A stretch of DNA of 64,000 nt from a virus (lineage: Duplodnaviria > Caudoviricetes): IMG/VR virus record IMGVR_UViG_2030936005_000025, positions 128,001 through 192,000 of that record; one strand, written 5' to 3'. The notes beneath the pieces were generated by a model. It made no database searches. It was given only the letters and a program-made list of their open reading frames with translations, and was not told where the DNA came from. The position numbers and the translations under genes were made by a program. This document shows, piece by piece, positions 1 to 64,000 of the stretch; within the stretch, counting starts at the first letter, position 1; every line of letters starts with the position of its first letter.

Positions 1-550
1 GCAACAGTTCAGAACGTACAGTGTTCTTCATGCTACTATCAGGTAATCCGAATTTCGGGAATTTAAGCGATTCTAAACCGTTGATGATACTCACTGCATC
101 TTCAGTGGTTTTGATGGAATCAATTTTGCCCAGCAGCGCAAGCTCTTTACTTGAGTAAGCTTCAACGTCCTGTAAAAATGATTTAAGTAAATCCATGGTT
201 TTCTGAAGATCAACCAACCCATCAATGATGTCAGCAGGTTTACCGTCACGTGTGACTTTCTTCAAAAACGCAGAGTTAAAGGTTAACTCATCTTTCAGGT
301 TCTCTTTACTTAAACGGTTGTGAGTATGTGCAATAAACATTCGGCGCGTACCCAATGTTTTCACAATACCACTCACAGCGGCCTTAGAAGCGTCAGAGAT
401 CGCTTTAAGTCCAGCATCGGTAGCTTTACCACCCACACCTTTAAGTTTATCCAGAACGTCCGAGAGGAAGGTTTCACACCCATCAACCCGGACATCCAAT
501 AAGATAAGTCCCTGAAGTGAGTCTTTTAAGACATCACGTTCATTCGACAT
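1..550 (-). CDS. Head/inner-body protein, phiKZ gp93-like (runs off the window's left edge)
   Basis: Translated by hand (not in the ORF track): MSNERDVLKDSLQGLILLDVRVDGCETFLSDVLDKLKG..., open to base 2. The ATG overlaps the stop of 540..1808. Contains a G-C-E|TF protease-type motif. Family call from synteny. Confidence 0.7.
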   Translation of the reverse strand, partial: MSNERDVLKDSLQGLILLDVRVDGCETFLSDVLDKLKGVGGKATDAGLKAISDASKAAVSGIVKTLGTRRMFIAHTHNRLSKENLKDELTFNSAFLKKVTRDGKPADIIDGLVDLQKTMDLLKSFLQDVEAYSSKELALLGKIDSIKTTEDAVSIINGLESLKFPKFGLPDSSMKNTVRSELL

Positions 551-1808
551 CGTAGCACTCCAGATGTAAACTCATCAGGGTTACCAAGTGACTAGCCAGA
601 ACAACCAAGCTATTGGATACCTGAGTTTTGAAACTGTTGACATCGTACTGGTAGTCAGCGGTGATTAAACCATACTGATACGCACGATCTTGCCCTGAGT
701 TCCCGTTACGTAATGTGGCAAGCACATCTTTCACGTCATCGGGGTTAAAGTTAACAGGGTCAGTTTCAACGTTCATGACTTTCAGTTTATCAATGATGCT
801 TCGGACCACATCACGAATAATAAAGATCTGCGTCAATGTAAGAACTTTCATCTTCGCTTTACCAGATCGCTCTGATCCATCTTTAATAACGTGATAGCCG
901 GTCATTGACAAGCTGTCAGCGTAGAGGGTGTTATCTGTCGGGATGATGATATTATCTTTCACCCAACGCTGATCCAAGGCAACTCCCTGGAACGCAACAC
1001 CGTCTAACATCGGGAAGGTTTGACGTGCAGCCAACATGCCGTCTTCATCGTTGTCCAATTTGGAACGCAGATTAAACAGTTTAGGGATTTGGCGATCGAT
1101 ATCTAGAATGTCATTGTTCTTGTCGTTACCGAAATAACGGATCACTGAATTCTTGAAACGAGTTTGTTCCATTTCCCAAACACGCAAGCAAGAGAAGATA
1201 TAATTCACTTCACCTTGCAGTTGTTTAGCCACATCTCCATTCAGGAGTTTGCCACCTTTAGAGATAGAACGCGAGATCAGCTCATTAAGCTCAACCTCAG
1301 TACATCCTTCTCTGATTTGTCCCACAACGTCCAGTAACGCATCTAGGGATTCCAGACGTGTATCCAGGACTTCAGTCGAGGTGGTCAATTCAACCCAGCT
1401 GCGGTGGAAGTTCTCCACCAACTGGTTCGCCCATCGCTTGATGTTTTTGTAGGTTTCCCCCAACATCTCTCTCAGGGTTTCAGCTCGAACACGACGCCAT
1501 TCTTTTGGCGTGATATTAATCCCGAATGCTTCGGCACCCACAATAGAGGTTGTGCCAGATTTGCTTACCTTCAGGTTTGAGTTCTGAGTAATCAGGTTAT
1601 CAACACTGGCGGCAATTTCGGGAGTAATCTGATAATCTTCGTTTTCTTCAACCTTGTTTAAGGCAGCTTGAATTTCCTCTTTCACTTTGAGGTTAACACG
1701 GAAGTTATCAATCGCGGAACGAGCTTCTTCAGTAAGCTTAGGGACACTCTGAACAGATGCGGGGTTAATTGCTGCTGCTTTCAGATCGCCGACTAAGCTA
1801 CTTGTCAT
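540..1808 (-). CDS. Virion head protein, phiKZ gp92-like (internal head paralog family)
   Basis: 422-aa ORF with a VGAE|AF processing motif followed by an amphipathic helix; position in the head operon. Confidence 0.6.
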   Translation of the reverse strand: MTSSLVGDLKAAAINPASVQSVPKLTEEARSAIDNFRVNLKVKEEIQAALNKVEENEDYQITPEIAASVDNLITQNSNLKVSKSGTTSIVGAEAFGINITPKEWRRVRAETLREMLGETYKNIKRWANQLVENFHRSWVELTTSTEVLDTRLESLDALLDVVGQIREGCTEVELNELISRSISKGGKLLNGDVAKQLQGEVNYIFSCLRVWEMEQTRFKNSVIRYFGNDKNNDILDIDRQIPKLFNLRSKLDNDEDGMLAARQTFPMLDGVAFQGVALDQRWVKDNIIIPTDNTLYADSLSMTGYHVIKDGSERSGKAKMKVLTLTQIFIIRDVVRSIIDKLKVMNVETDPVNFNPDDVKDVLATLRNGNSGQDRAYQYGLITADYQYDVNSFKTQVSNSLVVLASHLVTLMSLHLECYDVE

Positions 1809-2328
1809 AATAATAAATCCCGTCCATGCTCAGGCAGAACTTAGCAGCAAGCTCTGGACCGATCAACGCCATGAAGTCATAGAAGTGACGATCTTCGACA
1901 ACACTGAAGTCCACGTCTTCAACTTGATAGCTAACGGTATCCTGATGCGCGTTATAAATAAGTGAGGTAGGAATCGGCTCACCCTTGACGCTCATGTTCT
2001 GGATTCGGTTAAAGTCGATATTCAGTTGGTTGATAACAACCGTACCTGAGAATCGTCCTGCAATGTAACCAACGATCTTGCGAGCCAGCTCTTTACGGGC
2101 ACCGCCGCCATTACGGAAGTTCACAATCAACCAGTTACGGAAGTTGGCACCAATGTAACGACGGGTAATGTCGAAGATCTCTGCGTGTGCTTGTGCATCA
2201 CCCAGCAGTTGGTAGGAACCCCAGCCTTTCAAGAACGAGTTAATGATGCGTTCATTGTTTTCCAGGATTCCATTATCGAAATTTGCAGGGACTAAACCGA
2301 ATTTAAGATACTTAAACTCAGTTGCCAT
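1798..2328 (-). CDS. Conserved protein of the head operon (phiKZ gp91-like); likely start MATEFKY at 2328
   Basis: The ATG at 2328 overlaps the end of the upstream gene. The longer track ORF (to 2421) lies inside that gene. Confidence 0.55.
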   Translation of the reverse strand: MATEFKYLKFGLVPANFDNGILENNERIINSFLKGWGSYQLLGDAQAHAEIFDITRRYIGANFRNWLIVNFRNGGGARKELARKIVGYIAGRFSGTVVINQLNIDFNRIQNMSVKGEPIPTSLIYNAHQDTVSYQVEDVDFSVVEDRHFYDFMALIGPELAAKFCLSMDGIYYYDK

Positions 2329-3190
2329 ATCGCGCCTCGATTTGGGCAATCTTACCCTGTTTCTTGATGATCTCGTCCTGATAGACTTCGATCTGACGTT
2401 CCAGTGCTGGATCTTCCACACCGGTGCGGCGGTTGTTCAGGCGAGCGATCTTCATAGCCAACATGTCAACATCCGCATTGGAGTCGATGATGGTTTTGAT
2501 ATCTTTCTTCATACGCTGACGTTTCCACCAGTACAGTGGGTTCAGCTGATGAGGTGCCAGGTTACGTTGAACCGATACCGCTTTGTCGCCAACAGTAGAA
2601 CGCAGAATCTCTTCAGACTGTGCATCATACGGCTCGTCAGTCAGATCGTCGATCATGGTCTCCAGCACTTTGGTAGGCTGAGAGAACTTGACCAGCAAGT
2701 TAGAGAAGTACTTTGACGTGTTGTTGAAGAAAGCCAGATCGACTTTAGTCAAGAACGTGTTCATGTTCACTTCTTTGGTTGCTTCGGTCAGAACGATATC
2801 CAACACCAGGCCGGCATAACGGTTGAAGAAGTTGACGGATGAAATAGAATCCAGAATACCTTTCTCTTGGAAAGTAATGGTTTCAGTGTCAAACGTCTCA
2901 GTCTTACCTTTAACGATACGGTCACGGAGTTTCGGTACCCAAGCCAGAAGCTGTTTGATAGCGAAGTCCATGGTGCCAATCAGGTTGCTGCGAGAATCAA
3001 TCTGCTTGCGCACGTCGTTCTCAATGCCTTTCAGTACAGCGTTACGCTGAACATAGGCTTCAACCGCAGCCATGTTGTCACTGTTATCGCGCAGCAGCGC
3101 AATAGTGTCTGACAGGCCACGCAGATACACGAGTTCTTTATCGATGGATACAATCACATCGCTTTTGGGAGTATCACTAATAATGATCAT
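2318..3190 (-). CDS. Virion structural protein, phiKZ gp90-like
   Basis: 290-aa helical ORF; synteny with the gp87-gp93 block. Confidence 0.55.
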   Translation of the reverse strand: MIIISDTPKSDVIVSIDKELVYLRGLSDTIALLRDNSDNMAAVEAYVQRNAVLKGIENDVRKQIDSRSNLIGTMDFAIKQLLAWVPKLRDRIVKGKTETFDTETITFQEKGILDSISSVNFFNRYAGLVLDIVLTEATKEVNMNTFLTKVDLAFFNNTSKYFSNLLVKFSQPTKVLETMIDDLTDEPYDAQSEEILRSTVGDKAVSVQRNLAPHQLNPLYWWKRQRMKKDIKTIIDSNADVDMLAMKIARLNNRRTGVEDPALERQIEVYQDEIIKKQGKIAQIEARYGN

Positions 3191-3193
3191 GAA

Positions 3194-4276
3194 TTAACGT
3201 CCACCAAACAGTTTTGCCAGAGAAGCCAGATCCATTGACGTGTCTTTCTTAGCGCTCACGGTGATCTGACGTTGTGTCCATACTTCAGGCATGTTGTTAC
3301 CAGCATAGTAGAAGGTAAACAGACCCAAGGCATCGTCAACAACAACGATAGTGTTAGCCAGAACCGCTTTACGGATCTTGTTGATACCAGAACCATCGAA
3401 ACGTACGCCCAGCTCCAGCTCGATGTTGCGAGCAGACTCTGAAGACATGATGATGGTGTTAGCCTGGGTGTTAAAGCTCACGATACCGGTACGCATAGCC
3501 GCCAAGTTGTTCTTGGTAGCACGATCGGTAACTTCGCTGTAGTAGCCCGACAGATCGTTTTTGCGAATCTGGAATTCACGTCTGATCTCATCTTCACCGG
3601 TCAGCAGTTCAGGCGAAGTGATCTCACCAGACTTGGCCATCATGATACGCGCGACCCAACCATCCTGCGGACGTGCAGCTTCGAAGATCTTTTGAAGATC
3701 GTTCGCACTTACTGGTACCGGAGTCTGACGGAAAGTCAGAGGGAAGGTTAAGGTAACGCCGTCAATGGTGACAGATGCATCAACAGTACGACCCACAGCC
3801 AGTGGTTTATAGTCCTGGAGATCAGCAACTTGTTTACCATTAATAGTAACAACGTTCTGCTGAACTTTCTTACCGGCAGGCTGACCAAAAGACTCAGCGC
3901 CCTGCAAAGCCAAGAAACCACTACGGCGTGGCTGAATTGAATCAACCAGGTCAGATACCTTGATGCCGTTCACACTGCCCTGTTGAGAGAAGTGGGAAAG
4001 CACGTCGTTGATATCGCGCAGGTTAATGATCGTCATCAGGTCACTCATGTAGTCCTGATGGATAAGGGTATCTTCGATAGCAACTAAAGGCGAGATCAGC
4101 GTTTTGGATGCAGACTTAGCGAGACTACCAGTCTGAAGAACATTGTATGTCGCCGCTGCGCCATCAATGATTTTACCAGCCGTTTCCACACCTTTCTTAC
4201 TAGCACCGAAGTTAGTAGCTAGCTGAAGCAGCGTAGCTCCTAAAGAAAGAGCTTGAGGAATCATTACGTACTCCAT
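3194..4276 (-). CDS. Virion structural protein, phiKZ gp89-like (start may be MIPQ at 4264)
   Basis: 360-aa ORF with LQGAE|SF motif; GGAG Shine-Dalgarno precedes the second Met; synteny. Confidence 0.55.
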   Translation of the reverse strand: MEYVMIPQALSLGATLLQLATNFGASKKGVETAGKIIDGAAATYNVLQTGSLAKSASKTLISPLVAIEDTLIHQDYMSDLMTIINLRDINDVLSHFSQQGSVNGIKVSDLVDSIQPRRSGFLALQGAESFGQPAGKKVQQNVVTINGKQVADLQDYKPLAVGRTVDASVTIDGVTLTFPLTFRQTPVPVSANDLQKIFEAARPQDGWVARIMMAKSGEITSPELLTGEDEIRREFQIRKNDLSGYYSEVTDRATKNNLAAMRTGIVSFNTQANTIIMSSESARNIELELGVRFDGSGINKIRKAVLANTIVVVDDALGLFTFYYAGNNMPEVWTQRQITVSAKKDTSMDLASLAKLFGGR

Positions 4277-4288
4277 TAAGGTTTATTT

Positions 4289-5341
4289 ATGAGTTCAAAT
4301 GAAAATGATTTTACAAATTATTCAGGAGAGAACCTACCAAATAGAGAGGAATTGTTCGACGCATCTCTTCTAGAAGGAACTTCTCCTGGATGGTCATCGC
4401 CTTTAATTAACTCTTTAAGAGGGTTAAAGATCCTAGGTCAGGGCCCGGCAATGATGCCGTTATCCGATAACACCATAGGATTGCCGTTTGTTACGCGACC
4501 ACAGTTAAATCTCACAGATGATAATATTACTCGCTCAGAGAAGCTTGTGAGTCTGTATGGAGCCGGTCAGAATAGCATCGGTGCATATATAAGAGGGATG
4601 TTAGACGAACGCTGGGCAGCAGCGAATGCAGGTAAGATCCTGGATAACCGTATGCCGTTTATTGTTCCTCTCACTACCTTTATTAAAACCTCTACGGGGT
4701 TCAGTGATCTTCAGTTATCTATTGAGACATCTGAACCAGGATTACGTAGCCAGGTTTATCAGCGTGTCGCCAGTAAGCTTGAAGAGAACGGTTCATTCAG
4801 TATTAACCAAACTTACTATAACCCTAAACCTTCTGTTATCCAGGCACTGTTCCAGTACTGGGAGGACTATATTTCAGAAGTAGTTTCGGGTGACCGCCAA
4901 GTCACACCTCGTGATTGGTACTTGATGAGTAACCGTATTGATTACGATTGCCGCATCTATCACTTGATCATGAATAAAGATGCCATGTTCCTGGAACACA
5001 TCTTTGCGACTGTTCAATCTATTCCAACGACTTACCCTGCTGGAGCGATTGCTTCAATCGATACCACCCAGAACACGTTGCGTGGTGAAGGTCAGGATGA
5101 CTTTACGATTCAGTTCTCATCAGTGGGTCAGCGTCAGGATGAATTTGGATTGATCCAATCGTTCAATGAACATAGTTTCCTTTATAACCCGAACATCAGA
5201 CCAGAAACGCGTAACAATTATTACCGTGAGTTATCAACGGATGAATACATTGCTTACAGTGGTGGTGCTTATCCTCTATTACTACCACGCTTTGAAAAAG
5301 GACGTGGTGGCATTAAGTTAACATGGTGGGTTCCTAAATGA
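4289..5341 (+). CDS. Virion protein, phiKZ gp88-like (possible tube/hub-fold baseplate protein)
   Basis: 350 aa, TAAGG SD, coupled to the 991-aa gene; synteny. The fold is inference. Confidence 0.5.
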   Translation: MSSNENDFTNYSGENLPNREELFDASLLEGTSPGWSSPLINSLRGLKILGQGPAMMPLSDNTIGLPFVTRPQLNLTDDNITRSEKLVSLYGAGQNSIGAYIRGMLDERWAAANAGKILDNRMPFIVPLTTFIKTSTGFSDLQLSIETSEPGLRSQVYQRVASKLEENGSFSINQTYYNPKPSVIQALFQYWEDYISEVVSGDRQVTPRDWYLMSNRIDYDCRIYHLIMNKDAMFLEHIFATVQSIPTTYPAGAIASIDTTQNTLRGEGQDDFTIQFSSVGQRQDEFGLIQSFNEHSFLYNPNIRPETRNNYYRELSTDEYIAYSGGAYPLLLPRFEKGRGGIKLTWWVPK

Positions 5342-8313
5342 GTAGTAGCATGACTTTTGATGAATTAAACAAGATCTCGAACAACCCCAGCCGTGTCATA
5401 CCCACAATCTTCAACAACATTGAATCGACCTTTACCGCCGGTCAAGGTACGTTAAACTCAGCAGATCACCCGTTTGCCTTTATGGTGGATTTGGTTACAG
5501 GCAATGCCTTTAACTTTATCTCTCGTTTAGGGGATGCAGAAGCCGGACAGTTCCGTGTTCACGCACGCAACATCGGTGATCTGTCTAAATCCATGAGTGA
5601 TGAAGATTGGTACGGGGTATACGGTGCTCCAAGTTCGACCACGATTCGTTTCATTATCTCTGAAGAGACATTGGACGAAGTCGCTGTTCGTTACACTGAA
5701 ACCAGTGGGACATTGGACAACACGTACCGCAAGCTGGTTATTCCACCGGATTCCGTATTCAACATTGCAGGTATTCCTTTCTTGCTTGAGAACCCTGTTG
5801 AAATCCGTGTGATGGATCATGGTGGTTATGAGGTGGTTTATGACAGTACGCGTCAGTCTAAGCTGAATCCGCTGTCAACCAACACTCCAGATGTTACTTA
5901 TCTGGATATTGACCGTCTTCGTTATTTAGCGATTCATCTTCCTGTTCGCCAGTTGAAGATTACTCCGCAGAATAACAAACCGATTAACGCCAACGCCGGT
6001 TTCCGTGAAGTCATCACATATGAAGATGATATCTACGCGGTTCGTGCTTTCATTACCCCGGATGGCAGTACTCGTCGTTCTGAGATGGCTGTTATCTATA
6101 ATAATGAAAACTACGACCCTAATCAGGCAACGTTAGTTATCGATCTGAAAACGGACAGTACGTTTGAAGCCTCTGTTCCACCTGTGTACACACAGAACGG
6201 AATGATCACGTCAGCCCGTATTACCATTCTGGTTTATACCACGCAAGGTAAAATGTACCGTGACCTGTCAACGCTTGAGAACCAGTACTTCACGTATGAG
6301 TTCTTTGACTATGCGAATGACAACGGTGCATTGGATCAGTTTGAAAAACCACTGGCTAAAATCAACACGCTGTTAGTTGATGTACTGGCACCGATCATCG
6401 GTGGCGCAGATGCCATGCCGTTCCAACAACTTAAAGACTTGATGATCTACGGTCATCGTCAGCGTCTGATTCCAATCAGTAACAATGACATTTCTCAGTT
6501 CCTGTTAACCAATGGTTACTCGTCTGTGAAATCCATCGACTTGGTAACCGATCGTCTCTATCGTGTTACTAAAGATCTTCCTGTCCAGGATTCCAAACTT
6601 TATACCGACAGTAGTGTGGCGAGCTTTAACTCGTCTATGGGTGTGAACGTAGGATCCGTTCTAACGAGCCTGGAAGAGTTGATTGCGTCAGGTTGGGGGA
6701 TTGATAACGGTTTGCGTGTCACGTTACCACAGGGGTCTGTATTCGATATCACGAAGCAGACCCCTTACATGGTATCGAAACTTGACTATCAGAACTTGAT
6801 GAGTTCAAGTAACCAAACCAAGATCGATACGATGGCCAAGAAGACCATGGTTTACACACCGTTTACCTACGTCTTTGATACCACCAAGAATCGTGCAGTG
6901 TGTCGTATCTATCGCACCAATCATCCTAGCATACGTTATCAGACCTTCCGCTTTGAGAACGCAAATCTGGGTCTTCAGGTTAGTGTGGCGAATATCGGTA
7001 TCGAATATACTGATGACGGTTACAAGATCACGATCCAAACCAGCTCAACGGATGCGTATAAGAATCTGGCAAATGACTCTGTGGGTCTGCAGCTTTCCTT
7101 TACGCCGTCAGGTGTTGCGTCGCCGATCACCATGCGTGCTGAACTGGCCGGTGTGACTGAGGATAAAGAACGTCGTTTCGTGTTCACCATCCCAAGTAAC
7201 TTTGACATCACTGATGCCGATTTGATCGGAGTCTCTGGCTTCAATCAGTTTGGTCAACCTGTTAGTCAGAGTTTTGTGGATCTCCAGACCACAGCGACAT
7301 TCATCTTTACATTGGGTGGCTCAGGGTTAACATTAACCTCTGCTTCTGATATGAAGATCGATCAGACCTTGTTCAACAAAACCAACATCTCGATCATTGA
7401 AACCGATTACGTTGTAGAGTTCGGCCGGAACTTAGGTTCGCTCTTTACGCGTGTTCGTCCAATGGTGGGTGAAGGTGAGTATGAGAAGTATCTGAACAAC
7501 GTTCCTGAAGTTTATCCAACAGACACTTACCAATACACCACCGTTACCAATCCTGACGGAAGTACGATTCGTAAGTTGGTTCTGGTTGATGGTCTGCCTG
7601 TGATTGAACACAAAGCAGGTACGCAGGTCATTGCTGCTGATGGAACTCCGGTATGGCGTTTCCTGAAAGGTCAAACGGTTTATGATGACCAGAATAAACC
7701 GGTTCTGTTGTCTCCACGTAAACTGAACTACTACTGGGACTTCATCGGCTTTGACTTCTCTTACAAGCTTTCTCAGGACGCCTATGATACGGCTTATATG
7801 GAAAGCACTGAGTCGTTCTTTGTGGATCAGGTGGTTGCTCAGTTGGATTCATTCAACACGATCACACTTGATGAAACGAAGCTGGTATTCAAACCCCGTT
7901 CAACAATGGGCTTCACGAAGACTATTGTCAATGAGATGATTGAACGCACGCTTAAGAATGATCTCAGCTTCAGTGTTGTTTATATGCTCACACAAAACGG
8001 TATGCGTAATCAGAATCTCAAAGATAACCTGAATACGTCAACACACACGCTGATTAACACAGCGTTGCTGAAAGATACCGTGTCTCACAGTGCGATCATT
8101 ACCACACTGAAAGAGAACGGTGGTTCTGAAGTTATTGATGTGCATCTTACTGTGATGGCGGGTGACTATGAAGTCGATGCTATTACAAATGTAGATAGCA
8201 CCAATGGGTTCAGTGTCACTAAGAACATTGAACAGACTGCAGATAAATTCCTGACCATTAAGGAAGCTATCGAGATTCAGTTCAAACGTCACTTGCCTGA
8301 CTCTTTCGTTTAA
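5338..8313 (+). CDS. Large virion protein, phiKZ gp87-like, probable baseplate wedge subunit
   Basis: 991 aa, beta-rich. RQRLIPISNNDISQFL resembles the T4 gp6/BppJ 'Q.RaVT..DY' segment. Synteny. Confidence 0.6.
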   Translation: MSSSMTFDELNKISNNPSRVIPTIFNNIESTFTAGQGTLNSADHPFAFMVDLVTGNAFNFISRLGDAEAGQFRVHARNIGDLSKSMSDEDWYGVYGAPSSTTIRFIISEETLDEVAVRYTETSGTLDNTYRKLVIPPDSVFNIAGIPFLLENPVEIRVMDHGGYEVVYDSTRQSKLNPLSTNTPDVTYLDIDRLRYLAIHLPVRQLKITPQNNKPINANAGFREVITYEDDIYAVRAFITPDGSTRRSEMAVIYNNENYDPNQATLVIDLKTDSTFEASVPPVYTQNGMITSARITILVYTTQGKMYRDLSTLENQYFTYEFFDYANDNGALDQFEKPLAKINTLLVDVLAPIIGGADAMPFQQLKDLMIYGHRQRLIPISNNDISQFLLTNGYSSVKSIDLVTDRLYRVTKDLPVQDSKLYTDSSVASFNSSMGVNVGSVLTSLEELIASGWGIDNGLRVTLPQGSVFDITKQTPYMVSKLDYQNLMSSSNQTKIDTMAKKTMVYTPFTYVFDTTKNRAVCRIYRTNHPSIRYQTFRFENANLGLQVSVANIGIEYTDDGYKITIQTSSTDAYKNLANDSVGLQLSFTPSGVASPITMRAELAGVTEDKERRFVFTIPSNFDITDADLIGVSGFNQFGQPVSQSFVDLQTTATFIFTLGGSGLTLTSASDMKIDQTLFNKTNISIIETDYVVEFGRNLGSLFTRVRPMVGEGEYEKYLNNVPEVYPTDTYQYTTVTNPDGSTIRKLVLVDGLPVIEHKAGTQVIAADGTPVWRFLKGQTVYDDQNKPVLLSPRKLNYYWDFIGFDFSYKLSQDAYDTAYMESTESFFVDQVVAQLDSFNTITLDETKLVFKPRSTMGFTKTIVNEMIERTLKNDLSFSVVYMLTQNGMRNQNLKDNLNTSTHTLINTALLKDTVSHSAIITTLKENGGSEVIDVHLTVMAGDYEVDAITNVDSTNGFSVTKNIEQTADKFLTIKEAIEIQFKRHLPDSFV

Positions 8314-8324
8314 GCAAACATAAC

Positions 8325-8352
8325 CCCTACCCCTCCGTAAGGAAGGGTAGGG
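8325..8352. terminator. Bidirectional hairpin between convergent genes
   Basis: CCCTACCCCTCC-GTAA-GGAAGGGTAGGG. Confidence 0.75.
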
Positions 8353-8364
8353 AATTATGCAAGT

Positions 8365-9021
8365 TTAGAACTCAGTAAACGTATCGAGGTAATCGATATA
8401 TCCGCGCAGTGATTCCAGATTGTAATCACAGTTCAGATTGTTCACGTCATAGAGATGACTTGACCATTTAAGAATCGCTTCATCATTGTCAATCTTCCCG
8501 ACCAGAGTTTGCAAGTCTGATGTCAGGTAGTCAATCCATTCAAACGGTTTGACTTCTGACCATTGATCTGCTTTGATGACAACACGCATGTCACCGCTCT
8601 GGAACAGGGTAATCAGACGCGCTACAGCACGACGTAAGAACACTTGACGTTCATGCTTGTCACTCAGTGTCGTTTCATCTAAACGACGTGAGGTTTCAAG
8701 AATGTACTCAGCGATCAAACGCAGTAATGACAGACGAGCCTGTTGCAGTGCTTGACCGTAACCAATGGTGATTGGATGTTCCATAATAAAATGACGAGTA
8801 TCGCGAGCGTTACCTTGCGTTTTACTGGACACTAAACAGATAGCCAGTTGATCACGTCCTGCAACCTCAGGAAGATTAAACACTTCCTCGATGAAGGCCA
8901 AGCAACCTTTCTTACAACGGGGTTCCTTCGTAAAGGTATCCGTGTGTTCCAGGAACTTGTTGTATTGCTTCTGATCAATTACCAGGCGATCCAATACGGC
9001 AAAGATTTCTTCTTTTTGCAT
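8365..9021 (-). CDS. Hypothetical protein (218 aa)
   Basis: Fills the gap in the minus-strand operon; SD-like AGGA upstream. Confidence 0.6.
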   Translation of the reverse strand: MQKEEIFAVLDRLVIDQKQYNKFLEHTDTFTKEPRCKKGCLAFIEEVFNLPEVAGRDQLAICLVSSKTQGNARDTRHFIMEHPITIGYGQALQQARLSLLRLIAEYILETSRRLDETTLSDKHERQVFLRRAVARLITLFQSGDMRVVIKADQWSEVKPFEWIDYLTSDLQTLVGKIDNDEAILKWSSHLYDVNNLNCDYNLESLRGYIDYLDTFTEF

Positions 9022-9026
9022 ATCGG

Positions 9027-10601
9027 TTAAATCCTGCTTTGAACGCCCATGGCTTTCAGCCCGGCATTAACACGTTCGATGATTTTGAAGTTCTTACGCA
9101 GATCACCCGTCTTAGCACGGTACGTCATTAACGCACTGCCGATGTACGGATGCTTCGCCAGATACAGTTGGTCGTAATTGACATTAGAGGTCGTGTCAAT
9201 ACGGTTACCTGCATTGTCATAAACCGCCGTAATCTTATTCCCGTTCTCATTCAGCAACTCTTTTTCAGTGTTGATGATCGTGTTCAGGTCTTTAGACAGG
9301 TAGGTGTACATCAGCTTGTCAACTTTAACAGACCAGTTAACAATGCCGGCGATGCTACGACGAACGTTACCGCTAACAGTAACCAACTGATTCAACGCCC
9401 AGGTGTATTCGTTAATGGTTGAGCAGTATGACGTATAAGTCATTTTCAGCACACCCGCTTTATCGAACACGGCATCGATAGATTCAATCAGTTCTGCATC
9501 TTTAACTTCGATGACATCTTTCAGGAACTTCAGCGTATCTGGATCAAACGGTACAGAAGCCTTGAGCATAATGGTACCCATACGCTCACCAACTTTCTTC
9601 ACCTTCTCATAGTCCGCAGGAGTAACACGAACTGGGATAGATTTTTCCAGCACATCTTTAGCTGCTGTCAGGTTCTGTTTGAATGCTTTATCAGCACCCA
9701 CTGAACCGAGATCGATATCGTACGCTTGATCAACCAGCTTAGCGAGTTGTTTACGGATTGGATCCGGGTTCAACACCACGCCGACTTCGTTGTCCAGCAT
9801 GTTACGGAACTCGATGATGTCAGCATTGGTGAAGTTCTCTTTATCTTCCCATGCTTTACGTAACTTAGCCACAGCCTGCTGATAGCGCCCACGAGACTGA
9901 CGAGCATTATGGCCCGCATTCTTAATGGTGGTTTCAATGCCTTCCAGATCACCCTGCAGTTTAGCCAGGACATCAATCTGATCGATGATTGATTTGTTAC
10001 GGTTGTGAATGATGTTAAAGGCATCGCGCTGTGTTACTTCATTAGGCAATGCTTCAAACATCTCAGCGATATCCAGATCAACTTTATCCGCACCAATCAG
10101 AGAACTGAGCAGTGAGACCAATTGCTTTCTGACATCTTCGCTGTGTTCCGCTACAATCGCTAACTCTTTCTCGGTTTTCTCGAAACCAAGCAGAGTACGA
10201 ATACGCAGAACAATCCAATCGATCACCGCTAACAGGAATTTCTTCGCTGCTTTGATGATTGCCAGGAAACCTGTCTTCAGGGTGCTTAAGAATGACTCAC
10301 CACCGCGAATGCCATTCATGCGGTCGTACATTGGCATCATGCTTTCACAACCGCTGATCTTCAGAACAGAGAAGCCTGAAGGGTGAAGACGTTTGTTGTT
10401 CAAATACTCACGACAGTTAGCAGCCAGCGTGTTCAACGCTTCTTGACCAGTAACTTCATAAGTTTCATCCAGAGAGATGTATTCCGTGCCCTCTTTGTCC
10501 TTCACAACAGAAACTTTGTCGGTAGGAGTCTGAGGGCTGAGCTGCAACACTGTGCTTAACTCAATGGAATCGTCATCAGTCTTTTGTGCTTGTTCAGACA
10601 T
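9027..10601 (-). CDS. Internal head (ejection-type) protein, phiKZ gp86/SPN3US gp45-47-like
   Basis: 524 aa. Acidic propeptide with TGQE|AL, SGCE|SM and RGGE|SF motifs, then the amphipathic helix FLSTLKTGFLAIIKAAKKFLLAVIDWI. Confidence 0.6.
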   Translation of the reverse strand: MSEQAQKTDDDSIELSTVLQLSPQTPTDKVSVVKDKEGTEYISLDETYEVTGQEALNTLAANCREYLNNKRLHPSGFSVLKISGCESMMPMYDRMNGIRGGESFLSTLKTGFLAIIKAAKKFLLAVIDWIVLRIRTLLGFEKTEKELAIVAEHSEDVRKQLVSLLSSLIGADKVDLDIAEMFEALPNEVTQRDAFNIIHNRNKSIIDQIDVLAKLQGDLEGIETTIKNAGHNARQSRGRYQQAVAKLRKAWEDKENFTNADIIEFRNMLDNEVGVVLNPDPIRKQLAKLVDQAYDIDLGSVGADKAFKQNLTAAKDVLEKSIPVRVTPADYEKVKKVGERMGTIMLKASVPFDPDTLKFLKDVIEVKDAELIESIDAVFDKAGVLKMTYTSYCSTINEYTWALNQLVTVSGNVRRSIAGIVNWSVKVDKLMYTYLSKDLNTIINTEKELLNENGNKITAVYDNAGNRIDTTSNVNYDQLYLAKHPYIGSALMTYRAKTGDLRKNFKIIERVNAGLKAMGVQSRI

Positions 10602-10613
10602 GATGACTCCTTA

Positions 10614-11048
10614 TTAGACGATCTGATTGGTTTCTTTGAACTGAGGAAGCTTATGGTTCGCTTCATCAATCAGCGTCTGTACCAGCGCCGCGTAGCTTTC
10701 CAGTTCGATGTACTTGACATCGCCAGCAGCTTCTACGTGTGGAACAATTTTCAGAATCACCACATCTTCGGTGATGGTTTTGTTGAACACTTGTTTCAGG
10801 TTGCGATAGAAGTCAGCTACCTGAGAAGCGATCAAGTTACCTTTGTTTGGGGTAACGTTGTTCCAGTAAGACAGGATCCAACGAATGAACTTGAAACGTT
10901 CTTCGTCAGTCATGGTGAATGAACCGGTGACATTCAACAGTGCTTTGGAATAAGCCGTCTGAACAACTTCAACCTGAACATCAGGACTCATGACACCGAG
11001 ACCGATCAAGTCTTGCTTAAGTTTTACAATGTGAGCTAAGTGACTCAT
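10614..11048 (-). CDS. Virion-associated hypothetical protein (phiKZ gp85-like position)
   Basis: 144-aa ORF with AGGA SD; synteny only. Confidence 0.5.
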   Translation of the reverse strand: MSHLAHIVKLKQDLIGLGVMSPDVQVEVVQTAYSKALLNVTGSFTMTDEERFKFIRWILSYWNNVTPNKGNLIASQVADFYRNLKQVFNKTITEDVVILKIVPHVEAAGDVKYIELESYAALVQTLIDEANHKLPQFKETNQIV

Positions 11049-11057
11049 AACAATTCC

Positions 11058-12389
11058 TTAAATTGCATCTTTATAAAGTGATAAGGTATGACCAACCAGT
11101 TCATCGGTGAAATGTTCGAAGTCCTGAGCACGGAAGTCACTACCGCTGGCGATATATGAAACAGTACGCTGAACCCAGGTGCCTTCCAGGAATGGTTTTG
11201 CGTCATCACAGATCTTTTCCATTTCCTTGGCTTCAGCCAACATACCGGCTTTGGCTTTTGAATCCAGTGATTTGAGATTGTTAATCTGAACGATGTAATC
11301 ACGAAGGATTGTTTTCACGCGGCGATATGGAGAATCATAAACATCACCCGGTGTCAGCACAGATTGGAATGCAATCAGCGTCATGAAGATGGCGTTTATA
11401 CCGCAGAAAGTAGCTAACAATGGTTGACATGCACCCAGCGCTAACATCATTGCACCCATTGACTGAAGTGCCATCAGCGCGCTCATACGTCCAACGCTTG
11501 GCATAGAAGCCAACGCAGCAACCAGAGATTTAGGGCAGCCCATTCGAACCGCATACAAGTCGGCATAAATCTCAGATGAACGATCTTGCGTTCCCAGAGA
11601 GAGGGTACGACGAGTATCACGAGTACCGGTGGCTTTATTAAAGTAAATGACGAACTCATCACCAGTGAAATCAGCAATGTCTTCTTCTTTTACTTGTTGT
11701 CCCACATTCATAATCTTGAATGCTTCTTTGACAACTTCCACGCGCTGCTTACCATAAAGTTTACCGTCTACAATCAATTTGATTGCAGTAGTAGAAACGA
11801 TAGGATCAACAACACTACGGTAGCAGTGCATGAAGCCGGTAAACACATGACCGCATTCATGAATGATGATTGCCGACAATGCTTCAGCCATAGTGATGTT
11901 ATAACGCTTTAACACCTTATGGCGTAAGAATGAGGAAATGATATCGTTCAGATAAAGAGTGAAACGAACCTTACTGAAGTCACCGCCGATCTTGCCTGTT
12001 GAGGTATCAACCCAACCACGCAATACGTCCGTCTTAAGGCGTTTAAAAGTTTCACCCAGACTGGATTGTTTTGCAGAGAAGAACTGTTCAATGTTCTTGA
12101 TGTTGAGGACGTTGCCTGGGTTAATGAATCCAGCATCAACAGCAGCATTTGGTGGCTGTTCCGCACTGAGCTCAAGGTTAATGCCTGTGTGATACGTGAT
12201 GATCTTTTCTAAGTCTTCAGCGGCATTACCTTCGCCACGTTTCCACACCCAAAACCCATTCGCTTCTTCAAGCGTGGGGGTAAACATTTTAACGAGATCT
12301 TTAAAGAGATCTCCATTCTGATAATCCATAAACTCTAACCCATCGATCTGCAGTTCTTTGGGTCGGTTCAGGAATTCGATACCGAGCAT
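11058..12389 (-). CDS. Virion protein (phiKZ gp84-like) with zincin metallopeptidase motif and hydrophobic segment
   Basis: IIIHECGHVF (HExxH), downstream SEIYADLYA (E..AD), and a long apolar stretch ALMALQSMGAMMLALGACQPLLATFCGINAIFMTLIAF. Confidence 0.6.
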   Translation of the reverse strand: MLGIEFLNRPKELQIDGLEFMDYQNGDLFKDLVKMFTPTLEEANGFWVWKRGEGNAAEDLEKIITYHTGINLELSAEQPPNAAVDAGFINPGNVLNIKNIEQFFSAKQSSLGETFKRLKTDVLRGWVDTSTGKIGGDFSKVRFTLYLNDIISSFLRHKVLKRYNITMAEALSAIIIHECGHVFTGFMHCYRSVVDPIVSTTAIKLIVDGKLYGKQRVEVVKEAFKIMNVGQQVKEEDIADFTGDEFVIYFNKATGTRDTRRTLSLGTQDRSSEIYADLYAVRMGCPKSLVAALASMPSVGRMSALMALQSMGAMMLALGACQPLLATFCGINAIFMTLIAFQSVLTPGDVYDSPYRRVKTILRDYIVQINNLKSLDSKAKAGMLAEAKEMEKICDDAKPFLEGTWVQRTVSYIASGSDFRAQDFEHFTDELVGHTLSLYKDAI

Positions 12390-12473
12390 AAATGGTACTC
12401 CGGAGTAAATAAAAAGGGTGAGTCAAATTGTGTAGAAAATTTAACTTGCGACGTCATAACATTCGGGAACAAG

Positions 12474-14231
12474 ATGACTATTAAAAATGACAGTCCTATT
12501 GTTGGACGTGTATGTAAACACGCATACCTTTCTTACAGTAGAGCTAACCGAGACAATGATCTCTTAGTAGCCAAGATTACCAATATCCATGAAGATGGAT
12601 CACGTAGTCATAAGCTTGCTCAAATTGAAAACTTTAAACGTGACTTCTATATCGTTAAGAAGAAGTTTCAACAGTTTAAAGATAAACGCGATTACATTGA
12701 AACCAACAAGTGTGATAAGTACAGTGCCAATGAATCCCGTCTTGCGTTAAACATCAGCAAGATTCTCTTTGGTCGTCCTGATCGTAATGCACAACTTACT
12801 GACCTGAAGAACAACCCGTATGTTTTTGGTTGCCAGGAATCGGTACCGGTTGTGTATAAAGAAAAGTATTACAAGAAGTATCCTGAGCATCAACCACAGG
12901 AAGCCTTTGGCGTAGCAGCATACGACGTTGAGACATACATCCTTGACGACGGTAGTGTGGGTCCGGTTAACATGGCATCGACCACACACGGTGCACACGT
13001 ATTCTGGGCTGGCATGCGTAGCTACTTCCCTGAGGAAGATCAGAAAGACGATGCAATCATTTTGCGTAAGCTTAATGAATGTGCTCAGAAACATCTGTCT
13101 GAATACATGAAGCTTCACAATGTCGAGAAGATCAACTGGAATCTGGTTGATACTCCTGGACAAGTTGTTTATGCAAACGTTCAATACTGGCATCATTGCG
13201 GGATGGACTTCATTGTTAGCTGGAATGCTAACTTTGATATGGAACGTAATCAGGAAGCATTGGAGAACGAAGGCTATGACCTGAAACAGGTTTACAGCGA
13301 TCCAAGTATTCCACCGTGCTATCAAGATTACTTCTATTTCCCAGGTCGTGAGTTCAAGACCAAAGTGGACGGTTCTAAATCACCACTGGAAAACCAAGAA
13401 CGTTTCCCTGTTGTTCAAGCACCGGCTAACTGGCAGTGGTTTGACGGTATGTCGTTCTATGCAATTAAACGTGCTCCAGGCGGTAAGAAAGAGTCTTACT
13501 CGTTGCAGAACACGGCAATTGCAGAAGGGGTAGAAGGTAAGCTTTATATTCCAGAAGCAGATCATCTCCAGGCAGGTTCAGCTGAATGGCATAAATTCAT
13601 GGTGAAGAACTATCCTTATGAATATGTCATGTACAACATCCGAGATAACTGGGTTATCGAAGATCTGAACCGTAAAACAAATGACTACTCTCTGTCATTG
13701 CCTTCTCTGGTGACGTCTTCTGAACTGAAGTCTTATCAGTCTCAGCCTTCTATGATCTCAGATAAACTGTCGTTCATTGCTTTAGAACACGGTTACGTTT
13801 GGGGAACAGTGGGTCGTAAGAAAGAAGATATCTGGAAAGAGATCAAACCAGACCTGCGTGACTGGATAGCTCTGCTGCACGCTGAGCTTAATGAAGATAA
13901 AGGTAAGGCAATCTATGCCGGACTCCCTTCATGGCGTTCACGTGGTCGTGGCGATACAGATGACATCGATGTAACCGGTGCTTATCCTCACATTACAGTT
14001 TCTCTTAATGTGTCGAATAAGACCACCAAACTTGAAGTCTGTGAAGTGGAAGGATTGGACCGTATGGAGTTCCGTCGTTTAGGTGTGAACTACGCATCAA
14101 GTCCTATCGCTAATGCAGTGACGCTGTGTAATACCATTTACGGTATGCCTCAGTTAACTGAGATTAGTTCTTTCTATGAAGCGTCTGTTATCCCGTTCAT
14201 CAAAGAACAAGAAATGAAGAAAGCTGCATAA
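12474..14231 (+). CDS. Split family-B DNA polymerase, exonuclease + motif A half (phiKZ gp82-like)
   Basis: ExoI AAYDVETY, ExoII SWNANFD, ExoIII YNIRD, and PolB motif A DIDVTGAYP near the C-terminus. Confidence 0.8.
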   Translation: MTIKNDSPIVGRVCKHAYLSYSRANRDNDLLVAKITNIHEDGSRSHKLAQIENFKRDFYIVKKKFQQFKDKRDYIETNKCDKYSANESRLALNISKILFGRPDRNAQLTDLKNNPYVFGCQESVPVVYKEKYYKKYPEHQPQEAFGVAAYDVETYILDDGSVGPVNMASTTHGAHVFWAGMRSYFPEEDQKDDAIILRKLNECAQKHLSEYMKLHNVEKINWNLVDTPGQVVYANVQYWHHCGMDFIVSWNANFDMERNQEALENEGYDLKQVYSDPSIPPCYQDYFYFPGREFKTKVDGSKSPLENQERFPVVQAPANWQWFDGMSFYAIKRAPGGKKESYSLQNTAIAEGVEGKLYIPEADHLQAGSAEWHKFMVKNYPYEYVMYNIRDNWVIEDLNRKTNDYSLSLPSLVTSSELKSYQSQPSMISDKLSFIALEHGYVWGTVGRKKEDIWKEIKPDLRDWIALLHAELNEDKGKAIYAGLPSWRSRGRGDTDDIDVTGAYPHITVSLNVSNKTTKLEVCEVEGLDRMEFRRLGVNYASSPIANAVTLCNTIYGMPQLTEISSFYEASVIPFIKEQEMKKAA

Positions 14232-14237
14232 AGCATA

Positions 14238-14265
14238 CTCCTACTCACCCAAGGGTGAGTAGGAG
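14238..14265. terminator. Bidirectional hairpin between convergent genes
   Basis: CTCCTACTCACCC-AA-GGGTGAGTAGGAG, a perfect 13-bp inverted repeat. Confidence 0.8.
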
Positions 14266-14271
14266 ATTATG

Positions 14272-14934
14272 TTACTTTTTACCAAATGCTTCGGCAATGT
14301 AAGAAGTTAATTTATTAACTGGTTCAGCAAAGCTTTTGTACTCTTTAACTGCCTTGTCATAAGGAGCATGGGGATCCATCTGCTTCTTAGGCATGTGCTT
14401 ATTACAATAAGTAATAAACGCTGAGCTAACTTTGTCAATCTGAGCCAGTAAGGAATCAAGCGCCAACAATACTGCTGCTGGGCGACCATCTTCCTTAAAT
14501 GCAGAAAGTGCTTTATCAGCGGCACTTATAACTTCTTTACCATTGATTTCTTCAGGGAGCCCTTCAGCCGCTTTCTTTACTGATTCAATTTTACCGACCA
14601 TAGTGGTAGCAATTTTCTTGCGGGCCGCATCTTTCTCTTCGTCACTACCGTCGCCGAACAAATGTTTGGCTTTAGCGCGTGTAGATTTGAAAGCTTCAGA
14701 GAACCACTTCTTGATGGCTTCAAAGAGTTTCTTAATGAACTCACCAGTTTTAGCAGCACCTGCTTTGACGTTATCAAGGAAACCTTCTTGACCGGCAACG
14801 GAGCCCATGTCTACTGTGTGAAGCTTAAGTACTGCAAACGCATAACGTGCGTCACCTGAAGTACGATCGCCAGCAGTGATAGATTCACAGCCAGTAACCA
14901 TATTACTAAAATGTTCTACATCTGAAAAACTCAT
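14272..14934 (-). CDS. Small internal head protein paralog (220 aa)
   Basis: TGCE|SI and AGQE|GFLDNVK motifs followed by the amphipathic FIKKLFEAIKKWF helix, like the other head paralogs here. Confidence 0.6.
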   Translation of the reverse strand: MSFSDVEHFSNMVTGCESITAGDRTSGDARYAFAVLKLHTVDMGSVAGQEGFLDNVKAGAAKTGEFIKKLFEAIKKWFSEAFKSTRAKAKHLFGDGSDEEKDAARKKIATTMVGKIESVKKAAEGLPEEINGKEVISAADKALSAFKEDGRPAAVLLALDSLLAQIDKVSSAFITYCNKHMPKKQMDPHAPYDKAVKEYKSFAEPVNKLTSYIAEAFGKK

Positions 14935-14980
14935 GGGACGTTCCTTGAAGGTATGAAAAAAAAAGAATATTACAAATAAT

Positions 14981-15010
14981 CCTACCCTACCCCGTGAAGG
15001 ATAGAGTAGG
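14981..15010 (-). terminator. Hairpin followed by T-tract
   Basis: Minus strand CCTACTCTATCC-TTCACG-GGGTAGGGTAGG (G-U pairs), with a T9 run downstream. Confidence 0.7.
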
Positions 15011-15022
15011 AGTTAGTACCGA

Positions 15023-15556
15023 TTAACGGTGCACGTAGTTGTGCAGATTTTGCGCAGCTTTGGTTGCGAACATGGCTGTAAACTTAGTCATGTCAAACAT
15101 CTGCGTAAAGGTATCACGCGAGCGAGCATGCTCGGAAAGCAGGGTGATGAACATGATGAAACGCTTGTAGCGAACCAGTTCACTTGCGTTAATCAGACCT
15201 TCCAGGGTAGACAGCGGGGCCAGGACATTGTTCCATTCGAACGCGTTCTGGTTCTTACCCACAGTGATCAGGAAATAGTCCAATGCTTCTTTACATTGAG
15301 CGTAATCCATCTCCAGCATACCCCAACAGGTTTTGATCACACTCTTCTGCTGGTTGCGACGTTCTTCCAACGTACCGGCAGCGATCTCACCTTTCAGGAA
15401 CTTAACGAAATCGTCGATACCATTTTTATAGATATCAACTGGACCGTTAACAACACGGGTTTCGTTCTCTTGGGTATTCTGCTGTTCAGCTTCTACCTGA
15501 GCAGTAACCGCGTTCTGACGCTTCTCTACTTTTGGTGGGGTGAAATTATCGCCCAT
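15023..15556 (-). CDS. Conserved hypothetical protein (177 aa)
   Basis: TAATG stop/start coupling to the upstream ORF. Confidence 0.65.
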   Translation of the reverse strand: MGDNFTPPKVEKRQNAVTAQVEAEQQNTQENETRVVNGPVDIYKNGIDDFVKFLKGEIAAGTLEERRNQQKSVIKTCWGMLEMDYAQCKEALDYFLITVGKNQNAFEWNNVLAPLSTLEGLINASELVRYKRFIMFITLLSEHARSRDTFTQMFDMTKFTAMFATKAAQNLHNYVHR

Positions 15557-15981
15557 TATTTATCTCCACGTTGAGCGGCTTGAAGTGCCGCCAATTCACT
15601 TTTATTCATACCGTGACCAGAGGCAGCTTGTGCAGCAGCGCGATCGGCCGCAGCCTTCTTCTGCTTGGCGAGATCCTCTTGACCACGACCGACTCCTTCC
15701 AAAATATCGTCCATGAGATCGATTGGCATCTCAAGACAGTCTTTTAATGAAAGGAACTTACTGTATTCCCGTGACCCGAAGGTGTGCCCAAAGTTCTTTG
15801 CAGACCAGAGATGGAATAGATCTCTACGCTGATGGTTATATTTGAGCTGGGGGTTACCATTTTGGTTATCACCCACCCAGCCTCGCATTACCATAGCAAT
15901 CTTCCGGTTGATCATTGCCCTTTTGAGAGCGTCCTTCTCATTAGCATGTTTGACAAACAGAGCCAGTGCTTTGTTCACCAT
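15556..15981 (-). CDS. Hypothetical ORF (141 aa); probably the C-terminal part of a -1 frameshift fusion with 16008..17630
   Basis: Its frame is open upstream to 16122 with no Met. The SD is poorly spaced (TAAGG only 2 nt before ATG). Confidence 0.6.
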   Translation of the reverse strand: MVNKALALFVKHANEKDALKRAMINRKIAMVMRGWVGDNQNGNPQLKYNHQRRDLFHLWSAKNFGHTFGSREYSKFLSLKDCLEMPIDLMDDILEGVGRGQEDLAKQKKAAADRAAAQAASGHGMNKSELAALQAAQRGDK

Positions 15982-16007
15982 TGCCTTAGGAAGGTCACTC
16001 TCATCAG

Positions 16008-17630
16008 TTAAGAAAGATTTTCCTCGATAGTACTCGCCGCGGTCTCTCTCATACCAATCATCATTCGGGTACGGTCGAAAAAATTCATGATCGGATCGAT
16101 CGGCGTAAAGCCTTTGATCATTTCATGATCTTTCATTTCAGAAGTTTGTTTACACGCTGGGCATGTGTCATTCGGAATACCGACATAGGTAAACGTCATG
16201 CGCGGGATAGAGGTGATGAGTTTCTGAAGTGCCTGAACGTACAGGTCTTCATCATCGCTGAAGTTATCCAACAGACCTTGTTCAAAGCTCTCTGGATCTT
16301 CATCACGTTTGATGACTTCAATCTCACCTTCAGTACCCGGCTCTGGATCATACTCAACGCTTTCGATCCACTGAAGATATTCACTACCACGGATACCCGA
16401 CATGTACTGCTTACGCTTCTCTGCAAACTTCTCTGTGTTAGGGAAGTCCATAGCAAGCTGACGCAGCTCTGGGTTGATGCGGTTGCTCATACGGTGGAAG
16501 GTGGCGAAGAAGTCATCCAGGTAAGGGATACCTACGTTATAACGACCGAGACCAGGAATAGGAATAGTAGTATCCAGTTCCTTGCCTTCTTGATCCTTGT
16601 ACACCGGGCGCAGTTTAGCCAACTCTTCACGTGACAGCTTGCGACCTTTGTTTACCACCTCGTAAAGAACTTCACGACGTTCTTCTGACATGTCTTCTTC
16701 AACATCCAGAACCATGGTGGTTGGATCGACAACCTGAACATCTGCATGCGCACATTTGTTTGCTACACAGTACATACGGAAGGACACGCCTTTCGGTGCT
16801 GTGGTGCAGAGCAGACCCATTACCATTGGGTTCAAGTCGTTCAACATAATGTAACGCTTGAGCTCAAAGTGATCGACCACATCTTTCACGCTGTGATACT
16901 TCACACGATCCAGAATAAAGTCAACCAGGATCTCACCGATACCAGCACGTTCCAGGTGCAGCGCACTGACGTTGTAACGCTCACCGTAGGTTTGCAGGCG
17001 AGTACCGATGGTGTTGATCAGACGGATAAGGTCTGGTGCAGTTGGAATTTCAACACGCAGGAAGATCAATGAGTTCAACAGAATAATGTTGAAGGTGTCA
17101 GGATCACCACGACCACCACGCAGATGACGACGCATACGGTCACGCGGTGACAGTGATTTATCGTTGCTTGGTTTAACCGGGGAGATAGTGCCGATACGGG
17201 TACCGTCTTTACCTGGGACAGTATTCGCCAGGTTTTCACGCAGAGTGATGTCAATGTTCTCATCACGCATCATCAGACGGTCGACACCACGATAGATGAA
17301 GCTCATGTAGTTAACCAACATGGCAACCAGTTCTTCTTCATCCATCTCTGGGAAGTTCTCTTTCACCAGCTCGTCATAGCTGACTTGCAGTGACTTAGAG
17401 TCACGACCCTTGCCGGTGTTTGCTTCTTCGGTCAACGCACGCTGTAAAGCGGTATATGTTGCCGCTGTTTTATAGATGCTACGGTGAACGTCACCAATAG
17501 CACCCACAAAGACAGGAATAATGGTGGGATCGAATTCGCCGTCATGCGCACGAATAACAGAATCACGCAATACCTTCATTGCGGTTTCTTTTTGAATTCC
17601 CTTTTCCAATTCAGACTTTTCTTCGGACAT
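16008..17630 (-). CDS. Conserved protein, phiKZ gp77-like; possible tail/baseplate assembly chaperone
   Basis: 540 aa with Cys motifs YCVANKCAH and TCPACK (possible Zn site); synteny. Function is inference. Confidence 0.55.
   Translation of the reverse strand: MSEEKSELEKGIQKETAMKVLRDSVIRAHDGEFDPTIIPVFVGAIGDVHRSIYKTAATYTALQRALTEEANTGKGRDSKSLQVSYDELVKENFPEMDEEELVAMLVNYMSFIYRGVDRLMMRDENIDITLRENLANTVPGKDGTRIGTISPVKPSNDKSLSPRDRMRRHLRGGRGDPDTFNIILLNSLIFLRVEIPTAPDLIRLINTIGTRLQTYGERYNVSALHLERAGIGEILVDFILDRVKYHSVKDVVDHFELKRYIMLNDLNPMVMGLLCTTAPKGVSFRMYCVANKCAHADVQVVDPTTMVLDVEEDMSEERREVLYEVVNKGRKLSREELAKLRPVYKDQEGKELDTTIPIPGLGRYNVGIPYLDDFFATFHRMSNRINPELRQLAMDFPNTEKFAEKRKQYMSGIRGSEYLQWIESVEYDPEPGTEGEIEVIKRDEDPESFEQGLLDNFSDDEDLYVQALQKLITSIPRMTFTYVGIPNDTCPACKQTSEMKDHEMIKGFTPIDPIMNFFDRTRMMIGMRETAASTIEENLS
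16077..16083 (-). other. Candidate -1 ribosomal frameshift slippery heptamer T TTT TTC
   Basis: Codons 516-518 AAT TTT TTC of the 540-aa ORF form an X XXY YYZ site in the correct phase. The -1 frame continues stop-free into 15556..15981. Confidence 0.6.
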
Positions 17631-17656
17631 CTTTTATTTCCTGTGGGGAGAGTGAA

Positions 17657-18364
17657 TTATTCTGCAATTGCTTCCGCAGGTGTAGCAGCAATAGCTTCTG
17701 CATTTTTGCTATCAATCTCAGCTTTAACTTCGCCGAGGTACTGATAGGCAAAACGTTGAAGGACTTCGAAACGTTGTTGGGTTGCGTCATCAACACCCTC
17801 AACTTCTTTAGCCAGACGAGACAGAGACTCTTCAATTACCAGAGCGTGTGTTTCACTGCGTTCGACTTCAGCATACAACTCTTCAGCAAAGTTGCTGAGG
17901 ATAGTGCCGAGATCCAGACTTTCAGTGAACACAGCATCCTCTTCATCGGCTTCAACCAGTTTAGCCAATGTCTGAATACGTCTGTCCACGTCAATCAGAC
18001 TGACCGAGATAGCTTTCAGATCGATAACCAGTTTGAAATCAATCACGCCTTCTTTGGCCAGCGCTTCTACCATCGTAATATATGAGTAGAGCTTAAATAC
18101 TTCGCCGGTAGACTTCTTCAGTCCTTCCAGCACATCTTGCAGAGAGGTGAACTCGGCAGTAGTCTGACGACGGTTGTTGATGTCGCGTACTGCATTGCTC
18201 AGGACATCATCGAACTCCATGCGTTTACCTTCCATCAAACCACGGAATTGCTTCTTACGCACTTCAGAAGGAGTGTTACGTGCTTTGTTGGCAGAAACTT
18301 TCTTGGTCTTAGCACGGGCGTTACGCTTGTTAGCACGAGCTTGTGAACTCTTTGCTTTGGTCAT
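17657..18364 (-). CDS. Hypothetical protein with very basic N-terminal tail (phiKZ gp78-like position)
   Basis: 235 aa; K/R/A-rich first 40 residues, acidic helical remainder; AAGGAG SD. Confidence 0.65.
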   Translation of the reverse strand: MTKAKSSQARANKRNARAKTKKVSANKARNTPSEVRKKQFRGLMEGKRMEFDDVLSNAVRDINNRRQTTAEFTSLQDVLEGLKKSTGEVFKLYSYITMVEALAKEGVIDFKLVIDLKAISVSLIDVDRRIQTLAKLVEADEEDAVFTESLDLGTILSNFAEELYAEVERSETHALVIEESLSRLAKEVEGVDDATQQRFEVLQRFAYQYLGEVKAEIDSKNAEAIAATPAEAIAE

Positions 18365-18400
18365 CTTATGACTCCTTAAAAAGATTAATGGGTAATAACT

Positions 18401-19279
18401 ATGTCAGAAATGATTGATCTCACTAATGTGGATCTTGGTGTGGAAAATTTAGGTGAAATGTGGGTCGACTTTATTGCGCGATGCACACCTCACCAAGCTA
18501 CACTATTCAACGAGTCGTATAATTTAATTGCGATTTCGTTCCCTGAAAGCTTTATTGATAATACCCTTAACCAGATGTTCATCGATGAATCTCTGGATAC
18601 GTCAGAATTAATGGCACACGTCAGAGTGCTGTTTATTAACACGATCATCGACGCGTTACAGATGATGGGAATTATCATTGACAAAGACTACGTTGAACTC
18701 AATACCTTATCTGAGCTCAAAAGTATTCTTGATACAATCTATCTCTTTGATGGATTGACTGATTTGTTAGGTCTGGTTCAGATTCTTAATGATGAGGAAC
18801 TAGACTGTAAAGATCGTTTCATTCAGGTTGTTCAAATGACGCAACCTCAATACGATATGAGCAACGCTGATTACTTCATTAGTGAAGTATCACCTAACAC
18901 CATTCGTGGTATTCTTATCGGTCTGAACGTCATTGATGAAGATGATACGACGTATGTGGATCATACTGTTCGTGATCGTATTCGTGCTAACAAGATGTTC
19001 TTGTCTGGCACCTGTGGTGGTCAGCACGTGGTTGACGAAGGTGGATTAGGTCAACCGGTAGATGGATATCTGAAGATCTTCATGAGTGAACTGGCCAGTA
19101 ACTTAGCCACTGACTCTAACAAGTATTTAACCAACGTACTCTCATTGATGATTATCTCTTCATTGACTGACTCTCAGATTCAAGGACAGTTCTCTGCTTT
19201 GATCGAAGACCAGACCAACACCATTGAAGAAGCGTATAAAGCAATGGAGATTATGAAGAAGGTGAAGTTAAATGCATAA
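18401..19279 (+). CDS. Conserved protein (phiKZ gp79-like position)
   Basis: 292-aa acidic helical ORF overlapping the RNAP gene start. Confidence 0.6.
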   Translation: MSEMIDLTNVDLGVENLGEMWVDFIARCTPHQATLFNESYNLIAISFPESFIDNTLNQMFIDESLDTSELMAHVRVLFINTIIDALQMMGIIIDKDYVELNTLSELKSILDTIYLFDGLTDLLGLVQILNDEELDCKDRFIQVVQMTQPQYDMSNADYFISEVSPNTIRGILIGLNVIDEDDTTYVDHTVRDRIRANKMFLSGTCGGQHVVDEGGLGQPVDGYLKIFMSELASNLATDSNKYLTNVLSLMIISSLTDSQIQGQFSALIEDQTNTIEEAYKAMEIMKKVKLNA

Positions 19280-20582
19280 GCTTGATTTCCTGTTTCATGC
19301 GTTCAAGAATCGAGCGTATACCAGAAAGACCTTTCTCTTATCCATCTTCAGTTTGGTGCACGATACACCGAACAACAATAAGAAGTTGGCTGACGTTCCT
19401 TTTGCTGTGTTCCGTGATAATGAGAAGAAAGAACTCTACTTTATCGATGAGAACAAACAGCGTGTGGTGATTGAAGGTCACGATGATTTCAGTCGTCCTC
19501 TCTTTTATAAGAACGACCCGATTACCATTGACATGGATACGGTGGATTTCGTTAAAGAGAAGATCCAAACCACCATCGGTATCTTCCTGACCAACATCGT
19601 TGTACTGTATGAGTCCTTCGGGACTCGCACCAGTTATATTAACGGTAAGATCAGTGGTGGTACCATCATGGGTGTTATCGACGGTTTGATGGTTGATAAC
19701 CCGACTCCTGATAAACCTGTTCCAGAAGGTAAAGCTTCTGTGAATGATTGTCTCAAGGTCACTAAGCAATTAGATTACCTGGAAGGCATGAACAACGTGT
19801 TTGTTAAAGCGTCTTCTATTGATGTCCTGACAGTTCATCCAGAGGTTATTGCTTTACGTGATAAACTCTTAAAGGGACTCGAAGACAATGGTAAGCTTGA
19901 CGACCCTACTGCAGTCGCTTTGGCTATTGATGAAGTTATTGCACTCGATGCCAAGATCCAGTACTCAGGACCTTCTGCGGACTTCTTCATTAACGGTAAG
20001 TTTATTGATAACGCCCGTAAGAAGATGTTTATTATCTTTGATATGGTTCCTGATTTTAATACAGGTAAGTACCAACTTCTTAGGAAGTCTCTGAACGAAG
20101 GCTGGGACAAAGACCACTATCCAGAATACATCAACACCGCAATCTCTGCGTCATTTGACCGTGGTAACGCAACCGGTGAAGGTGGTGCAGAAGTTAAGGT
20201 AGCTATCCTCTTAACCAACCGTATCATGATTGGTGGAGATGACTGTGGGTCACCGCGTACTGAATCGGTTAAACTCTCCAAGCACAACTTTAAAGGTTGG
20301 GTAGGCGGTTACCATTTAGTTGATGGCAAGCCTGTCCTACTTGGTAAGGGTGATGATAAGCTGATTGGTACTTCAGTCAATATGCGTGTTCCTCAGTTCT
20401 GTCAGCAAGCAGAAGACAACCTGTGTAAGACTTGTGCGGGTAATAAACTGGGGGCAATTGAAACACGTGTATCAGCAGAAACTGTTTACATCTTTACTCA
20501 GTTCATGTTGACAAGGATGAAGGCCATGCACGTCTCTCAGCTGAAAACCATCACCATGACGATGGATCAGATTCTGCGATAA
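19272..20582 (+). CDS. Virion RNA polymerase beta' subunit, C-terminal part (phiKZ gp80-like)
   Basis: Bridge-helix-like segment SFDRGNATGEGG, DDCGS, and MRVPQFC...LCKTCAG (beta' Zn motif R.P..C...C..C.G). Confidence 0.85.
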   Translation: MHKLDFLFHAFKNRAYTRKTFLLSIFSLVHDTPNNNKKLADVPFAVFRDNEKKELYFIDENKQRVVIEGHDDFSRPLFYKNDPITIDMDTVDFVKEKIQTTIGIFLTNIVVLYESFGTRTSYINGKISGGTIMGVIDGLMVDNPTPDKPVPEGKASVNDCLKVTKQLDYLEGMNNVFVKASSIDVLTVHPEVIALRDKLLKGLEDNGKLDDPTAVALAIDEVIALDAKIQYSGPSADFFINGKFIDNARKKMFIIFDMVPDFNTGKYQLLRKSLNEGWDKDHYPEYINTAISASFDRGNATGEGGAEVKVAILLTNRIMIGGDDCGSPRTESVKLSKHNFKGWVGGYHLVDGKPVLLGKGDDKLIGTSVNMRVPQFCQQAEDNLCKTCAGNKLGAIETRVSAETVYIFTQFMLTRMKAMHVSQLKTITMTMDQILR

Positions 20583-20600
20583 AAAAAATAGATAAAGACT

Positions 20601-20628
20601 AACCCTACTTCCTCATGGAAGTAGGGTT
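20601..20628. terminator. Bidirectional hairpin
   Basis: AACCCTACTTCC-TCAT-GGAAGTAGGGTT. Confidence 0.8.
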
Positions 20629-20631
20629 ATG

Positions 20632-21087
20632 TTATCCCATTAGGGCATTAATCGCTTTCAATACCTGATGAGGTTTAACTGGCATGATGGATCTAGGGAG
20701 ATCTTCTCGTAAAGTATGGATCTCAATATATCCAGCTGAGTAAAAATTACTCAGTGCGATAAGTAATTCACCACCAGTAACTCCTGACCGTTCAAACATA
20801 TCCGCGCTTGAATCAAGTTTGATTACAACAGCCGGTAAATATGGATGATAGATAACCTTTAATCCACGTTCGTCGTGTTCATGACGAGTGAGCGGATTAC
20901 GAATAGCGCTCCAGCGAACTTCTACTTTGGCTTCTGGATGAACTTGGGGTAAAGTAAACATGTTCTTTATTTGACTGTGATAACAAAGATTCTTGAAATC
21001 ATGCAGGAACTGTTTTCTGTGACTGGTAAACAAAGCTTCATTAATTAAATCTTTAAAGTTCTGCTCAGTTGCATTTACTGATTTCAT
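20632..21087 (-). CDS. Hypothetical protein (151 aa)
   Basis: ORF with AGGAA SD between two hairpins. Confidence 0.65.
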   Translation of the reverse strand: MKSVNATEQNFKDLINEALFTSHRKQFLHDFKNLCYHSQIKNMFTLPQVHPEAKVEVRWSAIRNPLTRHEHDERGLKVIYHPYLPAVVIKLDSSADMFERSGVTGGELLIALSNFYSAGYIEIHTLREDLPRSIMPVKPHQVLKAINALMG

Positions 21088-21118
21088 TTTGTTTCCTAAA
21101 AATAAATAGATGATGTAA

Positions 21119-21144
21119 CCTACCCTTCCTTTCGGAAGGGTAGG
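21119..21144 (-). terminator. Hairpin
   Basis: CCTACCCTTCC-TTTC-GGAAGGGTAGG. Confidence 0.75.
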
Positions 21145-21151
21145 GAGTTAA

Positions 21152-21622
21152 TCAGTCTTTGTTCGTTGAGGCATCGGTATGAGCATTCATTGAAAACAAA
21201 GCAGTCAGATCGTAATTGATCCCTTTGTTAAGATACTCGTTCAAATAAACAATCGGTGTGATGTGTTCAGCACCTGTTGGAATTAAAACAGAGTTGATCT
21301 TCAACGTTCGATTGTAAAGGTACGTGGTAACTTCGTTCACATGGAGAATGAGAGTTCCAGTAATCGAACTTGGAATATCGCCTTCTCCCCAGGTAGAGAC
21401 CTTGGCCCTGTGAACCACACCGAGATCAATTGAACCCGCTCTGGTAGTCAAGTAAAGGTGTTCACCTGCAAATGAGTTGATAACCTTTTCAACTGTCTGC
21501 AGTTCAGTTCTTTTCTGAATGTCAGTTTGAGGGATAGACTTATCCAGGTGATGAGCAAACAGATTCAGGAAAAAGAATTTACCGTCATCTGTTTTAGTTA
21601 AGCGAGTGGTAATATGATCCAT
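21152..21622 (-). CDS. Hypothetical protein (156 aa)
   Basis: ORF tiling in the accessory cluster. Confidence 0.6.
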   Translation of the reverse strand: MDHITTRLTKTDDGKFFFLNLFAHHLDKSIPQTDIQKRTELQTVEKVINSFAGEHLYLTTRAGSIDLGVVHRAKVSTWGEGDIPSSITGTLILHVNEVTTYLYNRTLKINSVLIPTGAEHITPIVYLNEYLNKGINYDLTALFSMNAHTDASTNKD

Positions 21623-21629
21623 TGCTTTA

Positions 21630-22211
21630 TTACTCTTCGGTTGGAAGTTCAGCGTTCAGAATCTTTACAGTTTTCTCAATCACGTCAGTCTCCGCTTCTG
21701 ACTTGTTCAGCTTCCATTCCAGGTTCTGGAAATGACACTGATGAGAATGACCATCCAGATGGATAACCTGCAGTTCAGACTGATCGATACCTTTATAGAT
21801 ATCCGGTACAGTCAGGAAGGTAGACGCTACAGCACGCGCGATCTGCAGAGTGTGTTGGTTACCCAGGATAGTCAGAGAAGCCTGAGGACCACCTTCTGCC
21901 GATTCACCGTAGTTGATGTGGAGATCACCATCCACTTCATACGCCAGCGCACCTTTGATTGACACCATGACAGTATCCGTTTTCAGGATAATACCATTGG
22001 TCCAGTAATACGTCAGAGGAGCCCAGACATCAAACTTGGGATCGTTGGCAATACCGTGACGGATGTACTCTTCATTGGCCAGCTTCTGCTCAGCTTCGGG
22101 CAGAATAGCGGCGCTGGATGCATCCAGTTGAGTATCACGGTTATCGAAAACCAGAGAGACCAGAGTGGGGAGGCTTGCCAGGGTTTTCTTTTCATGAACA
22201 ATAACGGACAT
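21630..22211 (-). CDS. Hypothetical protein (193 aa)
   Basis: ORF with strong AAGGAG SD. Confidence 0.7.
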   Translation of the reverse strand: MSVIVHEKKTLASLPTLVSLVFDNRDTQLDASSAAILPEAEQKLANEEYIRHGIANDPKFDVWAPLTYYWTNGIILKTDTVMVSIKGALAYEVDGDLHINYGESAEGGPQASLTILGNQHTLQIARAVASTFLTVPDIYKGIDQSELQVIHLDGHSHQCHFQNLEWKLNKSEAETDVIEKTVKILNAELPTEE

Positions 22212-22257
22212 GTACTACTCCTTTACGTGGTGGGGTAAAAACAAAGTGAGTAAATAG

Positions 22258-22287
22258 ACCTACCTTACCCAAGATGGTAAGGTAGGT
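22258..22287 (-). terminator. Hairpin
   Basis: ACCTACCTTACC-CAAGAT-GGTAAGGTAGGT. Confidence 0.75.
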
Positions 22288-22293
22288 TATTAA

Positions 22294-22818
22294 TTATGCG
22301 GCAACAGGTTCAGCTTCTGGGGTAGAGATGATGGTGACAGACAACACTTCATTTTTGGTATCGTAGAAGTAGGTGAACAACTCGATACGGTTGAAGTATT
22401 CCATTTCACCGTGCAGGGTTACCACATCCTGATTGAATTCATCGGCGGCAACTTCAGCGGCAAACTTCGCAACGATCGCCTGGAAGATCTCTTCGTACTT
22501 GGCGTACTCAGGGTTGTCTTCTGGGTCGATTTCAGCGACACCTTCGGTTTCATCAGACTGACCGTGAGCAACCAGCGCAAACACGGTGTTCGCGGTAACC
22601 TGGGATTCATGATCCAACTGATCGTCTTCTTCGGTCTGATTTTCATCAGAACCTGCCACCGGCAGTGGTTTCACGAATACGATGTTCATCGCACCTTCCA
22701 GTGCAACGTGAATCTGTTCTGGGTTCAGACCTTCAAACAGGTCAGCAAAGTCGCGAACTTTGAACTTATAGCTTACAGCTTGTTCAGGAATGATTGCATT
22801 GGTTGATTTGCTTAACAT
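22294..22818 (-). CDS. Highly acidic hypothetical protein; likely start MLSKS at 22818
   Basis: GGAG SD before 22818; D/E-rich; codon usage like highly expressed genes. Confidence 0.65.
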   Translation of the reverse strand: MLSKSTNAIIPEQAVSYKFKVRDFADLFEGLNPEQIHVALEGAMNIVFVKPLPVAGSDENQTEEDDQLDHESQVTANTVFALVAHGQSDETEGVAEIDPEDNPEYAKYEEIFQAIVAKFAAEVAADEFNQDVVTLHGEMEYFNRIELFTYFYDTKNEVLSVTIISTPEAEPVAA

Positions 22819-22846
22819 GACGTTCTCCATAATAAAGTTGGGTGTG

Positions 22847-23227
22847 TTACCAAAGTGTCCACGCGGTTTCACTTGGGTCTACATATAGTTGGATCTTTGT
22901 AAATTGTTTACTGACGTGGTAATCATATTTAAGATAGAACTCCCCGCTGCAGAGCAGGGATTGGTATGTCAGGTTAGTTGACAGTTCTTCTACACGCTTT
23001 CTTATCTCAGCGTAAATGATTTCCACGTTTGGTTTATCAAGGATATCTAATGTCGAATGAAGGTAGCCCAAGAGCACGCCATTCAATTCACATTCACCTG
23101 TTACACCTAACATGAGTTTCTCACCCATGATATAAACAATTAGCTCATCGAGATGCATACGATGTGTGTGAGCCGCCGTATGTATGTCGACATTACGATA
23201 GGTATAACTGACTATTTCCATTTGCAT
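22847..23227 (-). CDS. Hypothetical protein (126 aa)
   Basis: ORF tiling; weak similarity to the neighbour 23193..23609. Confidence 0.55.
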   Translation of the reverse strand: MQMEIVSYTYRNVDIHTAAHTHRMHLDELIVYIMGEKLMLGVTGECELNGVLLGYLHSTLDILDKPNVEIIYAEIRKRVEELSTNLTYQSLLCSGEFYLKYDYHVSKQFTKIQLYVDPSETAWTLW

Positions 23228-23609
23228 TGATAGGGTTCTCGGCTACGCACAAGCGGATAAGATTCGGATACCAGAACGGCATGATATCGGCAATGTCATC
23301 TACCTGATTTGTAAATTCCTCCATTTCTAACCAATACGTGGCAAGGATGACTTCAAGCTGATCAACCACAGCGTCATATATTTGTGCAAAAGGATCCTGA
23401 CCAAATTCGTCATGACCAATTAACTCACAAAGGTGATCGCCAATGGTTAACTTCGCATGTTCCTGCATGGTGATATCATCAAAGGGTAGACCCAGCTTTT
23501 TATGCTGATCTATCATAATCGATACACCATAGGCTAGTGCTTCCAGTATCGTTGTATCACTGATACCAGGAACACCAATACTAAACGAAACTAATTCAAG
23601 CTTTTGCAT
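23193..23609 (-). CDS. Hypothetical protein (138 aa)
   Basis: ORF tiling after the helicase hairpin. Confidence 0.55.
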   Translation of the reverse strand: MQKLELVSFSIGVPGISDTTILEALAYGVSIMIDQHKKLGLPFDDITMQEHAKLTIGDHLCELIGHDEFGQDPFAQIYDAVVDQLEVILATYWLEMEEFTNQVDDIADIMPFWYPNLIRLCVAENPINANGNSQLYLS

Positions 23610-23630
23610 GTTACCGCCATAGACAGAACC

Positions 23631-23650
23631 CTGGAGACCAAAGTCCCCAG
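23631..23650 (-). terminator. Hairpin after the helicase gene
   Basis: Minus strand CTGGGGAC-TTTG-GTCTCCAG (one G-U pair). Confidence 0.5.
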
Positions 23651-23660
23651 AGTCATGTTG

Positions 23661-25205
23661 TTAAATACGTGAACCGCTGTCTATCAACGTAAACTTCTTC
23701 ATCTTCTTATCAAAGATTATTTTGCGCTTCCTGTGATAGTCCACCTGCTTAGGAATATCCGGACACACAAAGTAAACAAAGATAGGATCAAGATCAGGCC
23801 ACCATTTGTCAATCGGACGCGTACGTCCAACCATCTGGTCATTACGTTGTGAGGAACTCACAGCAATAGGGCTAAACACGACGTAGAGCATCGGAATGTC
23901 TTTACCGGTACCACAAGAGCCTGGCGTTGTTATAACGACCTGGTGTTCACGGTAGGCGGTCTTCGTTTCCTTCTTCTTACTCTGTTCCCCAGTAAACACA
24001 ATTGCATCAAGATCAGGTTGATCAAGTTTCAATCGATCCAGGAACATTTGACACATCTCAATCGTCGCAAAGAACCACATTGCCTTCTGGCCTTCACGAT
24101 AAGTATCGAAGTAATAGATTTTAAACGACTCTGCAAGCATTAAGTAATACTGTTCAAAGACGTACTTATTCTTCATGATCGCTTGTTCAAACTTCACATG
24201 AGAATAGCCACCAAATCCCTTGGTGTTAATTCGATACTTATTGACATCCATGCGATGCGTATACGCAATAACGTGGATGTACTTCGTGTACTCCGGTGGT
24301 CTCAGATAAGACTTAGCGGGGAAGATCTGACTATAGATACCGTTGATGAAATCATCGTCGCCCTGAAGAGTCGCTGAGAGCGCTGCGGTTTTGGCGTGAT
24401 TCCCAAACATCAATGACATATACACAGAGTAAATCGATTCGTGTGCTTCATCGATGATACGATATCCACAACCTAAGTCTCGATAAACTTCATCCAGACA
24501 AGGTAGTGAGGGATCTTCTTTTGTACGTTTTAAATACACATCAATCTTTGTCAATGGCAAGATAATAAAGGAAGGGTTGATAAGTCCCTCTCTCATTGCC
24601 TTATGCGTTTCCTCAACAGAGTGTTTATCAACAATCAAAATGTCTGTCGGGTGAACATCCAAAAACTCGGCGATGGTTTTAACCCAGATATCCACATAAC
24701 GAGGCAACACCGTAATCAGTGTACGCTTCTGTAACAGATATGCAGTATAGATAGCCATAAAGCTTTTACCGAAACCGGTTGTAGCGTTATTCACGACAAC
24801 TGGTGTGGGTCCGGTCATAAACTCAATGTAATCTTCCTGCAATTCATTACGTGGTTTGATGTTCGGGTTTTTCAGCTTGATGTTAGCGGTTGCGCCTGGA
24901 ATAACAGCTTCATCTTTAATGAGTATCCTGTTTTCGGCATAACCATTTGCTTTCATCAATTCAATCAGTTCAGGTAGTTTTTCTACGTTGAACCTTAGCT
25001 CGGTTTTATCAGTGTTGAACCGAGCGAATACATGACTGACTTCCATCTTGAAGGCATTCGGACCACCTCCAATAACGGGGACTTTCTGAACTCGATAAAA
25101 GTGTCGCTTACAAAAAGGAATGAGCACTTGCTTAACAAGTTCAGGCTTAAAGTCAGTCAAGCGAACATAGGAATTCGCTTTGTTAATCACCAGTGTTCGG
25201 CGCAT
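23661..25205 (-). CDS. uvsW: SF2 DEAH helicase, UvsW-like (phiKZ gp75-like)
   Basis: Walker A NATTGFGKS, IIDEAH, motif III LSAT, motif V CGTGKDIP, motif VI QMVGRTR. Confidence 0.85.
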   Translation of the reverse strand: MRRTLVINKANSYVRLTDFKPELVKQVLIPFCKRHFYRVQKVPVIGGGPNAFKMEVSHVFARFNTDKTELRFNVEKLPELIELMKANGYAENRILIKDEAVIPGATANIKLKNPNIKPRNELQEDYIEFMTGPTPVVVNNATTGFGKSFMAIYTAYLLQKRTLITVLPRYVDIWVKTIAEFLDVHPTDILIVDKHSVEETHKAMREGLINPSFIILPLTKIDVYLKRTKEDPSLPCLDEVYRDLGCGYRIIDEAHESIYSVYMSLMFGNHAKTAALSATLQGDDDFINGIYSQIFPAKSYLRPPEYTKYIHVIAYTHRMDVNKYRINTKGFGGYSHVKFEQAIMKNKYVFEQYYLMLAESFKIYYFDTYREGQKAMWFFATIEMCQMFLDRLKLDQPDLDAIVFTGEQSKKKETKTAYREHQVVITTPGSCGTGKDIPMLYVVFSPIAVSSSQRNDQMVGRTRPIDKWWPDLDPIFVYFVCPDIPKQVDYHRKRKIIFDKKMKKFTLIDSGSRI

Positions 25206-25335
25206 CTGACAAACCTCTTTTATACTGAAACCCAGGGAATATGGGCGTCCAAAAGATACTTAGCTAACTGATTTGGACTCCAGTACTTTATAAATGCTAA
25301 TTCCTTTTAAGGGAAATCCTTTTCCCTTCAGCTAC

Positions 25336-25497
25336 TTATTGACTGATCCCAAACACTTCATAAGCCTTCGCTCTCAGCGCTTCCTTAATTTCTTCTTCTT
25401 TCCAATCAAGATCGAATCGTGAACAACTTTGAGTGATTGTATACCACTCGTTCACCAGCTTTTCGATAAGATCTTTTTTCTCTGTTTCGCCACCCAT
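25336..25497 (-). CDS. Small hypothetical protein, 53 aa (below track cutoff)
   Basis: MGGETEKKDLIEKLVNEWYTITQSCSRFDLDWKEEEIKEALRAKAYEVFGISQ fills an otherwise empty gap in the operon. Confidence 0.5.
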   Translation of the reverse strand: MGGETEKKDLIEKLVNEWYTITQSCSRFDLDWKEEEIKEALRAKAYEVFGISQ

Positions 25498-25533
25498 GAT
25501 CGATTTCCATTAGGTTGTTCAGTTTAAATTCAA

Positions 25534-25893
25534 TTATTCCTGATTAGGGAACTCTTCGCTTTCCACAGACAGACCTGCTGAAGTGAAACCGTGACCAGTC
25601 ATCTTCACAGTACCTTCAGTAAGATCCAGTTCCAATACCAGCGCAATCGTTGCCGGTACTTCCGGTTCAGCATTACTGTATTGCAGAATCAGAATAGAAT
25701 CTGATTTCGCTTTCTCGAATGACGGAACCATTTGCTTTGGTTTATCAAACTCAACGATGATCTCGTCACCGTTCTTGATTTCCGTCAAGAAGAAGCTGAA
25801 CGCTTTGTTCACCAGAGAGGAAGGGAGTTTGGTGATAGTAGCTTCGGTAGGTGCGCCCAGTACCAGATCAACGTTCTCAATTTTTACTGACAT
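25534..25893 (-). CDS. Hypothetical protein, paralog of 25877..26263
   Basis: Shares G.PT, VPSF(E/D)K.K and G.GF motifs with its neighbour. Confidence 0.7.
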   Translation of the reverse strand: MSVKIENVDLVLGAPTEATITKLPSSLVNKAFSFFLTEIKNGDEIIVEFDKPKQMVPSFEKAKSDSILILQYSNAEPEVPATIALVLELDLTEGTVKMTGHGFTSAGLSVESEEFPNQE

Positions 25894-26263
25894 CTTTACT
25901 TTCCTTATTTAAACGGTACATGTGAATAACGACGAATTCGAAACCTTTACCATCTACAGTAATTTCTTTGGTTTCAATATTGATTTGGGCCGTGATCTTA
26001 ATCTTAGCATCATCAGCAGGAGTACGACTCGCCCACATATTAATGAGGGTGGTCTTTTCTTTCGACTTATCAAAAGACGGAACAAATTCTTTCTCTGGGA
26101 ATGCCGCACAGGCAAAGTCTTTACCTGAATACTTAACAAGAGAGCATGACGCTAATACAAAGATACAATTCTCATCCAGATCGTCCGGGATAATAAATGG
26201 TTTCTTTTTAGAGACAATATATCTCGTTGGCAAACCCATGGATATGTGGTGTACAAAGCTCAT
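25877..26263 (-). CDS. Hypothetical early protein, paralog of 25534..25893
   Basis: Lies directly downstream of the early promoter motif; shared motifs. Confidence 0.7.
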   Translation of the reverse strand: MSFVHHISMGLPTRYIVSKKKPFIIPDDLDENCIFVLASCSLVKYSGKDFACAAFPEKEFVPSFDKSKEKTTLINMWASRTPADDAKIKITAQINIETKEITVDGKGFEFVVIHMYRLNKESKDVSKN

Positions 26264-26287
26264 AATGAAATCTTCTTTGTGATTGAC

Positions 26288-26316
26288 TACACAATGATAA
26301 TATATGTTTCAAAATA
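26288..26316 (-). promoter_or_regulatory. Putative early (virion RNAP) promoter
   Basis: TGAAACATATATTAT-CATT-GTGTA fits the 7-copy ATATTAT-N4-RTG motif. Confidence 0.65.
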
Positions 26317-26318
26317 AA

Positions 26319-26348
26319 TACCCACTTCCCTTTTACAGGAAGTGAGTA
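26319..26348 (-). terminator. Hairpin closing the RNAP-higA operon
   Basis: TACCCACTTCC...GGAAGTGAGTA. Confidence 0.6.
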
Positions 26349-26351
26349 GGG

Positions 26352-26597
26352 TTATTGTGAAAACACTTGCATAGTCCAGCCGCTCTTTCCTTCCATGGCA
26401 GCCACATCGATCGTGCCGATATAGTTGTCCATGCTTAAAGGAAAGACATAATCTTTATAAGCAGGGTTGACGACAGTGAAGCCGTCTTCGGTAATTGTTG
26501 CTACCGTTTCAACAAAAGGTGCTTGCTGAATACCGCCTGCTTTAGATTTGATTTCGATCAACTGACCAGGAAGAATATCAAGAATCGATTTGAGCAT
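26352..26597 (-). CDS. Hypothetical protein (81 aa)
   Basis: Small beta-rich ORF overlapping the higA end. Confidence 0.55.
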   Translation of the reverse strand: MLKSILDILPGQLIEIKSKAGGIQQAPFVETVATITEDGFTVVNPAYKDYVFPLSMDNYIGTIDVAAMEGKSGWTMQVFSQ

Positions 26598-26910
26598 CTT
26601 CGCGATTTTCCGTTATGGATTTATCAAAGTAAGGTTTCAATTTCTGAATCTCAGCATCCAACTTTTTATCCTGTTTTGCAACAGCGATATCGTGAGTGGT
26701 TTGCATGTTGATCCAAAACATCGGTGTAGTACCGAATACCTTAGCTAAGCGTAAAGCCATGTCGGTTGACAGCGCACTCTTGCCGTTAATCAAACGGCTT
26801 ACCGTTCCCGGTGAAACACCCAGTGCATCTGACACTTTACTCAGTGAGATGCCATAGGGTTTCATGTATTCTTCTCTCAGAATCTCGCCCGGCGTGGATG
26901 GTGTTCTCAT
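26578..26910 (-). CDS. higA: HigA/VapI-family XRE-HTH antitoxin, orphan; likely start MRTPSTPGE at 26910
   Basis: TPGEILREEYMKPYGIS...ALGVSPGTVSRLINGKSALSTDMALRLAKVFGTTPMFWINMQ matches the HigA consensus. AGGAGG SD and TAATG coupling. Confidence 0.85.
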   Translation of the reverse strand: MRTPSTPGEILREEYMKPYGISLSKVSDALGVSPGTVSRLINGKSALSTDMALRLAKVFGTTPMFWINMQTTHDIAVAKQDKKLDAEIQKLKPYFDKSITENREDAQIDS

Positions 26911-27119
26911 TACTGACCTCCTGGCCAAGTGAACGCATCTGACTTACCAGTCAGCACACGCCAAGCAGAACGCACACGGTTCTTGAACCCTGCCCATCCT
27001 TGATATCCTTTTGGACGGCACGCAACCCACTTCCCTTTGATACAACACTGGGATTCATGAATCGCTTTTAACAGATCATCGAATTTGTATTCCATGACGG
27101 TCACCCTAATAGCGGACAT
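26910..27119 (-). CDS. Small phage hypothetical protein (61-69 aa)
   Basis: WVACRP...RVRSAWRVLTGKSDAFTW resembles a common small phage family; no RelE/HigB features. Confidence 0.65.
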   Translation of the reverse strand: MSAIRVTVMEYKFDDLLKAIHESQCCIKGKWVACRPKGYQGWAGFKNRVRSAWRVLTGKSDAFTWPGGQ

Positions 27120-27133
27120 CCTTGTCCAATTAA

Positions 27134-29155
27134 TTAATCGCGAGCGATTGGATGCATGAACGCTTCCAGTGCACCGCCCTGTCGGTTTTTGATTCGCATG
27201 TTATTTGGATGACCCAGCAATGCACTTGCCTGCCAACCATACAGCAAGGTGTTACCCAGACCACGGTTCAGTACAGCGGTATGGAGACTGATGAAGTTAC
27301 GATCTTCTTGACCTACTGGAATACCGAAGTCCAGGTTCTCAGGATTACGTGCCATACATGCCCACAGGAAGATAGAGTGCATGATGGAGTTCGCTTCCTT
27401 ATATTTCTCATCAACCACCTTCCAGAATGCGATCAGTGTTTCACCATGAAGTTCTGGTGTCACTTTCACATCCCAGCGGTTATTGACATGAGGGAACTTC
27501 AGGAAGTTCTCAACACGTTTACGATACGCATCCAAGTCTTCGTTAACCTGTGGAAGTTCAAATGCCGGCTCTTTAAAGTCATAGTCTTTCAACGAGATCT
27601 TAAAGTTACGACCTTCTTCTTCCATTGGCTTACTCAGGAGATACTGAATGAACGTTTTAGTCATTCGCGCATCACGAGATGCAATCGTGGTGGTCAGTAC
27701 TGGGAAATAGGTTGCTTTCTTATCATCGAACATTGGGTTAACAATGCTGACTTTAAGTTTAATCGCTTCATAAGTACGGAAACGAGTTGCATCCAGATCG
27801 TCCAGACTGTCCATGAATTGGAAGTCAGAGAAGTCCTGCTGTGTTTCTTTATCCAAGATGATATATGGATCAGAGACATCGTTCAGGATATCTTTATGGA
27901 AATAAATGAAGTCACCGCTTTCATCGGTGGTGATATACGGCAAGTCAGCACGTTCTACTTTAAACCCAACAGAGGTTGCAGAACCGATACGGTGTTTGGT
28001 TTTCAAGATCGACTGACCGATAGGTTCAGCGAAAGTGGAACCATAGAACAGACCTGGGACACCGGCTTTCTTAGTAAATGGATTATACGGAATAGCAGAT
28101 TCCATTTTACCGAAACACTTGGAACAAGGTTTACCGTTATGCGAGTGATTACACCACGCAATGTCACGGATACGAATTGTGCTACCTGTTTCCAACTTCT
28201 TAATTTCAGCATAAGTCAGTAGGGTATTGGTGCCATCATCATTGATAGTCCAACGACCCACTAACGACTTCTTGAATTCAGTACTGATGAGTTTGAGAAC
28301 TGGACCCACCGTAGAACCACAATCTGTTTGATAACGAACACGCTGCACAACTTGAGACACGTTGTGGATCTTTTTATGGAACCACTCGGAGTCCTGAAGT
28401 GCAGAACCGTTACTGATCAGAGAGAAGCCTGCACCTTTGGAGTCACCCAGGGAATCGGCCAGGTTGGTAATACCGTCAGCATATCCAGACATGATCGTGT
28501 TCGGCAAGATAACGTTGTTCAAATCGAACACGTCACCACGAGAAATACACAATTGGAAAGACTGTGTAGAGTTTACCGAACGAGTACGATACAACAGAGT
28601 GAAGACATAGGAATCGAAATCCTTTTCTGTCATCATGATCTGTTCGAACTCTTTATGTCCATCAGCCATACTGGTTTTACGACTGTGAACACGCTCACGC
28701 AGATCTTTGATCTTAGGATGACGCAGAATGTATACGATATCTACAGCTCGTGCAGATACCACACCGGTCTCACCTTTGATCGCCAGATAGTTATGACATT
28801 GGTTATGCCAGGTGAAGATCAGCTGCTTGATGAAATCATAGAACACCGGATCATCATACTTCGGCATCAGGCGTTCCAGGAAATTATCAATTGGCTTCTT
28901 CAGCGTATCATCATCGATAAAGGACTGGCGTCCTTCATGCTCCTTTAACAACGCCAGCTCATTGATGTGATAAGGTTCATCATTATAATAACGATGAACG
29001 ATCAAACTAAACCAGGACAGCGCCAACATCCAACTGTCAGTGATTTGTTTCTCACCCTCGTCATCAATGACTTCGACTTTAAAACGGCGTTCCGTAAACT
29101 GCAACATAGAAAGACAAGACAGATTTGCAAACTCACGTAACTTTATCGTTTTCAC
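27134..29155 (-). CDS. Non-virion RNA polymerase beta' subunit, C-terminal part (phiKZ gp74-like)
   Basis: Funnel/bridge segment SGYADGI...ALQDSEWFHKKI, TDCGS, IRIRDIAWC...CSKCFG, FAEPIGQSILKTKH. Confidence 0.85.
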   Translation of the reverse strand: MKTIKLREFANLSCLSMLQFTERRFKVEVIDDEGEKQITDSWMLALSWFSLIVHRYYNDEPYHINELALLKEHEGRQSFIDDDTLKKPIDNFLERLMPKYDDPVFYDFIKQLIFTWHNQCHNYLAIKGETGVVSARAVDIVYILRHPKIKDLRERVHSRKTSMADGHKEFEQIMMTEKDFDSYVFTLLYRTRSVNSTQSFQLCISRGDVFDLNNVILPNTIMSGYADGITNLADSLGDSKGAGFSLISNGSALQDSEWFHKKIHNVSQVVQRVRYQTDCGSTVGPVLKLISTEFKKSLVGRWTINDDGTNTLLTYAEIKKLETGSTIRIRDIAWCNHSHNGKPCSKCFGKMESAIPYNPFTKKAGVPGLFYGSTFAEPIGQSILKTKHRIGSATSVGFKVERADLPYITTDESGDFIYFHKDILNDVSDPYIILDKETQQDFSDFQFMDSLDDLDATRFRTYEAIKLKVSIVNPMFDDKKATYFPVLTTTIASRDARMTKTFIQYLLSKPMEEEGRNFKISLKDYDFKEPAFELPQVNEDLDAYRKRVENFLKFPHVNNRWDVKVTPELHGETLIAFWKVVDEKYKEANSIMHSIFLWACMARNPENLDFGIPVGQEDRNFISLHTAVLNRGLGNTLLYGWQASALLGHPNNMRIKNRQGGALEAFMHPIARD

Positions 29156-31244
29156 GCTCTTTCCTTAATACTAAGCCAAAATCAGAGAACATATTGTCAA
29201 TCACCTGAAGAGAGTGGTTCTTCTTCTCTTCACCCGGTTTGATTAACTCCGGAATCAGGAACGGGTTGTCTGCACGGATCAAACGTTCCACTGAGGTCTC
29301 CAGCAGTTCAGCGGAGTTTGCCCAGGCCAACATTCGGGTTGCAGCTGCACCACCTTTCTGATTGATAAACAGACGACCTTCGGTTTCACCCACATTTCGG
29401 TTAAGCGTTGCACGATAGAAATCACGCGCACGTTCATGCTTAGACAGAGAGGTTGGCAGACCAAAGATATTCAGCTTCGGAGTAGACTGACAAGAAATGT
29501 CATCACCGAACTTATCGAGCATGATATAATACACACTACTGATAACGATTGGGTGACGAGTACGTTTTGTTTCACCCCACGGGTTAACGAAGGTTACTGG
29601 CGTGGGTTGGATTTCTGGATAACGGTCAACAAGGCGTTCAACAATCTTCACACCTTGAATTTCACCGGTATTGTTACCAAGAGAGGCGAACTCATTCTCA
29701 TCTGCCATAATCCACTTCAGATGGTTCATCCGCATTTCTTCGGTAAACGTATCCATGATTGCTCCGTGTTCTGGAGAAACCGTTTCATAGAAGTCATACG
29801 CAATCTTCCATGCTTTCGCATAGTCCTTGTTATTGTACGCTTCCACGATCTTTGGATACAGATGGATATTGACGAAGTTCACGTCCAACTCGATGAACGA
29901 GTTATAGATCTGTCGACGATAGCCAGGTGTGTTACCCACAATCATATCTGCCATCACACCGTGATCATCTACCGGAGCCATGTGGCTTGGCAGAACTTTC
30001 ATGATGATCGATTTGTTACCGTCCATACCGGTATTCTTGAAACGCGTCTTACCTTCTACATCTTCACGCAGATGGATTTTCACACGCCAGTCTTTCAACT
30101 GAATGTTACCGGTTTTACGCTTAACTTTGTTATACCGACCTTGACTGGTTGGTGTACTGAAGTCACGCGTGATGTTACCTGTGCCTTCGAAACAAATCAG
30201 ATTCCATAATGCACGAGAGATCGGAACCTTCTTGTCTTTATAGACACGCTGTTTCTCTTTGAACCACTTCACGATGGAGTTAGCGAAGTCGTTCTGTGCT
30301 TCTTCGATCTTCTCCAGGATAGCAGTGTGAGGTTGACTGCGTTTGTCAGCACGTTTGTTATTCGAAACGTTCTTATAACGCTCAGTGGTGACTTCGATAT
30401 CTGCTACCACACAGTTAGGGCTGGTGACGTGGAACAGGATATCATAAATCGGATCTGGTCGCATCAGTGCAACTTTCGTGAGCGCTGCCATTGCGGTATC
30501 AGCAGTCTTACGACGGAAGCCCATAACGATACCATCAGCACGGACAGGTTCGCCAGAGAGTGGGAATGGTTGAGGGTCATCGATTGTACCATAAAGGTTC
30601 AACGGAATATACTCATCTTCATTCCACTGGAAGTCATGGCTGCGTCTGAACGTTACACCAATCTTCTTGGCATAATGCTCAAAGATCACCACCGCATCCT
30701 CCTCGGTATAGACGTGAGACATTGCAGCAACTTTAGTCTCAACACCCGGCACCCATTCGTTACTCTCGGTAATACGAGCAGAGGTACCGAAGACCGTTCC
30801 GCGACTATAACGTGCACCTTTCTTCAGAGAACGAAGAAGATCATTGTTATATTTGAACTCGAAGCCGAGATCCATATTTTGAGCATGGAACTTAGCAAAC
30901 TCTATGACGTCATAGAGGCCTGTCTCGAGATCCTTTACAATGACATAATGCGAGCCCCACTCATTGGGTTCCTTTTCATTGATGATGTTACGCACAAACA
31001 GAATCTCTTCAACTTCAATATCGGATTCTGTCTCGATCTTACGAGCACCCTTCGCATATTCCTGTTCTTCACCAGAACTATATTTACGATTTGTGGTACC
31101 GTGGATAACAGCTGCCTTACCCTGGTTCTTCCCGAGCATATACAAACGAGCAGAAGAGTTAGTGGCCCTGTTAGTATTCATACCGATAGCGACGCCGGCC
31201 GTATTCGGTTTTATTTGGTTACTTTTATCCATGTTACTTAACAC
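29133..31244 (-). CDS. Non-virion RNA polymerase beta subunit, C-terminal part (phiKZ gp71-73-like, uninterrupted)
   Basis: NSSARLYM, EEDAVVI, TGMDGNKSII (cf. RHGNKG), MLDKFGDD, NRNVGETE (cf. RFGEME). Confidence 0.85.
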   Translation of the reverse strand: MLSNMDKSNQIKPNTAGVAIGMNTNRATNSSARLYMLGKNQGKAAVIHGTTNRKYSSGEEQEYAKGARKIETESDIEVEEILFVRNIINEKEPNEWGSHYVIVKDLETGLYDVIEFAKFHAQNMDLGFEFKYNNDLLRSLKKGARYSRGTVFGTSARITESNEWVPGVETKVAAMSHVYTEEDAVVIFEHYAKKIGVTFRRSHDFQWNEDEYIPLNLYGTIDDPQPFPLSGEPVRADGIVMGFRRKTADTAMAALTKVALMRPDPIYDILFHVTSPNCVVADIEVTTERYKNVSNNKRADKRSQPHTAILEKIEEAQNDFANSIVKWFKEKQRVYKDKKVPISRALWNLICFEGTGNITRDFSTPTSQGRYNKVKRKTGNIQLKDWRVKIHLREDVEGKTRFKNTGMDGNKSIIMKVLPSHMAPVDDHGVMADMIVGNTPGYRRQIYNSFIELDVNFVNIHLYPKIVEAYNNKDYAKAWKIAYDFYETVSPEHGAIMDTFTEEMRMNHLKWIMADENEFASLGNNTGEIQGVKIVERLVDRYPEIQPTPVTFVNPWGETKRTRHPIVISSVYYIMLDKFGDDISCQSTPKLNIFGLPTSLSKHERARDFYRATLNRNVGETEGRLFINQKGGAAATRMLAWANSAELLETSVERLIRADNPFLIPELIKPGEEKKNHSLQVIDNMFSDFGLVLRKERENDKVT

Positions 31245-31256
31245 CTCTTTTCATTA

Positions 31257-31290
31257 TACATAAAGATAATATCTGCCTGATTATCTTTAG
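31257..31290 (-). promoter_or_regulatory. Putative early promoter of the nvRNAP beta/beta' operon
   Basis: GATAATCAGGCAGATATTAT-CTTT-ATGTA. Confidence 0.7.
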
Positions 31291-31314
31291 CACGAAAATA
31301 ATTGGAGATTTAGA

Positions 31315-31659
31315 ATGCCTCTTCCTTATACCGGTGGTGACAGTTATTACTACACCGACGAATATAAAGTTATCGTGAGATCTTGCAAAGAGGTCTTGCT
31401 TAAGAATGCCGCATTTACCCCGTTCTTAGAACCAGGTATTCGATTTGCTTATCGATACAACTTCCATAAATTCCTGCGTCAGTTAAGAACCAGTACAAGT
31501 GACATGGTGGCAATACCCGAAGAACTGATTTGGACTATTTCCTTTATTAATGGAATCGAGAATCCGAATCAAGACTTCAGTCACTTAGAAGGGATCTATT
31601 CTGTTACGTTTGAACAGGTCGACATGTTAATCCAAAGTACCCGTACCGTTCGTCAATAA
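31315..31659 (+). CDS. Small conserved protein, possible LysM/T4 gp53-like baseplate component
   Basis: GGAG SD. ELIWTISFINGIENP resembles the gp53/gpX 'W.I...N.I.dP' signature. Function is inference. Confidence 0.55.
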   Translation: MPLPYTGGDSYYYTDEYKVIVRSCKEVLLKNAAFTPFLEPGIRFAYRYNFHKFLRQLRTSTSDMVAIPEELIWTISFINGIENPNQDFSHLEGIYSVTFEQVDMLIQSTRTVRQ

Positions 31660-31676
31660 AAAATAAAACAGTAATG

Positions 31677-31704
31677 CTACTCCCTACGATATCGTAGGGA
31701 GTAG
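31677..31704. terminator. Perfect 28-bp palindrome between convergent genes
   Basis: CTACTCCCTACGATATCGTAGGGAGTAG. Confidence 0.8.
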
Positions 31705-31726
31705 TTATTTACTTTTTGTTTACTGA

Positions 31727-33199
31727 TTAGTAACCGTTGTTCACACCGCCGTTGAACATGCCATTGTCCTGAGGGAACAAGTTGTTCAAGCCGTTGCTTT
31801 GCATACCACCATTCATACCGTTAGTCTGAATCCATGCGCCGGTAATTGGATCTTTCACCATACCGTTGTTCTGCTGTTGCATGTTGTTCATCATGTTCAA
31901 CATACCGTTGTTCATCATGGGATTCATCATCATCGGGTTCATCATCATCATGGGATTCATCATGTTGTTCCCCTGCATCTGGGGCATCTGGAAATCTTCA
32001 GAGATGAAGCGACCGTCTTCAGCCAGACGACGTACACGGATCATGCCATTCTGCTGCTGGAACTTATATTCATAAATCCCGTTGCCCTGAGAATATTCAC
32101 AACCAATGTAAGTCTCGCCTGCCAACGTTGCTGGGATCGGTGGCGCACCACTAGTAGACTGGTTATTCTGCTGTTGGTGCTGTTGTTGCTGTGGCTGAGA
32201 GCTGCCAGTGTTGAACATACCCAGCGCCGGGTTGAAGCTGCTGATACGATTGGTATTGATCGAGCTTGCTGTTTCTGGTGCAGAGGTCAGATTATAGTTG
32301 TTATAATCCAACGCCGGAATCAGAGATTTCAGTTCGCCGATCTCATCCAGATCAGAGATCCAATCCAGGTCGATACCATAGATACCGATAGAATCGAACT
32401 CTTTACGGAACTTACCGATCAGAGCATTCAGATCAGAAGCGACCAGACCATAGGAGTGCAGATATGCAATCAGACGTGCTGCATCCGGAGACGTAGAAGA
32501 ATACTTCTTACGGCTTGGATCGATACACGCCGGCAGCGCCATTTCGAACAATGCGATCACGGTGTTCAGTGCTTGCATAGAAACATTCAGGCCGTTGAAG
32601 CTGATACGGTCAGATGGTTTCAGATGTTCGTTCTGGCTCACTACACGATACAGTTCACCATAGAACGGGAAACTTGGCGTCGCAGTATAATACGCCGTTT
32701 CGTCGTTGTCGGTTTTACCGCCTTTGATCAGCGAGAAGTTAATCAGACGAGAATCGATACCCTGATCTTCAACATCGATCGAGATGGTTTTGATCACATC
32801 ATACACTTCCTGCTTGGCTGCTTTGGTGATGGTTTTGAATGGCTCCATCTGCTCCAGCATTTTACCGCTCAGTGTCTTGCCACTTTTCTTGGATGCCACA
32901 GTGACCAGCACATCGAAGATTGGTTGGAAGACAGAATACAGTTTAGCCGCAGTCAGCTTACGAACCACTTTGAAGACTTCGGTCTCTTTGGACATGATAG
33001 ATTCACATGCCGGATGGAAGAAGACTTTACCGATGGTCACGCCGTTCAGGTTTTCGGAAGTTGGCAGATAGGTTTGTTTACCGTCTACCTTTACTGGAAC
33101 ATCGACGCCAGACATGTTCAGCACGATGGCGTGGTCATCGTTGAACTTACAACCCCAGGACTTCAGCATGGCTTCATACAGTTTGTTCAATTTGTTCAT
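31727..33199 (-). CDS. Conserved protein (phiKZ gp70-like) with Q/M/N-rich low-complexity C-terminus
   Basis: 490 aa; QPQQQQHQQQNNQ and NMMNPMMMMNPMMMNPMMNNG segments; synteny. Confidence 0.7.
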   Translation of the reverse strand: MNKLNKLYEAMLKSWGCKFNDDHAIVLNMSGVDVPVKVDGKQTYLPTSENLNGVTIGKVFFHPACESIMSKETEVFKVVRKLTAAKLYSVFQPIFDVLVTVASKKSGKTLSGKMLEQMEPFKTITKAAKQEVYDVIKTISIDVEDQGIDSRLINFSLIKGGKTDNDETAYYTATPSFPFYGELYRVVSQNEHLKPSDRISFNGLNVSMQALNTVIALFEMALPACIDPSRKKYSSTSPDAARLIAYLHSYGLVASDLNALIGKFRKEFDSIGIYGIDLDWISDLDEIGELKSLIPALDYNNYNLTSAPETASSINTNRISSFNPALGMFNTGSSQPQQQQHQQQNNQSTSGAPPIPATLAGETYIGCEYSQGNGIYEYKFQQQNGMIRVRRLAEDGRFISEDFQMPQMQGNNMMNPMMMMNPMMMNPMMNNGMLNMMNNMQQQNNGMVKDPITGAWIQTNGMNGGMQSNGLNNLFPQDNGMFNGGVNNGY

Positions 33200-34737
33200 T
33201 GGAAATAGCTCTCGATGTTAGAGAAGAAGTTAGAACCAGCAACTTGTGCCGCTTCACTGGTGCCCAGAATCGGACTGGTCGAGTTAATGGCAAAAGTCGG
33301 GAATGCACGAGTGATACCAACTTGTGCGCCGGTATCTTGCAGATCGAAACCTTGACTCAGGTTGCTGTCATTCACAAGCTGCAGATCGATAGTGGTGGTA
33401 CCGAACAGCTCGCCGCTGACGTTGAAACGGATCGGTGTCATCTGGTTGATGTTTAAACCATTCAGACGCGTAAAGATCTGAGTACGCAGTGCTTGGACAA
33501 ATGCTTCACAACGTTGACCCAACTGGAAGTCATCTTCCTGAATTGGAGATGGTGCATACGGCAGAATAACGATGTTATCCAGACCGCCGTCGCCACCGAA
33601 GTGATCACAGTTAGAGCCTTTGAAGTTAATGCCATTCAATCCATACTTCAGCATTAAATCAAGCATGTTTGCTTCAAGCTCAGATGCAATAACTTCCGCA
33701 TAGTTAGATGTGCCAAAAACTTCGGTGTTCTGAGTCAGATCGTCTACTTGGAAATCAGCAGCGTTCATGAAAGTCAGATCCAGGACATCGTCCAGATTGT
33801 TGAAAGCCATCATCAGGTCAGCAACAGAATAACCAGTGAAACCGCGAGACTGATGGATACCCAGCTGGTTCATCATTTCACGGAAGAACGGATCACGCAG
33901 TAACTGAGGTTCAGCTTGTTGAGCCTGATAACTGAGCACGTTCAGTTCACCGAACAGTCCATCAAACTGGGTACCCATTTCACCCATATCCATCTGGCTG
34001 TTTGCCATCAGTTTATTGGATTGGAAGTCGGTACCGGCTTTCAGGATATCAGACGCATAGTTAACCGGGTTAGTGTTTGCACGTTTAGATGCAATAACAC
34101 CTGCACGATCAATAGATGCGTTCGCTGGATTGACAACAGGTGACATACCGTCGAGCCCTTCATCTTCCATGCGTTCCAGAACACTGTCACGGCTCGCGCT
34201 TTCCAGACCATACTCGATAACGTCAGCCGGTCGGAGCGTCACAAGACGGTTGTTGTTCGAACCATCGTTAAACATGTAGTCAGTACGACCACCGATTTGA
34301 CGCTGAATGCTGGTTGGGTTTTCGATATCACCGAAGTTACTGGTAATCGTTTCCTGAGTCTTCCAGGACATGACCGGATGGAAGATCGCATCTGAACTTA
34401 ATCCGTCCAGCGTTTGGTTGTTGGAGATATACCCCAGCACGTTCATGTACTCAACCAGTACAGGACTGTCCTGAACAATGAGCTTGAGTAACATCAAGCC
34501 TTTGGATTCATTCCAGCCACCCTGGATAGAGGCATAGTCGGTTGCCTGAGCATTAAGGCCGCCAGACATGACGGCGGTATGCAGCAGTGTAGAACCTTTA
34601 ACACCACCATTATGATTCTCATACGTCAATTGATCGATCAGCTGACTGTTGATATCCATCGCTGGGTTACGAACAACCTGGTTATGATAATAGTTGGTGA
34701 GACCTGCTTTTGCACTGACTAACTGAATACCGCTCAT
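33196..34737 (-). CDS. picA: Nuclear import factor PicA/Imp1 (phiKZ gp69-like)
   Basis: 513 aa, immediately downstream of the gp68-like gene. Assignment rests on size and conserved gene order. Confidence 0.65.
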   Translation of the reverse strand: MSGIQLVSAKAGLTNYYHNQVVRNPAMDINSQLIDQLTYENHNGGVKGSTLLHTAVMSGGLNAQATDYASIQGGWNESKGLMLLKLIVQDSPVLVEYMNVLGYISNNQTLDGLSSDAIFHPVMSWKTQETITSNFGDIENPTSIQRQIGGRTDYMFNDGSNNNRLVTLRPADVIEYGLESASRDSVLERMEDEGLDGMSPVVNPANASIDRAGVIASKRANTNPVNYASDILKAGTDFQSNKLMANSQMDMGEMGTQFDGLFGELNVLSYQAQQAEPQLLRDPFFREMMNQLGIHQSRGFTGYSVADLMMAFNNLDDVLDLTFMNAADFQVDDLTQNTEVFGTSNYAEVIASELEANMLDLMLKYGLNGINFKGSNCDHFGGDGGLDNIVILPYAPSPIQEDDFQLGQRCEAFVQALRTQIFTRLNGLNINQMTPIRFNVSGELFGTTTIDLQLVNDSNLSQGFDLQDTGAQVGITRAFPTFAINSTSPILGTSEAAQVAGSNFFSNIESYFQ

Positions 34738-34739
34738 AA

Positions 34740-36371
34740 TTATTCAACCTCTAAAGTATTTGCAATTTTAATAAGTTCGATAAGTTCACGCTTGATGGCA
34801 GGAAGCAGATCAACCTGATACATTTGACCAGTTGACATCAACGCCACGAATTGTTCATCACCGAGGAGACCAGGTTCAATAGTAGAATCCCAGCCAGATG
34901 CACTTAACTCATCGAGAAGGTCTGTAACCGCCTTCACCAGAATGTTATCAGTGCTGGATGTAGATTGTCCGACATAAATGTCACACAGTTCTACGAGTGC
35001 GTCACGATCTTTGGTATTGAGCTTAAAGTCATCATCCAGATAAACCGGTGGATAACTTGGGTTGCGCACAATCGAACACAACTGTGCTAAATGCTCGAAT
35101 CCCATTTCAAACAGTTTTACCTGAGCCAGACAGATGGCCGCCATTAACTGATCATACTTCAATGCCGGATACAATGAATAATTGATATCCTCAGCAAAGG
35201 TCAGTTCCAGCAGTTTCAGGTGAACGCCGGTTAAACGGAAGCTCCAGATACGTGGCAGAGTGTTGAATAGTTTCTCAGCCAACTTCTGGTTCTTGATACC
35301 AAACCCCAGACATTGATAATAGAAGAAGTCTTTGCTTTTCTTCACCCACTGTGTTTCTGGGTTACCGAAGGCGTCACGACCCATCTCTTCATTATACATG
35401 TCGAAGGTGAAATACTCAGCCTGAGCAATTTCATCAGTACCGTTTACCGCCTGAGTAATACGATAGCTTTCCGGGATCGACTGATCATCAGAACCTGGTT
35501 TTGGATCGCTGTACGTTTTGAACTTCACGTCAGCTCCGCCACGAATCTCACCTTCAACCAGCGAGTTCAGTTCTTTCGATAAGTTCTTACCGTTGATCTT
35601 ACTTGGCAAGAATGTCAGACACAGTTTGTTGAACAGACCTTTATAAATGATGTTGTTGATATACTTCACATCACTTACAACGGCGATACTGTTGCGACGT
35701 GCTTCCTGACGCATACAAGATGCGCGGACATACGTTTCCAGAATCTGCCAACCCGGCATTTCAGTCAGCGGTTTGATCTTAGAGATCAGAAACTCACCGG
35801 CCACTGCGTCTTTGTTATCTTTACCCGCCATGATCGAAACATGATCGACAAGCTGGTTGATAATTGGGAAACACAGTTGTGTTGCAAATGCCTGCTTAAC
35901 CAGTTCAACATACTTGCGTTCATCGATTGTTGTTTCTTCTGGATAGTCGCCCAGTTGAGACATCGCCATCAGATCTTTCGGTGGATTGGTTCGTCCGGTT
36001 ACGACTGCACCATAAACGATTTCCGACGGTGGAAAGACGCGATAGATTTCGTTAACAACATCTTCGAGTTTTTCGGTCAGGAACTTATAGTCCTGATTAT
36101 ATTTGCGAAGTTCACTGAGTTCTTCAGTTTCTGCTTCATCAAAGTAACCCGGAGCCAGAATACGTTTACCCGCTTTGAGCAGCTGCCAGAGTTTATCGAG
36201 TTTCTCCTGAGAACAGCTCTGAAAGAATTCATTCAGATATTCAAACAGTTCTTGGTTGGCGTCGCCACCATTTACTTTCTGCCCACCGGTAAAGATCATC
36301 GTCTCACCGTTGTGCAATACCTCAATACCGTCAATATTCTTTTTACCCGACATACGAGTAAGATATTGCAT
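34740..36371 (-). CDS. Non-virion RNA polymerase sigma-like fifth subunit (phiKZ gp68-like)
   Basis: 543-aa helical protein at the gp68 position, behind an early promoter motif. Confidence 0.7.
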   Translation of the reverse strand: MQYLTRMSGKKNIDGIEVLHNGETMIFTGGQKVNGGDANQELFEYLNEFFQSCSQEKLDKLWQLLKAGKRILAPGYFDEAETEELSELRKYNQDYKFLTEKLEDVVNEIYRVFPPSEIVYGAVVTGRTNPPKDLMAMSQLGDYPEETTIDERKYVELVKQAFATQLCFPIINQLVDHVSIMAGKDNKDAVAGEFLISKIKPLTEMPGWQILETYVRASCMRQEARRNSIAVVSDVKYINNIIYKGLFNKLCLTFLPSKINGKNLSKELNSLVEGEIRGGADVKFKTYSDPKPGSDDQSIPESYRITQAVNGTDEIAQAEYFTFDMYNEEMGRDAFGNPETQWVKKSKDFFYYQCLGFGIKNQKLAEKLFNTLPRIWSFRLTGVHLKLLELTFAEDINYSLYPALKYDQLMAAICLAQVKLFEMGFEHLAQLCSIVRNPSYPPVYLDDDFKLNTKDRDALVELCDIYVGQSTSSTDNILVKAVTDLLDELSASGWDSTIEPGLLGDEQFVALMSTGQMYQVDLLPAIKRELIELIKIANTLEVE

Positions 36372-36400
36372 AGTTCTTCTCCAATAACTATTATAGGTTA

Positions 36401-36435
36401 TACACGCTAATAATATCTGTTCAAGATTATTTAGA
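36401..36435 (-). promoter_or_regulatory. Putative early promoter of the gp68-picA-gp70 operon
   Basis: AAATAATCTTGAACAGATATTAT-TAGC-GTGTA. Confidence 0.7.
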
Positions 36436-36503
36436 ACGGTATAAAAGAGACGTTAGCTTAGCTATTAATTGTGGCTGTTGTTTTTATTAATATTGCATAT
36501 ATA

Positions 36504-36533
36504 GACCTCCTAACCCGTGAAGGTTAGGAGGTC
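36504..36533 (-). terminator. Hairpin after chmC-like gene
   Basis: GACCTCCTAACC-CGTGAA-GGTTAGGAGGTC. Confidence 0.8.
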
Positions 36534-36552
36534 ATTTAGTTTATGTTACTGC

Positions 36553-37332
36553 TTAGAAATCGATGTCATCATCGAAGTCAGGGGTCTGCGCTTGGCGAGT
36601 CTGTCCGCCACCGCTGTTACCACCACCATTTCCGTTCCAGTTTGAACCGCCGCCCTGGTTGCCGCCTGAGTTGTTGTTGCCACCCCAGTTGTTTCCCCCG
36701 CGGTTGTTATTACCACCGTTGTCGCCACCTTTCTTCTCACGAGGTTTGAAGTTGTTGAACTCGTAATCTTCCAGGAAGCGTTTGGAGAAGTCGATAAACG
36801 CTTTGGCGTAGACACGTGACATCAGGCCACGGTTCTCAACCGGTTCGCCACCGTCAGCACTTGCCATCAGGATTACTGAGTCAAATGGAGAGGTGAACGG
36901 GAACATAACTTTGTAAGTACCCTTGGTGTAACCGACCAGGATACGACCTTCGTTATCACGGATAATGGTAAAGGTAGCCAGCGTTGATGGATGATCGTTC
37001 ATACGACCGCCCTGACCGAATACCGTTTTCTTAACCAGGTACTGAGACTTGGTGAAGTTAGGGTTACGGATCGCTTCTTCCATCAGACCGAAGATAGCGC
37101 CGCGGTCGAATACAGAGAGCTCGACTTCTTTGCTCTTAGCATTCTTGTCTTGCTGCCCCCAGACACCGTCGTTGACTTTGAAATAGATGTTACCGTTCAG
37201 GCCACACTCCCAGGTCCAGCGGGCTGGATACTTGGCACCTTCAACCGGCTTGTCTGAAGTTGGCATCGGATAACGGAAATCGTTGAACATGGTCTGTGGG
37301 CGACGTTGTACTTGTTCTTGTGGGAAAGACAT
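36553..37332 (-). CDS. chmC: Nucleus-associated nucleic-acid-binding protein ChmC-like (phiKZ gp67 position)
   Basis: 259 aa; aromatic/basic folded domain, G/N-rich tail and acidic tip DFDDDIDF; directly upstream of the gp68-like gene; highly expressed codon usage. Confidence 0.65.
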   Translation of the reverse strand: MSFPQEQVQRRPQTMFNDFRYPMPTSDKPVEGAKYPARWTWECGLNGNIYFKVNDGVWGQQDKNAKSKEVELSVFDRGAIFGLMEEAIRNPNFTKSQYLVKKTVFGQGGRMNDHPSTLATFTIIRDNEGRILVGYTKGTYKVMFPFTSPFDSVILMASADGGEPVENRGLMSRVYAKAFIDFSKRFLEDYEFNNFKPREKKGGDNGGNNNRGGNNWGGNNNSGGNQGGGSNWNGNGGGNSGGGQTRQAQTPDFDDDIDF

Positions 37333-37347
37333 GGTGTATTCCTTTTA

Positions 37348-38145
37348 TTAAATCATTTTCAATAGGATTTCTTTCTCTGGACTGTTGTTCAGAGACCGGA
37401 TAGATCGTGCAACCATTTGCGGAGTAGAAGCCGTGCTCCAATGTGCTACATCTGCAAGTTGCTTGACTTCATTCTTTACAGCAATAGACTGAGAATAGAA
37501 GTTAATCGAGTTGTCCCCAAAGATTTGAATAGTTAATGTATTCATGGGGATGTTTGTCAATTTATCTGAACCCGTGAGCTTAGTATAGAACTGTGTGTAA
37601 TTCTTTATTGCTCCAGTGTGGGACTCAAGCAAGTTAAGTCGGCCGTAGGCTTTTGTCGTGACCAGGTCAACAGGATGACTGGTTAAGATTAAAGCTTGTC
37701 CAGCAAACTCAGGGATTACACTATCAACGTGGTTGATGTTCTTACCAAACTCAGGCAGAAGTTTATCAATAACGCTCTTGTCGAGCTGAGCAATTTCCTT
37801 CTGCTTGTCAGTTCCGTCCTTCTCTACATTCTTAAGCTTGGCCAATGGAAACAGCGCCGGAAGTCTCCGGTACGATGGATAGTAAAACTTGATATCCAGA
37901 TCTGTTTTCAATTTCAAAGCAACGATCGCTTCAGCCAACCCAATGATATCCTCTTTACATGCTTGATACAGTTCAGAGGGTGTTGGGACATATTGATCAT
38001 AAGCTTGTCGAGCATTACGAACAATGGTTCTTAGATTGATGAGAAAGGAATGGTATTTATACATCGGGACATTGGGTAATGCCTCCAATGCTAAAGCAGT
38101 ACCCACACTTATGGGTACCGTACCTTTAGTCCTTTCAACTGCCAT
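37348..38145 (-). CDS. Conserved protein (phiKZ gp66-like), possible PIN/5'-3' exonuclease fold
   Basis: FLINLRT strand plus LILTSHPVDL resemble FEN/PIN topology; synteny. Confidence 0.5.
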   Translation of the reverse strand: MAVERTKGTVPISVGTALALEALPNVPMYKYHSFLINLRTIVRNARQAYDQYVPTPSELYQACKEDIIGLAEAIVALKLKTDLDIKFYYPSYRRLPALFPLAKLKNVEKDGTDKQKEIAQLDKSVIDKLLPEFGKNINHVDSVIPEFAGQALILTSHPVDLVTTKAYGRLNLLESHTGAIKNYTQFYTKLTGSDKLTNIPMNTLTIQIFGDNSINFYSQSIAVKNEVKQLADVAHWSTASTPQMVARSIRSLNNSPEKEILLKMI

Positions 38146-39271
38146 TCATGACCTCGTCGAGTAAGTCCGCTAACATGTCACGATCAATGTCGTCATTCTG
38201 TTGAAGCGTGGATTCCATAAAGTTAAACAAACTATCCTTAAGGTTTCCATGGGTCAATGCCACACCGTTATACATTTCGGGAATGTACAGTGTATCATCG
38301 ATCTCGATGTTGTCCTCTTTAACATTCTCTAAGTCAAACGCGTATTGCGGATATTGCTCTTTGAAGTCATTAATCAGAGGTGTGGTAACAGATGACAATC
38401 CACCCACTAAACGAATGTGAGTGTTCTTCGGTGGTAACTTCGCTAAGTAATTGTTCAGTTCCTTTGCGACCTGCTTTGTATCCATCTCTTTATTGATCAG
38501 GATCTTATCATAGATCAGTGCGTTCTTGTTTTCCCAGAACTCAGCTTTGAAATCCTTGTCGTTAAACTCAAAACGATAAGCACCTTTTGGATGCATCTCA
38601 CCATGTGCGGTACGGTCAAATGAACCGGCACAATAAATGTTGAATCGTGTTGAGGGTTTGTGAATATGTCCGCTGAAGATGGCGTGCTTAGCTAACGCAC
38701 TCCACTTAACAGAATCATACAACGCACCTTTCTTGTTTGCCATTGGTGGAAGTTGATAATCAAACCCACCGTGCAAGAAGATGAAGTCTACCTGAGTCAG
38801 GTTCCACTCAGCCAATAACTTCAGGGCATTGTCGTAAATGATATCTGTAGATGTGTGACCGAAGTTATCCGGTACATACATACAGTGAATCTTCAACTCA
38901 GGAATGTACTCAATACTCAAGGTATTAATGTACTTGATATAAGGACTGTCCTTTGGCTTCAAGATATCAAAGCACTCAGGTTGCCCCCAATCGTGGGAAG
39001 AGGTTCCTTCCAGGACTCTGACATGAACTTTATTATCATGGCAGATTTGCAAGTGTTTCTTAATCCAACGATGACAGAGCATCATGTTTGGATCATTGGC
39101 CGGTGCTAAGTCGTGGAAGAAATCCCCATTCAGCACATTCAGATCAATCTCTGCCAGATTCGTTTCTTTATAGTAGAACGTATCCAGGTTGTTAAGAATA
39201 TGCCGCGTGGGAGTATTCGGGTGTATGGTGTGGTGATCGGTTGTTAAAACCGCTTTAAACATCTTTTTCAT
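38135..39271 (-). CDS. sbcD: Mre11/SbcD-like metallophosphoesterase nuclease
   Basis: TTDHH, NGDFFH, GTSSHD, FLHGGF and FSGHIH motifs. Confidence 0.85.
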   Translation of the reverse strand: MKKMFKAVLTTDHHTIHPNTPTRHILNNLDTFYYKETNLAEIDLNVLNGDFFHDLAPANDPNMMLCHRWIKKHLQICHDNKVHVRVLEGTSSHDWGQPECFDILKPKDSPYIKYINTLSIEYIPELKIHCMYVPDNFGHTSTDIIYDNALKLLAEWNLTQVDFIFLHGGFDYQLPPMANKKGALYDSVKWSALAKHAIFSGHIHKPSTRFNIYCAGSFDRTAHGEMHPKGAYRFEFNDKDFKAEFWENKNALIYDKILINKEMDTKQVAKELNNYLAKLPPKNTHIRLVGGLSSVTTPLINDFKEQYPQYAFDLENVKEDNIEIDDTLYIPEMYNGVALTHGNLKDSLFNFMESTLQQNDDIDRDMLADLLDEVMNGS

Positions 39272-39296
39272 TTTGTTCCTTACACCCGAAATACTG

Positions 39297-40097
39297 TTAG
39301 TCAGCTAACGGGTCGAATTCTTTATCAGGTTCGGAAGAAGTTTTGGTTTCTACTGTATTGCTTCCGTCGTTGAATTTAAATTCATGACCTGTTGATGCTG
39401 TAACTTCGGAGATCAGTTTCTTTTCATTGAAAGACAAAGTCTGACCGGTTGCATTACGATTGATGATACTTTCCAGTTGATCCAACAGTTGATCGTTACC
39501 ATTGATAGGTAATCCCTGATACGTTGCAGTATCACGCAGGTAGATGAACTGCTTAAGAGCTGCTGGGTTAACACCGTGACGCTGATAGTATTCATGCGGA
39601 ATCATCATGGTCAGGGTATCGTACTCAGGGTTCTGTTCGGTCAGCTTCTCAACGATATTGGTCAGCTCATTCAGAGTTGCATCCACTTCTGCTTTGTTCG
39701 GGTTGAACTTGGCATTAGCACCCATGGTACGAACATAATACTCCAGATAGCTCTGGTTGTTTACGCTCATGTCCATGTCGATGAACTTACGGATAACCAG
39801 AACCGGTTCTTTATCCTCGTTCAGGATAATGGCACCTTTGGTATAACCATCAGTCATACGGAACCAGGCATCTTGGTTGAAGTAGTTCTTATCGTTAATA
39901 AAACCGATAGCGAACTGAGTCAGCCAGTTCTGAACGAAATACTCTTCTTCCATCAAGATATATTCAGCGAACTCACCATCCGGTAACTGGATGATCTTCT
40001 TGCCGCTAATTTCCATTGCGCGAACAGAGCGCAGAAACTCTAAAAGCTTTCCGTGTTTCTGTTGGTCGATATTCTCAAAATCAGTTTCATTTGCCAT
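39297..40097 (-). CDS. Conserved hypothetical protein (266 aa)
   Basis: Acidic ORF with GAG SD in the core block. Confidence 0.65.
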   Translation of the reverse strand: MANETDFENIDQQKHGKLLEFLRSVRAMEISGKKIIQLPDGEFAEYILMEEEYFVQNWLTQFAIGFINDKNYFNQDAWFRMTDGYTKGAIILNEDKEPVLVIRKFIDMDMSVNNQSYLEYYVRTMGANAKFNPNKAEVDATLNELTNIVEKLTEQNPEYDTLTMMIPHEYYQRHGVNPAALKQFIYLRDTATYQGLPINGNDQLLDQLESIINRNATGQTLSFNEKKLISEVTASTGHEFKFNDGSNTVETKTSSEPDKEFDPLAD

Positions 40098-40506
40098 TGT
40101 TTAACTCTCGTGCCGTATCAATAAGTTTATAACTTCCGCCTTCGACATAAACAGAACGGGCCAGATCGTATTCTTTACCATCTTGGCCAACGACACCTGA
40201 CAAGACCAATGTAAACATTTTGTCTTCTGGATTATCGCGTTGTGCATACGCATCAATAGAGGCGGTATCAAAAATTTGCAACATATACTCGTTGAGGTTT
40301 TGTTTTATTTCAGCGAGGAATGGTGCTTCACTGTTCTTATCATCCTGGTGCTTTGCAACAACGTACTGATAGGAATGGATATCACGTAAGATGATACATT
40401 GGTCAATACGGTTAGCGAACCAGTAGGCAATAGCACGGTCAATTTTAACAGCCGGTTCTTGAATCCAACCGACAGTATCCATTGTTCCTACAACACCTTT
40501 AGGCAT
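40087..40506 (-). CDS. Conserved small protein, possible T4 gp25-like; likely start MPKGVV at 40506
   Basis: GGAG SD before 40506. A helices-then-three-strands pattern suggests a gp25-like fold (inference). Confidence 0.55.
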   Translation of the reverse strand: MPKGVVGTMDTVGWIQEPAVKIDRAIAYWFANRIDQCIILRDIHSYQYVVAKHQDDKNSEAPFLAEIKQNLNEYMLQIFDTASIDAYAQRDNPEDKMFTLVLSGVVGQDGKEYDLARSVYVEGGSYKLIDTARELNNGK

Positions 40507-40570
40507 TTCTTTTCTCCAATTAATAAGCTGATCAAAAGATAAAAACAAAAAAAATAAATGCATAAAGATC

Positions 40571-40596
40571 AGGATCTCCCAATTAAGGGAGATCCT
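40571..40596 (-). terminator. Hairpin after the small membrane peptide gene
   Basis: AGGATCTCCC-AATTAA-GGGAGATCCT with T-rich sequence downstream on the minus strand. Confidence 0.75.
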
Positions 40597-40602
40597 GTAG
40601 TC

Positions 40603-40773
40603 TTAGGCTTTGTTACGTTTGGCCATAACTGGAGCTGGAGTAAAGATAACTTTGAAAGCATCTTTGATCTGAGTGATTCCAACATAACCAATAACAACTG
40701 CGCCGATACCACCGAAGAAAGCTGCAGCGATTGCGACGTCATCAGGAGTAGTTGAGCTGAAGAAATTAAACAT
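40603..40773 (-). CDS. 56-aa single-transmembrane peptide (not in ORF track)
   Basis: MFNFFSSTTPDDVAIAAAFFGGIGAVVIGYVGITQIKDAFKVIFTPAPVMAKRNKA; GAGAGG SD; flanked by an early promoter and a hairpin. Confidence 0.75.
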   Translation of the reverse strand: MFNFFSSTTPDDVAIAAAFFGGIGAVVIGYVGITQIKDAFKVIFTPAPVMAKRNKA

Positions 40774-40817
40774 ATGCGCCTCTCTCTATATTAAATGAGT
40801 TAAAACTGTTTAGGTTT

Positions 40818-40845
40818 ATCACTTAAGTAATATAGGTCTGAAACC
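40818..40845 (-). promoter_or_regulatory. Putative early promoter (TATATTAC variant)
   Basis: CAGACCTATATTAC-TTAA-GTG. TATATTAC is the reported phiKZ early-promoter core. Confidence 0.7.
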
Positions 40846-40864
40846 AAATGCAGGTGAAATTGGG

Positions 40865-41587
40865 TCAGTCTTTTATTTGATCCCAAGTCTCAGAGCATAA
40901 GGTGATTGACTCTGGTAATTTCTTTTCGTCAAAGAGTTGCTTAATGATCGGGAAAGCAATCTCTGAGTCAGTACCGTATACCAGGGAAACGTGGAGCAAG
41001 AGGTCGTCGTAAGAATGTTTAAATCCTTCTTTGACCAGTTCTTTGTGTCGCTCAAGCACACCGCTGGATTCCAAGATCAGCGCACAAGAACGCCACTTAG
41101 AACCCGGCTTACCTAACATTTGCACACCGACTATCTGGCCTTTGTAGACCTTGTTAGATAATGATGGGACAATGTCTGGATTTCTTTCATCGTACATGAT
41201 CGTTGCATGAAGCTTGTTAACCGGGATTAAGTCAAGCTCCTCACAAACAGGCACGATTTCTTTATACAGTTTTGTACCGCTGGCTAAATCGACGTGTAAC
41301 TCAGCATAACCGTGATTCGACATAAGCTTTGGAACCTTTTTAATTTTTCCCGCACTCACAGCATAGAGGGCGGAGTCCAAACAATCTACAATATGACTTC
41401 CTATCAAATCTGTCTTATTCTTAAAGCGGTCTTTAAGAATTAAAAGAAGATGTTCCTCAGTCAAACCATTGGTAGAGAATTCGAACCTTGCCACACGGTT
41501 ATCGTCTTTATCGTAGACCTTGTATTGGTCCGGATGAGCAGACACCGTTCTGATACGACTATTTTCGTCCTGATGAATCGTCGCCAT
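40865..41587 (-). CDS. acb1: Acb1 (T4 57B)-like 2H phosphoesterase with N-terminal Tad1-like domain
   Basis: Two 2H motifs, LHATIMY and LHVSLVY, the latter preceded by GFKHSYDD. N-terminal NGLTEEHLLLILKDRF resembles the Tad1 core. Confidence 0.7.
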   Translation of the reverse strand: MATIHQDENSRIRTVSAHPDQYKVYDKDDNRVARFEFSTNGLTEEHLLLILKDRFKNKTDLIGSHIVDCLDSALYAVSAGKIKKVPKLMSNHGYAELHVDLASGTKLYKEIVPVCEELDLIPVNKLHATIMYDERNPDIVPSLSNKVYKGQIVGVQMLGKPGSKWRSCALILESSGVLERHKELVKEGFKHSYDDLLLHVSLVYGTDSEIAFPIIKQLFDEKKLPESITLCSETWDQIKD

Positions 41588-41750
41588 CTTTCTTTCCTGA
41601 ATGTTTGAGGATATAGGCGCGTTTCTCTTCGCGACTTAAACCCGGTGGAACTTCGATGTTTTCTTCGGCCAGCGCTTTATCCATACGCTTCTGATCAATT
41701 ACAACAATAGTACCTGCAACTTGAGATCGGCCTCGAATCATTCCTTTCAT
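41559..41750 (-). CDS. Small hypothetical protein (63 aa)
   Basis: GGAG SD; overlaps the acb1-like start. Confidence 0.6.
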   Translation of the reverse strand: MKGMIRGRSQVAGTIVVIDQKRMDKALAEENIEVPPGLSREEKRAYILKHSGKKDGDDSSGRK

Positions 41751-41785
41751 TATTTTTCTCCAACAAAAAAAAATAAAGAATAAAG

Positions 41786-41810
41786 GTAACCAGGGAGAAC
41801 CCCTGGTTAC
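41786..41810 (-). terminator. Hairpin with long T-tract
   Basis: GTAACCAGGG-AGAAC-CCCTGGTTAC. Confidence 0.75.
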
Positions 41811-41817
41811 ACTTCTG

Positions 41818-42471
41818 TTATTCAGACTCTTCTTTACGACGTTCTTCTACTTCTTCCAGTGACAGAATCTTATCGTTGATCGTTGACGATGGATCGAAGA
41901 GATTCTTAGCCAGATGTAAGTTAGTAGCCTGCCAGGTACGATGGATGTTCACACGTTCCGAGAAGGTGAGGTGAGTCAGATCATCTCGAGAACTGGTAAA
42001 CATCGTTCGGTTCAGAGTTTGTTCCTCTTTATCGAACATGACTTTACCATCGATAGAACGGTTATAGAAATAGTTATCACGACCTATCCCGTTACATGCT
42101 GCATGGAAATCGCCATCATAGCCAGAGATACGCTCTTGCTGATAGAGTTCCATCATCATCGGGTTAGCCATGATATAATCTCGCATAAAGCCAGTTGCAG
42201 ATTGCTGATACTGAACTTCAGAGAGATAACCGATTTCAAACCGTCCTACATACTGGCCGTCTTTTCCGTTAATGCGATTACTGAATTCCCACATACGACT
42301 GTCCATAAAACTTTTGTGGGCTTCTTTTACGGAGTTGAGAGTGTCTCCAAGCCATCCAGTTAAGTTGTCATACTTCTGAAACATCGAGGCCATATAGTTA
42401 TCAAATACGGCGGCGCTGTTATCAGTCATCGATCCGCTGGATGCTCTCATAAAGGCAGCTGTTACGTTCAA
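41818..42471 (-). CDS. Conserved core hypothetical protein (217 aa)
   Basis: Directly after the nvRNAP beta' N-subunit gene, as in phiKZ-like genomes. Confidence 0.65.
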   Translation of the reverse strand: MNVTAAFMRASSGSMTDNSAAVFDNYMASMFQKYDNLTGWLGDTLNSVKEAHKSFMDSRMWEFSNRINGKDGQYVGRFEIGYLSEVQYQQSATGFMRDYIMANPMMMELYQQERISGYDGDFHAACNGIGRDNYFYNRSIDGKVMFDKEEQTLNRTMFTSSRDDLTHLTFSERVNIHRTWQATNLHLAKNLFDPSSTINDKILSLEEVEERRKEESE

Positions 42472-42473
42472 GG

Positions 42474-44066
42474 TTAATCCTCAGCGATTGGTTCGCTCAA
42501 CAATAACGAGTTAATGTTTAACAGGTTAGTTTTGGTGTGCGTACCGAAACGACTTACTTTAAAAGGTTTGTTCGGGTCTAACATCTGATGGTGACCCCAG
42601 CTACTATATGCTTCAACCTTGGACATCATATCCGGGATGAAGATCACATACATTGCATCGCCATCAAAGTCCGCACCATATTCCTTAACAGTGGTGATTG
42701 GAATACGGATGGATTTGTCATCAAGGTCTCGAGAGAACTCGACGAAGAATGCACGCGCTGATAAATATTGAATCGATGGATTTCGGCCAGCCGTTGCCAT
42801 TGCAAACTTGTTGGTTTCAATCCAGGTATAGAACTCTTCAATCAGCGGATGGCGATAGTTATTCGCTGTCTTGATGATGTCCTTCACCTTCAGAGGTGTA
42901 TACCCTTTACGATACAACCAGTTGGTCAGATGTTTATCTAGACAGGTCAAACCATACAGCCACGGTAACACAATTGTGTCAGAACGACATACGCCAGATT
43001 CACCGGTAATAATAGAACGCCCGGTCATCGGTAATTTACCCGCACCTGCATGATATCGAATCATGCCCTTCTTACCAAACAGAATGTTCTTCTGTACTTC
43101 CATGAGCGCGTCAACCAAAGGCTTCATGTTTTTACCCATGAGGTCTTCGTTTTCTGCTGCACGCACATCATCAACACCATACGTATCGGCCAGTGTGAAA
43201 TAGATCTTATCCAGATCTGTTTGTTCCTTATTCACATAGCGGTCACGTTGGTCCGATTCAACAACAGTGGTGATTTTGTTCGGCAGTGGTAAATAGTTGA
43301 AGACAGCCTTTGTCTTAAACTCCTGCCAGAACAGCGCAAAGTCAGTACGATCTTTTTCGGTGAGGTCAAGTACCTTACTGATATCTTGCTCAATTGCTGA
43401 CATCACGATCAAATCCAGATTATCAATAAAGCTGTTATAGCCAAAGTTGATATTCAGGGTTGCTCGGAAACTTTCGATCTTAGCCGCAATCTTGAATGCA
43501 TTGTTGGTTGGATCACGGAAACGTTTCTCATCGCGAATGTTCGGGTTGATCCAATATTCAACCAGGTTAACTTTCGGAGATTTGGTATTCAGCTTACTGA
43601 AGAAGATCGACCACATCGCTGGATTAATAAACCCAGAGACATACGCCGGTGTTCTCAGCCAGACTTTTGTTTCAATACGCTGAGCCAGTGGTTTAACAAC
43701 TTCACTACCACAGTTGTCACACGTAAAGCCAGAGCCGATATAAATGTTACTGCGATACTTACGACAGTTACAGCTTGCAACCGTATCGAAGTTATTGCCT
43801 TCATACTCAGTACGAAGTAACTCGATGATTGCTGCACGGTGTTCTTCGATATTGAAGTCAAAGTCATTCAGATATATCGGGGCCGTTATCGATAGATCAT
43901 GTTTAACATTGAAGTCTTCAAAATCAGGATACAGTGGGGTATAGAACTCAGGATCATCTTCACGTGGTGTGATACCACTTGCTTTAATAATCCCCTTAAA
44001 CAGTTCGCTTGGAATCATGTTCTGATCCGCGTACTTATTTAAGATGTCCGCCATCGTGTTTGACAT
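42474..44066 (-). CDS. Non-virion RNA polymerase beta' subunit, N-terminal/catalytic part (phiKZ gp55-56-like); likely start 44066
   Basis: Catalytic YGADFDGD, Zn finger CNC...CDNC, GKKGMIR, TGRSII, RNPSI. The longer track start runs through a terminator. Confidence 0.9.
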   Translation of the reverse strand: MSNTMADILNKYADQNMIPSELFKGIIKASGITPREDDPEFYTPLYPDFEDFNVKHDLSITAPIYLNDFDFNIEEHRAAIIELLRTEYEGNNFDTVASCNCRKYRSNIYIGSGFTCDNCGSEVVKPLAQRIETKVWLRTPAYVSGFINPAMWSIFFSKLNTKSPKVNLVEYWINPNIRDEKRFRDPTNNAFKIAAKIESFRATLNINFGYNSFIDNLDLIVMSAIEQDISKVLDLTEKDRTDFALFWQEFKTKAVFNYLPLPNKITTVVESDQRDRYVNKEQTDLDKIYFTLADTYGVDDVRAAENEDLMGKNMKPLVDALMEVQKNILFGKKGMIRYHAGAGKLPMTGRSIITGESGVCRSDTIVLPWLYGLTCLDKHLTNWLYRKGYTPLKVKDIIKTANNYRHPLIEEFYTWIETNKFAMATAGRNPSIQYLSARAFFVEFSRDLDDKSIRIPITTVKEYGADFDGDAMYVIFIPDMMSKVEAYSSWGHHQMLDPNKPFKVSRFGTHTKTNLLNINSLLLSEPIAED

Positions 44067-44092
44067 AAAAAATAAACCCCTAAGTAAAAACA

Positions 44093-44120
44093 AGAATAGC
44101 GGGAACGAGCCCGCTATTCT
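44093..44120 (-). terminator. Hairpin after chimallin
   Basis: AGAATAGCGGG-AACGAG-CCCGCTATTCT. Confidence 0.75.
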
Positions 44121-44159
44121 TGTCATTTATCGTTTAACTACCTGGACCGTTAGTACTAA

Positions 44160-46088
44160 TTAGTACTGAGAGTACATGCCGTTAAAGCCACCGAAACCAG
44201 CAGCCTGTACAGACTGAGTGATCTGAGCAGTAATTGCATGGTTCAGGTAATCGTTACCGGTGTTCATGCTCCACATGGTCGCGGTGGTGGTACCAGACAG
44301 GGACAGAGTACCTGCAGTTGCCATTGCCTGCGCGAAGGTTGCGAAGAATGAGTTTTCCCACAGGAAGCGACGGTTCCAGCCATCCAGAATCACGTTTGCA
44401 CCGAACAGCTGGTTCAGACGGTTGTAGATGCTGTACTGACGGATCTTAACGTTGTCGCCACCCATAGAACCGTTGATCAGAGCTTGATACTCATTGATCG
44501 CAGATTCGTTCTGGCCGTAGTATGCATCCTGACGCAGGAACATACCATCAACTTCAGCCAGGTCAAACCACTTACCATCTTTACCTTGAGCGATACCGCT
44601 TGGCAGGATGATGTTGGTTTGTTTCAGGATGTCGTCACCGAAGGTCCACTCAGTGCGTGGGTTACGGTTCTGACCTTTGTTACCGTTCGCCTGCGCCAGC
44701 TCGCTGAACTTGCCGTTAGACAGCGCGTCGAGCATAGTGATCAGTGCACGGTGATAGGTAGAGCCAGCCGGTTTACCAACCAGAGACCACCAGAAGTCAG
44801 AGTTCGCAACGTCGCGAGTGAAGGTTGCCAGATCCAGAACGTAGACAGCCTGCGGAGCGATGTAAGTACCCAGCCAGTTGTTGACGATCTGTGCATTGGT
44901 GATGTTTTTCTCAGTGATGTACTGAGCGGTAGTGAATTGACCACCGACAGCCTGAACGATCTGAGACAGGTAGTGGTTGAAGTTACCGATGTTACCACGG
45001 TGACCCACTTCCTTACCACGGAATGCTTCTGACAGGTAACTGATGTGGTTCGCACCGATAGACGCGTACAGACCCAGCAGAGCAGTCAGCATAGAGCTGT
45101 TGTTGTTCAGGGTTTCACCAGGAACGGTCAGACCGGTAGAAACAACTGGTACCAGAGGACCAACGTTCATGCCAGGCTGACGAGCACGCGCCTGCTGGAA
45201 CTGGCTCTGAGACATCGCTTCCAGAGAAACGGTCATGTGAGCAGTTGCCACTGAACGGCTCTGAGAGCTGTTTGCAGACTGAGTACCGCCTTTGTTGGTG
45301 GTAGAGATTTTCGCCGCCAGGTTATACGGAGTTGGTACGCCATCGATGATCAGTTTGTTAACTGCTTCGATACGTGCAACCGCGGTGTCATCTTTACCGA
45401 ACAGTTTGCCATCTTTGAACGGGTTCGGGAATTCCACGCCGGCAACAGTCGCTTCCAGAGCCGCGATGTTGTACAGAGAGGTAGACCACTCTTTCAGGAT
45501 GCTGTTGCTGACATCGATAACCATGTTGTCCGCAGAGATCTGGTTTTTGATGTACGGTTCCAGGTTGCGAACGATCGGCGCCAGGATGATAACTTTGCTG
45601 GCGTTTTTGCCGTCAACGTAGGTGTACTGAGTTTTGATTTTCTCCAGCAGCTGTGGATCCATGAAGCCGGCAGCCGGTTTGGCGATTGCGCGAGCAGCTG
45701 GTTCGTTAGCCAGGTGGATAGATTCGGTCACTTCAGTAATACCGACTTTGTAGAACAGCACTGGCTGTACATAGACCGCGGTGCCGATGACAGTGTGCAG
45801 AGTCAGACCCGGCAGGTTTGGAGAAATGTCAGAAGTGATGGTGCGCACTTCTTTCGGCAGAGTCAGTTTCTGGATATCGCTGGCGGTGTTTTTGTTCAGC
45901 GTTTTGATGGTCTCTTCCAGAGACTTCATCACTTCGTTGACTTCCGCGATGTTGTTGGTAGAAGAGATCAGGTTCTGCTGACCCAGCAGAGCGAGTAACG
46001 GGTTGTTTGACATGTTGGTATTTTTACCTGCGTTGTTTGAAGAGTTGTTGCCAGAGTTGTCAGAAGAGTTGCGCTGATCAAGAGACAT
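44160..46088 (-). CDS. chmA: Chimallin, major nuclear shell protein (phiKZ gp54-like)
   Basis: 642 aa immediately upstream of the beta' N-subunit; low-complexity S/N N-terminus; very strong high-expression codon bias; own early promoter. Confidence 0.85.
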   Translation of the reverse strand: MSLDQRNSSDNSGNNSSNNAGKNTNMSNNPLLALLGQQNLISSTNNIAEVNEVMKSLEETIKTLNKNTASDIQKLTLPKEVRTITSDISPNLPGLTLHTVIGTAVYVQPVLFYKVGITEVTESIHLANEPAARAIAKPAAGFMDPQLLEKIKTQYTYVDGKNASKVIILAPIVRNLEPYIKNQISADNMVIDVSNSILKEWSTSLYNIAALEATVAGVEFPNPFKDGKLFGKDDTAVARIEAVNKLIIDGVPTPYNLAAKISTTNKGGTQSANSSQSRSVATAHMTVSLEAMSQSQFQQARARQPGMNVGPLVPVVSTGLTVPGETLNNNSSMLTALLGLYASIGANHISYLSEAFRGKEVGHRGNIGNFNHYLSQIVQAVGGQFTTAQYITEKNITNAQIVNNWLGTYIAPQAVYVLDLATFTRDVANSDFWWSLVGKPAGSTYHRALITMLDALSNGKFSELAQANGNKGQNRNPRTEWTFGDDILKQTNIILPSGIAQGKDGKWFDLAEVDGMFLRQDAYYGQNESAINEYQALINGSMGGDNVKIRQYSIYNRLNQLFGANVILDGWNRRFLWENSFFATFAQAMATAGTLSLSGTTTATMWSMNTGNDYLNHAITAQITQSVQAAGFGGFNGMYSQY

Positions 46089-46176
46089 GTATTCGATTCC
46101 TTTTAAACTTCGTGATATATAGATTAACGTTAATTTACATGGTGGGAGATAAGATGATTAAACATCTTGTCTACTA

Positions 46177-46210
46177 TGCACTATAATAATATAGACTTCA
46201 AAAATTATAG
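46177..46210 (-). promoter_or_regulatory. Putative early promoter of chmA
   Basis: TATAATTTTTGAAGTCTATATTAT-TATA-GTGCA. Confidence 0.7.
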
Positions 46211-46359
46211 GAACACGTTTTTTCACAATAAATCGTATGTATACTTAAAAAATAAACGTACGACTCCCGTGTATCCTTAAGGATGACCCTTAAGAATTAG
46301 TTTACATAATATAGAAATGTTACGTAATTTTTTACGGAGCATCTCATGAGGTTTAACCA

Positions 46360-47457
46360 ATGTCCTATTTGGAACTTAATCCTGTAAGGTTCAATTATGC
46401 TGTTAAAGCATATCCCGGACTGGTGAACCTAGAACGTATAATGTCGAGGAACGATGATCGCTTCTTTAACTATATCAATCTAGGGAATCGCACCATTCCT
46501 AATCAGAACCCGTTGGTACAATTCTTACAGTCTTTCTCAGTAAACCCTGAATGGACCAACAACGAACTTATCGATCAGATCAGTACGCGGTCTCAGCAGA
46601 TTGCAAGCCTGACCGATTTAACCTCCTTATATAGTAAAGGAGAGAATCACATCGGGGCTATTTATCCTGAGTCGAATCACAACACGCTACTGGTTGTTCC
46701 ATTCGGCAGTCCCAGTCGCTCACAAATAGATGTATACTTCAGTATTCCTTTAGATGAGCTGGTTCCTTTATATCCGATCTATACCACTGATACGATTCAG
46801 CGGTGGGATATCATGGACCTTATCAATACGCAGAACTACAGAGCGGATGAAAGCTTATTCACGATTGTTAATGTAGATGTGTACGCATTGATTATCGGCT
46901 TCTGGCGTTGGTTACAACGCGGGGGTGAATGGGGTAACTCTCCACACGGTTACCTGGCTAACTTCCCATTGATGAACTGCTACACTTATCACAACGAGTT
47001 GGTTAACTTTAACTACCTCAACGGGAATGCTTCAGCGATTGATATTTCTAAAGGTAGCTTTAACCTTGAGAACTATTATACTGACCTGACAGAATACACC
47101 GAGTATAAGAATCGGTATATGCTGACAGAGAAGATGCAATCGTTCACTGAGTTTGTTCAAATCAACAAAAGAACCAACCCTAATGTCAATTTGACAAAGA
47201 TGGTCTTTCCTGACCCTTATAAGAGTTTGTTCTTTGTTCAGATGAGCTGGGTGTGGTCATTAGCAGCACTGGGGATGGTATCGAAGTACATTCGATACAA
47301 CAACATCCTGGGTACGGTGGATGGTCAGATGAGAGCACAATTGAACATGTACTTTACAAAGGTTCAGTTACAAAGTCAGCTTAACCAAATCCCGATGGCG
47401 GTGTGGAAGAAACATTTCACTGATATCTGGACTGATGTAAAAGACATAAAACCCTAA
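46360..47457 (+). CDS. Conserved virion-associated protein (phiKZ gp52-like position)
   Basis: 365 aa, GAGG SD, opposite strand between chmA and the polymerase. Confidence 0.6.
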   Translation: MSYLELNPVRFNYAVKAYPGLVNLERIMSRNDDRFFNYINLGNRTIPNQNPLVQFLQSFSVNPEWTNNELIDQISTRSQQIASLTDLTSLYSKGENHIGAIYPESNHNTLLVVPFGSPSRSQIDVYFSIPLDELVPLYPIYTTDTIQRWDIMDLINTQNYRADESLFTIVNVDVYALIIGFWRWLQRGGEWGNSPHGYLANFPLMNCYTYHNELVNFNYLNGNASAIDISKGSFNLENYYTDLTEYTEYKNRYMLTEKMQSFTEFVQINKRTNPNVNLTKMVFPDPYKSLFFVQMSWVWSLAALGMVSKYIRYNNILGTVDGQMRAQLNMYFTKVQLQSQLNQIPMAVWKKHFTDIWTDVKDIKP

Positions 47458-47465
47458 CACAACGT

Positions 47466-47495
47466 GAACTCTACCCGGATATCCGGGTAGAGTTC
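47466..47495. terminator. Perfect 30-bp palindrome between convergent genes
   Basis: GAACTCTACCCGGATATCCGGGTAGAGTTC. Confidence 0.8.
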
Positions 47496-47518
47496 TAAAT
47501 TGTTTTACATAAAATTGA

Positions 47519-49597
47519 TTAGTGTTCGTCACTCACCAAGCGAGTAATAGAGTCGTTCATGAAATACAGACCTGTTGAGTTTAAGACTTCATAAACACAT
47601 TTCAGGTTTTGTTTAATCACGGTACGATAATCCACTGCTTGCTGGATCTCTTTTGGAATACCCTGGATATACTGGAGGCGTTCCATAGGGATAACGATGT
47701 TACCTAACTTGTCACGGTTAGTATCTTCGAAGTGCTTAGCGAGCTTAGCTTTAATATCTGGATCTTCAACAGAATCAATCCATTCTTTCAGCTTACTCTT
47801 AGATCCCAGGTCAACTGACATCTTCACGCCAACATAAGGAAGCTCAGGAGCTGGACCATATTTATCAGCGAACACGTTTTCCCACATCAGGTGATAGAAG
47901 AACACCGATGCTTCTGGTTTGCTGTATGATGCACGACCTTTAATTCCCTGACGAGATAACCACTTCCAGTCACCACTGTTAATGTCGGTAACGATGGTGC
48001 GTTCCAGATCACCAATCTCTTTCAAGATAACCGGTGCATCCAGTTTGGTGTTGTTCTTAATTGACTCCAGGGTATCTGTCATCAGTTTCTGTGCAAAGTC
48101 TTTAATGCTCTTTGCAATCTTCGATGATTTCAGGTGAACACCTTTTACTTCCATTTCAGGATGTTCGTATACCACACCTTCACACATCAACTTGTGAGCG
48201 TAATAGTGTTTGGACATCAATGTCGTAACGTAAGCACCAAAGTAGAATTCGTTCTTCATACCCAGCATGCGCAGGTTGCGTTTACTAACGTTCAGGTTAG
48301 CTGACAACTGTTGATGTTGATCAACAGAGATCATGCGAATGAAGTAAGTCAGAACGGCGTTCAGTTTCACCCCTTTATCACGGTCATCAGTGTAAGCTTC
48401 GATCATCTCATCAACGGTGTAGATTGAGGAGTCGGTATCCGAAGTCAACACGCAGTCACGAATAGAGGAGGTTACATCAAACAGACCAGATGGCGGAATA
48501 GCGGACTTAAAGAACATGTTCATCAAGTCTGCGTATTTCTTCTCAACATAATCGTGATGAGTGTTCAGTGCAGCGATCTCAATGAACGGTGCGTTACGTG
48601 GAAGCTTAGAAGCAGCCAACACATATTTGTCATCGTTATCTGGGGTGATGTAATCCTTAAGTTCTTTACCTTCTTCTGGTGCTTTAACCAGAGAGAACTC
48701 ATCAAAGAAAGTAGAGATCGTTTCTTTGTTGTGCTTGAACAGAGATACCAGGTCAAGGGTATAAAGGATAGATGCCAGATATAAACTATCAAGTTCACTT
48801 AAGAAGTCACGAATGATCTTCATGTACTTCGCTGAATCCCAATAACGGGATGAACAATAGATCACGCGATCCATAACGTCATCCAGCGTTGGATAGTGAA
48901 GCTTATACTTATCCATCACTGTTTGGAGTTTCTTGAGATCGGTTACCTGCATTCGCGCCATTAACGATTGTAGCGTATTCTCAGGCGTGTTGTAGAAACG
49001 GTTGCCCGCTACGAACTGTTCGTTGATTAAGTTCGCGGTAGACGTCAGACAACGACAAGTCGAGGTCAAAGAAGTATGACCAGTCTTGTTATTGATCGGT
49101 GTACCTTCGGATGACATTGCACCAGACTGTGCGTTGTTAAAGATCTTAAAGGCGTTCTGTAATTCATCGTACTTACTGTAGAGATCATCGTCTCCAGCTT
49201 TATCCGCTTTCTTACGCAGTCCTTTATAGAAAGAACGGTTATCGATGAACAGACGAGTACCGATGGAGTTTACGCACTCTTCTTCTTCTGAGTTGGTATA
49301 CGCCACCATAGAAGGAGAGAAGTGATAGTTCTTTTGCTGTACGTGCTTCAGTACCGAAGAGAAAGGAATAACGTGCATCTCACGGTCGCCCACTTTGTTC
49401 TTTATAATAACTTTGGCACGACGTGATTCGAACTTGGCCTTGTTCTCTTTGAAGTATTTGATTAAGTTTGCTCGGATCTCAGATTCATCTTCACCGCGAG
49501 TCTTTGCCAGAAACGATGCATGTTGGTTGATTGCATGTTTCAGTATATTGCGGTCGCTGCTGTATTCCTCTGAGAGAAATGGACCCACTCCAGACAT
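47519..49597 (-). CDS. polB: Split family-B DNA polymerase, motif B/C half (phiKZ gp50-like)
   Basis: Motif B QNAFKIFNNAQSG, motif C LTSDTDSSIY, KHYYA and EVKGVHLK. No exonuclease motifs and no motif A. Confidence 0.85.
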   Translation of the reverse strand: MSGVGPFLSEEYSSDRNILKHAINQHASFLAKTRGEDESEIRANLIKYFKENKAKFESRRAKVIIKNKVGDREMHVIPFSSVLKHVQQKNYHFSPSMVAYTNSEEEECVNSIGTRLFIDNRSFYKGLRKKADKAGDDDLYSKYDELQNAFKIFNNAQSGAMSSEGTPINNKTGHTSLTSTCRCLTSTANLINEQFVAGNRFYNTPENTLQSLMARMQVTDLKKLQTVMDKYKLHYPTLDDVMDRVIYCSSRYWDSAKYMKIIRDFLSELDSLYLASILYTLDLVSLFKHNKETISTFFDEFSLVKAPEEGKELKDYITPDNDDKYVLAASKLPRNAPFIEIAALNTHHDYVEKKYADLMNMFFKSAIPPSGLFDVTSSIRDCVLTSDTDSSIYTVDEMIEAYTDDRDKGVKLNAVLTYFIRMISVDQHQQLSANLNVSKRNLRMLGMKNEFYFGAYVTTLMSKHYYAHKLMCEGVVYEHPEMEVKGVHLKSSKIAKSIKDFAQKLMTDTLESIKNNTKLDAPVILKEIGDLERTIVTDINSGDWKWLSRQGIKGRASYSKPEASVFFYHLMWENVFADKYGPAPELPYVGVKMSVDLGSKSKLKEWIDSVEDPDIKAKLAKHFEDTNRDKLGNIVIPMERLQYIQGIPKEIQQAVDYRTVIKQNLKCVYEVLNSTGLYFMNDSITRLVSDEH

Positions 49598-49640
49598 CTC
49601 GATTCCCTCATTAAGAGAAAAAAAAATAATTAGGTAAACA

Positions 49641-49676
49641 TATTACCAGACCTACCAAATGGTAGGCCCAGTAATA
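49641..49676 (-). terminator. Hairpin with T-tract upstream of polB
   Basis: Core CCTACC-AAAT-GGTAGG with TATTAC/GTAATA outer arms. Confidence 0.55.
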
Positions 49677-49687
49677 GGATAATATTT

Positions 49688-50110
49688 TTATTGGTCATCG
49701 ATTTTGAGTGTGTAATTCACATTCAAACTGTTCAGACAATCAATCAATGGCGCACGCTGCCATTCTTGGAAGTTCTGAATAATGACAGTGGCATTACGCG
49801 TGGTAATGGTTGTCAGTGAGTCAGTGTTGATCCAAGGGAAACCAATCGCGATGAGATCGGATTTGGTCTTATCCAACTGAAGGATGAAGTAGTTATAGAT
49901 ATCGGGACTATTGACATTATCCACCTTATCCTTGAAGAACGGATAGAAGTTAGCGTGTTTAACGTCAATAGAGGGATCGACAAGTTTGGCAAGGTTATAC
50001 GGCACAACGCCGGAAACCAATGCTGCTTTGTACTGATCCCCAAAGATTCCCGGTGTGATCATATCAAAATTGATGATGTCATCTTTCTTGATAAGGTTGA
50101 TATCGGTCAT
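49688..50110 (-). CDS. Conserved core protein (phiKZ gp49-like position)
   Basis: 140-aa beta-rich ORF; ATGA overlap. Confidence 0.65.
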   Translation of the reverse strand: MTDINLIKKDDIINFDMITPGIFGDQYKAALVSGVVPYNLAKLVDPSIDVKHANFYPFFKDKVDNVNSPDIYNYFILQLDKTKSDLIAIGFPWINTDSLTTITTRNATVIIQNFQEWQRAPLIDCLNSLNVNYTLKIDDQ

Positions 50111-50781
50111 CGGTCATAAACCTCAAGCAAAATAAGTGGGAAGGTTATCAAAGTATCCCCGTGCTTTGCTTTTGATCCTGGGATGTCCATGATGGTAATA
50201 TCTTTCATGTATTCCCGAGGCAAGACGTTCTCGTTGATCTCATTGAACAAGAAATTATTGATTCCATCGAGATCACTTGACAGATGACTTTCTATCCAGC
50301 TACGCAAGAAGTTAGCAAACTGTTCTGCGTCAAGTTCAGCGCCATTGATGAGTCGATATTTACAATCGCTAGTGAATGTGACTTCCTGCATATCACCGGT
50401 AACGATACGATCAATGAATGACTCTGTATACTCAACCAATTCGTCGTCATTTGTTCCTGTGAGACAATCTACAAGCGTATCCAGGAGTTTAGCTAAGATC
50501 TCCGCATAGCTCATTTCCTGTCTTGGTTCTTCGTCGTCATTAAACCAAGAACTGGCATAATACATGACGGTAGTTTGAACCGAAGCCAAGAACTGAACAA
50601 CAATGCGCTCTTGCCAATCTTCTAACTTTTGATTGGTACGAAGTTCTTTATAACTAGACTCAAACCCTTTAAATACATCTGACACCATTTGATCATCAAG
50701 CGGTGTGTCTTGAAGACCAAGGTGTTCTACGATACCTCCTAACAGCTTATCGTAGTCGAAGTGGTTTGCCTTTATGTACAT
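50107..50781 (-). CDS. Hypothetical protein (224 aa, acidic)
   Basis: ORF tiling in the phuZ-polB operon. Confidence 0.65.
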   Translation of the reverse strand: MYIKANHFDYDKLLGGIVEHLGLQDTPLDDQMVSDVFKGFESSYKELRTNQKLEDWQERIVVQFLASVQTTVMYYASSWFNDDEEPRQEMSYAEILAKLLDTLVDCLTGTNDDELVEYTESFIDRIVTGDMQEVTFTSDCKYRLINGAELDAEQFANFLRSWIESHLSSDLDGINNFLFNEINENVLPREYMKDITIMDIPGSKAKHGDTLITFPLILLEVYDR

Positions 50782-50784
50782 AGG

Positions 50785-51096
50785 TTACCTGCATTCAAAT
50801 TTCATATATAAACCGATGCCCGTGCCCTGTACAGTTGCTTGAATGTTTCCGTACTCACGATTGAGTCCGTCCAGGAACATCTTCAGACTCATCCAGTCAG
50901 CAGCGATACGTTCATCAATACTTGCATTGCCTGTTTCAAACCCACCTTCACACGTTGGGTCAAACAGGGCGTCATGATAAACGTTATAAGTGTTAAGTAA
51001 CATTACCACACTATTTAACAGAGATGAAAACGGTAACGCAGGGCAGGAAATATTCCAGCTATAGACAACTGGTTGTGGTTCGTCATTCATAATCAT
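50785..51096 (-). CDS. Hypothetical protein (103 aa)
   Basis: ORF tiling. Confidence 0.6.
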   Translation of the reverse strand: MIMNDEPQPVVYSWNISCPALPFSSLLNSVVMLLNTYNVYHDALFDPTCEGGFETGNASIDERIAADWMSLKMFLDGLNREYGNIQATVQGTGIGLYMKFECR

Positions 51097-51376
51097 TAAC
51101 CTGATCCTTAATATAGAAGCGGTTGTTCTTAATATAGTAACCGTCCAAATTATCCGTATAGTTTAATTCACTAATCAGCTCATATAAAATAGGTTTGAGT
51201 TCTCTTTTAATGTCACCGTCAAATGGACTAAACCATCTGGACAACTGAGCATTAAGGATTTCCTCCCGACGATGCGAGAGGAAATCCAGAATTATTGTAA
51301 AGAGTTTCTCAGAATCCAGCTGATATCGTGTAGCCACACGAAGAATCGGAACAATGTTGCAACTGTGCAACTTCAT
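51083..51376 (-). CDS. Hypothetical protein (97 aa)
   Basis: GAGGAG SD; ORF tiling. Confidence 0.6.
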   Translation of the reverse strand: MKLHSCNIVPILRVATRYQLDSEKLFTIILDFLSHRREEILNAQLSRWFSPFDGDIKRELKPILYELISELNYTDNLDGYYIKNNRFYIKDQVNDYE

Positions 51377-51378
51377 TC

Positions 51379-52023
51379 TTACTCCTCAGTTTTAACTACC
51401 TTCATTGCTTCCCATGCCAAACCATTCCCATTCCAGAACAGCTGACTGAAAAGCTCCTCGACATCTAACTGATGTCCGTACTTCTCTTGTAAAACCTTTT
51501 CAAACTTCACAAATTCTTTTTCTAACTCTGGCCAGAGTTCACTGTAAAACTTATCTTGCAAGGTTTGTCCGAGACCAGTGAGTTCTTCGGATTCACCCGG
51601 TTTGATTTCGTGTAGGATAAAGTTCATGTTATCCATGTATCGAACCAACTTATATTTGCAATCAGAGTCAATACCCTTTTGATAGCAAACGTAGTCACGG
51701 AACAATAACAGGAGATCATCAAACTCTTCTACTAATGCCTCACGGTCATACCAGTAAGAAAGATCTGGACTACGAACGTAACCGATGACATCGAAATAAC
51801 CTGCTTGACGAATCAGCCATTCGCGCAGACCCCAGATTAATGTGGGTTTGTCAGATTGGTTAATTAGTCGGTGAGACAGATGGAGCTTTTGTTCGAGATG
51901 TTCTTCGATGATGGAATCAAAGCTATGAAATTCGATTCTACCATTTATCGAACATGGCGTCGAGTTGTTCAATGCTTGGGTTGTCGATAACGGAGTCGCT
52001 GACATCTTCTTCTTCCGAGTCAT
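51379..52023 (-). CDS. Hypothetical protein (~210 aa; start may be MSATP)
   Basis: ORF tiling, overlapping the upstream gene end. Confidence 0.6.
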   Translation of the reverse strand: MTRKKKMSATPLSTTQALNNSTPCSINGRIEFHSFDSIIEEHLEQKLHLSHRLINQSDKPTLIWGLREWLIRQAGYFDVIGYVRSPDLSYWYDREALVEEFDDLLLLFRDYVCYQKGIDSDCKYKLVRYMDNMNFILHEIKPGESEELTGLGQTLQDKFYSELWPELEKEFVKFEKVLQEKYGHQLDVEELFSQLFWNGNGLAWEAMKVVKTEE

Positions 52024-52420
52024 TAAGTAGTTGGTCTGACAGGTGTGCGAATGTCCCCTCCAGGTCCATAATGATTGAATGCAACTTAATATTAGTACGA
52101 GGCAACGTCCGATGAGTCAACTTATAACGCATGCGGCGATCGAAACCGGCCATGAAGAACTGCTTTTTGATATCGCGAGTTTCCACATACAGAAGTTCAT
52201 AGAACAACTGCAATGACGGTTTGTCGCTATACTTTTTCAGTTCATCAATAATAGCCTCTTCAGTCGTAGTGTTACGATTGTTGAGAATATTAACTATCAT
52301 GTCCAAAACCAGTGGGAAATAAAATGCGATTTCCTCATCAAGCTTTTTAGGATCGTCGACCGAAGAACTTAACAGAAACCCAATGTCTGTCTTTAAGGCT
52401 CGACTTTCTATATTATACAT
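51938..52420 (-). CDS. Hypothetical protein (160 aa)
   Basis: ORF tiling. Confidence 0.6.
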   Translation of the reverse strand: MYNIESRALKTDIGFLLSSSVDDPKKLDEEIAFYFPLVLDMIVNILNNRNTTTEEAIIDELKKYSDKPSLQLFYELLYVETRDIKKQFFMAGFDRRMRYKLTHRTLPRTNIKLHSIIMDLEGTFAHLSDQLLNDSEEEDVSDSVIDNPSIEQLDAMFDKW

Positions 52421-52429
52421 TGCTGTGCT

Positions 52430-52708
52430 CTAGTGAAGTGTGAGTTGGAATTTAAGATTACCGAGATCAGACAAAACAGCAAAGTCGGTAACGGGCACGC
52501 CGAGCAATAATGGCTCGACATAACTTTTGACGCTTTCGTAAATATACGCGTGTTCAAAAGACAGGTTTGGATCATAGAAACCTTGTGTCACCGGAAAGCC
52601 ATTTTCTTGACAGATATTTGCCAAGATAGAATGTGCTAGCCCAATGTCATTTTCGGAGACTACGTTGAGAGCAGTTCTTTCAGCTACCAGATTAAACAAA
52701 ATTTTCAT
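52430..52708 (-). CDS. Hypothetical protein (92 aa)
   Basis: ORF tiling after phuZ. Confidence 0.55.
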   Translation of the reverse strand: MKILFNLVAERTALNVVSENDIGLAHSILANICQENGFPVTQGFYDPNLSFEHAYIYESVKSYVEPLLLGVPVTDFAVLSDLGNLKFQLTLH

Positions 52709-52718
52709 GGGGGCAAAA

Positions 52719-52737
52719 GCCCTGGATAAACCAGGGC
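52719..52737 (-). terminator. Hairpin after phuZ
   Basis: GCCCTGG-ATAAA-CCAGGGC. Confidence 0.55.
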
Positions 52738-52746
52738 CTCCTTTTA

Positions 52747-53697
52747 TTACAACATGCCGTCGTCAGAGACGTTAGCGCCGAATGGGTTTTCGCCACGGTT
52801 GGTGAACTGACCCGCCAGCTCATCGGTCTTAACCTGTTTCTCGTTGATCATCTTCTTCAACGATTCCAGGGTATCGCCATGATCCAGCACTGCGTGCATG
52901 CCGGTATTGCGACCGTGGAAGGATGGACCGAACACGCCAGCTTTACGGTACAACATGTTCTGGAATGGCACGCGAACATCGTCCGGCGATGAGAACAGGC
53001 TGATCGCTGCAACCGGTTTGGACTTGTACTTACCGAGATCGTCATCAGTCAGGAACGTCAACTGAGTCATGATCGGATCTGCTTTGACCACGTCGGTATA
53101 GTAGAAGAAGTTTTTCACGTCCTGTTCGTCGATGCTGTCGTTTTCCAGACTGAACATTGTGATCGCGTTATCGATACGGCCGCAAGCAGCTGCATTGATT
53201 TCGCCGTGCGTGGTATCCTGCGTGTTCTCCAGATAAGAGAAGATCACCGGATGACCCAGTTTGACCTGACCGTACAGTGAACCCAGTGTTTCCACGGTGT
53301 TGCTCTGCTCGTTAAAGCTTGAGATATCACCAATTACCAGAGCCAATACTGGGATCTTGCGTTCCAGCAGACGGCGAACAATCCATGGACCCAGAGACGC
53401 ACCGGTACCGCCACCTGTTGAGAAGATGACGATGTTGACTTTGTTTGGCTCATACTTGGCCAGCATGGCGCGAGAGAAGTCAGACCATTTATCTTTGTGG
53501 GTATGGCGGAAACCGCCGGAGCCGGATGCACCTTCCAGACGCTCTAACGGATACAGTCCGTCAGTAACGTTGTCGGCATCAGAGCTGTCAAAGCCAACCA
53601 ATGTGTCCACATGTTTACCGTTCTTACCGTCTTTCAGATAACGGTTCAGAACTTTGATTGCTGCACCACCAACTGCATAGATGTTAAAGTCTTTCAT
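52747..53697 (-). CDS. phuZ: PhuZ phage tubulin
   Basis: IYAVGGAAIKV, GFDSS, tubulin signature STGGGTGAS; 316 aa with a short acidic C-tail. Confidence 0.9.
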   Translation of the reverse strand: MKDFNIYAVGGAAIKVLNRYLKDGKNGKHVDTLVGFDSSDADNVTDGLYPLERLEGASGSGGFRHTHKDKWSDFSRAMLAKYEPNKVNIVIFSTGGGTGASLGPWIVRRLLERKIPVLALVIGDISSFNEQSNTVETLGSLYGQVKLGHPVIFSYLENTQDTTHGEINAAACGRIDNAITMFSLENDSIDEQDVKNFFYYTDVVKADPIMTQLTFLTDDDLGKYKSKPVAAISLFSSPDDVRVPFQNMLYRKAGVFGPSFHGRNTGMHAVLDHGDTLESLKKMINEKQVKTDELAGQFTNRGENPFGANVSDDGML

Positions 53698-53829
53698 TTC
53701 TTTTCCTTTAAGGTAAAGTTACTTCATCAGTTGCGTAAAGCTCCAAATCCTTCTTTACGCCATTTAATCGTCTATATGATAGAACGATCAGTATTACTTA
53801 AATAAATCGCTTAGGATCGATTACAGAGC

Positions 53830-54225
53830 TTATTCAAGTATCTGACACAGGATGTTTTCTGTCTCATCATGAAGCCACTCTAAAACACCGTCCATCAGTT
53901 CCTGTTCAGTTTCTGCGAACAGAGGTTGATCGAGTTGGATCCCAATACCCAGCGGAGCAGGCATGAATTCAAACCCGTCTTTGATGATCGGCTTACTGGT
54001 AAAGGTCGCTTGAGTGCGTACCAGGAAATTACCTGGACCGGCTTCATCAACCGGATAGACAACCACAGAAACAGTCAGGTTCAGTTCCGCTTCAGTCAGG
54101 CGGATAGCAAAACCCTGCATGTCTTCGATGTTAAACCAGTTTGGAATTGGTTTACCCTGGCTGGCTTTACAAATAGACCGAATCTTATTTTCGGCGTACT
54201 GCATCACGGCGCTAGTTACTGACAT
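53830..54225 (-). CDS. Hypothetical protein (131 aa)
   Basis: AGAGGA SD. Confidence 0.65.
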   Translation of the reverse strand: MSVTSAVMQYAENKIRSICKASQGKPIPNWFNIEDMQGFAIRLTEAELNLTVSVVVYPVDEAGPGNFLVRTQATFTSKPIIKDGFEFMPAPLGIGIQLDQPLFAETEQELMDGVLEWLHDETENILCQILE

Positions 54226-54586
54226 ACATGTCCTCTACTTTCTGAAGTTTCTCAACAAAGGTCGGAATGACTTTTGTTTTCAGGATTTCAACGATATCTT
54301 TATAAGCAATGAACTCATGCTTTTTAAAGAAGGTAATGGATTCACGTTCTCGGGGTTTCAGGAAGCTGATACCGTAAGACACGTTCTTATCCGTTCGGGT
54401 TAAGTCAATCTCAACAAAGCAAACAAAGACTTCGTTTTTGGTAGACTTATATCGGAAACTGGTAAACAGTCCTTTACGATCACCCGGATTCAAAACCTTA
54501 ATGAAATACACATTACGATATGGCTTCGGCACATTGCGAAAAGCAGCATCGAGCAGGATTTCATTTACGAGGTCTTTTAATTGCAT
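54212..54586 (-). CDS. Hypothetical protein; likely start MQLKD at 54586
   Basis: AGGAGG SD before 54586. Confidence 0.6.
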   Translation of the reverse strand: MQLKDLVNEILLDAAFRNVPKPYRNVYFIKVLNPGDRKGLFTSFRYKSTKNEVFVCFVEIDLTRTDKNVSYGISFLKPRERESITFFKKHEFIAYKDIVEILKTKVIPTFVEKLQKVEDMYVSN

Positions 54587-55022
54587 ACTTGCCTCCTGAC
54601 TTCTCAATCAGGTTGATCAAATCAACATTCGCATCCACAATGACATTGATCAGTGCATTGATCCCGTTTGTATCAAGAACAGCGATATCAGGATTAATAA
54701 CAACAGGGACTTCACCACCACTGAACTTTAGGTTGAGTCCTCCTGTCCTCTTATCATTCGTTTCTCGATAAATGATTTCCAGGATATCGATAGGATAACG
54801 ATCAGGATTTCCGATTGCCGAAATCTGGAAGTTATGAGAATTCCCATCAATGTGTCGGAGCTTATCATATTCATCAGTGATGATGAAAATATGTTTCATG
54901 TCCTTTCGCTGGAAATTCCTTCTTAACTGAACGGGATGATGGCCATCTGTTTGTAGCCACTGGAATATATCCGAGATCACTGCATAAATAGTTACCTTTA
55001 CAAGTTCACGCCGATTGTCCAT
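54561..55022 (-). CDS. Hypothetical early protein; likely start MDNRR at 55022
   Basis: The early promoter motif at 55049-55082 lies inside the longer track ORF; GAAGG SD before 55022. Confidence 0.55.
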   Translation of the reverse strand: MDNRRELVKVTIYAVISDIFQWLQTDGHHPVQLRRNFQRKDMKHIFIITDEYDKLRHIDGNSHNFQISAIGNPDRYPIDILEIIYRETNDKRTGGLNLKFSGGEVPVVINPDIAVLDTNGINALINVIVDANVDLINLIEKSGGKYAIKRPRK

Positions 55023-55048
55023 GTTATAAAAAACCTTCTGTATAAGTG

Positions 55049-55082
55049 TACATGATGATAATATTTGTTTGAAATTATTTAA
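55049..55082 (-). promoter_or_regulatory. Putative early promoter
   Basis: AAATAATTTCAAACAAATATTAT-CATC-ATGTA. Confidence 0.7.
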
Positions 55083-55129
55083 GCTCGCCATAATTGAGAG
55101 CAGGGTTTCCCCCACTCTCAAATGCATCT

Positions 55130-56902
55130 TTATTTCGCTTCAGTCTTTAATTGCAGATAACGTGTTTGGATATTTGGTTTTGTATCCGTTCCCATATTAA
55201 CTTTGATTGCAAGGTGACCATTCTCAACCTTACCTTTCAAAATCAAGTTACCGTCATTGGTAACACCTACACCTGCATTATGACCCATTGACCATTGCTC
55301 AAGAATATCAACCGATCCTGTTACTGTAGTGATGTCAGCAATCTGTTTGATATCTGGAGTGAAGTAATAAGACACACCGGCTTCGTAACGAGTTTTGGAA
55401 GTCGCAGTGATCATTGGAATAACGTTTCTGGTGTATGGTTTCAACTGCACATAGACCATTACCTTTCCAGCCGCTACTTTCACATACTTGGCTGCTAAGA
55501 CAGGGCTTGATCCAACAGGTTGAAGTGTCGCACCTACTCCGCCGTTCTGAAGAAGATGAATACGAATCAAGGTATTACCGCCACCTTGTCTTACACCATC
55601 AACGTCATCAAGAGCAGTGCCTGTAGAAAGAATGTTTCCACAGCCAACCATGTTGATATCGAGACTGTCTCCTTCCTCAGACATGTAGAACATACCGAGT
55701 TGGAACCAAGCCAGACCATTGGTCATGTTGGTCATCTTGTAACGCGACATCAATGTACCCGGTTCCAATGAACGTTCGACATAAACCCCATATGGGTTGA
55801 TATCAACACGACCACGTTCCCATTCACTTAACCACTGATCTGAATCATCGCGAGTATAGTCAATGCCTGACAGGTTACCCTGGATGTTCTTATTGATCTC
55901 AGTTAACTGAGCACAAGACACTTTCAACTGTGAGTTACAGTCTTCCATGCTGAGGTTTTCAATTGTCCAGTGACCACCGCTCAACGTACCTGGGTTATCA
56001 CTGTGTTCAATCCAACCGTTGCGAATAAGTGCTTGAGTACAACGCTGAAGATCAAAGACTTTCCCAACACGATGGTTCTGGATGTTAAAGTTAGTCAGCT
56101 CTAACGCAGTAGAGTGATTCCAGCTTCCTTTGGCTTGATCAGACCATCCACCGACAATTACATCACCCGTACACTGACTGGTATAGAACTGATCGATCTT
56201 ACTGTCCAGGGTATCTAATAGACTGATGCACTTTCCACCGATCTTGTTGAACTTAATACAACGTCCATTGAAATACTGACCGCCGGCAACATTGTTACGG
56301 AAGATACCTTTCTTGTTGGGTTTATCAACAGTACTTACACCTTCAAATATAATGTTGCTGATTTCTACCCAACGATGTTTGACATCGATCAGGAATTCTT
56401 CAACAGGCTGACCTTTGTCATCAACCGGACCTGTATCAGTTACAATAAAGGTACTGGCAAAATAACCAAAGTTGACAGGAGGGCCTGAGATACGGAAATA
56501 ACTGGACTCTGTTAGCATGCTGAGTTTAGACAAGAATAATTTACCTGAAGGGAGTTGAATACCAAGCCCTGGGTAATTACTAAATGTCCACTTATGCATA
56601 GCCAATGCAGCATCGGCGATATCTGTCTTGCCGTCAGCAATTGCACCAAACTCAAGAACAGTAAGTTTGGATGGATCACTAACAACACGTTCCCAATAGT
56701 AATCTTTACCGTGAGCGATGATACCACCGTCACTGTACTTCTGTACTACGTTTCTGTTTACCAAGTAACCGATGAAATATCCACCACCGACATTCGTTCC
56801 TTCGTTCCAGCCAGTCAACAGAACCCTCTGTCCTTGTTCCGTGGGTTTGGTTGCTTTGAGTGCTGCATACGACGATATCAGAGTTACCTCAGTACTTGAC
56901 AT
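55130..56902 (-). CDS. AmsF/WceF-like or tailspike-like right-handed beta-helix protein (EPS-active)
   Basis: N-terminal ...GWNEGTNVGGGYF...WERV domain, pectate-lyase-3-type start TVLEFGAIADGKTD, repeated beta-helix rungs. Confidence 0.65.
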   Translation of the reverse strand: MSSTEVTLISSYAALKATKPTEQGQRVLLTGWNEGTNVGGGYFIGYLVNRNVVQKYSDGGIIAHGKDYYWERVVSDPSKLTVLEFGAIADGKTDIADAALAMHKWTFSNYPGLGIQLPSGKLFLSKLSMLTESSYFRISGPPVNFGYFASTFIVTDTGPVDDKGQPVEEFLIDVKHRWVEISNIIFEGVSTVDKPNKKGIFRNNVAGGQYFNGRCIKFNKIGGKCISLLDTLDSKIDQFYTSQCTGDVIVGGWSDQAKGSWNHSTALELTNFNIQNHRVGKVFDLQRCTQALIRNGWIEHSDNPGTLSGGHWTIENLSMEDCNSQLKVSCAQLTEINKNIQGNLSGIDYTRDDSDQWLSEWERGRVDINPYGVYVERSLEPGTLMSRYKMTNMTNGLAWFQLGMFYMSEEGDSLDINMVGCGNILSTGTALDDVDGVRQGGGNTLIRIHLLQNGGVGATLQPVGSSPVLAAKYVKVAAGKVMVYVQLKPYTRNVIPMITATSKTRYEAGVSYYFTPDIKQIADITTVTGSVDILEQWSMGHNAGVGVTNDGNLILKGKVENGHLAIKVNMGTDTKPNIQTRYLQLKTEAK

Positions 56903-56984
56903 GCTAAACTCCTATTTCTAATTGCAGGTGATGTGTAACTTATGCTACACATATTATAAATGACAAAAATAAATAGAAGAATAA

Positions 56985-57014
56985 ACTCCTACTACCCGAT
57001 TGGGTAGTAGGAGT
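56985..57014 (-). terminator. Hairpin
   Basis: ACTCCTACTACCC-GATT-GGGTAGTAGGAGT. Confidence 0.8.
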
Positions 57015-57021
57015 AGATGGA

Positions 57022-58581
57022 TTAACGACCGTGCAGTGGATTCCGTTTCGACTGATGAGGATTCTCAAGAGCAACGCGACGCATTGACTGGAATTTGCGG
57101 AATGCTTCATCCTGCGTCATCTGACCACCTGCTTCAGCGATCTGACGGAATGCACGAGGTTGTTTACCATCTGGCTTAGTGTGACTGTACATGAAACGAG
57201 TATGGGTAGGTGTCCAGACCATTTTGTATTCACAGAAGAAATTACCATTCACATCGTTGATAATAAACTTCTGATTAATAACAACATTGGAAGTTGTTTC
57301 AATCTCCGTTGCAGTTGGCTTTGGTTCAAAATGATTAGTGAGGAACTTGATCATCCCAGAGAAGTCAAATGGACGTTGCTGACGCTGCTTACCCAGATTA
57401 GGGTCGACATTCAGGAATGAGATTCGACCTTCCAGCGCTGGGTCAATACCAATGATTAAATCAACGACACGCTGTTGATGTTCATGGAGTCCTTCACCAT
57501 GTACCGGGCAAGCTGGATCTTCGCATTTAGCTTCGGACAGGAATGGGAAGTCAAATCCGCGAACGATATTCTCAGATGAGAAATTTTCCTGTTCTGGTTT
57601 ACGAGATTCCTTTTTAACCATACTCTCCAGCAGTGCTGGGTTAATACCGAACATTTTAACCATGGCTACTTTCATGATTTCTTTGTTGATAATATCTTCG
57701 TTCAGTACTTCGCCTTTGGCTTGGCGATGAACCAGGTCAGCCCACAGATCTGGATGAACTTCTTTAATAATGTCCAGATATTTACCCATGCCTTTGTCTT
57801 CCTTAACTTCTTCTTTTGGTTGAGTGGAAACTTGAGGTGCCGGTTGAGCAATAGCCTCATCAAGCAGATCGTCGATAATCATACCGCGTTTACGGGGATC
57901 TGCCTTTTCAAACTTATCCCAGTCATGTGGCATGATCAGTATGTTACGGCAGATTTTCTCTTGGTCTAAAGAGCGATGAATGATTGATTTGATGGTGGCT
58001 TTGGTATTTACTGGATCACCGCTTTCACCTTTAACCAGGCTGACCATTGAGTTCCAGATCATGGAACACTCTTGAGAAAAGCGGGTTGATTCAGAATCGA
58101 ACTGAATCACAGACTGGGTCAGATGTTCAGTACCCATGAAGTGGACAAAACGTTCTTGACCTTCATAGATGGTTTGTTGACCCCATACCTGAAACCCTTC
58201 TTTCTTTTCTTCTGACACTTTTTGTTCCTTGTTTTCAGTTAACTTAGTAATGGTTTTCTCAATGACACGTGCCAGACTTTTGACTTCGTGTGCCTTGAAT
58301 TTCTTACATGCTTCTTTCCAGATATCGATCACGCGATATCCGCGGACTTCAGGAAGACCCTGAATGAATTCAACAGAAATGAGATCGGTTGCGATAGTGA
58401 TATTTTTGTCATCGCCTTGCAGGAAACCTGTTTCAACGACATCGAAGTTTGCCATGATGTCTTTGATCAAAGCTTCACGTTTAATATCGGTACCGCTCAG
58501 ACCATATTCAGAGAAGTCGATGATCAGTGGACAGTTAACAACAACTTCGACTACATGGCGTTTAGTATCTTCGAGTTTCAT
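57022..58581 (-). CDS. Hypothetical multi-segment protein (519 aa)
   Basis: GGAG SD; contains CEDPACPVH and IIGIDP motifs. Confidence 0.7.
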   Translation of the reverse strand: MKLEDTKRHVVEVVVNCPLIIDFSEYGLSGTDIKREALIKDIMANFDVVETGFLQGDDKNITIATDLISVEFIQGLPEVRGYRVIDIWKEACKKFKAHEVKSLARVIEKTITKLTENKEQKVSEEKKEGFQVWGQQTIYEGQERFVHFMGTEHLTQSVIQFDSESTRFSQECSMIWNSMVSLVKGESGDPVNTKATIKSIIHRSLDQEKICRNILIMPHDWDKFEKADPRKRGMIIDDLLDEAIAQPAPQVSTQPKEEVKEDKGMGKYLDIIKEVHPDLWADLVHRQAKGEVLNEDIINKEIMKVAMVKMFGINPALLESMVKKESRKPEQENFSSENIVRGFDFPFLSEAKCEDPACPVHGEGLHEHQQRVVDLIIGIDPALEGRISFLNVDPNLGKQRQQRPFDFSGMIKFLTNHFEPKPTATEIETTSNVVINQKFIINDVNGNFFCEYKMVWTPTHTRFMYSHTKPDGKQPRAFRQIAEAGGQMTQDEAFRKFQSMRRVALENPHQSKRNPLHGR

Positions 58582-58607
58582 TTCTTTTCTCCAACATAAA
58601 TAAGAAA

Positions 58608-58625
58608 GGGAACCGTTTGGTTCCC
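58608..58625 (-). terminator. Hairpin
   Basis: GGGAACC-GTTT-GGTTCCC. Confidence 0.65.
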
Positions 58626-58636
58626 CTGGAATAGGT

Positions 58637-59146
58637 TTACTGACCGACGTGCTTGTTCATTAAGAACTGAAGCGGAAGACGAGTGACTGTTTCCAGTCCG
58701 AACTTGTCATCGACATAGCAGCAGGTCATGTGAATAGGTTCCAGTGTTTCAAGGAACAGCTGATCAACCTTGGAACTGTGAATGGTGACATTCAGGCTAT
58801 TTGCCAGATTCACATCAAACAGTTCGGAGTTATTCAGATACGGGCAATTCAGCTTGACATTGCGCAGCGTTAAACCACCTTCAAGTATAGGTGCATCATC
58901 ATCCTTAAACGTGATGAGGTTATCATTTCCGATCAAGGTCAAGGACAATTTACCTTTGTCCAGTTTGTCGGTCAGTTCATTCGCCAGCTCAACGAGGGGA
59001 TCCATCGTATCATCAGTAATAGACTCGGCCCAAGCTTGTGTAACAGAATGACGGATCAACAGGGAGCCATCAGTATTGGTGTCCAGAACTTTGATTGTGC
59101 CTGCGGTGTAACCTTTACCTAAAATGACAACGTGTTTGTTTGGCAT
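58637..59146 (-). CDS. Hypothetical protein, paralog of 59687..60133
   Basis: Alignable GT(I/L)...GSL.I and G.L.L.L.G segments. Confidence 0.65.
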   Translation of the reverse strand: MPNKHVVILGKGYTAGTIKVLDTNTDGSLLIRHSVTQAWAESITDDTMDPLVELANELTDKLDKGKLSLTLIGNDNLITFKDDDAPILEGGLTLRNVKLNCPYLNNSELFDVNLANSLNVTIHSSKVDQLFLETLEPIHMTCCYVDDKFGLETVTRLPLQFLMNKHVGQ

Positions 59147-59174
59147 AATGATTCTCTCTAAACTAATAAAAGAA

Positions 59175-59200
59175 GTAACCCTCCAGTGACGGAGGGTTAC
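59175..59200 (-). terminator. Hairpin
   Basis: GTAACCCTCC-AGTGAC-GGAGGGTTAC. Confidence 0.75.
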
Positions 59201-59219
59201 GTTTAAGGGTGTGTATCAG

Positions 59220-59678
59220 TTAGCCTGCGATAACAGGTGCGGCAAAGCGATGCAGTTCAGCCAGCATACGTTCTACACGTTTGTAGATGCGTTGTTCCTG
59301 GACCGATTCGACAGTGCAGTCAACAACGTGATGTTCAACTACATAGCTTGACTGTGGATCAGTAATCCACAGACCCATGCGCAGACTGTACATGTCGTCG
59401 CCAATTGGGATCAGTGTCAGACGAACAACAATTGGACGATTGATCTGAAGCAGATCAACAGTTTGGCTGATTTTCAGCTCTTTATGAAGAGAGCTTAATT
59501 TGAGCTCACCTTCTTCCAACCCTTCCATACCCAGAGCAGAGCTTTCACCGATACAGGTGCGCAGTTGGGCACTGACTGCATTACGCACAGTACCAAAAGG
59601 ACTGCTTGCCAGTTCGGTGATATCAGCAGCATTGAGTTCAGGGAGCAGGAGGGTAAGACGTTGTTGCAAGTTAAGCAT
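59220..59678 (-). CDS. Hypothetical protein (152 aa)
   Basis: GAGG SD. Confidence 0.65.
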   Translation of the reverse strand: MLNLQQRLTLLLPELNAADITELASSPFGTVRNAVSAQLRTCIGESSALGMEGLEEGELKLSSLHKELKISQTVDLLQINRPIVVRLTLIPIGDDMYSLRMGLWITDPQSSYVVEHHVVDCTVESVQEQRIYKRVERMLAELHRFAAPVIAG

Positions 59679-59686
59679 GACTACCT

Positions 59687-60133
59687 CTATACAGGTTGGT
59701 TACGAAAATAAGACATATGGTTATGTGAAACCCGCTTTGGTAATGCATCGTAATTACATTCATCGAACGATACCATACCAAACTGTGTGACACCCATAAA
59801 TGCCAGGGTGGAATTACGAATCTTACATCTCGGTTTCAGAGAAATGAAATGCAGATTACCATTTTCGATCTGAGGGTCATAAAGATGGCATGAACTTAAA
59901 CACACATCACCCTTCAGTGAAAATCCCTTTTGTTCAAGTATAGTGTTATACCCGAACAGTCGCAAATTGAGTTCACCGGAATTAAGAGCAGTCTCTAAAT
60001 CATTCCAAGCTTCATAAGCCGGGCTAATCTCCGGCTTACCCAAAGGCTTAAAGGAAATATGCAGAGACCCACTGTTCTCCAGATCATCAATTACTAATGT
60101 ACCCTTACTAACAGCAAATTGCAATCTCTGCAT
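59687..60133 (-). CDS. Hypothetical protein, paralog of 58637..59146
   Basis: GAGG SD; alignable motifs. Confidence 0.65.
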   Translation of the reverse strand: MQRLQFAVSKGTLVIDDLENSGSLHISFKPLGKPEISPAYEAWNDLETALNSGELNLRLFGYNTILEQKGFSLKGDVCLSSCHLYDPQIENGNLHFISLKPRCKIRNSTLAFMGVTQFGMVSFDECNYDALPKRVSHNHMSYFRNQPV

Positions 60134-60144
60134 AATAACCTCAC

Positions 60145-60402
60145 TTACTCTTGGTCAGCATAACGTTGCTTATTACGAATATCAGAAAAGAGTTCACCGT
60201 GATTTTTACGCGGTTTATTACAACACCAACCATCACAACTCTTAGGTGTCACAGCAACCCTACCGATAACTCTCTTATCAGTTTGAGTTCCCACTTCACG
60301 ACCAATGAGTGTATAGCCAGCCGCATAATAGCGGGTGCAGTTCTTTTTCTTCAATGCGAGTTTGTCACGACGATAAGCACGAGTACGAGCCATAATAAAC
60401 AT
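60145..60402 (-). CDS. Small basic Cys-containing protein
   Basis: RTRAYRR...TPKSCDGWCCNKPRK. Confidence 0.65.
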   Translation of the reverse strand: MFIMARTRAYRRDKLALKKKNCTRYYAAGYTLIGREVGTQTDKRVIGRVAVTPKSCDGWCCNKPRKNHGELFSDIRNKQRYADQE

Positions 60403-60477
60403 TCCGAGTTACGGGACCGACAACATGCCGGCCCCTTCTTAGTTTTTCGGAATGGCGTGCTGATCTCAGCTTTTTGA

Positions 60478-60801
60478 TCATGCGGTTAATGTTACCTTAC
60501 GTTTGTAATCGGCGATAAAACGAGGATGAGTGACGATGCGATAACCGCCAGCCGGCGTCAGTCCCAGTACAACTTTGTTGAGAGAGACACCGTTGATGAT
60601 GACTTCGAGAATCATCTTGGTCAGATTACGATTGAACCCCCACACTTTAGTGCTCAGGATTTCATCGTGACTGTGCAGTACACGTTCAGTGGTGTGACCC
60701 AGTGAAGAGGTGCCGTTGTTAACACTTGCTACCGCAGCTTGTTCAACCAACTGAATAAGCTTTGAGTCGGTAATGCTGGAATGCAGATATTTCTTTGGCA
60801 T
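60478..60801 (-). CDS. Hypothetical protein (107 aa)
   Basis: TAATG coupling. Confidence 0.6.
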   Translation of the reverse strand: MPKKYLHSSITDSKLIQLVEQAAVASVNNGTSSLGHTTERVLHSHDEILSTKVWGFNRNLTKMILEVIINGVSLNKVVLGLTPAGGYRIVTHPRFIADYKRKVTLTA

Positions 60802-61541
60802 TAGTTCAATGTCCAGGAGAAGCCTTTCTCGGTCAGGCCGAGGGCGATTAACGTGATGATACCCAGATCAAGGTAACGCTGACAGATCTTGACTTCAGGG
60901 TTGTTAGGATCTTTGTGACGAGGTAATGCATTGTAACTGACGTCACGTTTAATCAACACCAAATTACCCGGTTCTTTGGCTTCAGGATGTGGAGCCAGGA
61001 CATCAACAGAGTAACCGAATTCATCCCACTGCGCTTCGATCATCCCATCGAAGTGATCACGGATTGCATCGAACTGGCTTTCACTGTTCCACAAAGCAAT
61101 GCGATCATGCAGCCCATGGAAGTACCAATGCGTCGCCATACCGCCAACGATATGTTCCAGTAGTTGCTGAGCAACCATTTCCACTGAAGGATCTTTCAAA
61201 GCATCTTCCGGTGACTTATCCAGATCTTCCTGCTGGAAAGTAATGGCCCATGGCTTCCCATTAAGGAAAGTTGTTGCAGTACCAACTGGACGATTACGCC
61301 AGGCTTTACGGTCAGTGATCTTCTTCCCATCAGTTAACGCATCGAGTGGGTTACGAGCTACGTTGAACTCAAAGAGTTCGAACTCACCGGTATTTTGATC
61401 TGTGATCAACTTGTACGTTTTCTTGAAACCGTTCGTTTCTTTGAAAGTACTGACGACATCATAAATGACATCTTTGACCATTGCAGTAAGTGCAGGCTGA
61501 AGTCGCATAGCCTGTTGGAGGGTGTAATGTACCTTACTCAT
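60801..61541 (-). CDS. Hypothetical protein (246 aa)
   Basis: AAGGA SD; ATGA overlap. Confidence 0.65.
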   Translation of the reverse strand: MSKVHYTLQQAMRLQPALTAMVKDVIYDVVSTFKETNGFKKTYKLITDQNTGEFELFEFNVARNPLDALTDGKKITDRKAWRNRPVGTATTFLNGKPWAITFQQEDLDKSPEDALKDPSVEMVAQQLLEHIVGGMATHWYFHGLHDRIALWNSESQFDAIRDHFDGMIEAQWDEFGYSVDVLAPHPEAKEPGNLVLIKRDVSYNALPRHKDPNNPEVKICQRYLDLGIITLIALGLTEKGFSWTLN

Positions 61542-61858
61542 TTAATTTCCTTTATGCGGAGTTTCATGAAAGCTTCTGTAAGATCCTTGATCAATTTACT
61601 TTCTACTTTCTTTTTGAGAAGGGAATCGTTACTGAGTATGAATGGATCAATGCGTTTGTCATTAATCGCTCCAGCTATCTCAATACGATCATCGTTATAA
61701 AGAGGGAGAAGTCCGGTACTGTATAACGCGATAGAATAATTGTCATCAAGCTTTCCCTTCTTAAAGAAAGCCCGATCTAATTCTTCCGTTACTACTTTCG
61801 TTAATACAATCTCAACGAACTTCTCTATCCGGGGTTGATGCTTCTTGGGTACCGGCAT
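61538..61858 (-). CDS. Hypothetical protein (106 aa)
   Basis: ORF tiling. Confidence 0.55.
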   Translation of the reverse strand: MPVPKKHQPRIEKFVEIVLTKVVTEELDRAFFKKGKLDDNYSIALYSTGLLPLYNDDRIEIAGAINDKRIDPFILSNDSLLKKKVESKLIKDLTEAFMKLRIKEIK

Positions 61859-61870
61859 TAAAAGGTTAAC

Positions 61871-62419
61871 TTAAAGAGCGATGTCGTGGGTGATTAAATC
61901 AGCCAGGAGATAGTCACCGAACAATTTCAGAGTGCGACGCATCAGTTCGTGTGATGAGGTCATTAACTCTGGATCGATTGACAATTCTGTATTGGCTGCT
62001 TCTTCCAGTGCATAAAGCACGTTGTTGGGATTGGCAGTTTGTGCAATCATCAGTCGACGTGAATCAACATCACAATGGAACTTCACTGTCAGGCCAATCA
62101 CTGAATCGTGACTGACATTGGTGGTGATTCCGTTGAACATGTCTTCGATGTTTCCTGCTTCATCTGCTTTATCAACAGCCAGTTTGATTAGCAGTTCAGC
62201 GACTGCATGATGGATTTGAGTATTCGGGATTGAATAAATATCCTTATCGAAATAGAAATCATTGATTACCCAATGTGCATCCAAGGTATTACGAACAAAC
62301 TTGATCGTCAGTTCTTCACCAACGCCCGCATCGATAATGTAAGAACCATTTTCGATATTAGTCAGTGAAGCAAGTAGCGCCCCACTGATCTTTTCTACTA
62401 AAGCAGCATTAAGCAGCAT
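61871..62419 (-). CDS. Hypothetical protein (182 aa)
   Basis: TAAGGA SD. Confidence 0.65.
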   Translation of the reverse strand: MLLNAALVEKISGALLASLTNIENGSYIIDAGVGEELTIKFVRNTLDAHWVINDFYFDKDIYSIPNTQIHHAVAELLIKLAVDKADEAGNIEDMFNGITTNVSHDSVIGLTVKFHCDVDSRRLMIAQTANPNNVLYALEEAANTELSIDPELMTSSHELMRRTLKLFGDYLLADLITHDIAL

Positions 62420-62431
62420 GTCAACTTGTCC

Positions 62432-62992
62432 TTAAATAACGAAAGGTTTGAAATCATTGAAGCTCATATGAGCCGCAATAGTTTTAGGAATGCACAGAGC
62501 AGGGGACAGCGGGAACTCACCATTAGAGAACTCACGCAGTTCGACAGGTTTGCCATTCTGATCTTTGATCAAGATACCATTGGTATCTAAGCTAACTGAA
62601 TACCCGCCTGGCAGCTCTAGTGTGGTTGGTTTGACACGACGGTTGCTTACCGCGCTGATCAGTTTCATCAGAGAGAAATCGGCGAGTAATGCATTGTCAT
62701 ACAGTGCATCGATACTGCGTTGTAACAGTGTGTTATACAACGCTTCAGAGTTCTGCTTGATGTCAAACAGTTGGTCAGCAGTAACTTTGTCACGATAGAC
62801 AATGCAGTTTGCTACTTTACCGATAATGATGATCTTGTCTTCCAAGCCGGGTTTGAGTTCAACTTCCACGTCGACACCGCCGGTCAACAGAATTGGATGG
62901 TTACCCTTTTTAGTTTCCGGGGTAACGTTCATCAGAAAGGAAGTGATAGAGCGAGCAGCTTGTTCAATGATCAGTTTAGAGATAACGGCCAT
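62432..62992 (-). CDS. Hypothetical early protein (186 aa)
   Basis: AAGGA SD; first gene after an early promoter motif. Confidence 0.65.
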   Translation of the reverse strand: MAVISKLIIEQAARSITSFLMNVTPETKKGNHPILLTGGVDVEVELKPGLEDKIIIIGKVANCIVYRDKVTADQLFDIKQNSEALYNTLLQRSIDALYDNALLADFSLMKLISAVSNRRVKPTTLELPGGYSVSLDTNGILIKDQNGKPVELREFSNGEFPLSPALCIPKTIAAHMSFNDFKPFVI

Positions 62993-63028
62993 GATTAATG
63001 TTCCTTGGGTTAAAAAGGTTAGAGTTTA

Positions 63029-63060
63029 TACATAGTAATAATGTCTAGCTAAAAAATAAT
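63029..63060 (-). promoter_or_regulatory. Putative early promoter (variant)
   Basis: TAGCTAGACATTAT-TACT-ATGTA. Confidence 0.55.
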
Positions 63061-63089
63061 GTAGATGAAAAAAGAAAATAGATAATAGA

Positions 63090-63117
63090 CCTCTACTACC
63101 TAATCAGGTAGTAGAGG
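63090..63117 (-). terminator. Hairpin with T-tract
   Basis: CCTCTACTACC-TAATCA-GGTAGTAGAGG. Confidence 0.8.
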
Positions 63118-63123
63118 AATAAA

Positions 63124-63561
63124 TTACAAAGCTGAACGGAAAGGAATACCCCACGTAGGGAGACGTTGAAGACCTAGCTTTTTATACTGAATCGCTATGC
63201 ACTCAATCTCTCTGAACTTCATGGGACCTTTTGGTTTACCAACGATTAAGGGAACACCACCTGGATACTGAGTGATATAACAACAACCACCGGTCCATTT
63301 GACTTTGAACATTGCGCTGCGCAGTAATCCATCGGACCCCATATAACGGAGTCGCATGAATTTGATATTCCAGTAACGAAGTTCTTGAATGTCACTTAAA
63401 AGAAACTTTCTCTTTAAGTCATCAATCTTCTTTTCGTTATACTTACGCCACCCAATCTTGATATCCCACCAACGACGCTGGAACCAATTTGACTTGATGT
63501 CCTTAGCACCACTAACTTCATAGAGAAACTCAGTGATGTTACTGCTGTTGATCTCTCTCAT
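63124..63561 (-). CDS. Hypothetical basic/aromatic protein (145 aa)
   Basis: ORF tiling. Confidence 0.6.
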   Translation of the reverse strand: MREINSSNITEFLYEVSGAKDIKSNWFQRRWWDIKIGWRKYNEKKIDDLKRKFLLSDIQELRYWNIKFMRLRYMGSDGLLRSAMFKVKWTGGCCYITQYPGGVPLIVGKPKGPMKFREIECIAIQYKKLGLQRLPTWGIPFRSAL

Positions 63562-63563
63562 GG

Positions 63564-63995
63564 CTACCAGTCACTTGCCAGAGAGTTTAACTCAGTCAAC
63601 ATCATGTCATACCAGTTAACAGCATCAGTACGATCAATCGAGAAGAAGAAATGAACCATCCCAACTTTGATCCGAACATATTTACCTAACTTCACTTGCG
63701 TCATGGTAACTTCGGCACTGGGGAACCAAGGATAGGTTACGATGATACCAGGTCCGAAATTCCCGTTAGCATATCGGTCACGGATATCATTAATGACGTG
63801 ATGCATTTCGACCTTATGATCCTGAACAAATGCCAACATATTCGCTGCCATCAATTTCTTATCGGCAACGTGCTCAGGGAAGTCAATCCACCAATCACCC
63901 AGTAAACTTTTGGTAATACTGTCATGAGAGAACAACACGTCAACCGGTTTATCTGAAACAGTGGTAGTGTCTACCTGGGACAGAACAGTTTTCAT
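63564..63995 (-). CDS. Hypothetical protein (143 aa)
   Basis: ORF at the window's right edge. Confidence 0.6.
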   Translation of the reverse strand: MKTVLSQVDTTTVSDKPVDVLFSHDSITKSLLGDWWIDFPEHVADKKLMAANMLAFVQDHKVEMHHVINDIRDRYANGNFGPGIIVTYPWFPSAEVTMTQVKLGKYVRIKVGMVHFFFSIDRTDAVNWYDMMLTELNSLASDW

Positions 63996-64000
63996 TTTGT

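Follow-up and report, generated by a model that had tools for sequence, protein, structure and literature searches.

Are the two adjacent open reading frames A and B of this phage separate genes, or do they form a single recoding unit in which some of the ribosomes change to the -1 frame near the end of A and continue into B? The question comes from a sequence-only reading of the window (the whole stretch of 64,000 nucleotides that was analysed). This reading identified A and B as relatives of phiKZ gp77 and gp76, proposed a programmed -1 slip that would give proteins of 540 and 691 amino acids (aa), and interpreted the pair as an assembly chaperone system of the lambda G/GT type. We conclude, with a probability of about 85%, that A and B are indeed one recoding unit expressed by programmed -1 ribosomal frameshifting. 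This is inferred from sequence comparison: there is no direct evidence of the long protein, since junction peptide, ribosome profile and reporter data are all absent; no RNA sequencing run containing this phage is among those listed, and the DNA data sets in which it occurs consist of contigs only. The features concerned are as follows.

17630-16008, minus strand: gene A (0 frame, from the ORF list), 540 aa, the short product
16125-16123, minus strand: TGA that terminates the -1 frame 13 codons before the heptamer
16083-16077, minus strand: slippery heptamer T_TTT_TTC, in phase (third base of N516, then F517 and F518)
16008-16076, minus strand: 0-frame tail, in the short product only; 22 codons, DRTRMMIGMRETAASTIEENLS, and TAA; dual-coding with the -1 frame
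16008-16028, minus strand: block GAGGAnnnTCTTTCYTAR, conserved at the nucleotide level and spanning the 0-frame stop; invariant alignment columns
15556-16077, minus strand: -1 frame reading, 173 codons beginning with the C of the heptamer, which is read a second time, and ending at the TAA; C-terminal part of the predicted 691-aa product
15982-16076, minus strand: start-less connector, from the slip site to the first ATG; 32 codons in the -1 frame, none of them Met
15556-15981, minus strand: gene B, 141 aa as seen by ORF callers; phiKZ gp076-like, phrog_19747

The proposed slip site and the overlapping frames

Codons 516 to 518 of gene A are AAT TTT TTC, and the sequence confirms that they provide the in-phase heptamer. 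This is followed by 22 sense codons and the TAA of gene A (16010-16008). Among the 38 Phe-Phe dipeptides encoded by long ORFs of the window, only that of gene A is written NNT TTT TTY. As had been described, the -1 frame is open after the TGA, lacks Met and leads through RPYPNDDWYERDRGEYYRGKSFLTDESDLPKA to the ATG at 15981; recomputing the translation again gives 518 + 173 = 691 aa for the slipped product. The only bases resembling a Shine-Dalgarno (SD) sequence before gene B (AAGG) do lie just 2 nt from its ATG. Independent initiation of gene B is possible in this phage, where an ATG is present and some free B may also be made, but not in most of its relatives.

In the AF2 model of gene A, the 0-frame tail is the end of a predicted C-terminal helix (residues 513-539). 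In that of the -1 product, residues 1-21 are disordered and confident helices (pLDDT 89-96) begin at residue 26, a stretch which, in most relatives, precedes the first ATG. At its C-terminal end the 691-aa product would thus carry a disordered linker and, after it, the helical B domain.

Little was found that might stimulate the slip. The downstream stem mentioned in the sequence-only reading is weak, as was stated there: an 87-nt segment of the window folds no better than shuffled sequences (z = -0.6). No conserved downstream hairpin or pseudoknot was detected with RNAalifold over 17 loci (-3.25 kcal/mol, 0 covarying pairs), and no SD-like stimulatory element was found upstream of the slip site. 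A stimulatory element is not obligatory for all known frameshift sites. If no conserved downstream RNA structure is needed here, we infer that efficiency is probably low. The conserved block at the 0-frame stop could form a hairpin of 4-6 bp (4 predicted pairs, no covariation). Constraint on it is strong in both frames (EE.LS* and RG.SFL), and dual coding may be the explanation of its conservation.

Conservation in related phages

We compared the window with 35 related loci. The resulting 36 loci represent more than 20 genera of Chimalliviridae, with identity of gene A falling to approximately 15%, and 32 of them were tabulated in detail. The proposal would have been refuted by homologs without the heptamer, or with stops in the -1 frame between it and B. 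Neither was encountered: in all 36 loci gene B lies in the -1 frame of gene A, a T-run occurs in phase on a conserved Phe-Phe, and the -1 ORF extends 154-180 codons beyond the slip site. Over the same span the +1 frame contains 9-29 stops. The loci share ancestry and are therefore not 36 independent trials; nevertheless, the comparison makes chance untenable as an explanation. Sequencing error at a homopolymer was also considered, and was ruled out by the presence of the arrangement in independent genomes.

The heptamer is T_TTT_TTC in 22 of the 32 tabulated loci, T_TTT_TTT in seven and T_TTT_TTA in one, while the first base is G in two. Over the full set it is perfect, with T at position 1, in 32/36 loci and is G_TTT_TTY in the other four (PhiPA3, Noxifer, L046 and L047). 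In these, re-pairing in the P site would be imperfect, or slippage would involve a single tRNA. The codons used are not those expected from local preference. TTT is used for the first Phe in 32/32 loci, whereas it accounts for only 10-69% of all Phe codons in gene A; the codon preceding Phe-Phe ends in T in 30/32, although it specifies seven different amino acids (N, S, T, A, G, V and L). In Kc263 the second Phe has been replaced by Leu (TTA) and the heptamer is still slippery. By these measures, selection on the slippery nucleotides exceeds what the encoded amino acids require.

Other dimensions of the overlap are also preserved. The 0-frame tail is 22 codons in 21 of the 32 loci (range 8-24), and the stop equivalent to the TGA at 16125-16123 is only 4 codons upstream of the heptamer in many relatives (an 88-nt overlap). 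The first ATG in the -1 frame, by contrast with the nearly constant -1 ORF, is located anywhere from 24 to 114 codons past the slip site, so that annotated gaps between A and B vary from 8 to 218 nt. Across these gaps the connector has acquired only in-frame indels and no stops. From the slip site as far as the first conserved helix of B, 23 of the 32 loci contain none of the start codons ATG, GTG and TTG.

Substitutions in the start-less region are of the coding type. In six lineage pairs those upstream of the first ATG are distributed 73/60/150 over codon positions 1/2/3, a third-position share of 53%; where B is coding beyond dispute, the share is 55%. Substitutions in the overlap of A and B are fewer and their distribution is flat (25/19/23; the same pairs). 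No in-frame A-B fusion was present among the best 21-44 matches of three large protein searches. The 21 B-family representatives among the matches listed (1.84 billion proteins searched) are all 104-172 aa long, and the relatives of gene A among the matches listed are all 529-575 aa.

Proposed mechanism and comparison with known systems

This family-wide evidence supports the original suggestion of a programmed slip with 540-aa and 691-aa products. Most ribosomes would remain in the 0 frame as far as the TAA at 16008 and produce the 540-aa protein with its 22-residue helical tail. A fraction would slip by -1 while U_UUU_UUC (16083-16077) is occupied by tRNA-Phe in the P site as well as the A site; both anticodons could then re-pair with UUU. 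Decoding would restart at CGA, pass along the start-less connector and then B, and add 173 codons in all. The resulting 691-aa protein would consist of residues 1-518 of A, without the tail, joined through a flexible linker to the helical B domain. We infer that the long form is the minor and the short form the major product. As judged from the sequences compared, the arrangement (phiKZ gp77/gp76) was already present in the ancestor of the entire family Chimalliviridae.

In its expression logic the pair resembles lambda G/GT and P2 E/E+E'. Xu, Hendrix and Duda reportedly described, in 2004, a conserved -1 frameshift in the tail assembly chaperones of long-tailed phages. Common to these systems, as far as the mechanism and products of A-B are inferred here, are a -1 slip near the end of the upstream ORF, a short protein in major and a long one in minor amount, identical in their N-terminal part, a downstream ORF without a reliable start of its own, products that are not part of the virion, and retention across a large phage group despite sequence divergence. 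The resemblance ends there. No sequence or clear fold relationship with G/GT was found, A is roughly four times the size of G, its locus is not beside a tape-measure gene, its slippery sequence is a U-run on Phe-Phe, and a role in tail assembly has not been shown. Of the idea of a G/GT-like chaperone system, only the expression logic is supported; no homology to G/GT was found.

Like Escherichia coli dnaX (tau/gamma) and IS3/IS911, the site would involve tandem -1 slippage on an X_XXY_YYZ heptamer during bacterial translation, with two proteins in a set ratio. In sites of the dnaX and IS3/IS911 type the heptamer is A_AAA_AAG, flanked by an SD-like element upstream and by a hairpin or pseudoknot downstream; here it is U_UUU_UUY, and the search for a conserved stimulator was negative. 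Moreover, the shifted product of dnaX is the shorter of the two and that of A-B is the longer.

Identity of gene A and its neighbourhood

Gene A matches phrog_4585 (E = 4e-93) and has homologs in phiKZ (gp077), PhiPA3 (gp074), Goslar (gp081) and RAY (gp267). Searches with tblastn (71 and 246 phage records) link it through a homology chain from the window to EL and from there to PhiPA3 gp074, which is annotated as 'similar to gp077 phiKZ'. Homology identifies it as the Chimalliviridae core gene cg18 (phiKZ gp077), listed in Table S3 of the core-genome study (PMC10299810), where cg18 carries no mark as unique to nucleus-forming phages. The PhiPA3 record note and the core gene entry together show that the initial gp77/gp76-like identification was correct.

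The protein contains four nearly invariant cysteines, in two pairs:

16752-16769, minus strand: C288 and C293 of gene A; invariant or near-invariant alignment columns
16152-16163, minus strand: CPAC motif of gene A (C490, P491, C493), a short way upstream of the slip site; invariant or near-invariant alignment columns

They probably form a zinc site, although metal binding is only inferred. The cysteine motif has been lost in RSL2.

Around gene A are a gp78-like gene, hypothetical genes of 177 and 220 aa, a DNA polymerase gene and the gene for the virion RNA polymerase (vRNAP) beta' subunit. Synteny with gp78, gp79 and vRNAP beta' (gp80) is conserved in relatives. No tape-measure gene adjoins gene A, here or in relatives with this synteny. 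The reservation expressed earlier on this point was therefore justified: the surrounding genes are those of RNA and DNA polymerases, not of the tail. In phage Churi the homolog of gene A is among the non-structural proteins detected 15 minutes after infection (PMC11849849). This is early for a tail-assembly factor.

What might the two forms do?

The frameshift may be real and the pair nevertheless unconnected with tail or baseplate assembly. The pair would then act inside the cell at an early or middle stage (for example, in replication, transcription or the phage nucleus), with a docking or regulatory domain added in the long form. We give this possibility only slightly less than an even chance. 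It is consistent with neighbours that include the genes for virion RNA polymerase beta', a split DNA polymerase and a helicase, and with the non-structural status and 15-minute appearance of the Churi protein. Furthermore, the text on the Goslar virion model does not mention the A homolog among its 28 proteins. Assembly chaperones, it should be said, are also non-structural, and the absence of a mark for cg18 as unique to nucleus-forming phages would fit a general role in myovirus morphogenesis.

Structural evidence speaks against an intracellular factor of this type. Comparisons of the gene A model with three libraries returned consistent fold-level matches to baseplate proteins like T4 gp26 and gp51, covering residues ~160-518. 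In BFVD, Foldseek found approximately 20 matches named baseplate hub (E 1e-3 to 0.5; TM by target 0.45-0.56). In the AFDB clusters, baseplate proteins of 221-258 aa match residues ~160-518 (TM by hit 0.52-0.58). In the ESM Atlas, some of the clusters related to gene A carry PF12322 in 14-24% of their members; this family (T4_baseplate) includes T4 gp26 and gp51, which are listed as hub assembly chaperones in PMC3004832. The Atlas also gave one weak match to a Phage_TAC_4 cluster (residues 170-306; TM 0.55 by hit over 103 residues), the sole hint of a fold relationship with G/GT. In these comparisons with gp26/gp51-like proteins both sides are predicted models, with no solved structure. The core of A (~160-518) may therefore be said to resemble the T4 hub assembly chaperones modestly, and at the level of fold only.

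Sequence profiles do not reinforce this link. In hhalign the A family and T4 gp26/gp51 gave no significant match (probability ~1% or less), which favours the intracellular reading. The PF12322 profile matched neither gene A nor 10 distant A homologs. It had no match in the whole phage genome either, a result that is uninformative since control genomes were likewise without one. A Pfam search with A, B and the 10 distant A homologs returned nothing meaningful and no Phage_TAC match. Among solved structures (Foldseek PDB, VIA wide and a PDB sequence profile), A and the -1 product have only generic helical matches. With modest fold matches in three libraries and a profile comparison that is not significant, a chaperone role is plausible but not shown.

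Comparison by eye adds some further similarities to gp26/gp51: A has paired Cys motifs, including a CPxC near the C-terminus, and a Phe-Phe after them near the end of the core. T4 gene 26 likewise yields two products, gp26 and gp26', though by an internal start and not by recoding. A differs in having an N-terminal extension of ~150 residues and insertions. The T4 Phe-Phe codons are TTC TTT and, unlike those of gene A, are not slippery. We also considered a slip at the T4 26/25 junction, where gene 25 is in the -1 frame (TAATG); with Phe-Phe encoded TTC TTT, there is no case for one.

With less confidence than for the frameshift itself, we suggest that A and A-B would serve morphogenesis as a chaperone that is not itself part of the virion, its two forms being produced at a fixed ratio, by analogy with G/GT but with no relationship to it. 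The slip site would be placed at the end of the gp26/gp51-like core. More speculatively, in all nucleus-forming jumbo phages the recoding switch would end a hub-assembly chaperone core of this type and set the ratio of the form with the tail helix to the form with the gp76 domain; we offer this tentatively and consider it somewhat more likely to be wrong than right.

Alternatives to ribosomal frameshifting

Frameshifting by the ribosome must also be distinguished from transcriptional slippage, in which the phage RNA polymerase would add one U at the T-run in some of the mRNAs, allowing read-through into B. The motif is a homopolymer run (T5-T8, reaching T8 in Goslar, Ea35-70 and RSL2) which is lengthened by the conserved T before Phe-Phe, and these phages use unusual multisubunit RNA polymerases of their own. 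However, the run stops at T6, with C next, in 22 of the 32 tabulated loci, and in Noxifer it is no longer than T5. Runs of T5 or T6 are shorter than those known to give appreciable elongation slippage by bacterial polymerases. The run is always in X_XXY_YYZ phase, and the Kc263 heptamer has been kept through an amino acid change, both of which fit ribosomal slippage. Since the conserved Phe-Phe also fixes the phase, the phasing alone does not decide between the two. Overall, we regard transcriptional slippage as very unlikely.

It is scarcely tenable that no recoding occurs and that B is a separate gene (expressed from its own ATG, from unusual starts or by reinitiation), with the T-run and the frame as by-products of Phe-Phe and common descent: an ATG is in the right place in the window and in AH04, and B is annotated as a separate gene in every GenBank record examined, but this would leave unexplained the 23/32 loci lacking a start before the first conserved and confidently folded helix of B, the coding-type evolution and stop-free, in-frame indels of the start-less stretch, the constant -1 ORF length when the first ATG shifts by 90 codons, and a choice of codons at the site contrary to local preference in all lineages.

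Annotation and implications

Slippage is not annotated at the A/B locus in the GenBank records examined, and no description of a frameshift at this site was found in the literature on phiKZ, jumbo phages or Chimalliviridae, in agreement with the earlier statement that no described recoding event was known here. Literature matches for 'gp77' were ruled out as they refer to the numbering of other phages. A protein of the 691-aa class is absent both from the annotated records examined and from the protein-search matches listed; it would be a new species for proteomics and cryo-EM searches.

If frameshifting is correct, a systematic mis-annotation would be corrected: gp76-like ORFs have been called with arbitrary starts. 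On the more speculative reading given above, they would be not genes but a C-terminal exon of gp77. A recoding event would also be added to the conserved core of Chimalliviridae, a family intensely studied for its phage nucleus and for therapy. The site would provide a natural U_UUU_UUY example that seemingly works without an obvious stimulator. If, in addition, the gp26/gp51 link holds, G/GT logic would be joined to the poorly understood hub assembly chaperones of the T4 type, and the principle of a frameshifted assembly chaperone (lambda-like, P2-like) would extend to a family of chaperones, unrelated in structure, that serves contractile tails of the T4 type.

The effect on existing annotation can be seen in the B lengths given in the records, which range between 80 and 151 aa according to where the first in-frame start happens to lie.

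The A/B junction in the window

Gene A (a phiKZ gp77-like ORF) and gene B (the next, gp76-like ORF) meet at a junction with the following features.

17630-16008, minus strand: gene A, 540 aa (ORF list)
16125-16123, minus strand: TGA closing the -1 frame upstream of the heptamer
16083-16077, minus strand: in-phase slippery heptamer T_TTT_TTC (gene A codons 516-518, AAT TTT TTC)
15981-15556, minus strand: gene B, 141 aa (ORF list)

Gene B lies in the -1 frame relative to gene A. From the TGA, this frame is open and lacks Met through the heptamer to the gene B ATG, ahead of which the only SD-like bases are AAGG, 2 nt distant. The heptamer is followed by 22 sense codons before the gene A stop. Starting with the heptamer's final C, which is read a second time, the -1 frame gives 173 codons and a predicted slip product of 518 + 173 = 691 aa. 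The position and phase of the heptamer, the open Met-less frame, the length of the product and the spacing of the SD had all been reported in a sequence-only reading; each is borne out, and its observation at the junction is confirmed.

The gene B stop and the start codon of the following gene share bases as TAATG (15554-15558, minus strand). This following gene (177 aa, 15556..15023, phrog_14374) is syntenic in close relatives, and a GGAG lies about 8 nt ahead of its ATG; ribosomes ending the -1 frame could therefore reinitiate there.

Comparison of the junction across the family

The junction was compared in 35 further loci (28 GenBank phages and 7 IMG/VR contigs not already represented; n = 36 with the window) from more than 20 genera, with gene A identity to the window down to about 15%. 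A search of homologs for the heptamer and an open -1 overlap had been proposed with the sequence-only reading. All 36 loci have gene B in the -1 frame relative to gene A, and in each of them this frame runs without a stop from a T-run, in phase on a conserved Phe-Phe, to the point where gene B is annotated to begin. The annotated gap between the genes is 8-218 nt and annotated gene B length is 80-151 aa; counted from the slip site, the -1 ORF has 154-180 codons in every locus, its first ATG lies 24 to 114 codons in, and the +1 frame across the same span has 9-29 stops. In 23 of 32 loci, the first conserved helix of gene B is reached from the slip site without any ATG, GTG or TTG. When the -1 products are aligned, the segment with which the window's gene B begins at its ATG (NKALALFVKHANEKDALK...) proves, in most relatives, to be encoded ahead of their first ATG. 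AlphaFold models the window's -1 product as disordered over its first 21 residues, with confident helices (pLDDT 89-96) from residue 26.

Substitutions by codon position (1/2/3) of the -1 frame, summed over six lineage pairs.
Gene A stop to first ATG: 73/60/150 (53% at position 3)
Undisputed gene B coding: 144/81/281 (55% at position 3)
A/B overlap: 25/19/23 (flat, fewer per codon)

The third-position share upstream of the first ATG matches the expectation for coding sequence, and the flat, sparse substitutions in the overlap match the prediction for dual coding. The connector between the slip site and the first ATG is, judged from these comparisons, coding.

The slippery bases themselves also show selection. 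The first Phe codon of the site is TTT in 32/32 loci (TTT makes up only 10-69% of Phe codons in gene A), and a T-ending codon precedes Phe-Phe in 30/32, with a variable residue (Asn, Ser, Thr, Ala, Gly, Val or Leu). Kosakonia phage Kc263 has Leu (TTA) in place of the second Phe, and the resulting T_TTT_TTA is still slippery. Four loci (PhiPA3, Noxifer and two related loci, L046 and L047) carry G_TTT_TTY, for which an A-site shift or a single-tRNA shift on U_UUY, with the same protein result, is possible. Of the 38 Phe-Phe dipeptides encoded by long ORFs of the 64-kb window, a single one is spelt NNT TTT TTY, and this is the slip site.

With the -1 product as query against 1.84 billion representative proteins, the 21 relatives among the matches listed are all 104-172 aa; the relatives listed in searches with gene A are all 529-575 aa. 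No lineage with a single-ORF A-B fusion was found among the matches listed in these large searches, which argues for a need for both forms. Neither a joined nor a slippage CDS is annotated at the junction in the GenBank records examined. In 28 jumbo-phage GenBank records (L002-L033), starts of the gp76-like ORF differ by up to about 90 codons and some are annotated from TTG or CTG; these look like systematic mis-annotation of a start-less trans-frame exon.

Mechanism of the predicted shift

The proposed frameshift is strongly supported by comparative evidence, and we consider it probable (roughly 0.85) that a trans-frame A-B protein is made via -1 ribosomal slippage; experimental evidence is lacking. 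Two tRNA-Phe would slip in tandem by -1 on U_UUU_UUY. The main mechanistic rival is transcriptional slippage on the T-run; among the sequencing runs listed for the window's phage there was no RNA run. Most loci have T6, with T5 in Noxifer and T8 in three clades, which is short for slippage during transcription elongation.

If ribosomal slippage occurs, its efficiency is probably modest, as inferred from the absence of both a conserved structure and an SD-like element. The downstream stem noted earlier carries no weight: the 87 nt that follow the site are folded no more stably than shuffled sequence (z = -0.6). No conserved downstream RNA structure was found in the 17 closest loci (consensus -3.25 kcal/mol, no compensatory pair), and no upstream SD-like element was seen at the slip site. 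A nearly invariant nucleotide block, GAGGAnnnTCTTTCYTAR, spans the 0-frame stop (16008-16028, minus strand; also in compared records L001-L018). It can form a 4-6 bp hairpin, without covariation, and its conservation may simply derive from two conserved reading frames.

Compared with dnaX and IS-type sites, the heptamer is different and no stimulator is visible. As in lambda G/GT and P2 E/E+E', a major short product and a minor long one would be made, the downstream ORF lacks a start and the protein is not part of the virion. A and B are, however, not members of those families, and no tape-measure gene adjoins them, as the caveat to the G/GT proposal had said; the neighbours are polymerase genes. 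Of that proposal, the expression logic holds, membership of the G/GT family does not, and the chaperone analogy is plausible only. There is a single, weak hint of a TAC-like fold for gene A.

The literature on frameshifting in phiKZ, jumbo phages and Chimalliviridae yielded no description of the site, in line with the earlier statement that no recoding event is described at this locus in phiKZ-like phages. Subscription journals were mostly not covered and a prior description is not excluded. We rate the predicted event as a -1 frameshift of the canonical type, in a gene family not previously known to have one. It would matter to the field in being family-wide, in lying in a core gene and in correcting the annotation of gp76-like ORFs.

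Short and predicted long products

The AlphaFold model of the gene A product (pTM 0.78) has a terminal helix (513-539) spanning the slip site. The short form ends in a 22-residue 0-frame tail (22 codons in 21/32 loci; 8-24 overall). In the predicted long form this is replaced by a Pro-rich linker and a helical B domain, whose last helix is charged and carries an L..L.K.L.G-like motif, only loosely conserved, at the C-terminus.

Identity and distribution of the genes

Gene A matches phrog_4585 (E = 4e-93) and gene B phrog_19747 (E = 1e-21), both of unknown function; no Pfam domains were found in either. The source record (264,203 bp), of which the window covers bases 128001-192000, is rated complete in IMG/VR. 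Its closest named relative, Erwinia phage AH04 (Meadowvirus), has 77.7% DNA identity across the locus, and the window's phage is therefore probably a new species of that group. Gene A homologs were found by tblastn in 71 phage records, and in 246 when the search was chained via phage EL and PhiPA3 (spanning phiKZ-like phages, PhiPA3, SPN3US, Goslar, Ea35-70, RSL2 and others).

The label 'gp77-like' proved right. The PhiPA3 record notes gp074 as similar to phiKZ gp077 and 201phi2-1 gp136 (and gp073 as similar to 201phi2-1 gp135). In the core genome of nucleus-forming phages, gene A is cg18 (Goslar gp081, phiKZ gp077, RAY gp267), labelled 'hypothetical protein' and not marked as family-unique (PMC10299810, Table S3).

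Gene A has four nearly invariant cysteines, distant in sequence: C288 and C293 (16752-16769) and C490 and C493 (16152-16163), minus strand. They suggest a structural zinc site, metal binding being inferred; the CPxC pair is lost in Ralstonia phage RSL2. In two EL-like records, PQ287644.1 (Pseudomonas phage HHBS8_1) and PQ516283.1 (vB_PQ1), the gp77 homolog was matched in two pieces falling under two or three annotated 'hypothetical proteins', which points to a frameshift introduced in assembly or to disruption of the gene.

Possible function

Structure searches found no solved structure resembling the gene A product or the -1 product. For gene A, searches of three predicted-structure libraries point to the same lead, T4-type baseplate hub proteins. 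In BFVD, after gene A's own family, about 20 matches are named baseplate hub subunit, hub assembly protein or chaperone (E 1e-3 to 0.5; TM by target 0.45-0.56). AlphaFold DB clusters give 221-258-aa 'baseplate protein' models over residues ~160-518 (TM by hit 0.52-0.58), and in related ESM Atlas clusters 14-24% of members carry PF12322 (T4_baseplate). T4 gp26 and gp51 both belong to PF12322, which NCBI names 'gp26 family baseplate hub assembly chaperone', and both are hub assembly chaperones in a review of the T4 tail (PMC3004832). By eye, three features of gene A recur in T4 gp26: a C..C pair, a CPxC close to the C-terminus, and a Phe-Phe, which in gp26 lies three residues before the end. Since the structural alignments stop at ~517-518 of gene A, the slip site appears to lie at the end of a gp26-like core, as far as the models can tell.

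Profile comparisons do not support this lead: hhalign of the gene A family with T4 gp26/gp51 was not significant (probability about 1% or less), and the PF12322 profile matched neither gene A, nor ten distant homologs, nor anything in the whole phage genome (control genomes had no match either). Churi gp256 (= phiKZ gp077) is among the non-structural proteins detected 15 min post infection (PMC11849849), which fits a chaperone yet is early for one. A hub-assembly chaperone made in two forms is thus a tentative, model-based reading, to which we give a little less than even odds; an intracellular role of some other, unknown kind has much the same standing.

In T4 itself (region 3760-3880 of the T4 record, L034), genes 26 and 25 overlap as TAATG, gene 25 beginning in the -1 frame relative to gene 26, and gp26 ends ...EFFELL. 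With Phe-Phe written TTC TTT and a gap of only 4 codons, this junction shows no sign of a slip. An internal product, 26', is annotated for T4 gene 26.

Follow-up and report, generated by a model that had tools for sequence, protein, structure and literature searches.

The window, a stretch of 64,000 nucleotides of viral DNA, harbours on its minus strand a gene whose 240-residue product is best understood as an anti-CBASS phosphodiesterase of the Acb1 type with what remains of Tad1 at its N-terminus, the two parts having come from neighbouring genes. According to this reading, to which a probability of about 0.6 is assigned, the retained Tad1 core likely acts as a dimerising or scaffold module and not as a sponge. 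The two-domain observation itself is confirmed far beyond chance, the Acb1 part scoring over the Pfam cut-off and the N-terminal part matching Tad1 alone over its full length. The features of the gene are as follows.

40865..41587, minus strand: Tad1/Acb1 fusion gene (P0001), 240 aa, stop codon 40865-40867 included (ORF list and translation)
41339..41587, minus strand: Tad1-fold core, residues 1-83 (AF2 model, Foldseek, VIA-align, hhalign)
41312..41338, minus strand: flexible linker, residues 84-92 (pLDDT <50 for residues 84-89; alignment with N1M2 and OBP)
40868..41311, minus strand: Acb1-family 2H phosphodiesterase domain, residues 93-240 (Pfam PF23474, phrog_755, Foldseek)
41201..41209, minus strand: first catalytic motif, H127-A-T129 (sequence; aligns to H-T-T of FBB1 Acb1)
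40985..40993, minus strand: second catalytic motif, H199-V-S201 (sequence; aligns to H-I-T of FBB1 Acb1)

The open reading frame consists of an ATG start, 240 codons and a stop, with AGGA located 7 nt upstream of the start, and 16 homologues share the conserved N-terminus M-x-T/I-I/V-H/Y/F. An orthologue with 86% identity, AH04_67, is annotated as a 'phosphoesterase'. All strings quoted in the initial annotation are present in the translation (YKVYDKDDNRVARFEFSTNGLTEEHLLLILKDRF, residues 22-55; HIVDCLDSALYAV, residues 65-77; GFKHSYDDLLLHVSL, residues 188-202), as are the two 2H motifs claimed there (HAT, residues 127-129; HVS, residues 199-201). In the full-length AF2 model (pTM 0.61) the linker is disordered; in alignments, residues 84-92 stand in the place of the Tad1 C-terminal tail, the stop codon and the start of acb1, and M89 is the counterpart of the start methionine of the stand-alone Acb1 genes of N1M2 and OBP. 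Separate translation of the Acb1 part from M89 is nevertheless not favoured, as the sole Shine-Dalgarno-like element, AAGG, lies at a poor spacing of 11 nt upstream.

The Acb1 domain

Residues ~93-240 constitute an Acb1-family 2H phosphodiesterase by Pfam, motifs and fold, which agrees with the earlier assignment of residues ~90-240 to an Acb1-type 2H phosphoesterase. The Pfam family PF23474 (Acb1) matches the whole protein with 41.3 bits (E 1.6e-10; cut-off 27) and the C-terminal domain alone with 42.4 bits, this protein being the single PF23474 match in a genome-wide search, and phrog_755 matches the domain with E 9e-21. The same compact 2H fold and catalytic tetrad are found in T4 gp57B, in Acb1 of Erwinia phage FBB1 (7T26/7T27) and in 2H PDE-9 of Burkholderia phage BCSR5 (9Q2Y/9Q2G). 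The characterised Acb1 enzymes, however, are single-domain proteins with a second motif H-x-T, whereas the fusion has an 88-aa Tad1-derived N-domain and Ser in place of the second Thr (H-x-S). The active-site tetrad of FBB1 Acb1 (H-x-T / H-x-T) is formed by H44, T46, H113 and T115 (PMC9117128); in the fusion, H and T of the first motif and H and S of the second are invariant in 18 homologues. The ligand elements of FBB1 Acb1 include the base-stacking aromatics Y12, W74, F107 and W147, the adenine-contacting E141 and a C-terminal lid (145-152). Residues Y94, W165, E233 and W235 (invariant) and F189 (nearly so), at comparable places in the domain of the fusion protein, are candidate counterparts; the HMMER alignments to 7t26 extend no further than from one His motif to the other.

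Acb1 cuts 3'-5' bonds in cyclic di- and trinucleotides in a metal-independent manner (PMC9117128). Judging from family membership, the domain very probably hydrolyses 3'-5'-linked cyclic di-/trinucleotide signals.

The alternative, a generic 2H enzyme of the ThpR/LigT type that acts as an RNA 2',3'-cyclic phosphodiesterase or in RNA repair and not as an immune-signal nuclease, would share the 2H fold and agree with the PHROG and GenBank labels, which read 'RNA ligase' or '2',3'-cyclic phosphodiesterase'. When the C-terminal part alone was compared by Foldseek, however, the closest solved folds were Acb1 structures (TMt 0.71-0.75; E 1e-8 to 4e-6 across 9q2y, 9q2g, 7t26 and 7t27, with 1e-8 for 9q2y/9q2g and 9e-7 for 7t26/7t27), with generic 2H enzymes far behind (E >= 2e-3, TMt <= 0.51) and the LigT and ThpR-type enzymes, the latter being the initial annotation's example of what would overturn its assignment, matching far worse than Acb1 (E > 1e-2, TMt about 0.4). 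No RNA-ligase-type 2H family was reported by Pfam next to the Acb1 match over cut-off, the compact domain of ~150 aa is of a size typical of Acb1, and its linkage with a Tad1-type gene suggests a part in immune signalling. An RNA-directed role is hence highly improbable, and the domain assignment corrects the labels 'RNA ligase', 'ABC transporter ATPase' and 'RNA 2',3'-cyclic phosphodiesterase'.

The Tad1-derived N-terminal domain

The AF2 model of residues 1-83 (pLDDT 83), computed without templates from an alignment holding Tad1-type homologues that may pull it toward that fold, comprises beta-strands 2-6, 10-15, 18-26 and 31-36 and helices 44-55 and 61-78. In a Foldseek search of PDB with this domain, ranks 1-18 were all Tad1 (probability 0.99-1.0, TM 0.60-0.67) and the next match had a probability of 0.41, while VIA-align superimposed the domain on Tad1 with Z 7.1 (rmsd 2.8, 83 aa) and Z 6.7 (86 aa). 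In these two independent structure searches Tad1 ranks first and is the sole match to cover the whole N-domain. The best BFVD matches (TM 0.75-0.78) were N1M2_39 and an unnamed viral protein of 108 aa, which is also how long OBP_060 is.

At the sequence level, a BLASTP comparison of the N-domain with the stand-alone N1M2_39 gave 4e-6, and N1M2_39 in turn matches the CmTad1 and CbTad1 structures (E 4.8e-7 and 1.2e-6); D6_0048 also matches Tad1 (E 3e-4). A profile of the fused N-domains matched Tad1 in PDB directly (E 0.007), and hhalign comparison with canonical Tad1-type proteins gave a probability of 80.6% (E 1.3e-5). Pfam returned no match for the N-domain and its fused homologues at E <= 10, PF24729 (Acb2/Tad1 hairpin) included, and PF24729 found none in the whole genome. 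Nothing was found for the N-domain in PHROGs, where only the stand-alone relatives matched phrog_2428 (function unknown), and a feature search of the ESM Atlas with residues 1-88 gave no usable match. The Tad1 homology of the N-domain follows because the chain from the N-domain through N1M2_39 to CmTad1 and CbTad1 is transitive. Transitive homology, profile-profile comparison and the predicted fold therefore support a Tad1 fold and Tad1 ancestry for residues 1-83, and the earlier view that the N-terminal part follows the Tad1 family holds on all three grounds.

The fused domain has the same topology as Tad1 (CbTad1 7UAV/7UAW/8SMD, 8KBE-H; CmTad1 8KBB-D; phiKZ gp184), a beta1-beta4 sheet followed by alpha1 and alpha2, and shares with it the N-G-L/V-T helix cap and the D-R motif. 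The Tad1-like domain of the phiKZ capsid protein gp184 was considered as a novelty and set aside, since gp184/Tad1 is already known. Tad1, however, is free-standing and has full loops and a C-terminal lid, whereas the fused domain is joined to an enzyme and has shortened loops and no lid.

The Tad1 pocket is built by the loops beta2-beta3, beta4-alpha1 and alpha1-alpha2 and by the C-terminal tail. In the alignment, the beta4-alpha1 loop of the fused domain is 9 aa shorter, the alpha1-alpha2 loop is 5 aa shorter and the tail is missing; three of the four loops forming the gcADPR/cyclic-dinucleotide pocket are accordingly shortened or gone. Alignment with stand-alone and canonical Tad1-type proteins also bears out the reported absence of the Tad1 'GPF.C.EN' loop and 'R..DR..R.V.G' tail. 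The eleven gcADPR/CDN contacts of CbTad1 are H29, G55, R57, R78, F82, F87, N92, R109, R113, G120 and N122. With H29 not alignable, only one of the remaining ten is kept (R78, equivalent to R54 of the fusion). G55, R57 and F87 fall within the segments deleted from the loops, F82, N92, R109 and R113 are replaced by K58, G63, G80 and K84, respectively, and the lid residues G120 and N122 are absent, the lid that encloses the Tad1 ligand being replaced by a disordered linker in the AF2 model. At the cyclic-trinucleotide site, R90 of CbTad1 lies within the 5-aa deletion and T97 corresponds to D68. As read from these alignments, both known Tad1 ligand sites (gcADPR/CDN and cyclic trinucleotide) have been lost from the fused domain. 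The full-length, stand-alone N1M2_39 retains the tail as well as N92, R109 and R113. To call the fused domain a 'sponge', as the initial annotation does in its title, is therefore historically right, but with the pocket lost the name probably no longer describes the function.

These losses bear on whether one chain both captures and cleaves immune messengers. The N-domain might still sequester a nucleotide immune signal via a remodelled pocket or one shared with Acb1, the signal possibly being one that Acb1 cannot cut, e.g. gcADPR, 3'2'-cGAMP or cGG. Such a role would fit the purifying selection on the N-domain described below, the Asn found at the N92-equivalent position in some fused homologues, the basic K84 and K87 that occupy the places of R113 and the tail Arg, and the fact that signals not cleaved by Acb1 are bound by Tad1. 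A metagenomic Tad5-Acb1 fusion also exists (P0103), and there are documented sponge-sponge fusions that act against two systems (Tad2-Acb4 of Pasteurella phage Pm86, Sequestin-Tad2 and Sequestin-Acb4; 10.1101/2025.07.12.664507), which likewise hold two anti-signalling modules in one polypeptide. However, both parts of those sponge-sponge fusions are intact and shown active, whereas the fusion in the window combines an enzyme with a dismantled sponge pocket. Since nearly all known Tad1 ligand contacts are lost (nine of the ten alignable gcADPR/CDN contacts and both cyclic-trinucleotide contacts), of the four loops that form the pocket three are shortened or absent, the lid has given way to a disordered linker and a Tad2-like sponge gene is already present elsewhere in the phage, capture coupled to cleavage seems unlikely, although it retains some weight. 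Of the two functions put forward in the initial annotation, it is the other, a Tad1 relic used as an oligomerisation module, that is favoured here.

Origin of the fusion and proposed role of the retained core

A full-length tad1-like gene is located just upstream of acb1 in five phages, namely Klebsiella phage N1M2 (gp39/gp40), Pseudomonas phage OBP (gp060/gp061), Serratia phage Yubaba, Shewanella phage SXP01 and Aeromonas phage D6. These pairs are orthologous modules at the same genome position, between the nvRNAP beta' block and an SbcD-like gene in the split relatives too, and synteny is conserved, eight loci carrying the fused form against the five phages with split genes. N1M2 and OBP have both genes in one reading frame, separated by a stop. 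All five phages have two separate proteins with a full-length Tad1-like partner; unlike these chimallivirus gene pairs, the window has one chain with a trimmed Tad1 part. Because related chimalliviruses have tad1-like just upstream of acb1, the fusion is shown to have arisen from two neighbouring genes. The fused forms group together in the Acb1 tree (with a weak support of 77/90 at the base of the fused clade), and the full two-domain architecture is confined to a single 50%-identity cluster among 1.84 billion representatives. In Survivor and pEt-SU the tad1-like gene has been lost and Acb1 stands alone. The tad1-like gene and the downstream acb1 would have been joined in one lineage of nucleus-forming jumbo phages when the Tad1 tail, the stop codon and a short spacer between the genes were lost.

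The Tad1-derived domain is under purifying selection. Pairwise dN/dS is 0.09-0.27 for the N-domain versus 0.05-0.12 for the Acb1 domain, values that are rough given a dS of 0.5-1.3 with some pairs saturated, and the N-domain changes at roughly double the pace of the Acb1 domain; among lineages as far apart as 55% identity, its dN/dS nevertheless stays far under 1. All 16 fused homologues have an intact reading frame, with 14 invariant positions. An accidental deletion could, in principle, have welded a decaying tad1 to acb1, leaving the N-terminal part as tolerated baggage with only the Acb1 part of importance. The destroyed ligand sites, the loss of the tad1-like gene in Survivor and pEt-SU, the twofold faster evolution of the N-domain and a possible redundancy of Tad1 with the Tad2-like gene, which is found elsewhere in this phage genome and in eight of nine relatives, are all consistent with this account. 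However, an 88-aa extension of no use should have disappeared or been disrupted over such divergence, and the low dN/dS, the unbroken frames with their invariant positions and the confidently predicted fold make a functionless relic quite improbable. Redundancy with Tad2 as the cause of Tad1 trimming was rejected, as the Tad2-like gene occurs in relatives whether their Tad1 is fused, separate or absent; it may allow Tad1 to be trimmed or lost without telling these states apart.

As the N-domain is still under purifying selection, the preferred reading gives the retained core, the beta-sheet and two long helices that form the head-to-tail dimer of Tad1, a role of its own: it would dimerise or scaffold the enzyme, or else stabilise it or bind a protein. 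The Tad1 dimer consists of a beta4 seam and a four-helix bundle, and in the AF2 model the beta4 seam and helix elements are retained in the fused domain. The hexamer stretch M-W-M of Tad1 (M102 and W103 in CmTad1) aligns to Y75-A76-V77, and since these contacts are not conserved, the assembly of the fused domain may differ from that of Tad1. Acb1 is reported to be monomeric and to act on small molecules, which makes a gain from dimerising less obvious. In the infected cell, the Acb1 domain would cut cyclic signals in the host cytoplasm, where signal-activated effectors would find no obstacle in the phage nucleus. The domain identities, their descent from adjacent genes, the disappearance of the pocket and the selection on the N-domain are demonstrated here, whereas which substrates are cut, in what oligomeric state the protein exists and what the fusion brings are inferred.

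Counter-measures against signal-based immunity (CBASS, Thoeris) have been known as enzymes or sponges and, lately, as sponge-sponge fusions. The two modules described here are of known kinds, and no published description of their sponge-to-enzyme joining was found in a literature search, in agreement with the initial annotation; the source of the BCSR5 phosphodiesterase (bioRxiv 10.1101/2025.08.21.671373) makes no mention of Tad1 or fusions. The case represents a natural merger of sponge and enzyme genes that travel as neighbours, with the intermediates still visible in living relatives, and a pocket stripped while the core stays under selection forms part of an evolutionary series of pair, fusion and loss. 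Such a series allows one to ask of what use a sponge scaffold is without ligand binding, and whether oligomerising Acb1 alters its activity or its visibility to decoy-based systems, e.g. Panoptes. The case also shows that a conserved tad1-acb1 module is kept next to the polymerase and shell genes in chimalliviruses, whose nucleus is no barrier to small-molecule alarm signals.

Neighbouring genes and signals at the locus

The fusion gene belongs to a cassette with the following further elements.

41786..41810, minus strand: terminator-like hairpin that ends the upstream RNAP-beta' block and opens the cassette (terminator scan)
41559..41750, minus strand: upstream 63-aa ORF, overlapping the start of the fusion gene by 29 nt in another frame (ORF list)
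40829-40858: promoter-like site of the 56-aa peptide gene
40603..40773, minus strand: gene for a 56-aa hydrophobic peptide, downstream of the fusion gene and last in the cassette (ORF list)
40570-40597: terminator of the 56-aa peptide gene

The 63-aa ORF (E 1.4e-4) and the N-termini of P0040 and P0042 all match phrog_17259, and in other phages this module occurs fused to the N-terminus of stand-alone Tad1-like proteins. It is kept in L010, L013 and Kc263 and missing from AH04, L011, L012 and L014, and its +1 frame relation to the fusion gene and an overlap of 23-29 nt are conserved in four loci. A programmed frameshift joining the two reading frames was considered and rejected, since there is no conserved slippery motif and the ORF is absent from four relatives; the ORF is read as an ordinary overlapping accessory gene.

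A more elaborate arrangement, and a rather unlikely one, would have the Tad1 core build the enzyme into a dimer or hexamer of the Tad1 type and form, from its remodelled interfaces with or without the Acb1 lid, a new binding site for an immune signal, the 63-aa module serving as a third partner. If so, the protein would truly both capture and cleave, or else would sequester a signal that resists cleavage by Acb1.

The hairpin at 41786..41810 is also present in relatives, and a gene of 50-58 aa occupies the position of the 56-aa peptide gene in most of the related loci read.

The fusion gene and its two domains

The gene is preceded by AGGA 7 nt upstream of its ATG, and all strings quoted from it in the initial annotation are found in the translated ORF.

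40865-41587, minus strand, fusion gene coding for 240 residues (ORF list and translation)

The first 80 residues comprise a stretch resembling a beta-hairpin, then NGLTEEHLLLILKDRF and HIVDCLDSALYAV, and the motifs H127-A-T129 and H199-V-S201 are located in the C-terminal two thirds. The window makes up positions 128001-192000 of a 264-kb virus record. Since this virus encodes a nuclear shell protein (phrog_4795 match, E 9e-114), and the fusion gene has an SbcD-like nuclease and a split RNA polymerase beta' as neighbours, it is a nucleus-forming jumbo phage. The nearest phage in the database is Erwinia phage AH04 (81% nucleotide identity), whose gene 67, labelled 'phosphoesterase', encodes an orthologue 86% identical to the fusion protein.

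The C-terminal domain is a member of the Acb1 family, because the protein scores 41.3 bits against Pfam Acb1 (PF23474, cut-off 27), both His motifs line up with their counterparts in Erwinia phage FBB1 Acb1 and are invariant across 18 homologues, and the best PDB matches of the full-length AF2 model (mean pLDDT 88) are the Acb1-type structures 9Q2Y/9Q2G and 7T26/7T27 (E 1e-8 to 4e-6, TMt 0.71-0.75). Generic 2H enzymes (plant CPDase, LigT, Usb1, CNPase) rank behind these (E at least 2e-3, TMt at most 0.51), and phrog_755 is matched at E 9e-21. The tetrad, lid and substrate range of Acb1 have been set out (PMC9117128); the substrates of the domain described here we infer.

Searched directly against Pfam and PHROG, the N-domain gave no match. 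Klebsiella phage N1M2 and Pseudomonas phage OBP carry its counterpart as a gene of its own, directly upstream of acb1 and in the same frame, with no more than a stop plus one to three codons between the two. The stand-alone protein N1M2_39 matches solved Tad1 proteins (E 4.8e-7 for CmTad1, 1.2e-6 for CbTad1), its remoter relatives P0048-P0056 reach E 3e-28 against Tad1, and BLASTP connects the window N-domain with N1M2_39 at 4e-6. A profile built from the fused N-domains reached Tad1 chains at E 0.007, and hhalign against canonical Tad1-type proteins gave a probability of 80.6% (E 1.3e-5). The AF2 model of residues 1-92 (pLDDT 83) has four strands and two helices; its 18 best Foldseek matches in the PDB are all Tad1 chains (probability 0.99-1.0, TM 0.60-0.67), the first non-Tad1 match following at probability 0.41. 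A Foldseek-independent structure search of 48,161 chains likewise placed CmTad1 (Z 7.1, rmsd 2.8 A, 83 residues) and CbTad1 (Z 6.7, 86 residues) at the top, with Z scores that are middling by themselves, while the other rows aligned about half of the N-domain or less, mostly the helical hairpin only. The best BFVD matches (TM 0.75-0.78) are N1M2_39 and an unnamed 108-aa viral protein of the length of OBP_060. Sequence, profile, fold and synteny thus agree on the Tad1 identity of the N-domain, and both assignments proposed in the initial annotation, a Tad1-like N-terminal domain and an Acb1-type 2H phosphoesterase, are correct.

The stand-alone Tad1-like proteins of N1M2 (L001 2348-2773) and SXP01 (L006 1495-1818) are labelled 'ABC transporter ATPase' in GenBank, a misleading name also borne by the CbTad1 entry 7UAV, and the Acb1 genes in the same two records are labelled 'RNA ligase'.

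Ligand sites and role of the N-domain

Two ligand sites are defined in the Tad1 papers: a pocket contacted in CbTad1 by H29, G55, R57, R78, F82, F87, N92, R109, R113, G120 and N122, over which residues 116-122 close as a lid, and a cyclic-trinucleotide site at the hexamer interface (R90 and T97). Equivalences were read from an alignment of fused N-domains with stand-alone and canonical Tad1-type proteins, numbered through the match of N1M2_39 to solved Tad1. In the window N-domain 9 residues are missing from the beta4-alpha1 loop, G55 and R57 among them, and 5 from the alpha1-alpha2 loop, F87 and R90 among them; F82, N92, T97, R109 and R113 align to K58, G63, D68, G80 and K84. The tail and lid are gone altogether, and in their place stands the linker to Acb1, for which the model shows disorder (pLDDT < 50 at 84-89). 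The missing tail and loop segments remarked on earlier are thereby borne out. All that survives is R78 (R54 here) and the N-G-L-T helix cap, so that the fused domain keeps the core fold but lacks the ligand-site features by which the Tad1 sponge family is defined. Since N92, R109, R113 and the tail are all still present in the stand-alone N1M2_39, the trimming accompanies the fused state.

Such a domain might be a neutral relic of Tad1. Pairwise Nei-Gojobori dN/dS among the eight fused genes (pairs with dS below about 1.4) is 0.09-0.27 over residues 2-83, as against 0.05-0.12 over residues 93-240; judged from these ratios, the N-domain is about twice as relaxed as the Acb1 domain, yet clearly under purifying selection. 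This selection, together with 14 invariant positions and a frame intact in all homologues, argues against a neutral relic. The Tad1 head-to-tail dimer is held by a beta4-beta4 seam and a four-helix bundle, and the elements left in the fused N-domain are the beta4 strand and two helices. Because these form the dimer in Tad1, we prefer, with moderate confidence, the reading that the N-domain would act as a dimerisation or scaffold module. The M-W-M hexamer contacts of Tad1 are not conserved in it.

Origin of the fusion and its cassette

The conserved gene order reads RNAP beta' - 220-aa protein - [tad1-like] - acb1 - ~55-aa membrane peptide - virion protein - 265-aa protein - SbcD. SXP01 is the exception, as it has no small gene annotated behind acb1. 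The tad1-like gene occurs in full length, as a gene of its own, in N1M2, OBP, Yubaba, SXP01 and Aeromonas phage D6 (D6_0048 matches Tad1 at E 3e-4); it is missing from Pantoea phage Survivor and pEt-SU, and it is fused to acb1 in AH04, in Kc263, in the window and in five loci from metagenomes. All fused genes (8/8) group together in the Acb1-domain tree, with split and Tad1-less forms outside, which is consistent with one fusion event, the weak basal branch (77/90) notwithstanding. Measured against the tail, stop and spacer of N1M2, the junction is short by about 9 codons, and M89 is the counterpart of the start Met of free Acb1. A whole-protein profile run against 1.84 billion representatives found 479 relatives, only one of which (P0010) matched in both domains, which restricts the architecture to a single narrow clade. 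The 90% clusters include 17 proteins that have it, at 54-87% identity; of these, 16 are full length.

Three genes make up the cassette, the membrane peptide gene being the last:

41786-41810 and 40570-40597, terminator-like hairpins bounding the cassette
41559-41750, minus strand, 63-aa ORF directly after the terminator hairpin, with a good GGAG ribosome-binding site and a 29-nt overlap with the fusion gene start
40603-40773, minus strand, 56-aa hydrophobic (membrane) peptide gene directly downstream of the fusion gene, with a promoter-like site at 40829-40858 and the terminator at 40570-40597

The 63-aa ORF has the core V-I-D-x-x-R-M-D-x-A-L ... P-x-G-L-S-R-E-E. It is present, unannotated, in L010, L013 and Kc263 and absent in AH04, L011, L012 and L014. 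This module (phrog_17259) is homologous to an in-frame N-terminal extension on the stand-alone Tad1-like proteins P0040-P0043 of other phages, and its fusion there hints at a functional link with the Tad1-like domain. The 56-aa peptide gene may belong to the same anti-defence cassette; a 50-58-aa gene occupies its position in most of the related loci read, whatever their Tad1 state.

A further gene of the same genome lies outside the window, 7.5 kb past its end:

G000:C1:199504-199734 (ORF 1438-1737 of locus L015), plus strand, Tad2-like protein of 99 aa (PF11195, 55.4 bits, cut-off 25)

It recurs regardless of Tad1 state in eight of the nine relatives examined (N1M2, OBP, AH04, Yubaba, Kc263, SXP01, Survivor, pEt-SU) and was not found in the ninth, Aeromonas phage D6. 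The Tad2-like gene may have made trimming or loss of Tad1 affordable; as the reason for the fusion, it does not account for it.

Comparison with known systems

Active sponge-sponge fusions have been published (Tad2-Acb4 and Sequestin fusions, 10.1101/2025.07.12.664507), and multi-domain viral 2H phosphodiesterases have been mentioned without description (10.1101/2025.08.21.671373). Our literature search found no paper on a Tad1-Acb1 fusion, in line with the initial annotation, nor on the conserved tad1-acb1 gene pair of chimalliviruses. The fusion is real, both Tad1 and Acb1 are of known kinds, and the main question it raises is what a pocket-less Tad1 core does.

A capsid-packaged Tad1 is already known in phiKZ gp184, which has been called Tad1 and described as injected (10.1101/2025.11.23.690004). 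Residues ~113-226 of this inner capsid vertex protein (PDB 8y6v chain I) hold a Tad1 domain in full, matching the Tad1-type profile at E 1.1e-17; the capsid structure paper makes no mention of it. Metagenomic Acb1 fusions (P0200, P0196, P0131, P0183, P0082, P0103) involve portal, MuF, DarA_N, GNAT acetyltransferase and Tad5, and these pairings suggest that Acb1 is often virion-delivered or combined with other anti-defence modules. DarA_N is a capsid-internal anti-restriction protein and Tad5 a Thoeris inhibitor, both joined to Acb1 in other phages. The Acb1 homologues of pEt-SU and SNUABM phages are labelled 'putative structural protein', and that of Pectobacterium phage CBB (CBB_118, L018 2501-2947) 'structural protein'; near the latter lie CBB_115, a gene for a nicotinamide phosphoribosyltransferase, and CBB_120, which is Sir2-like.
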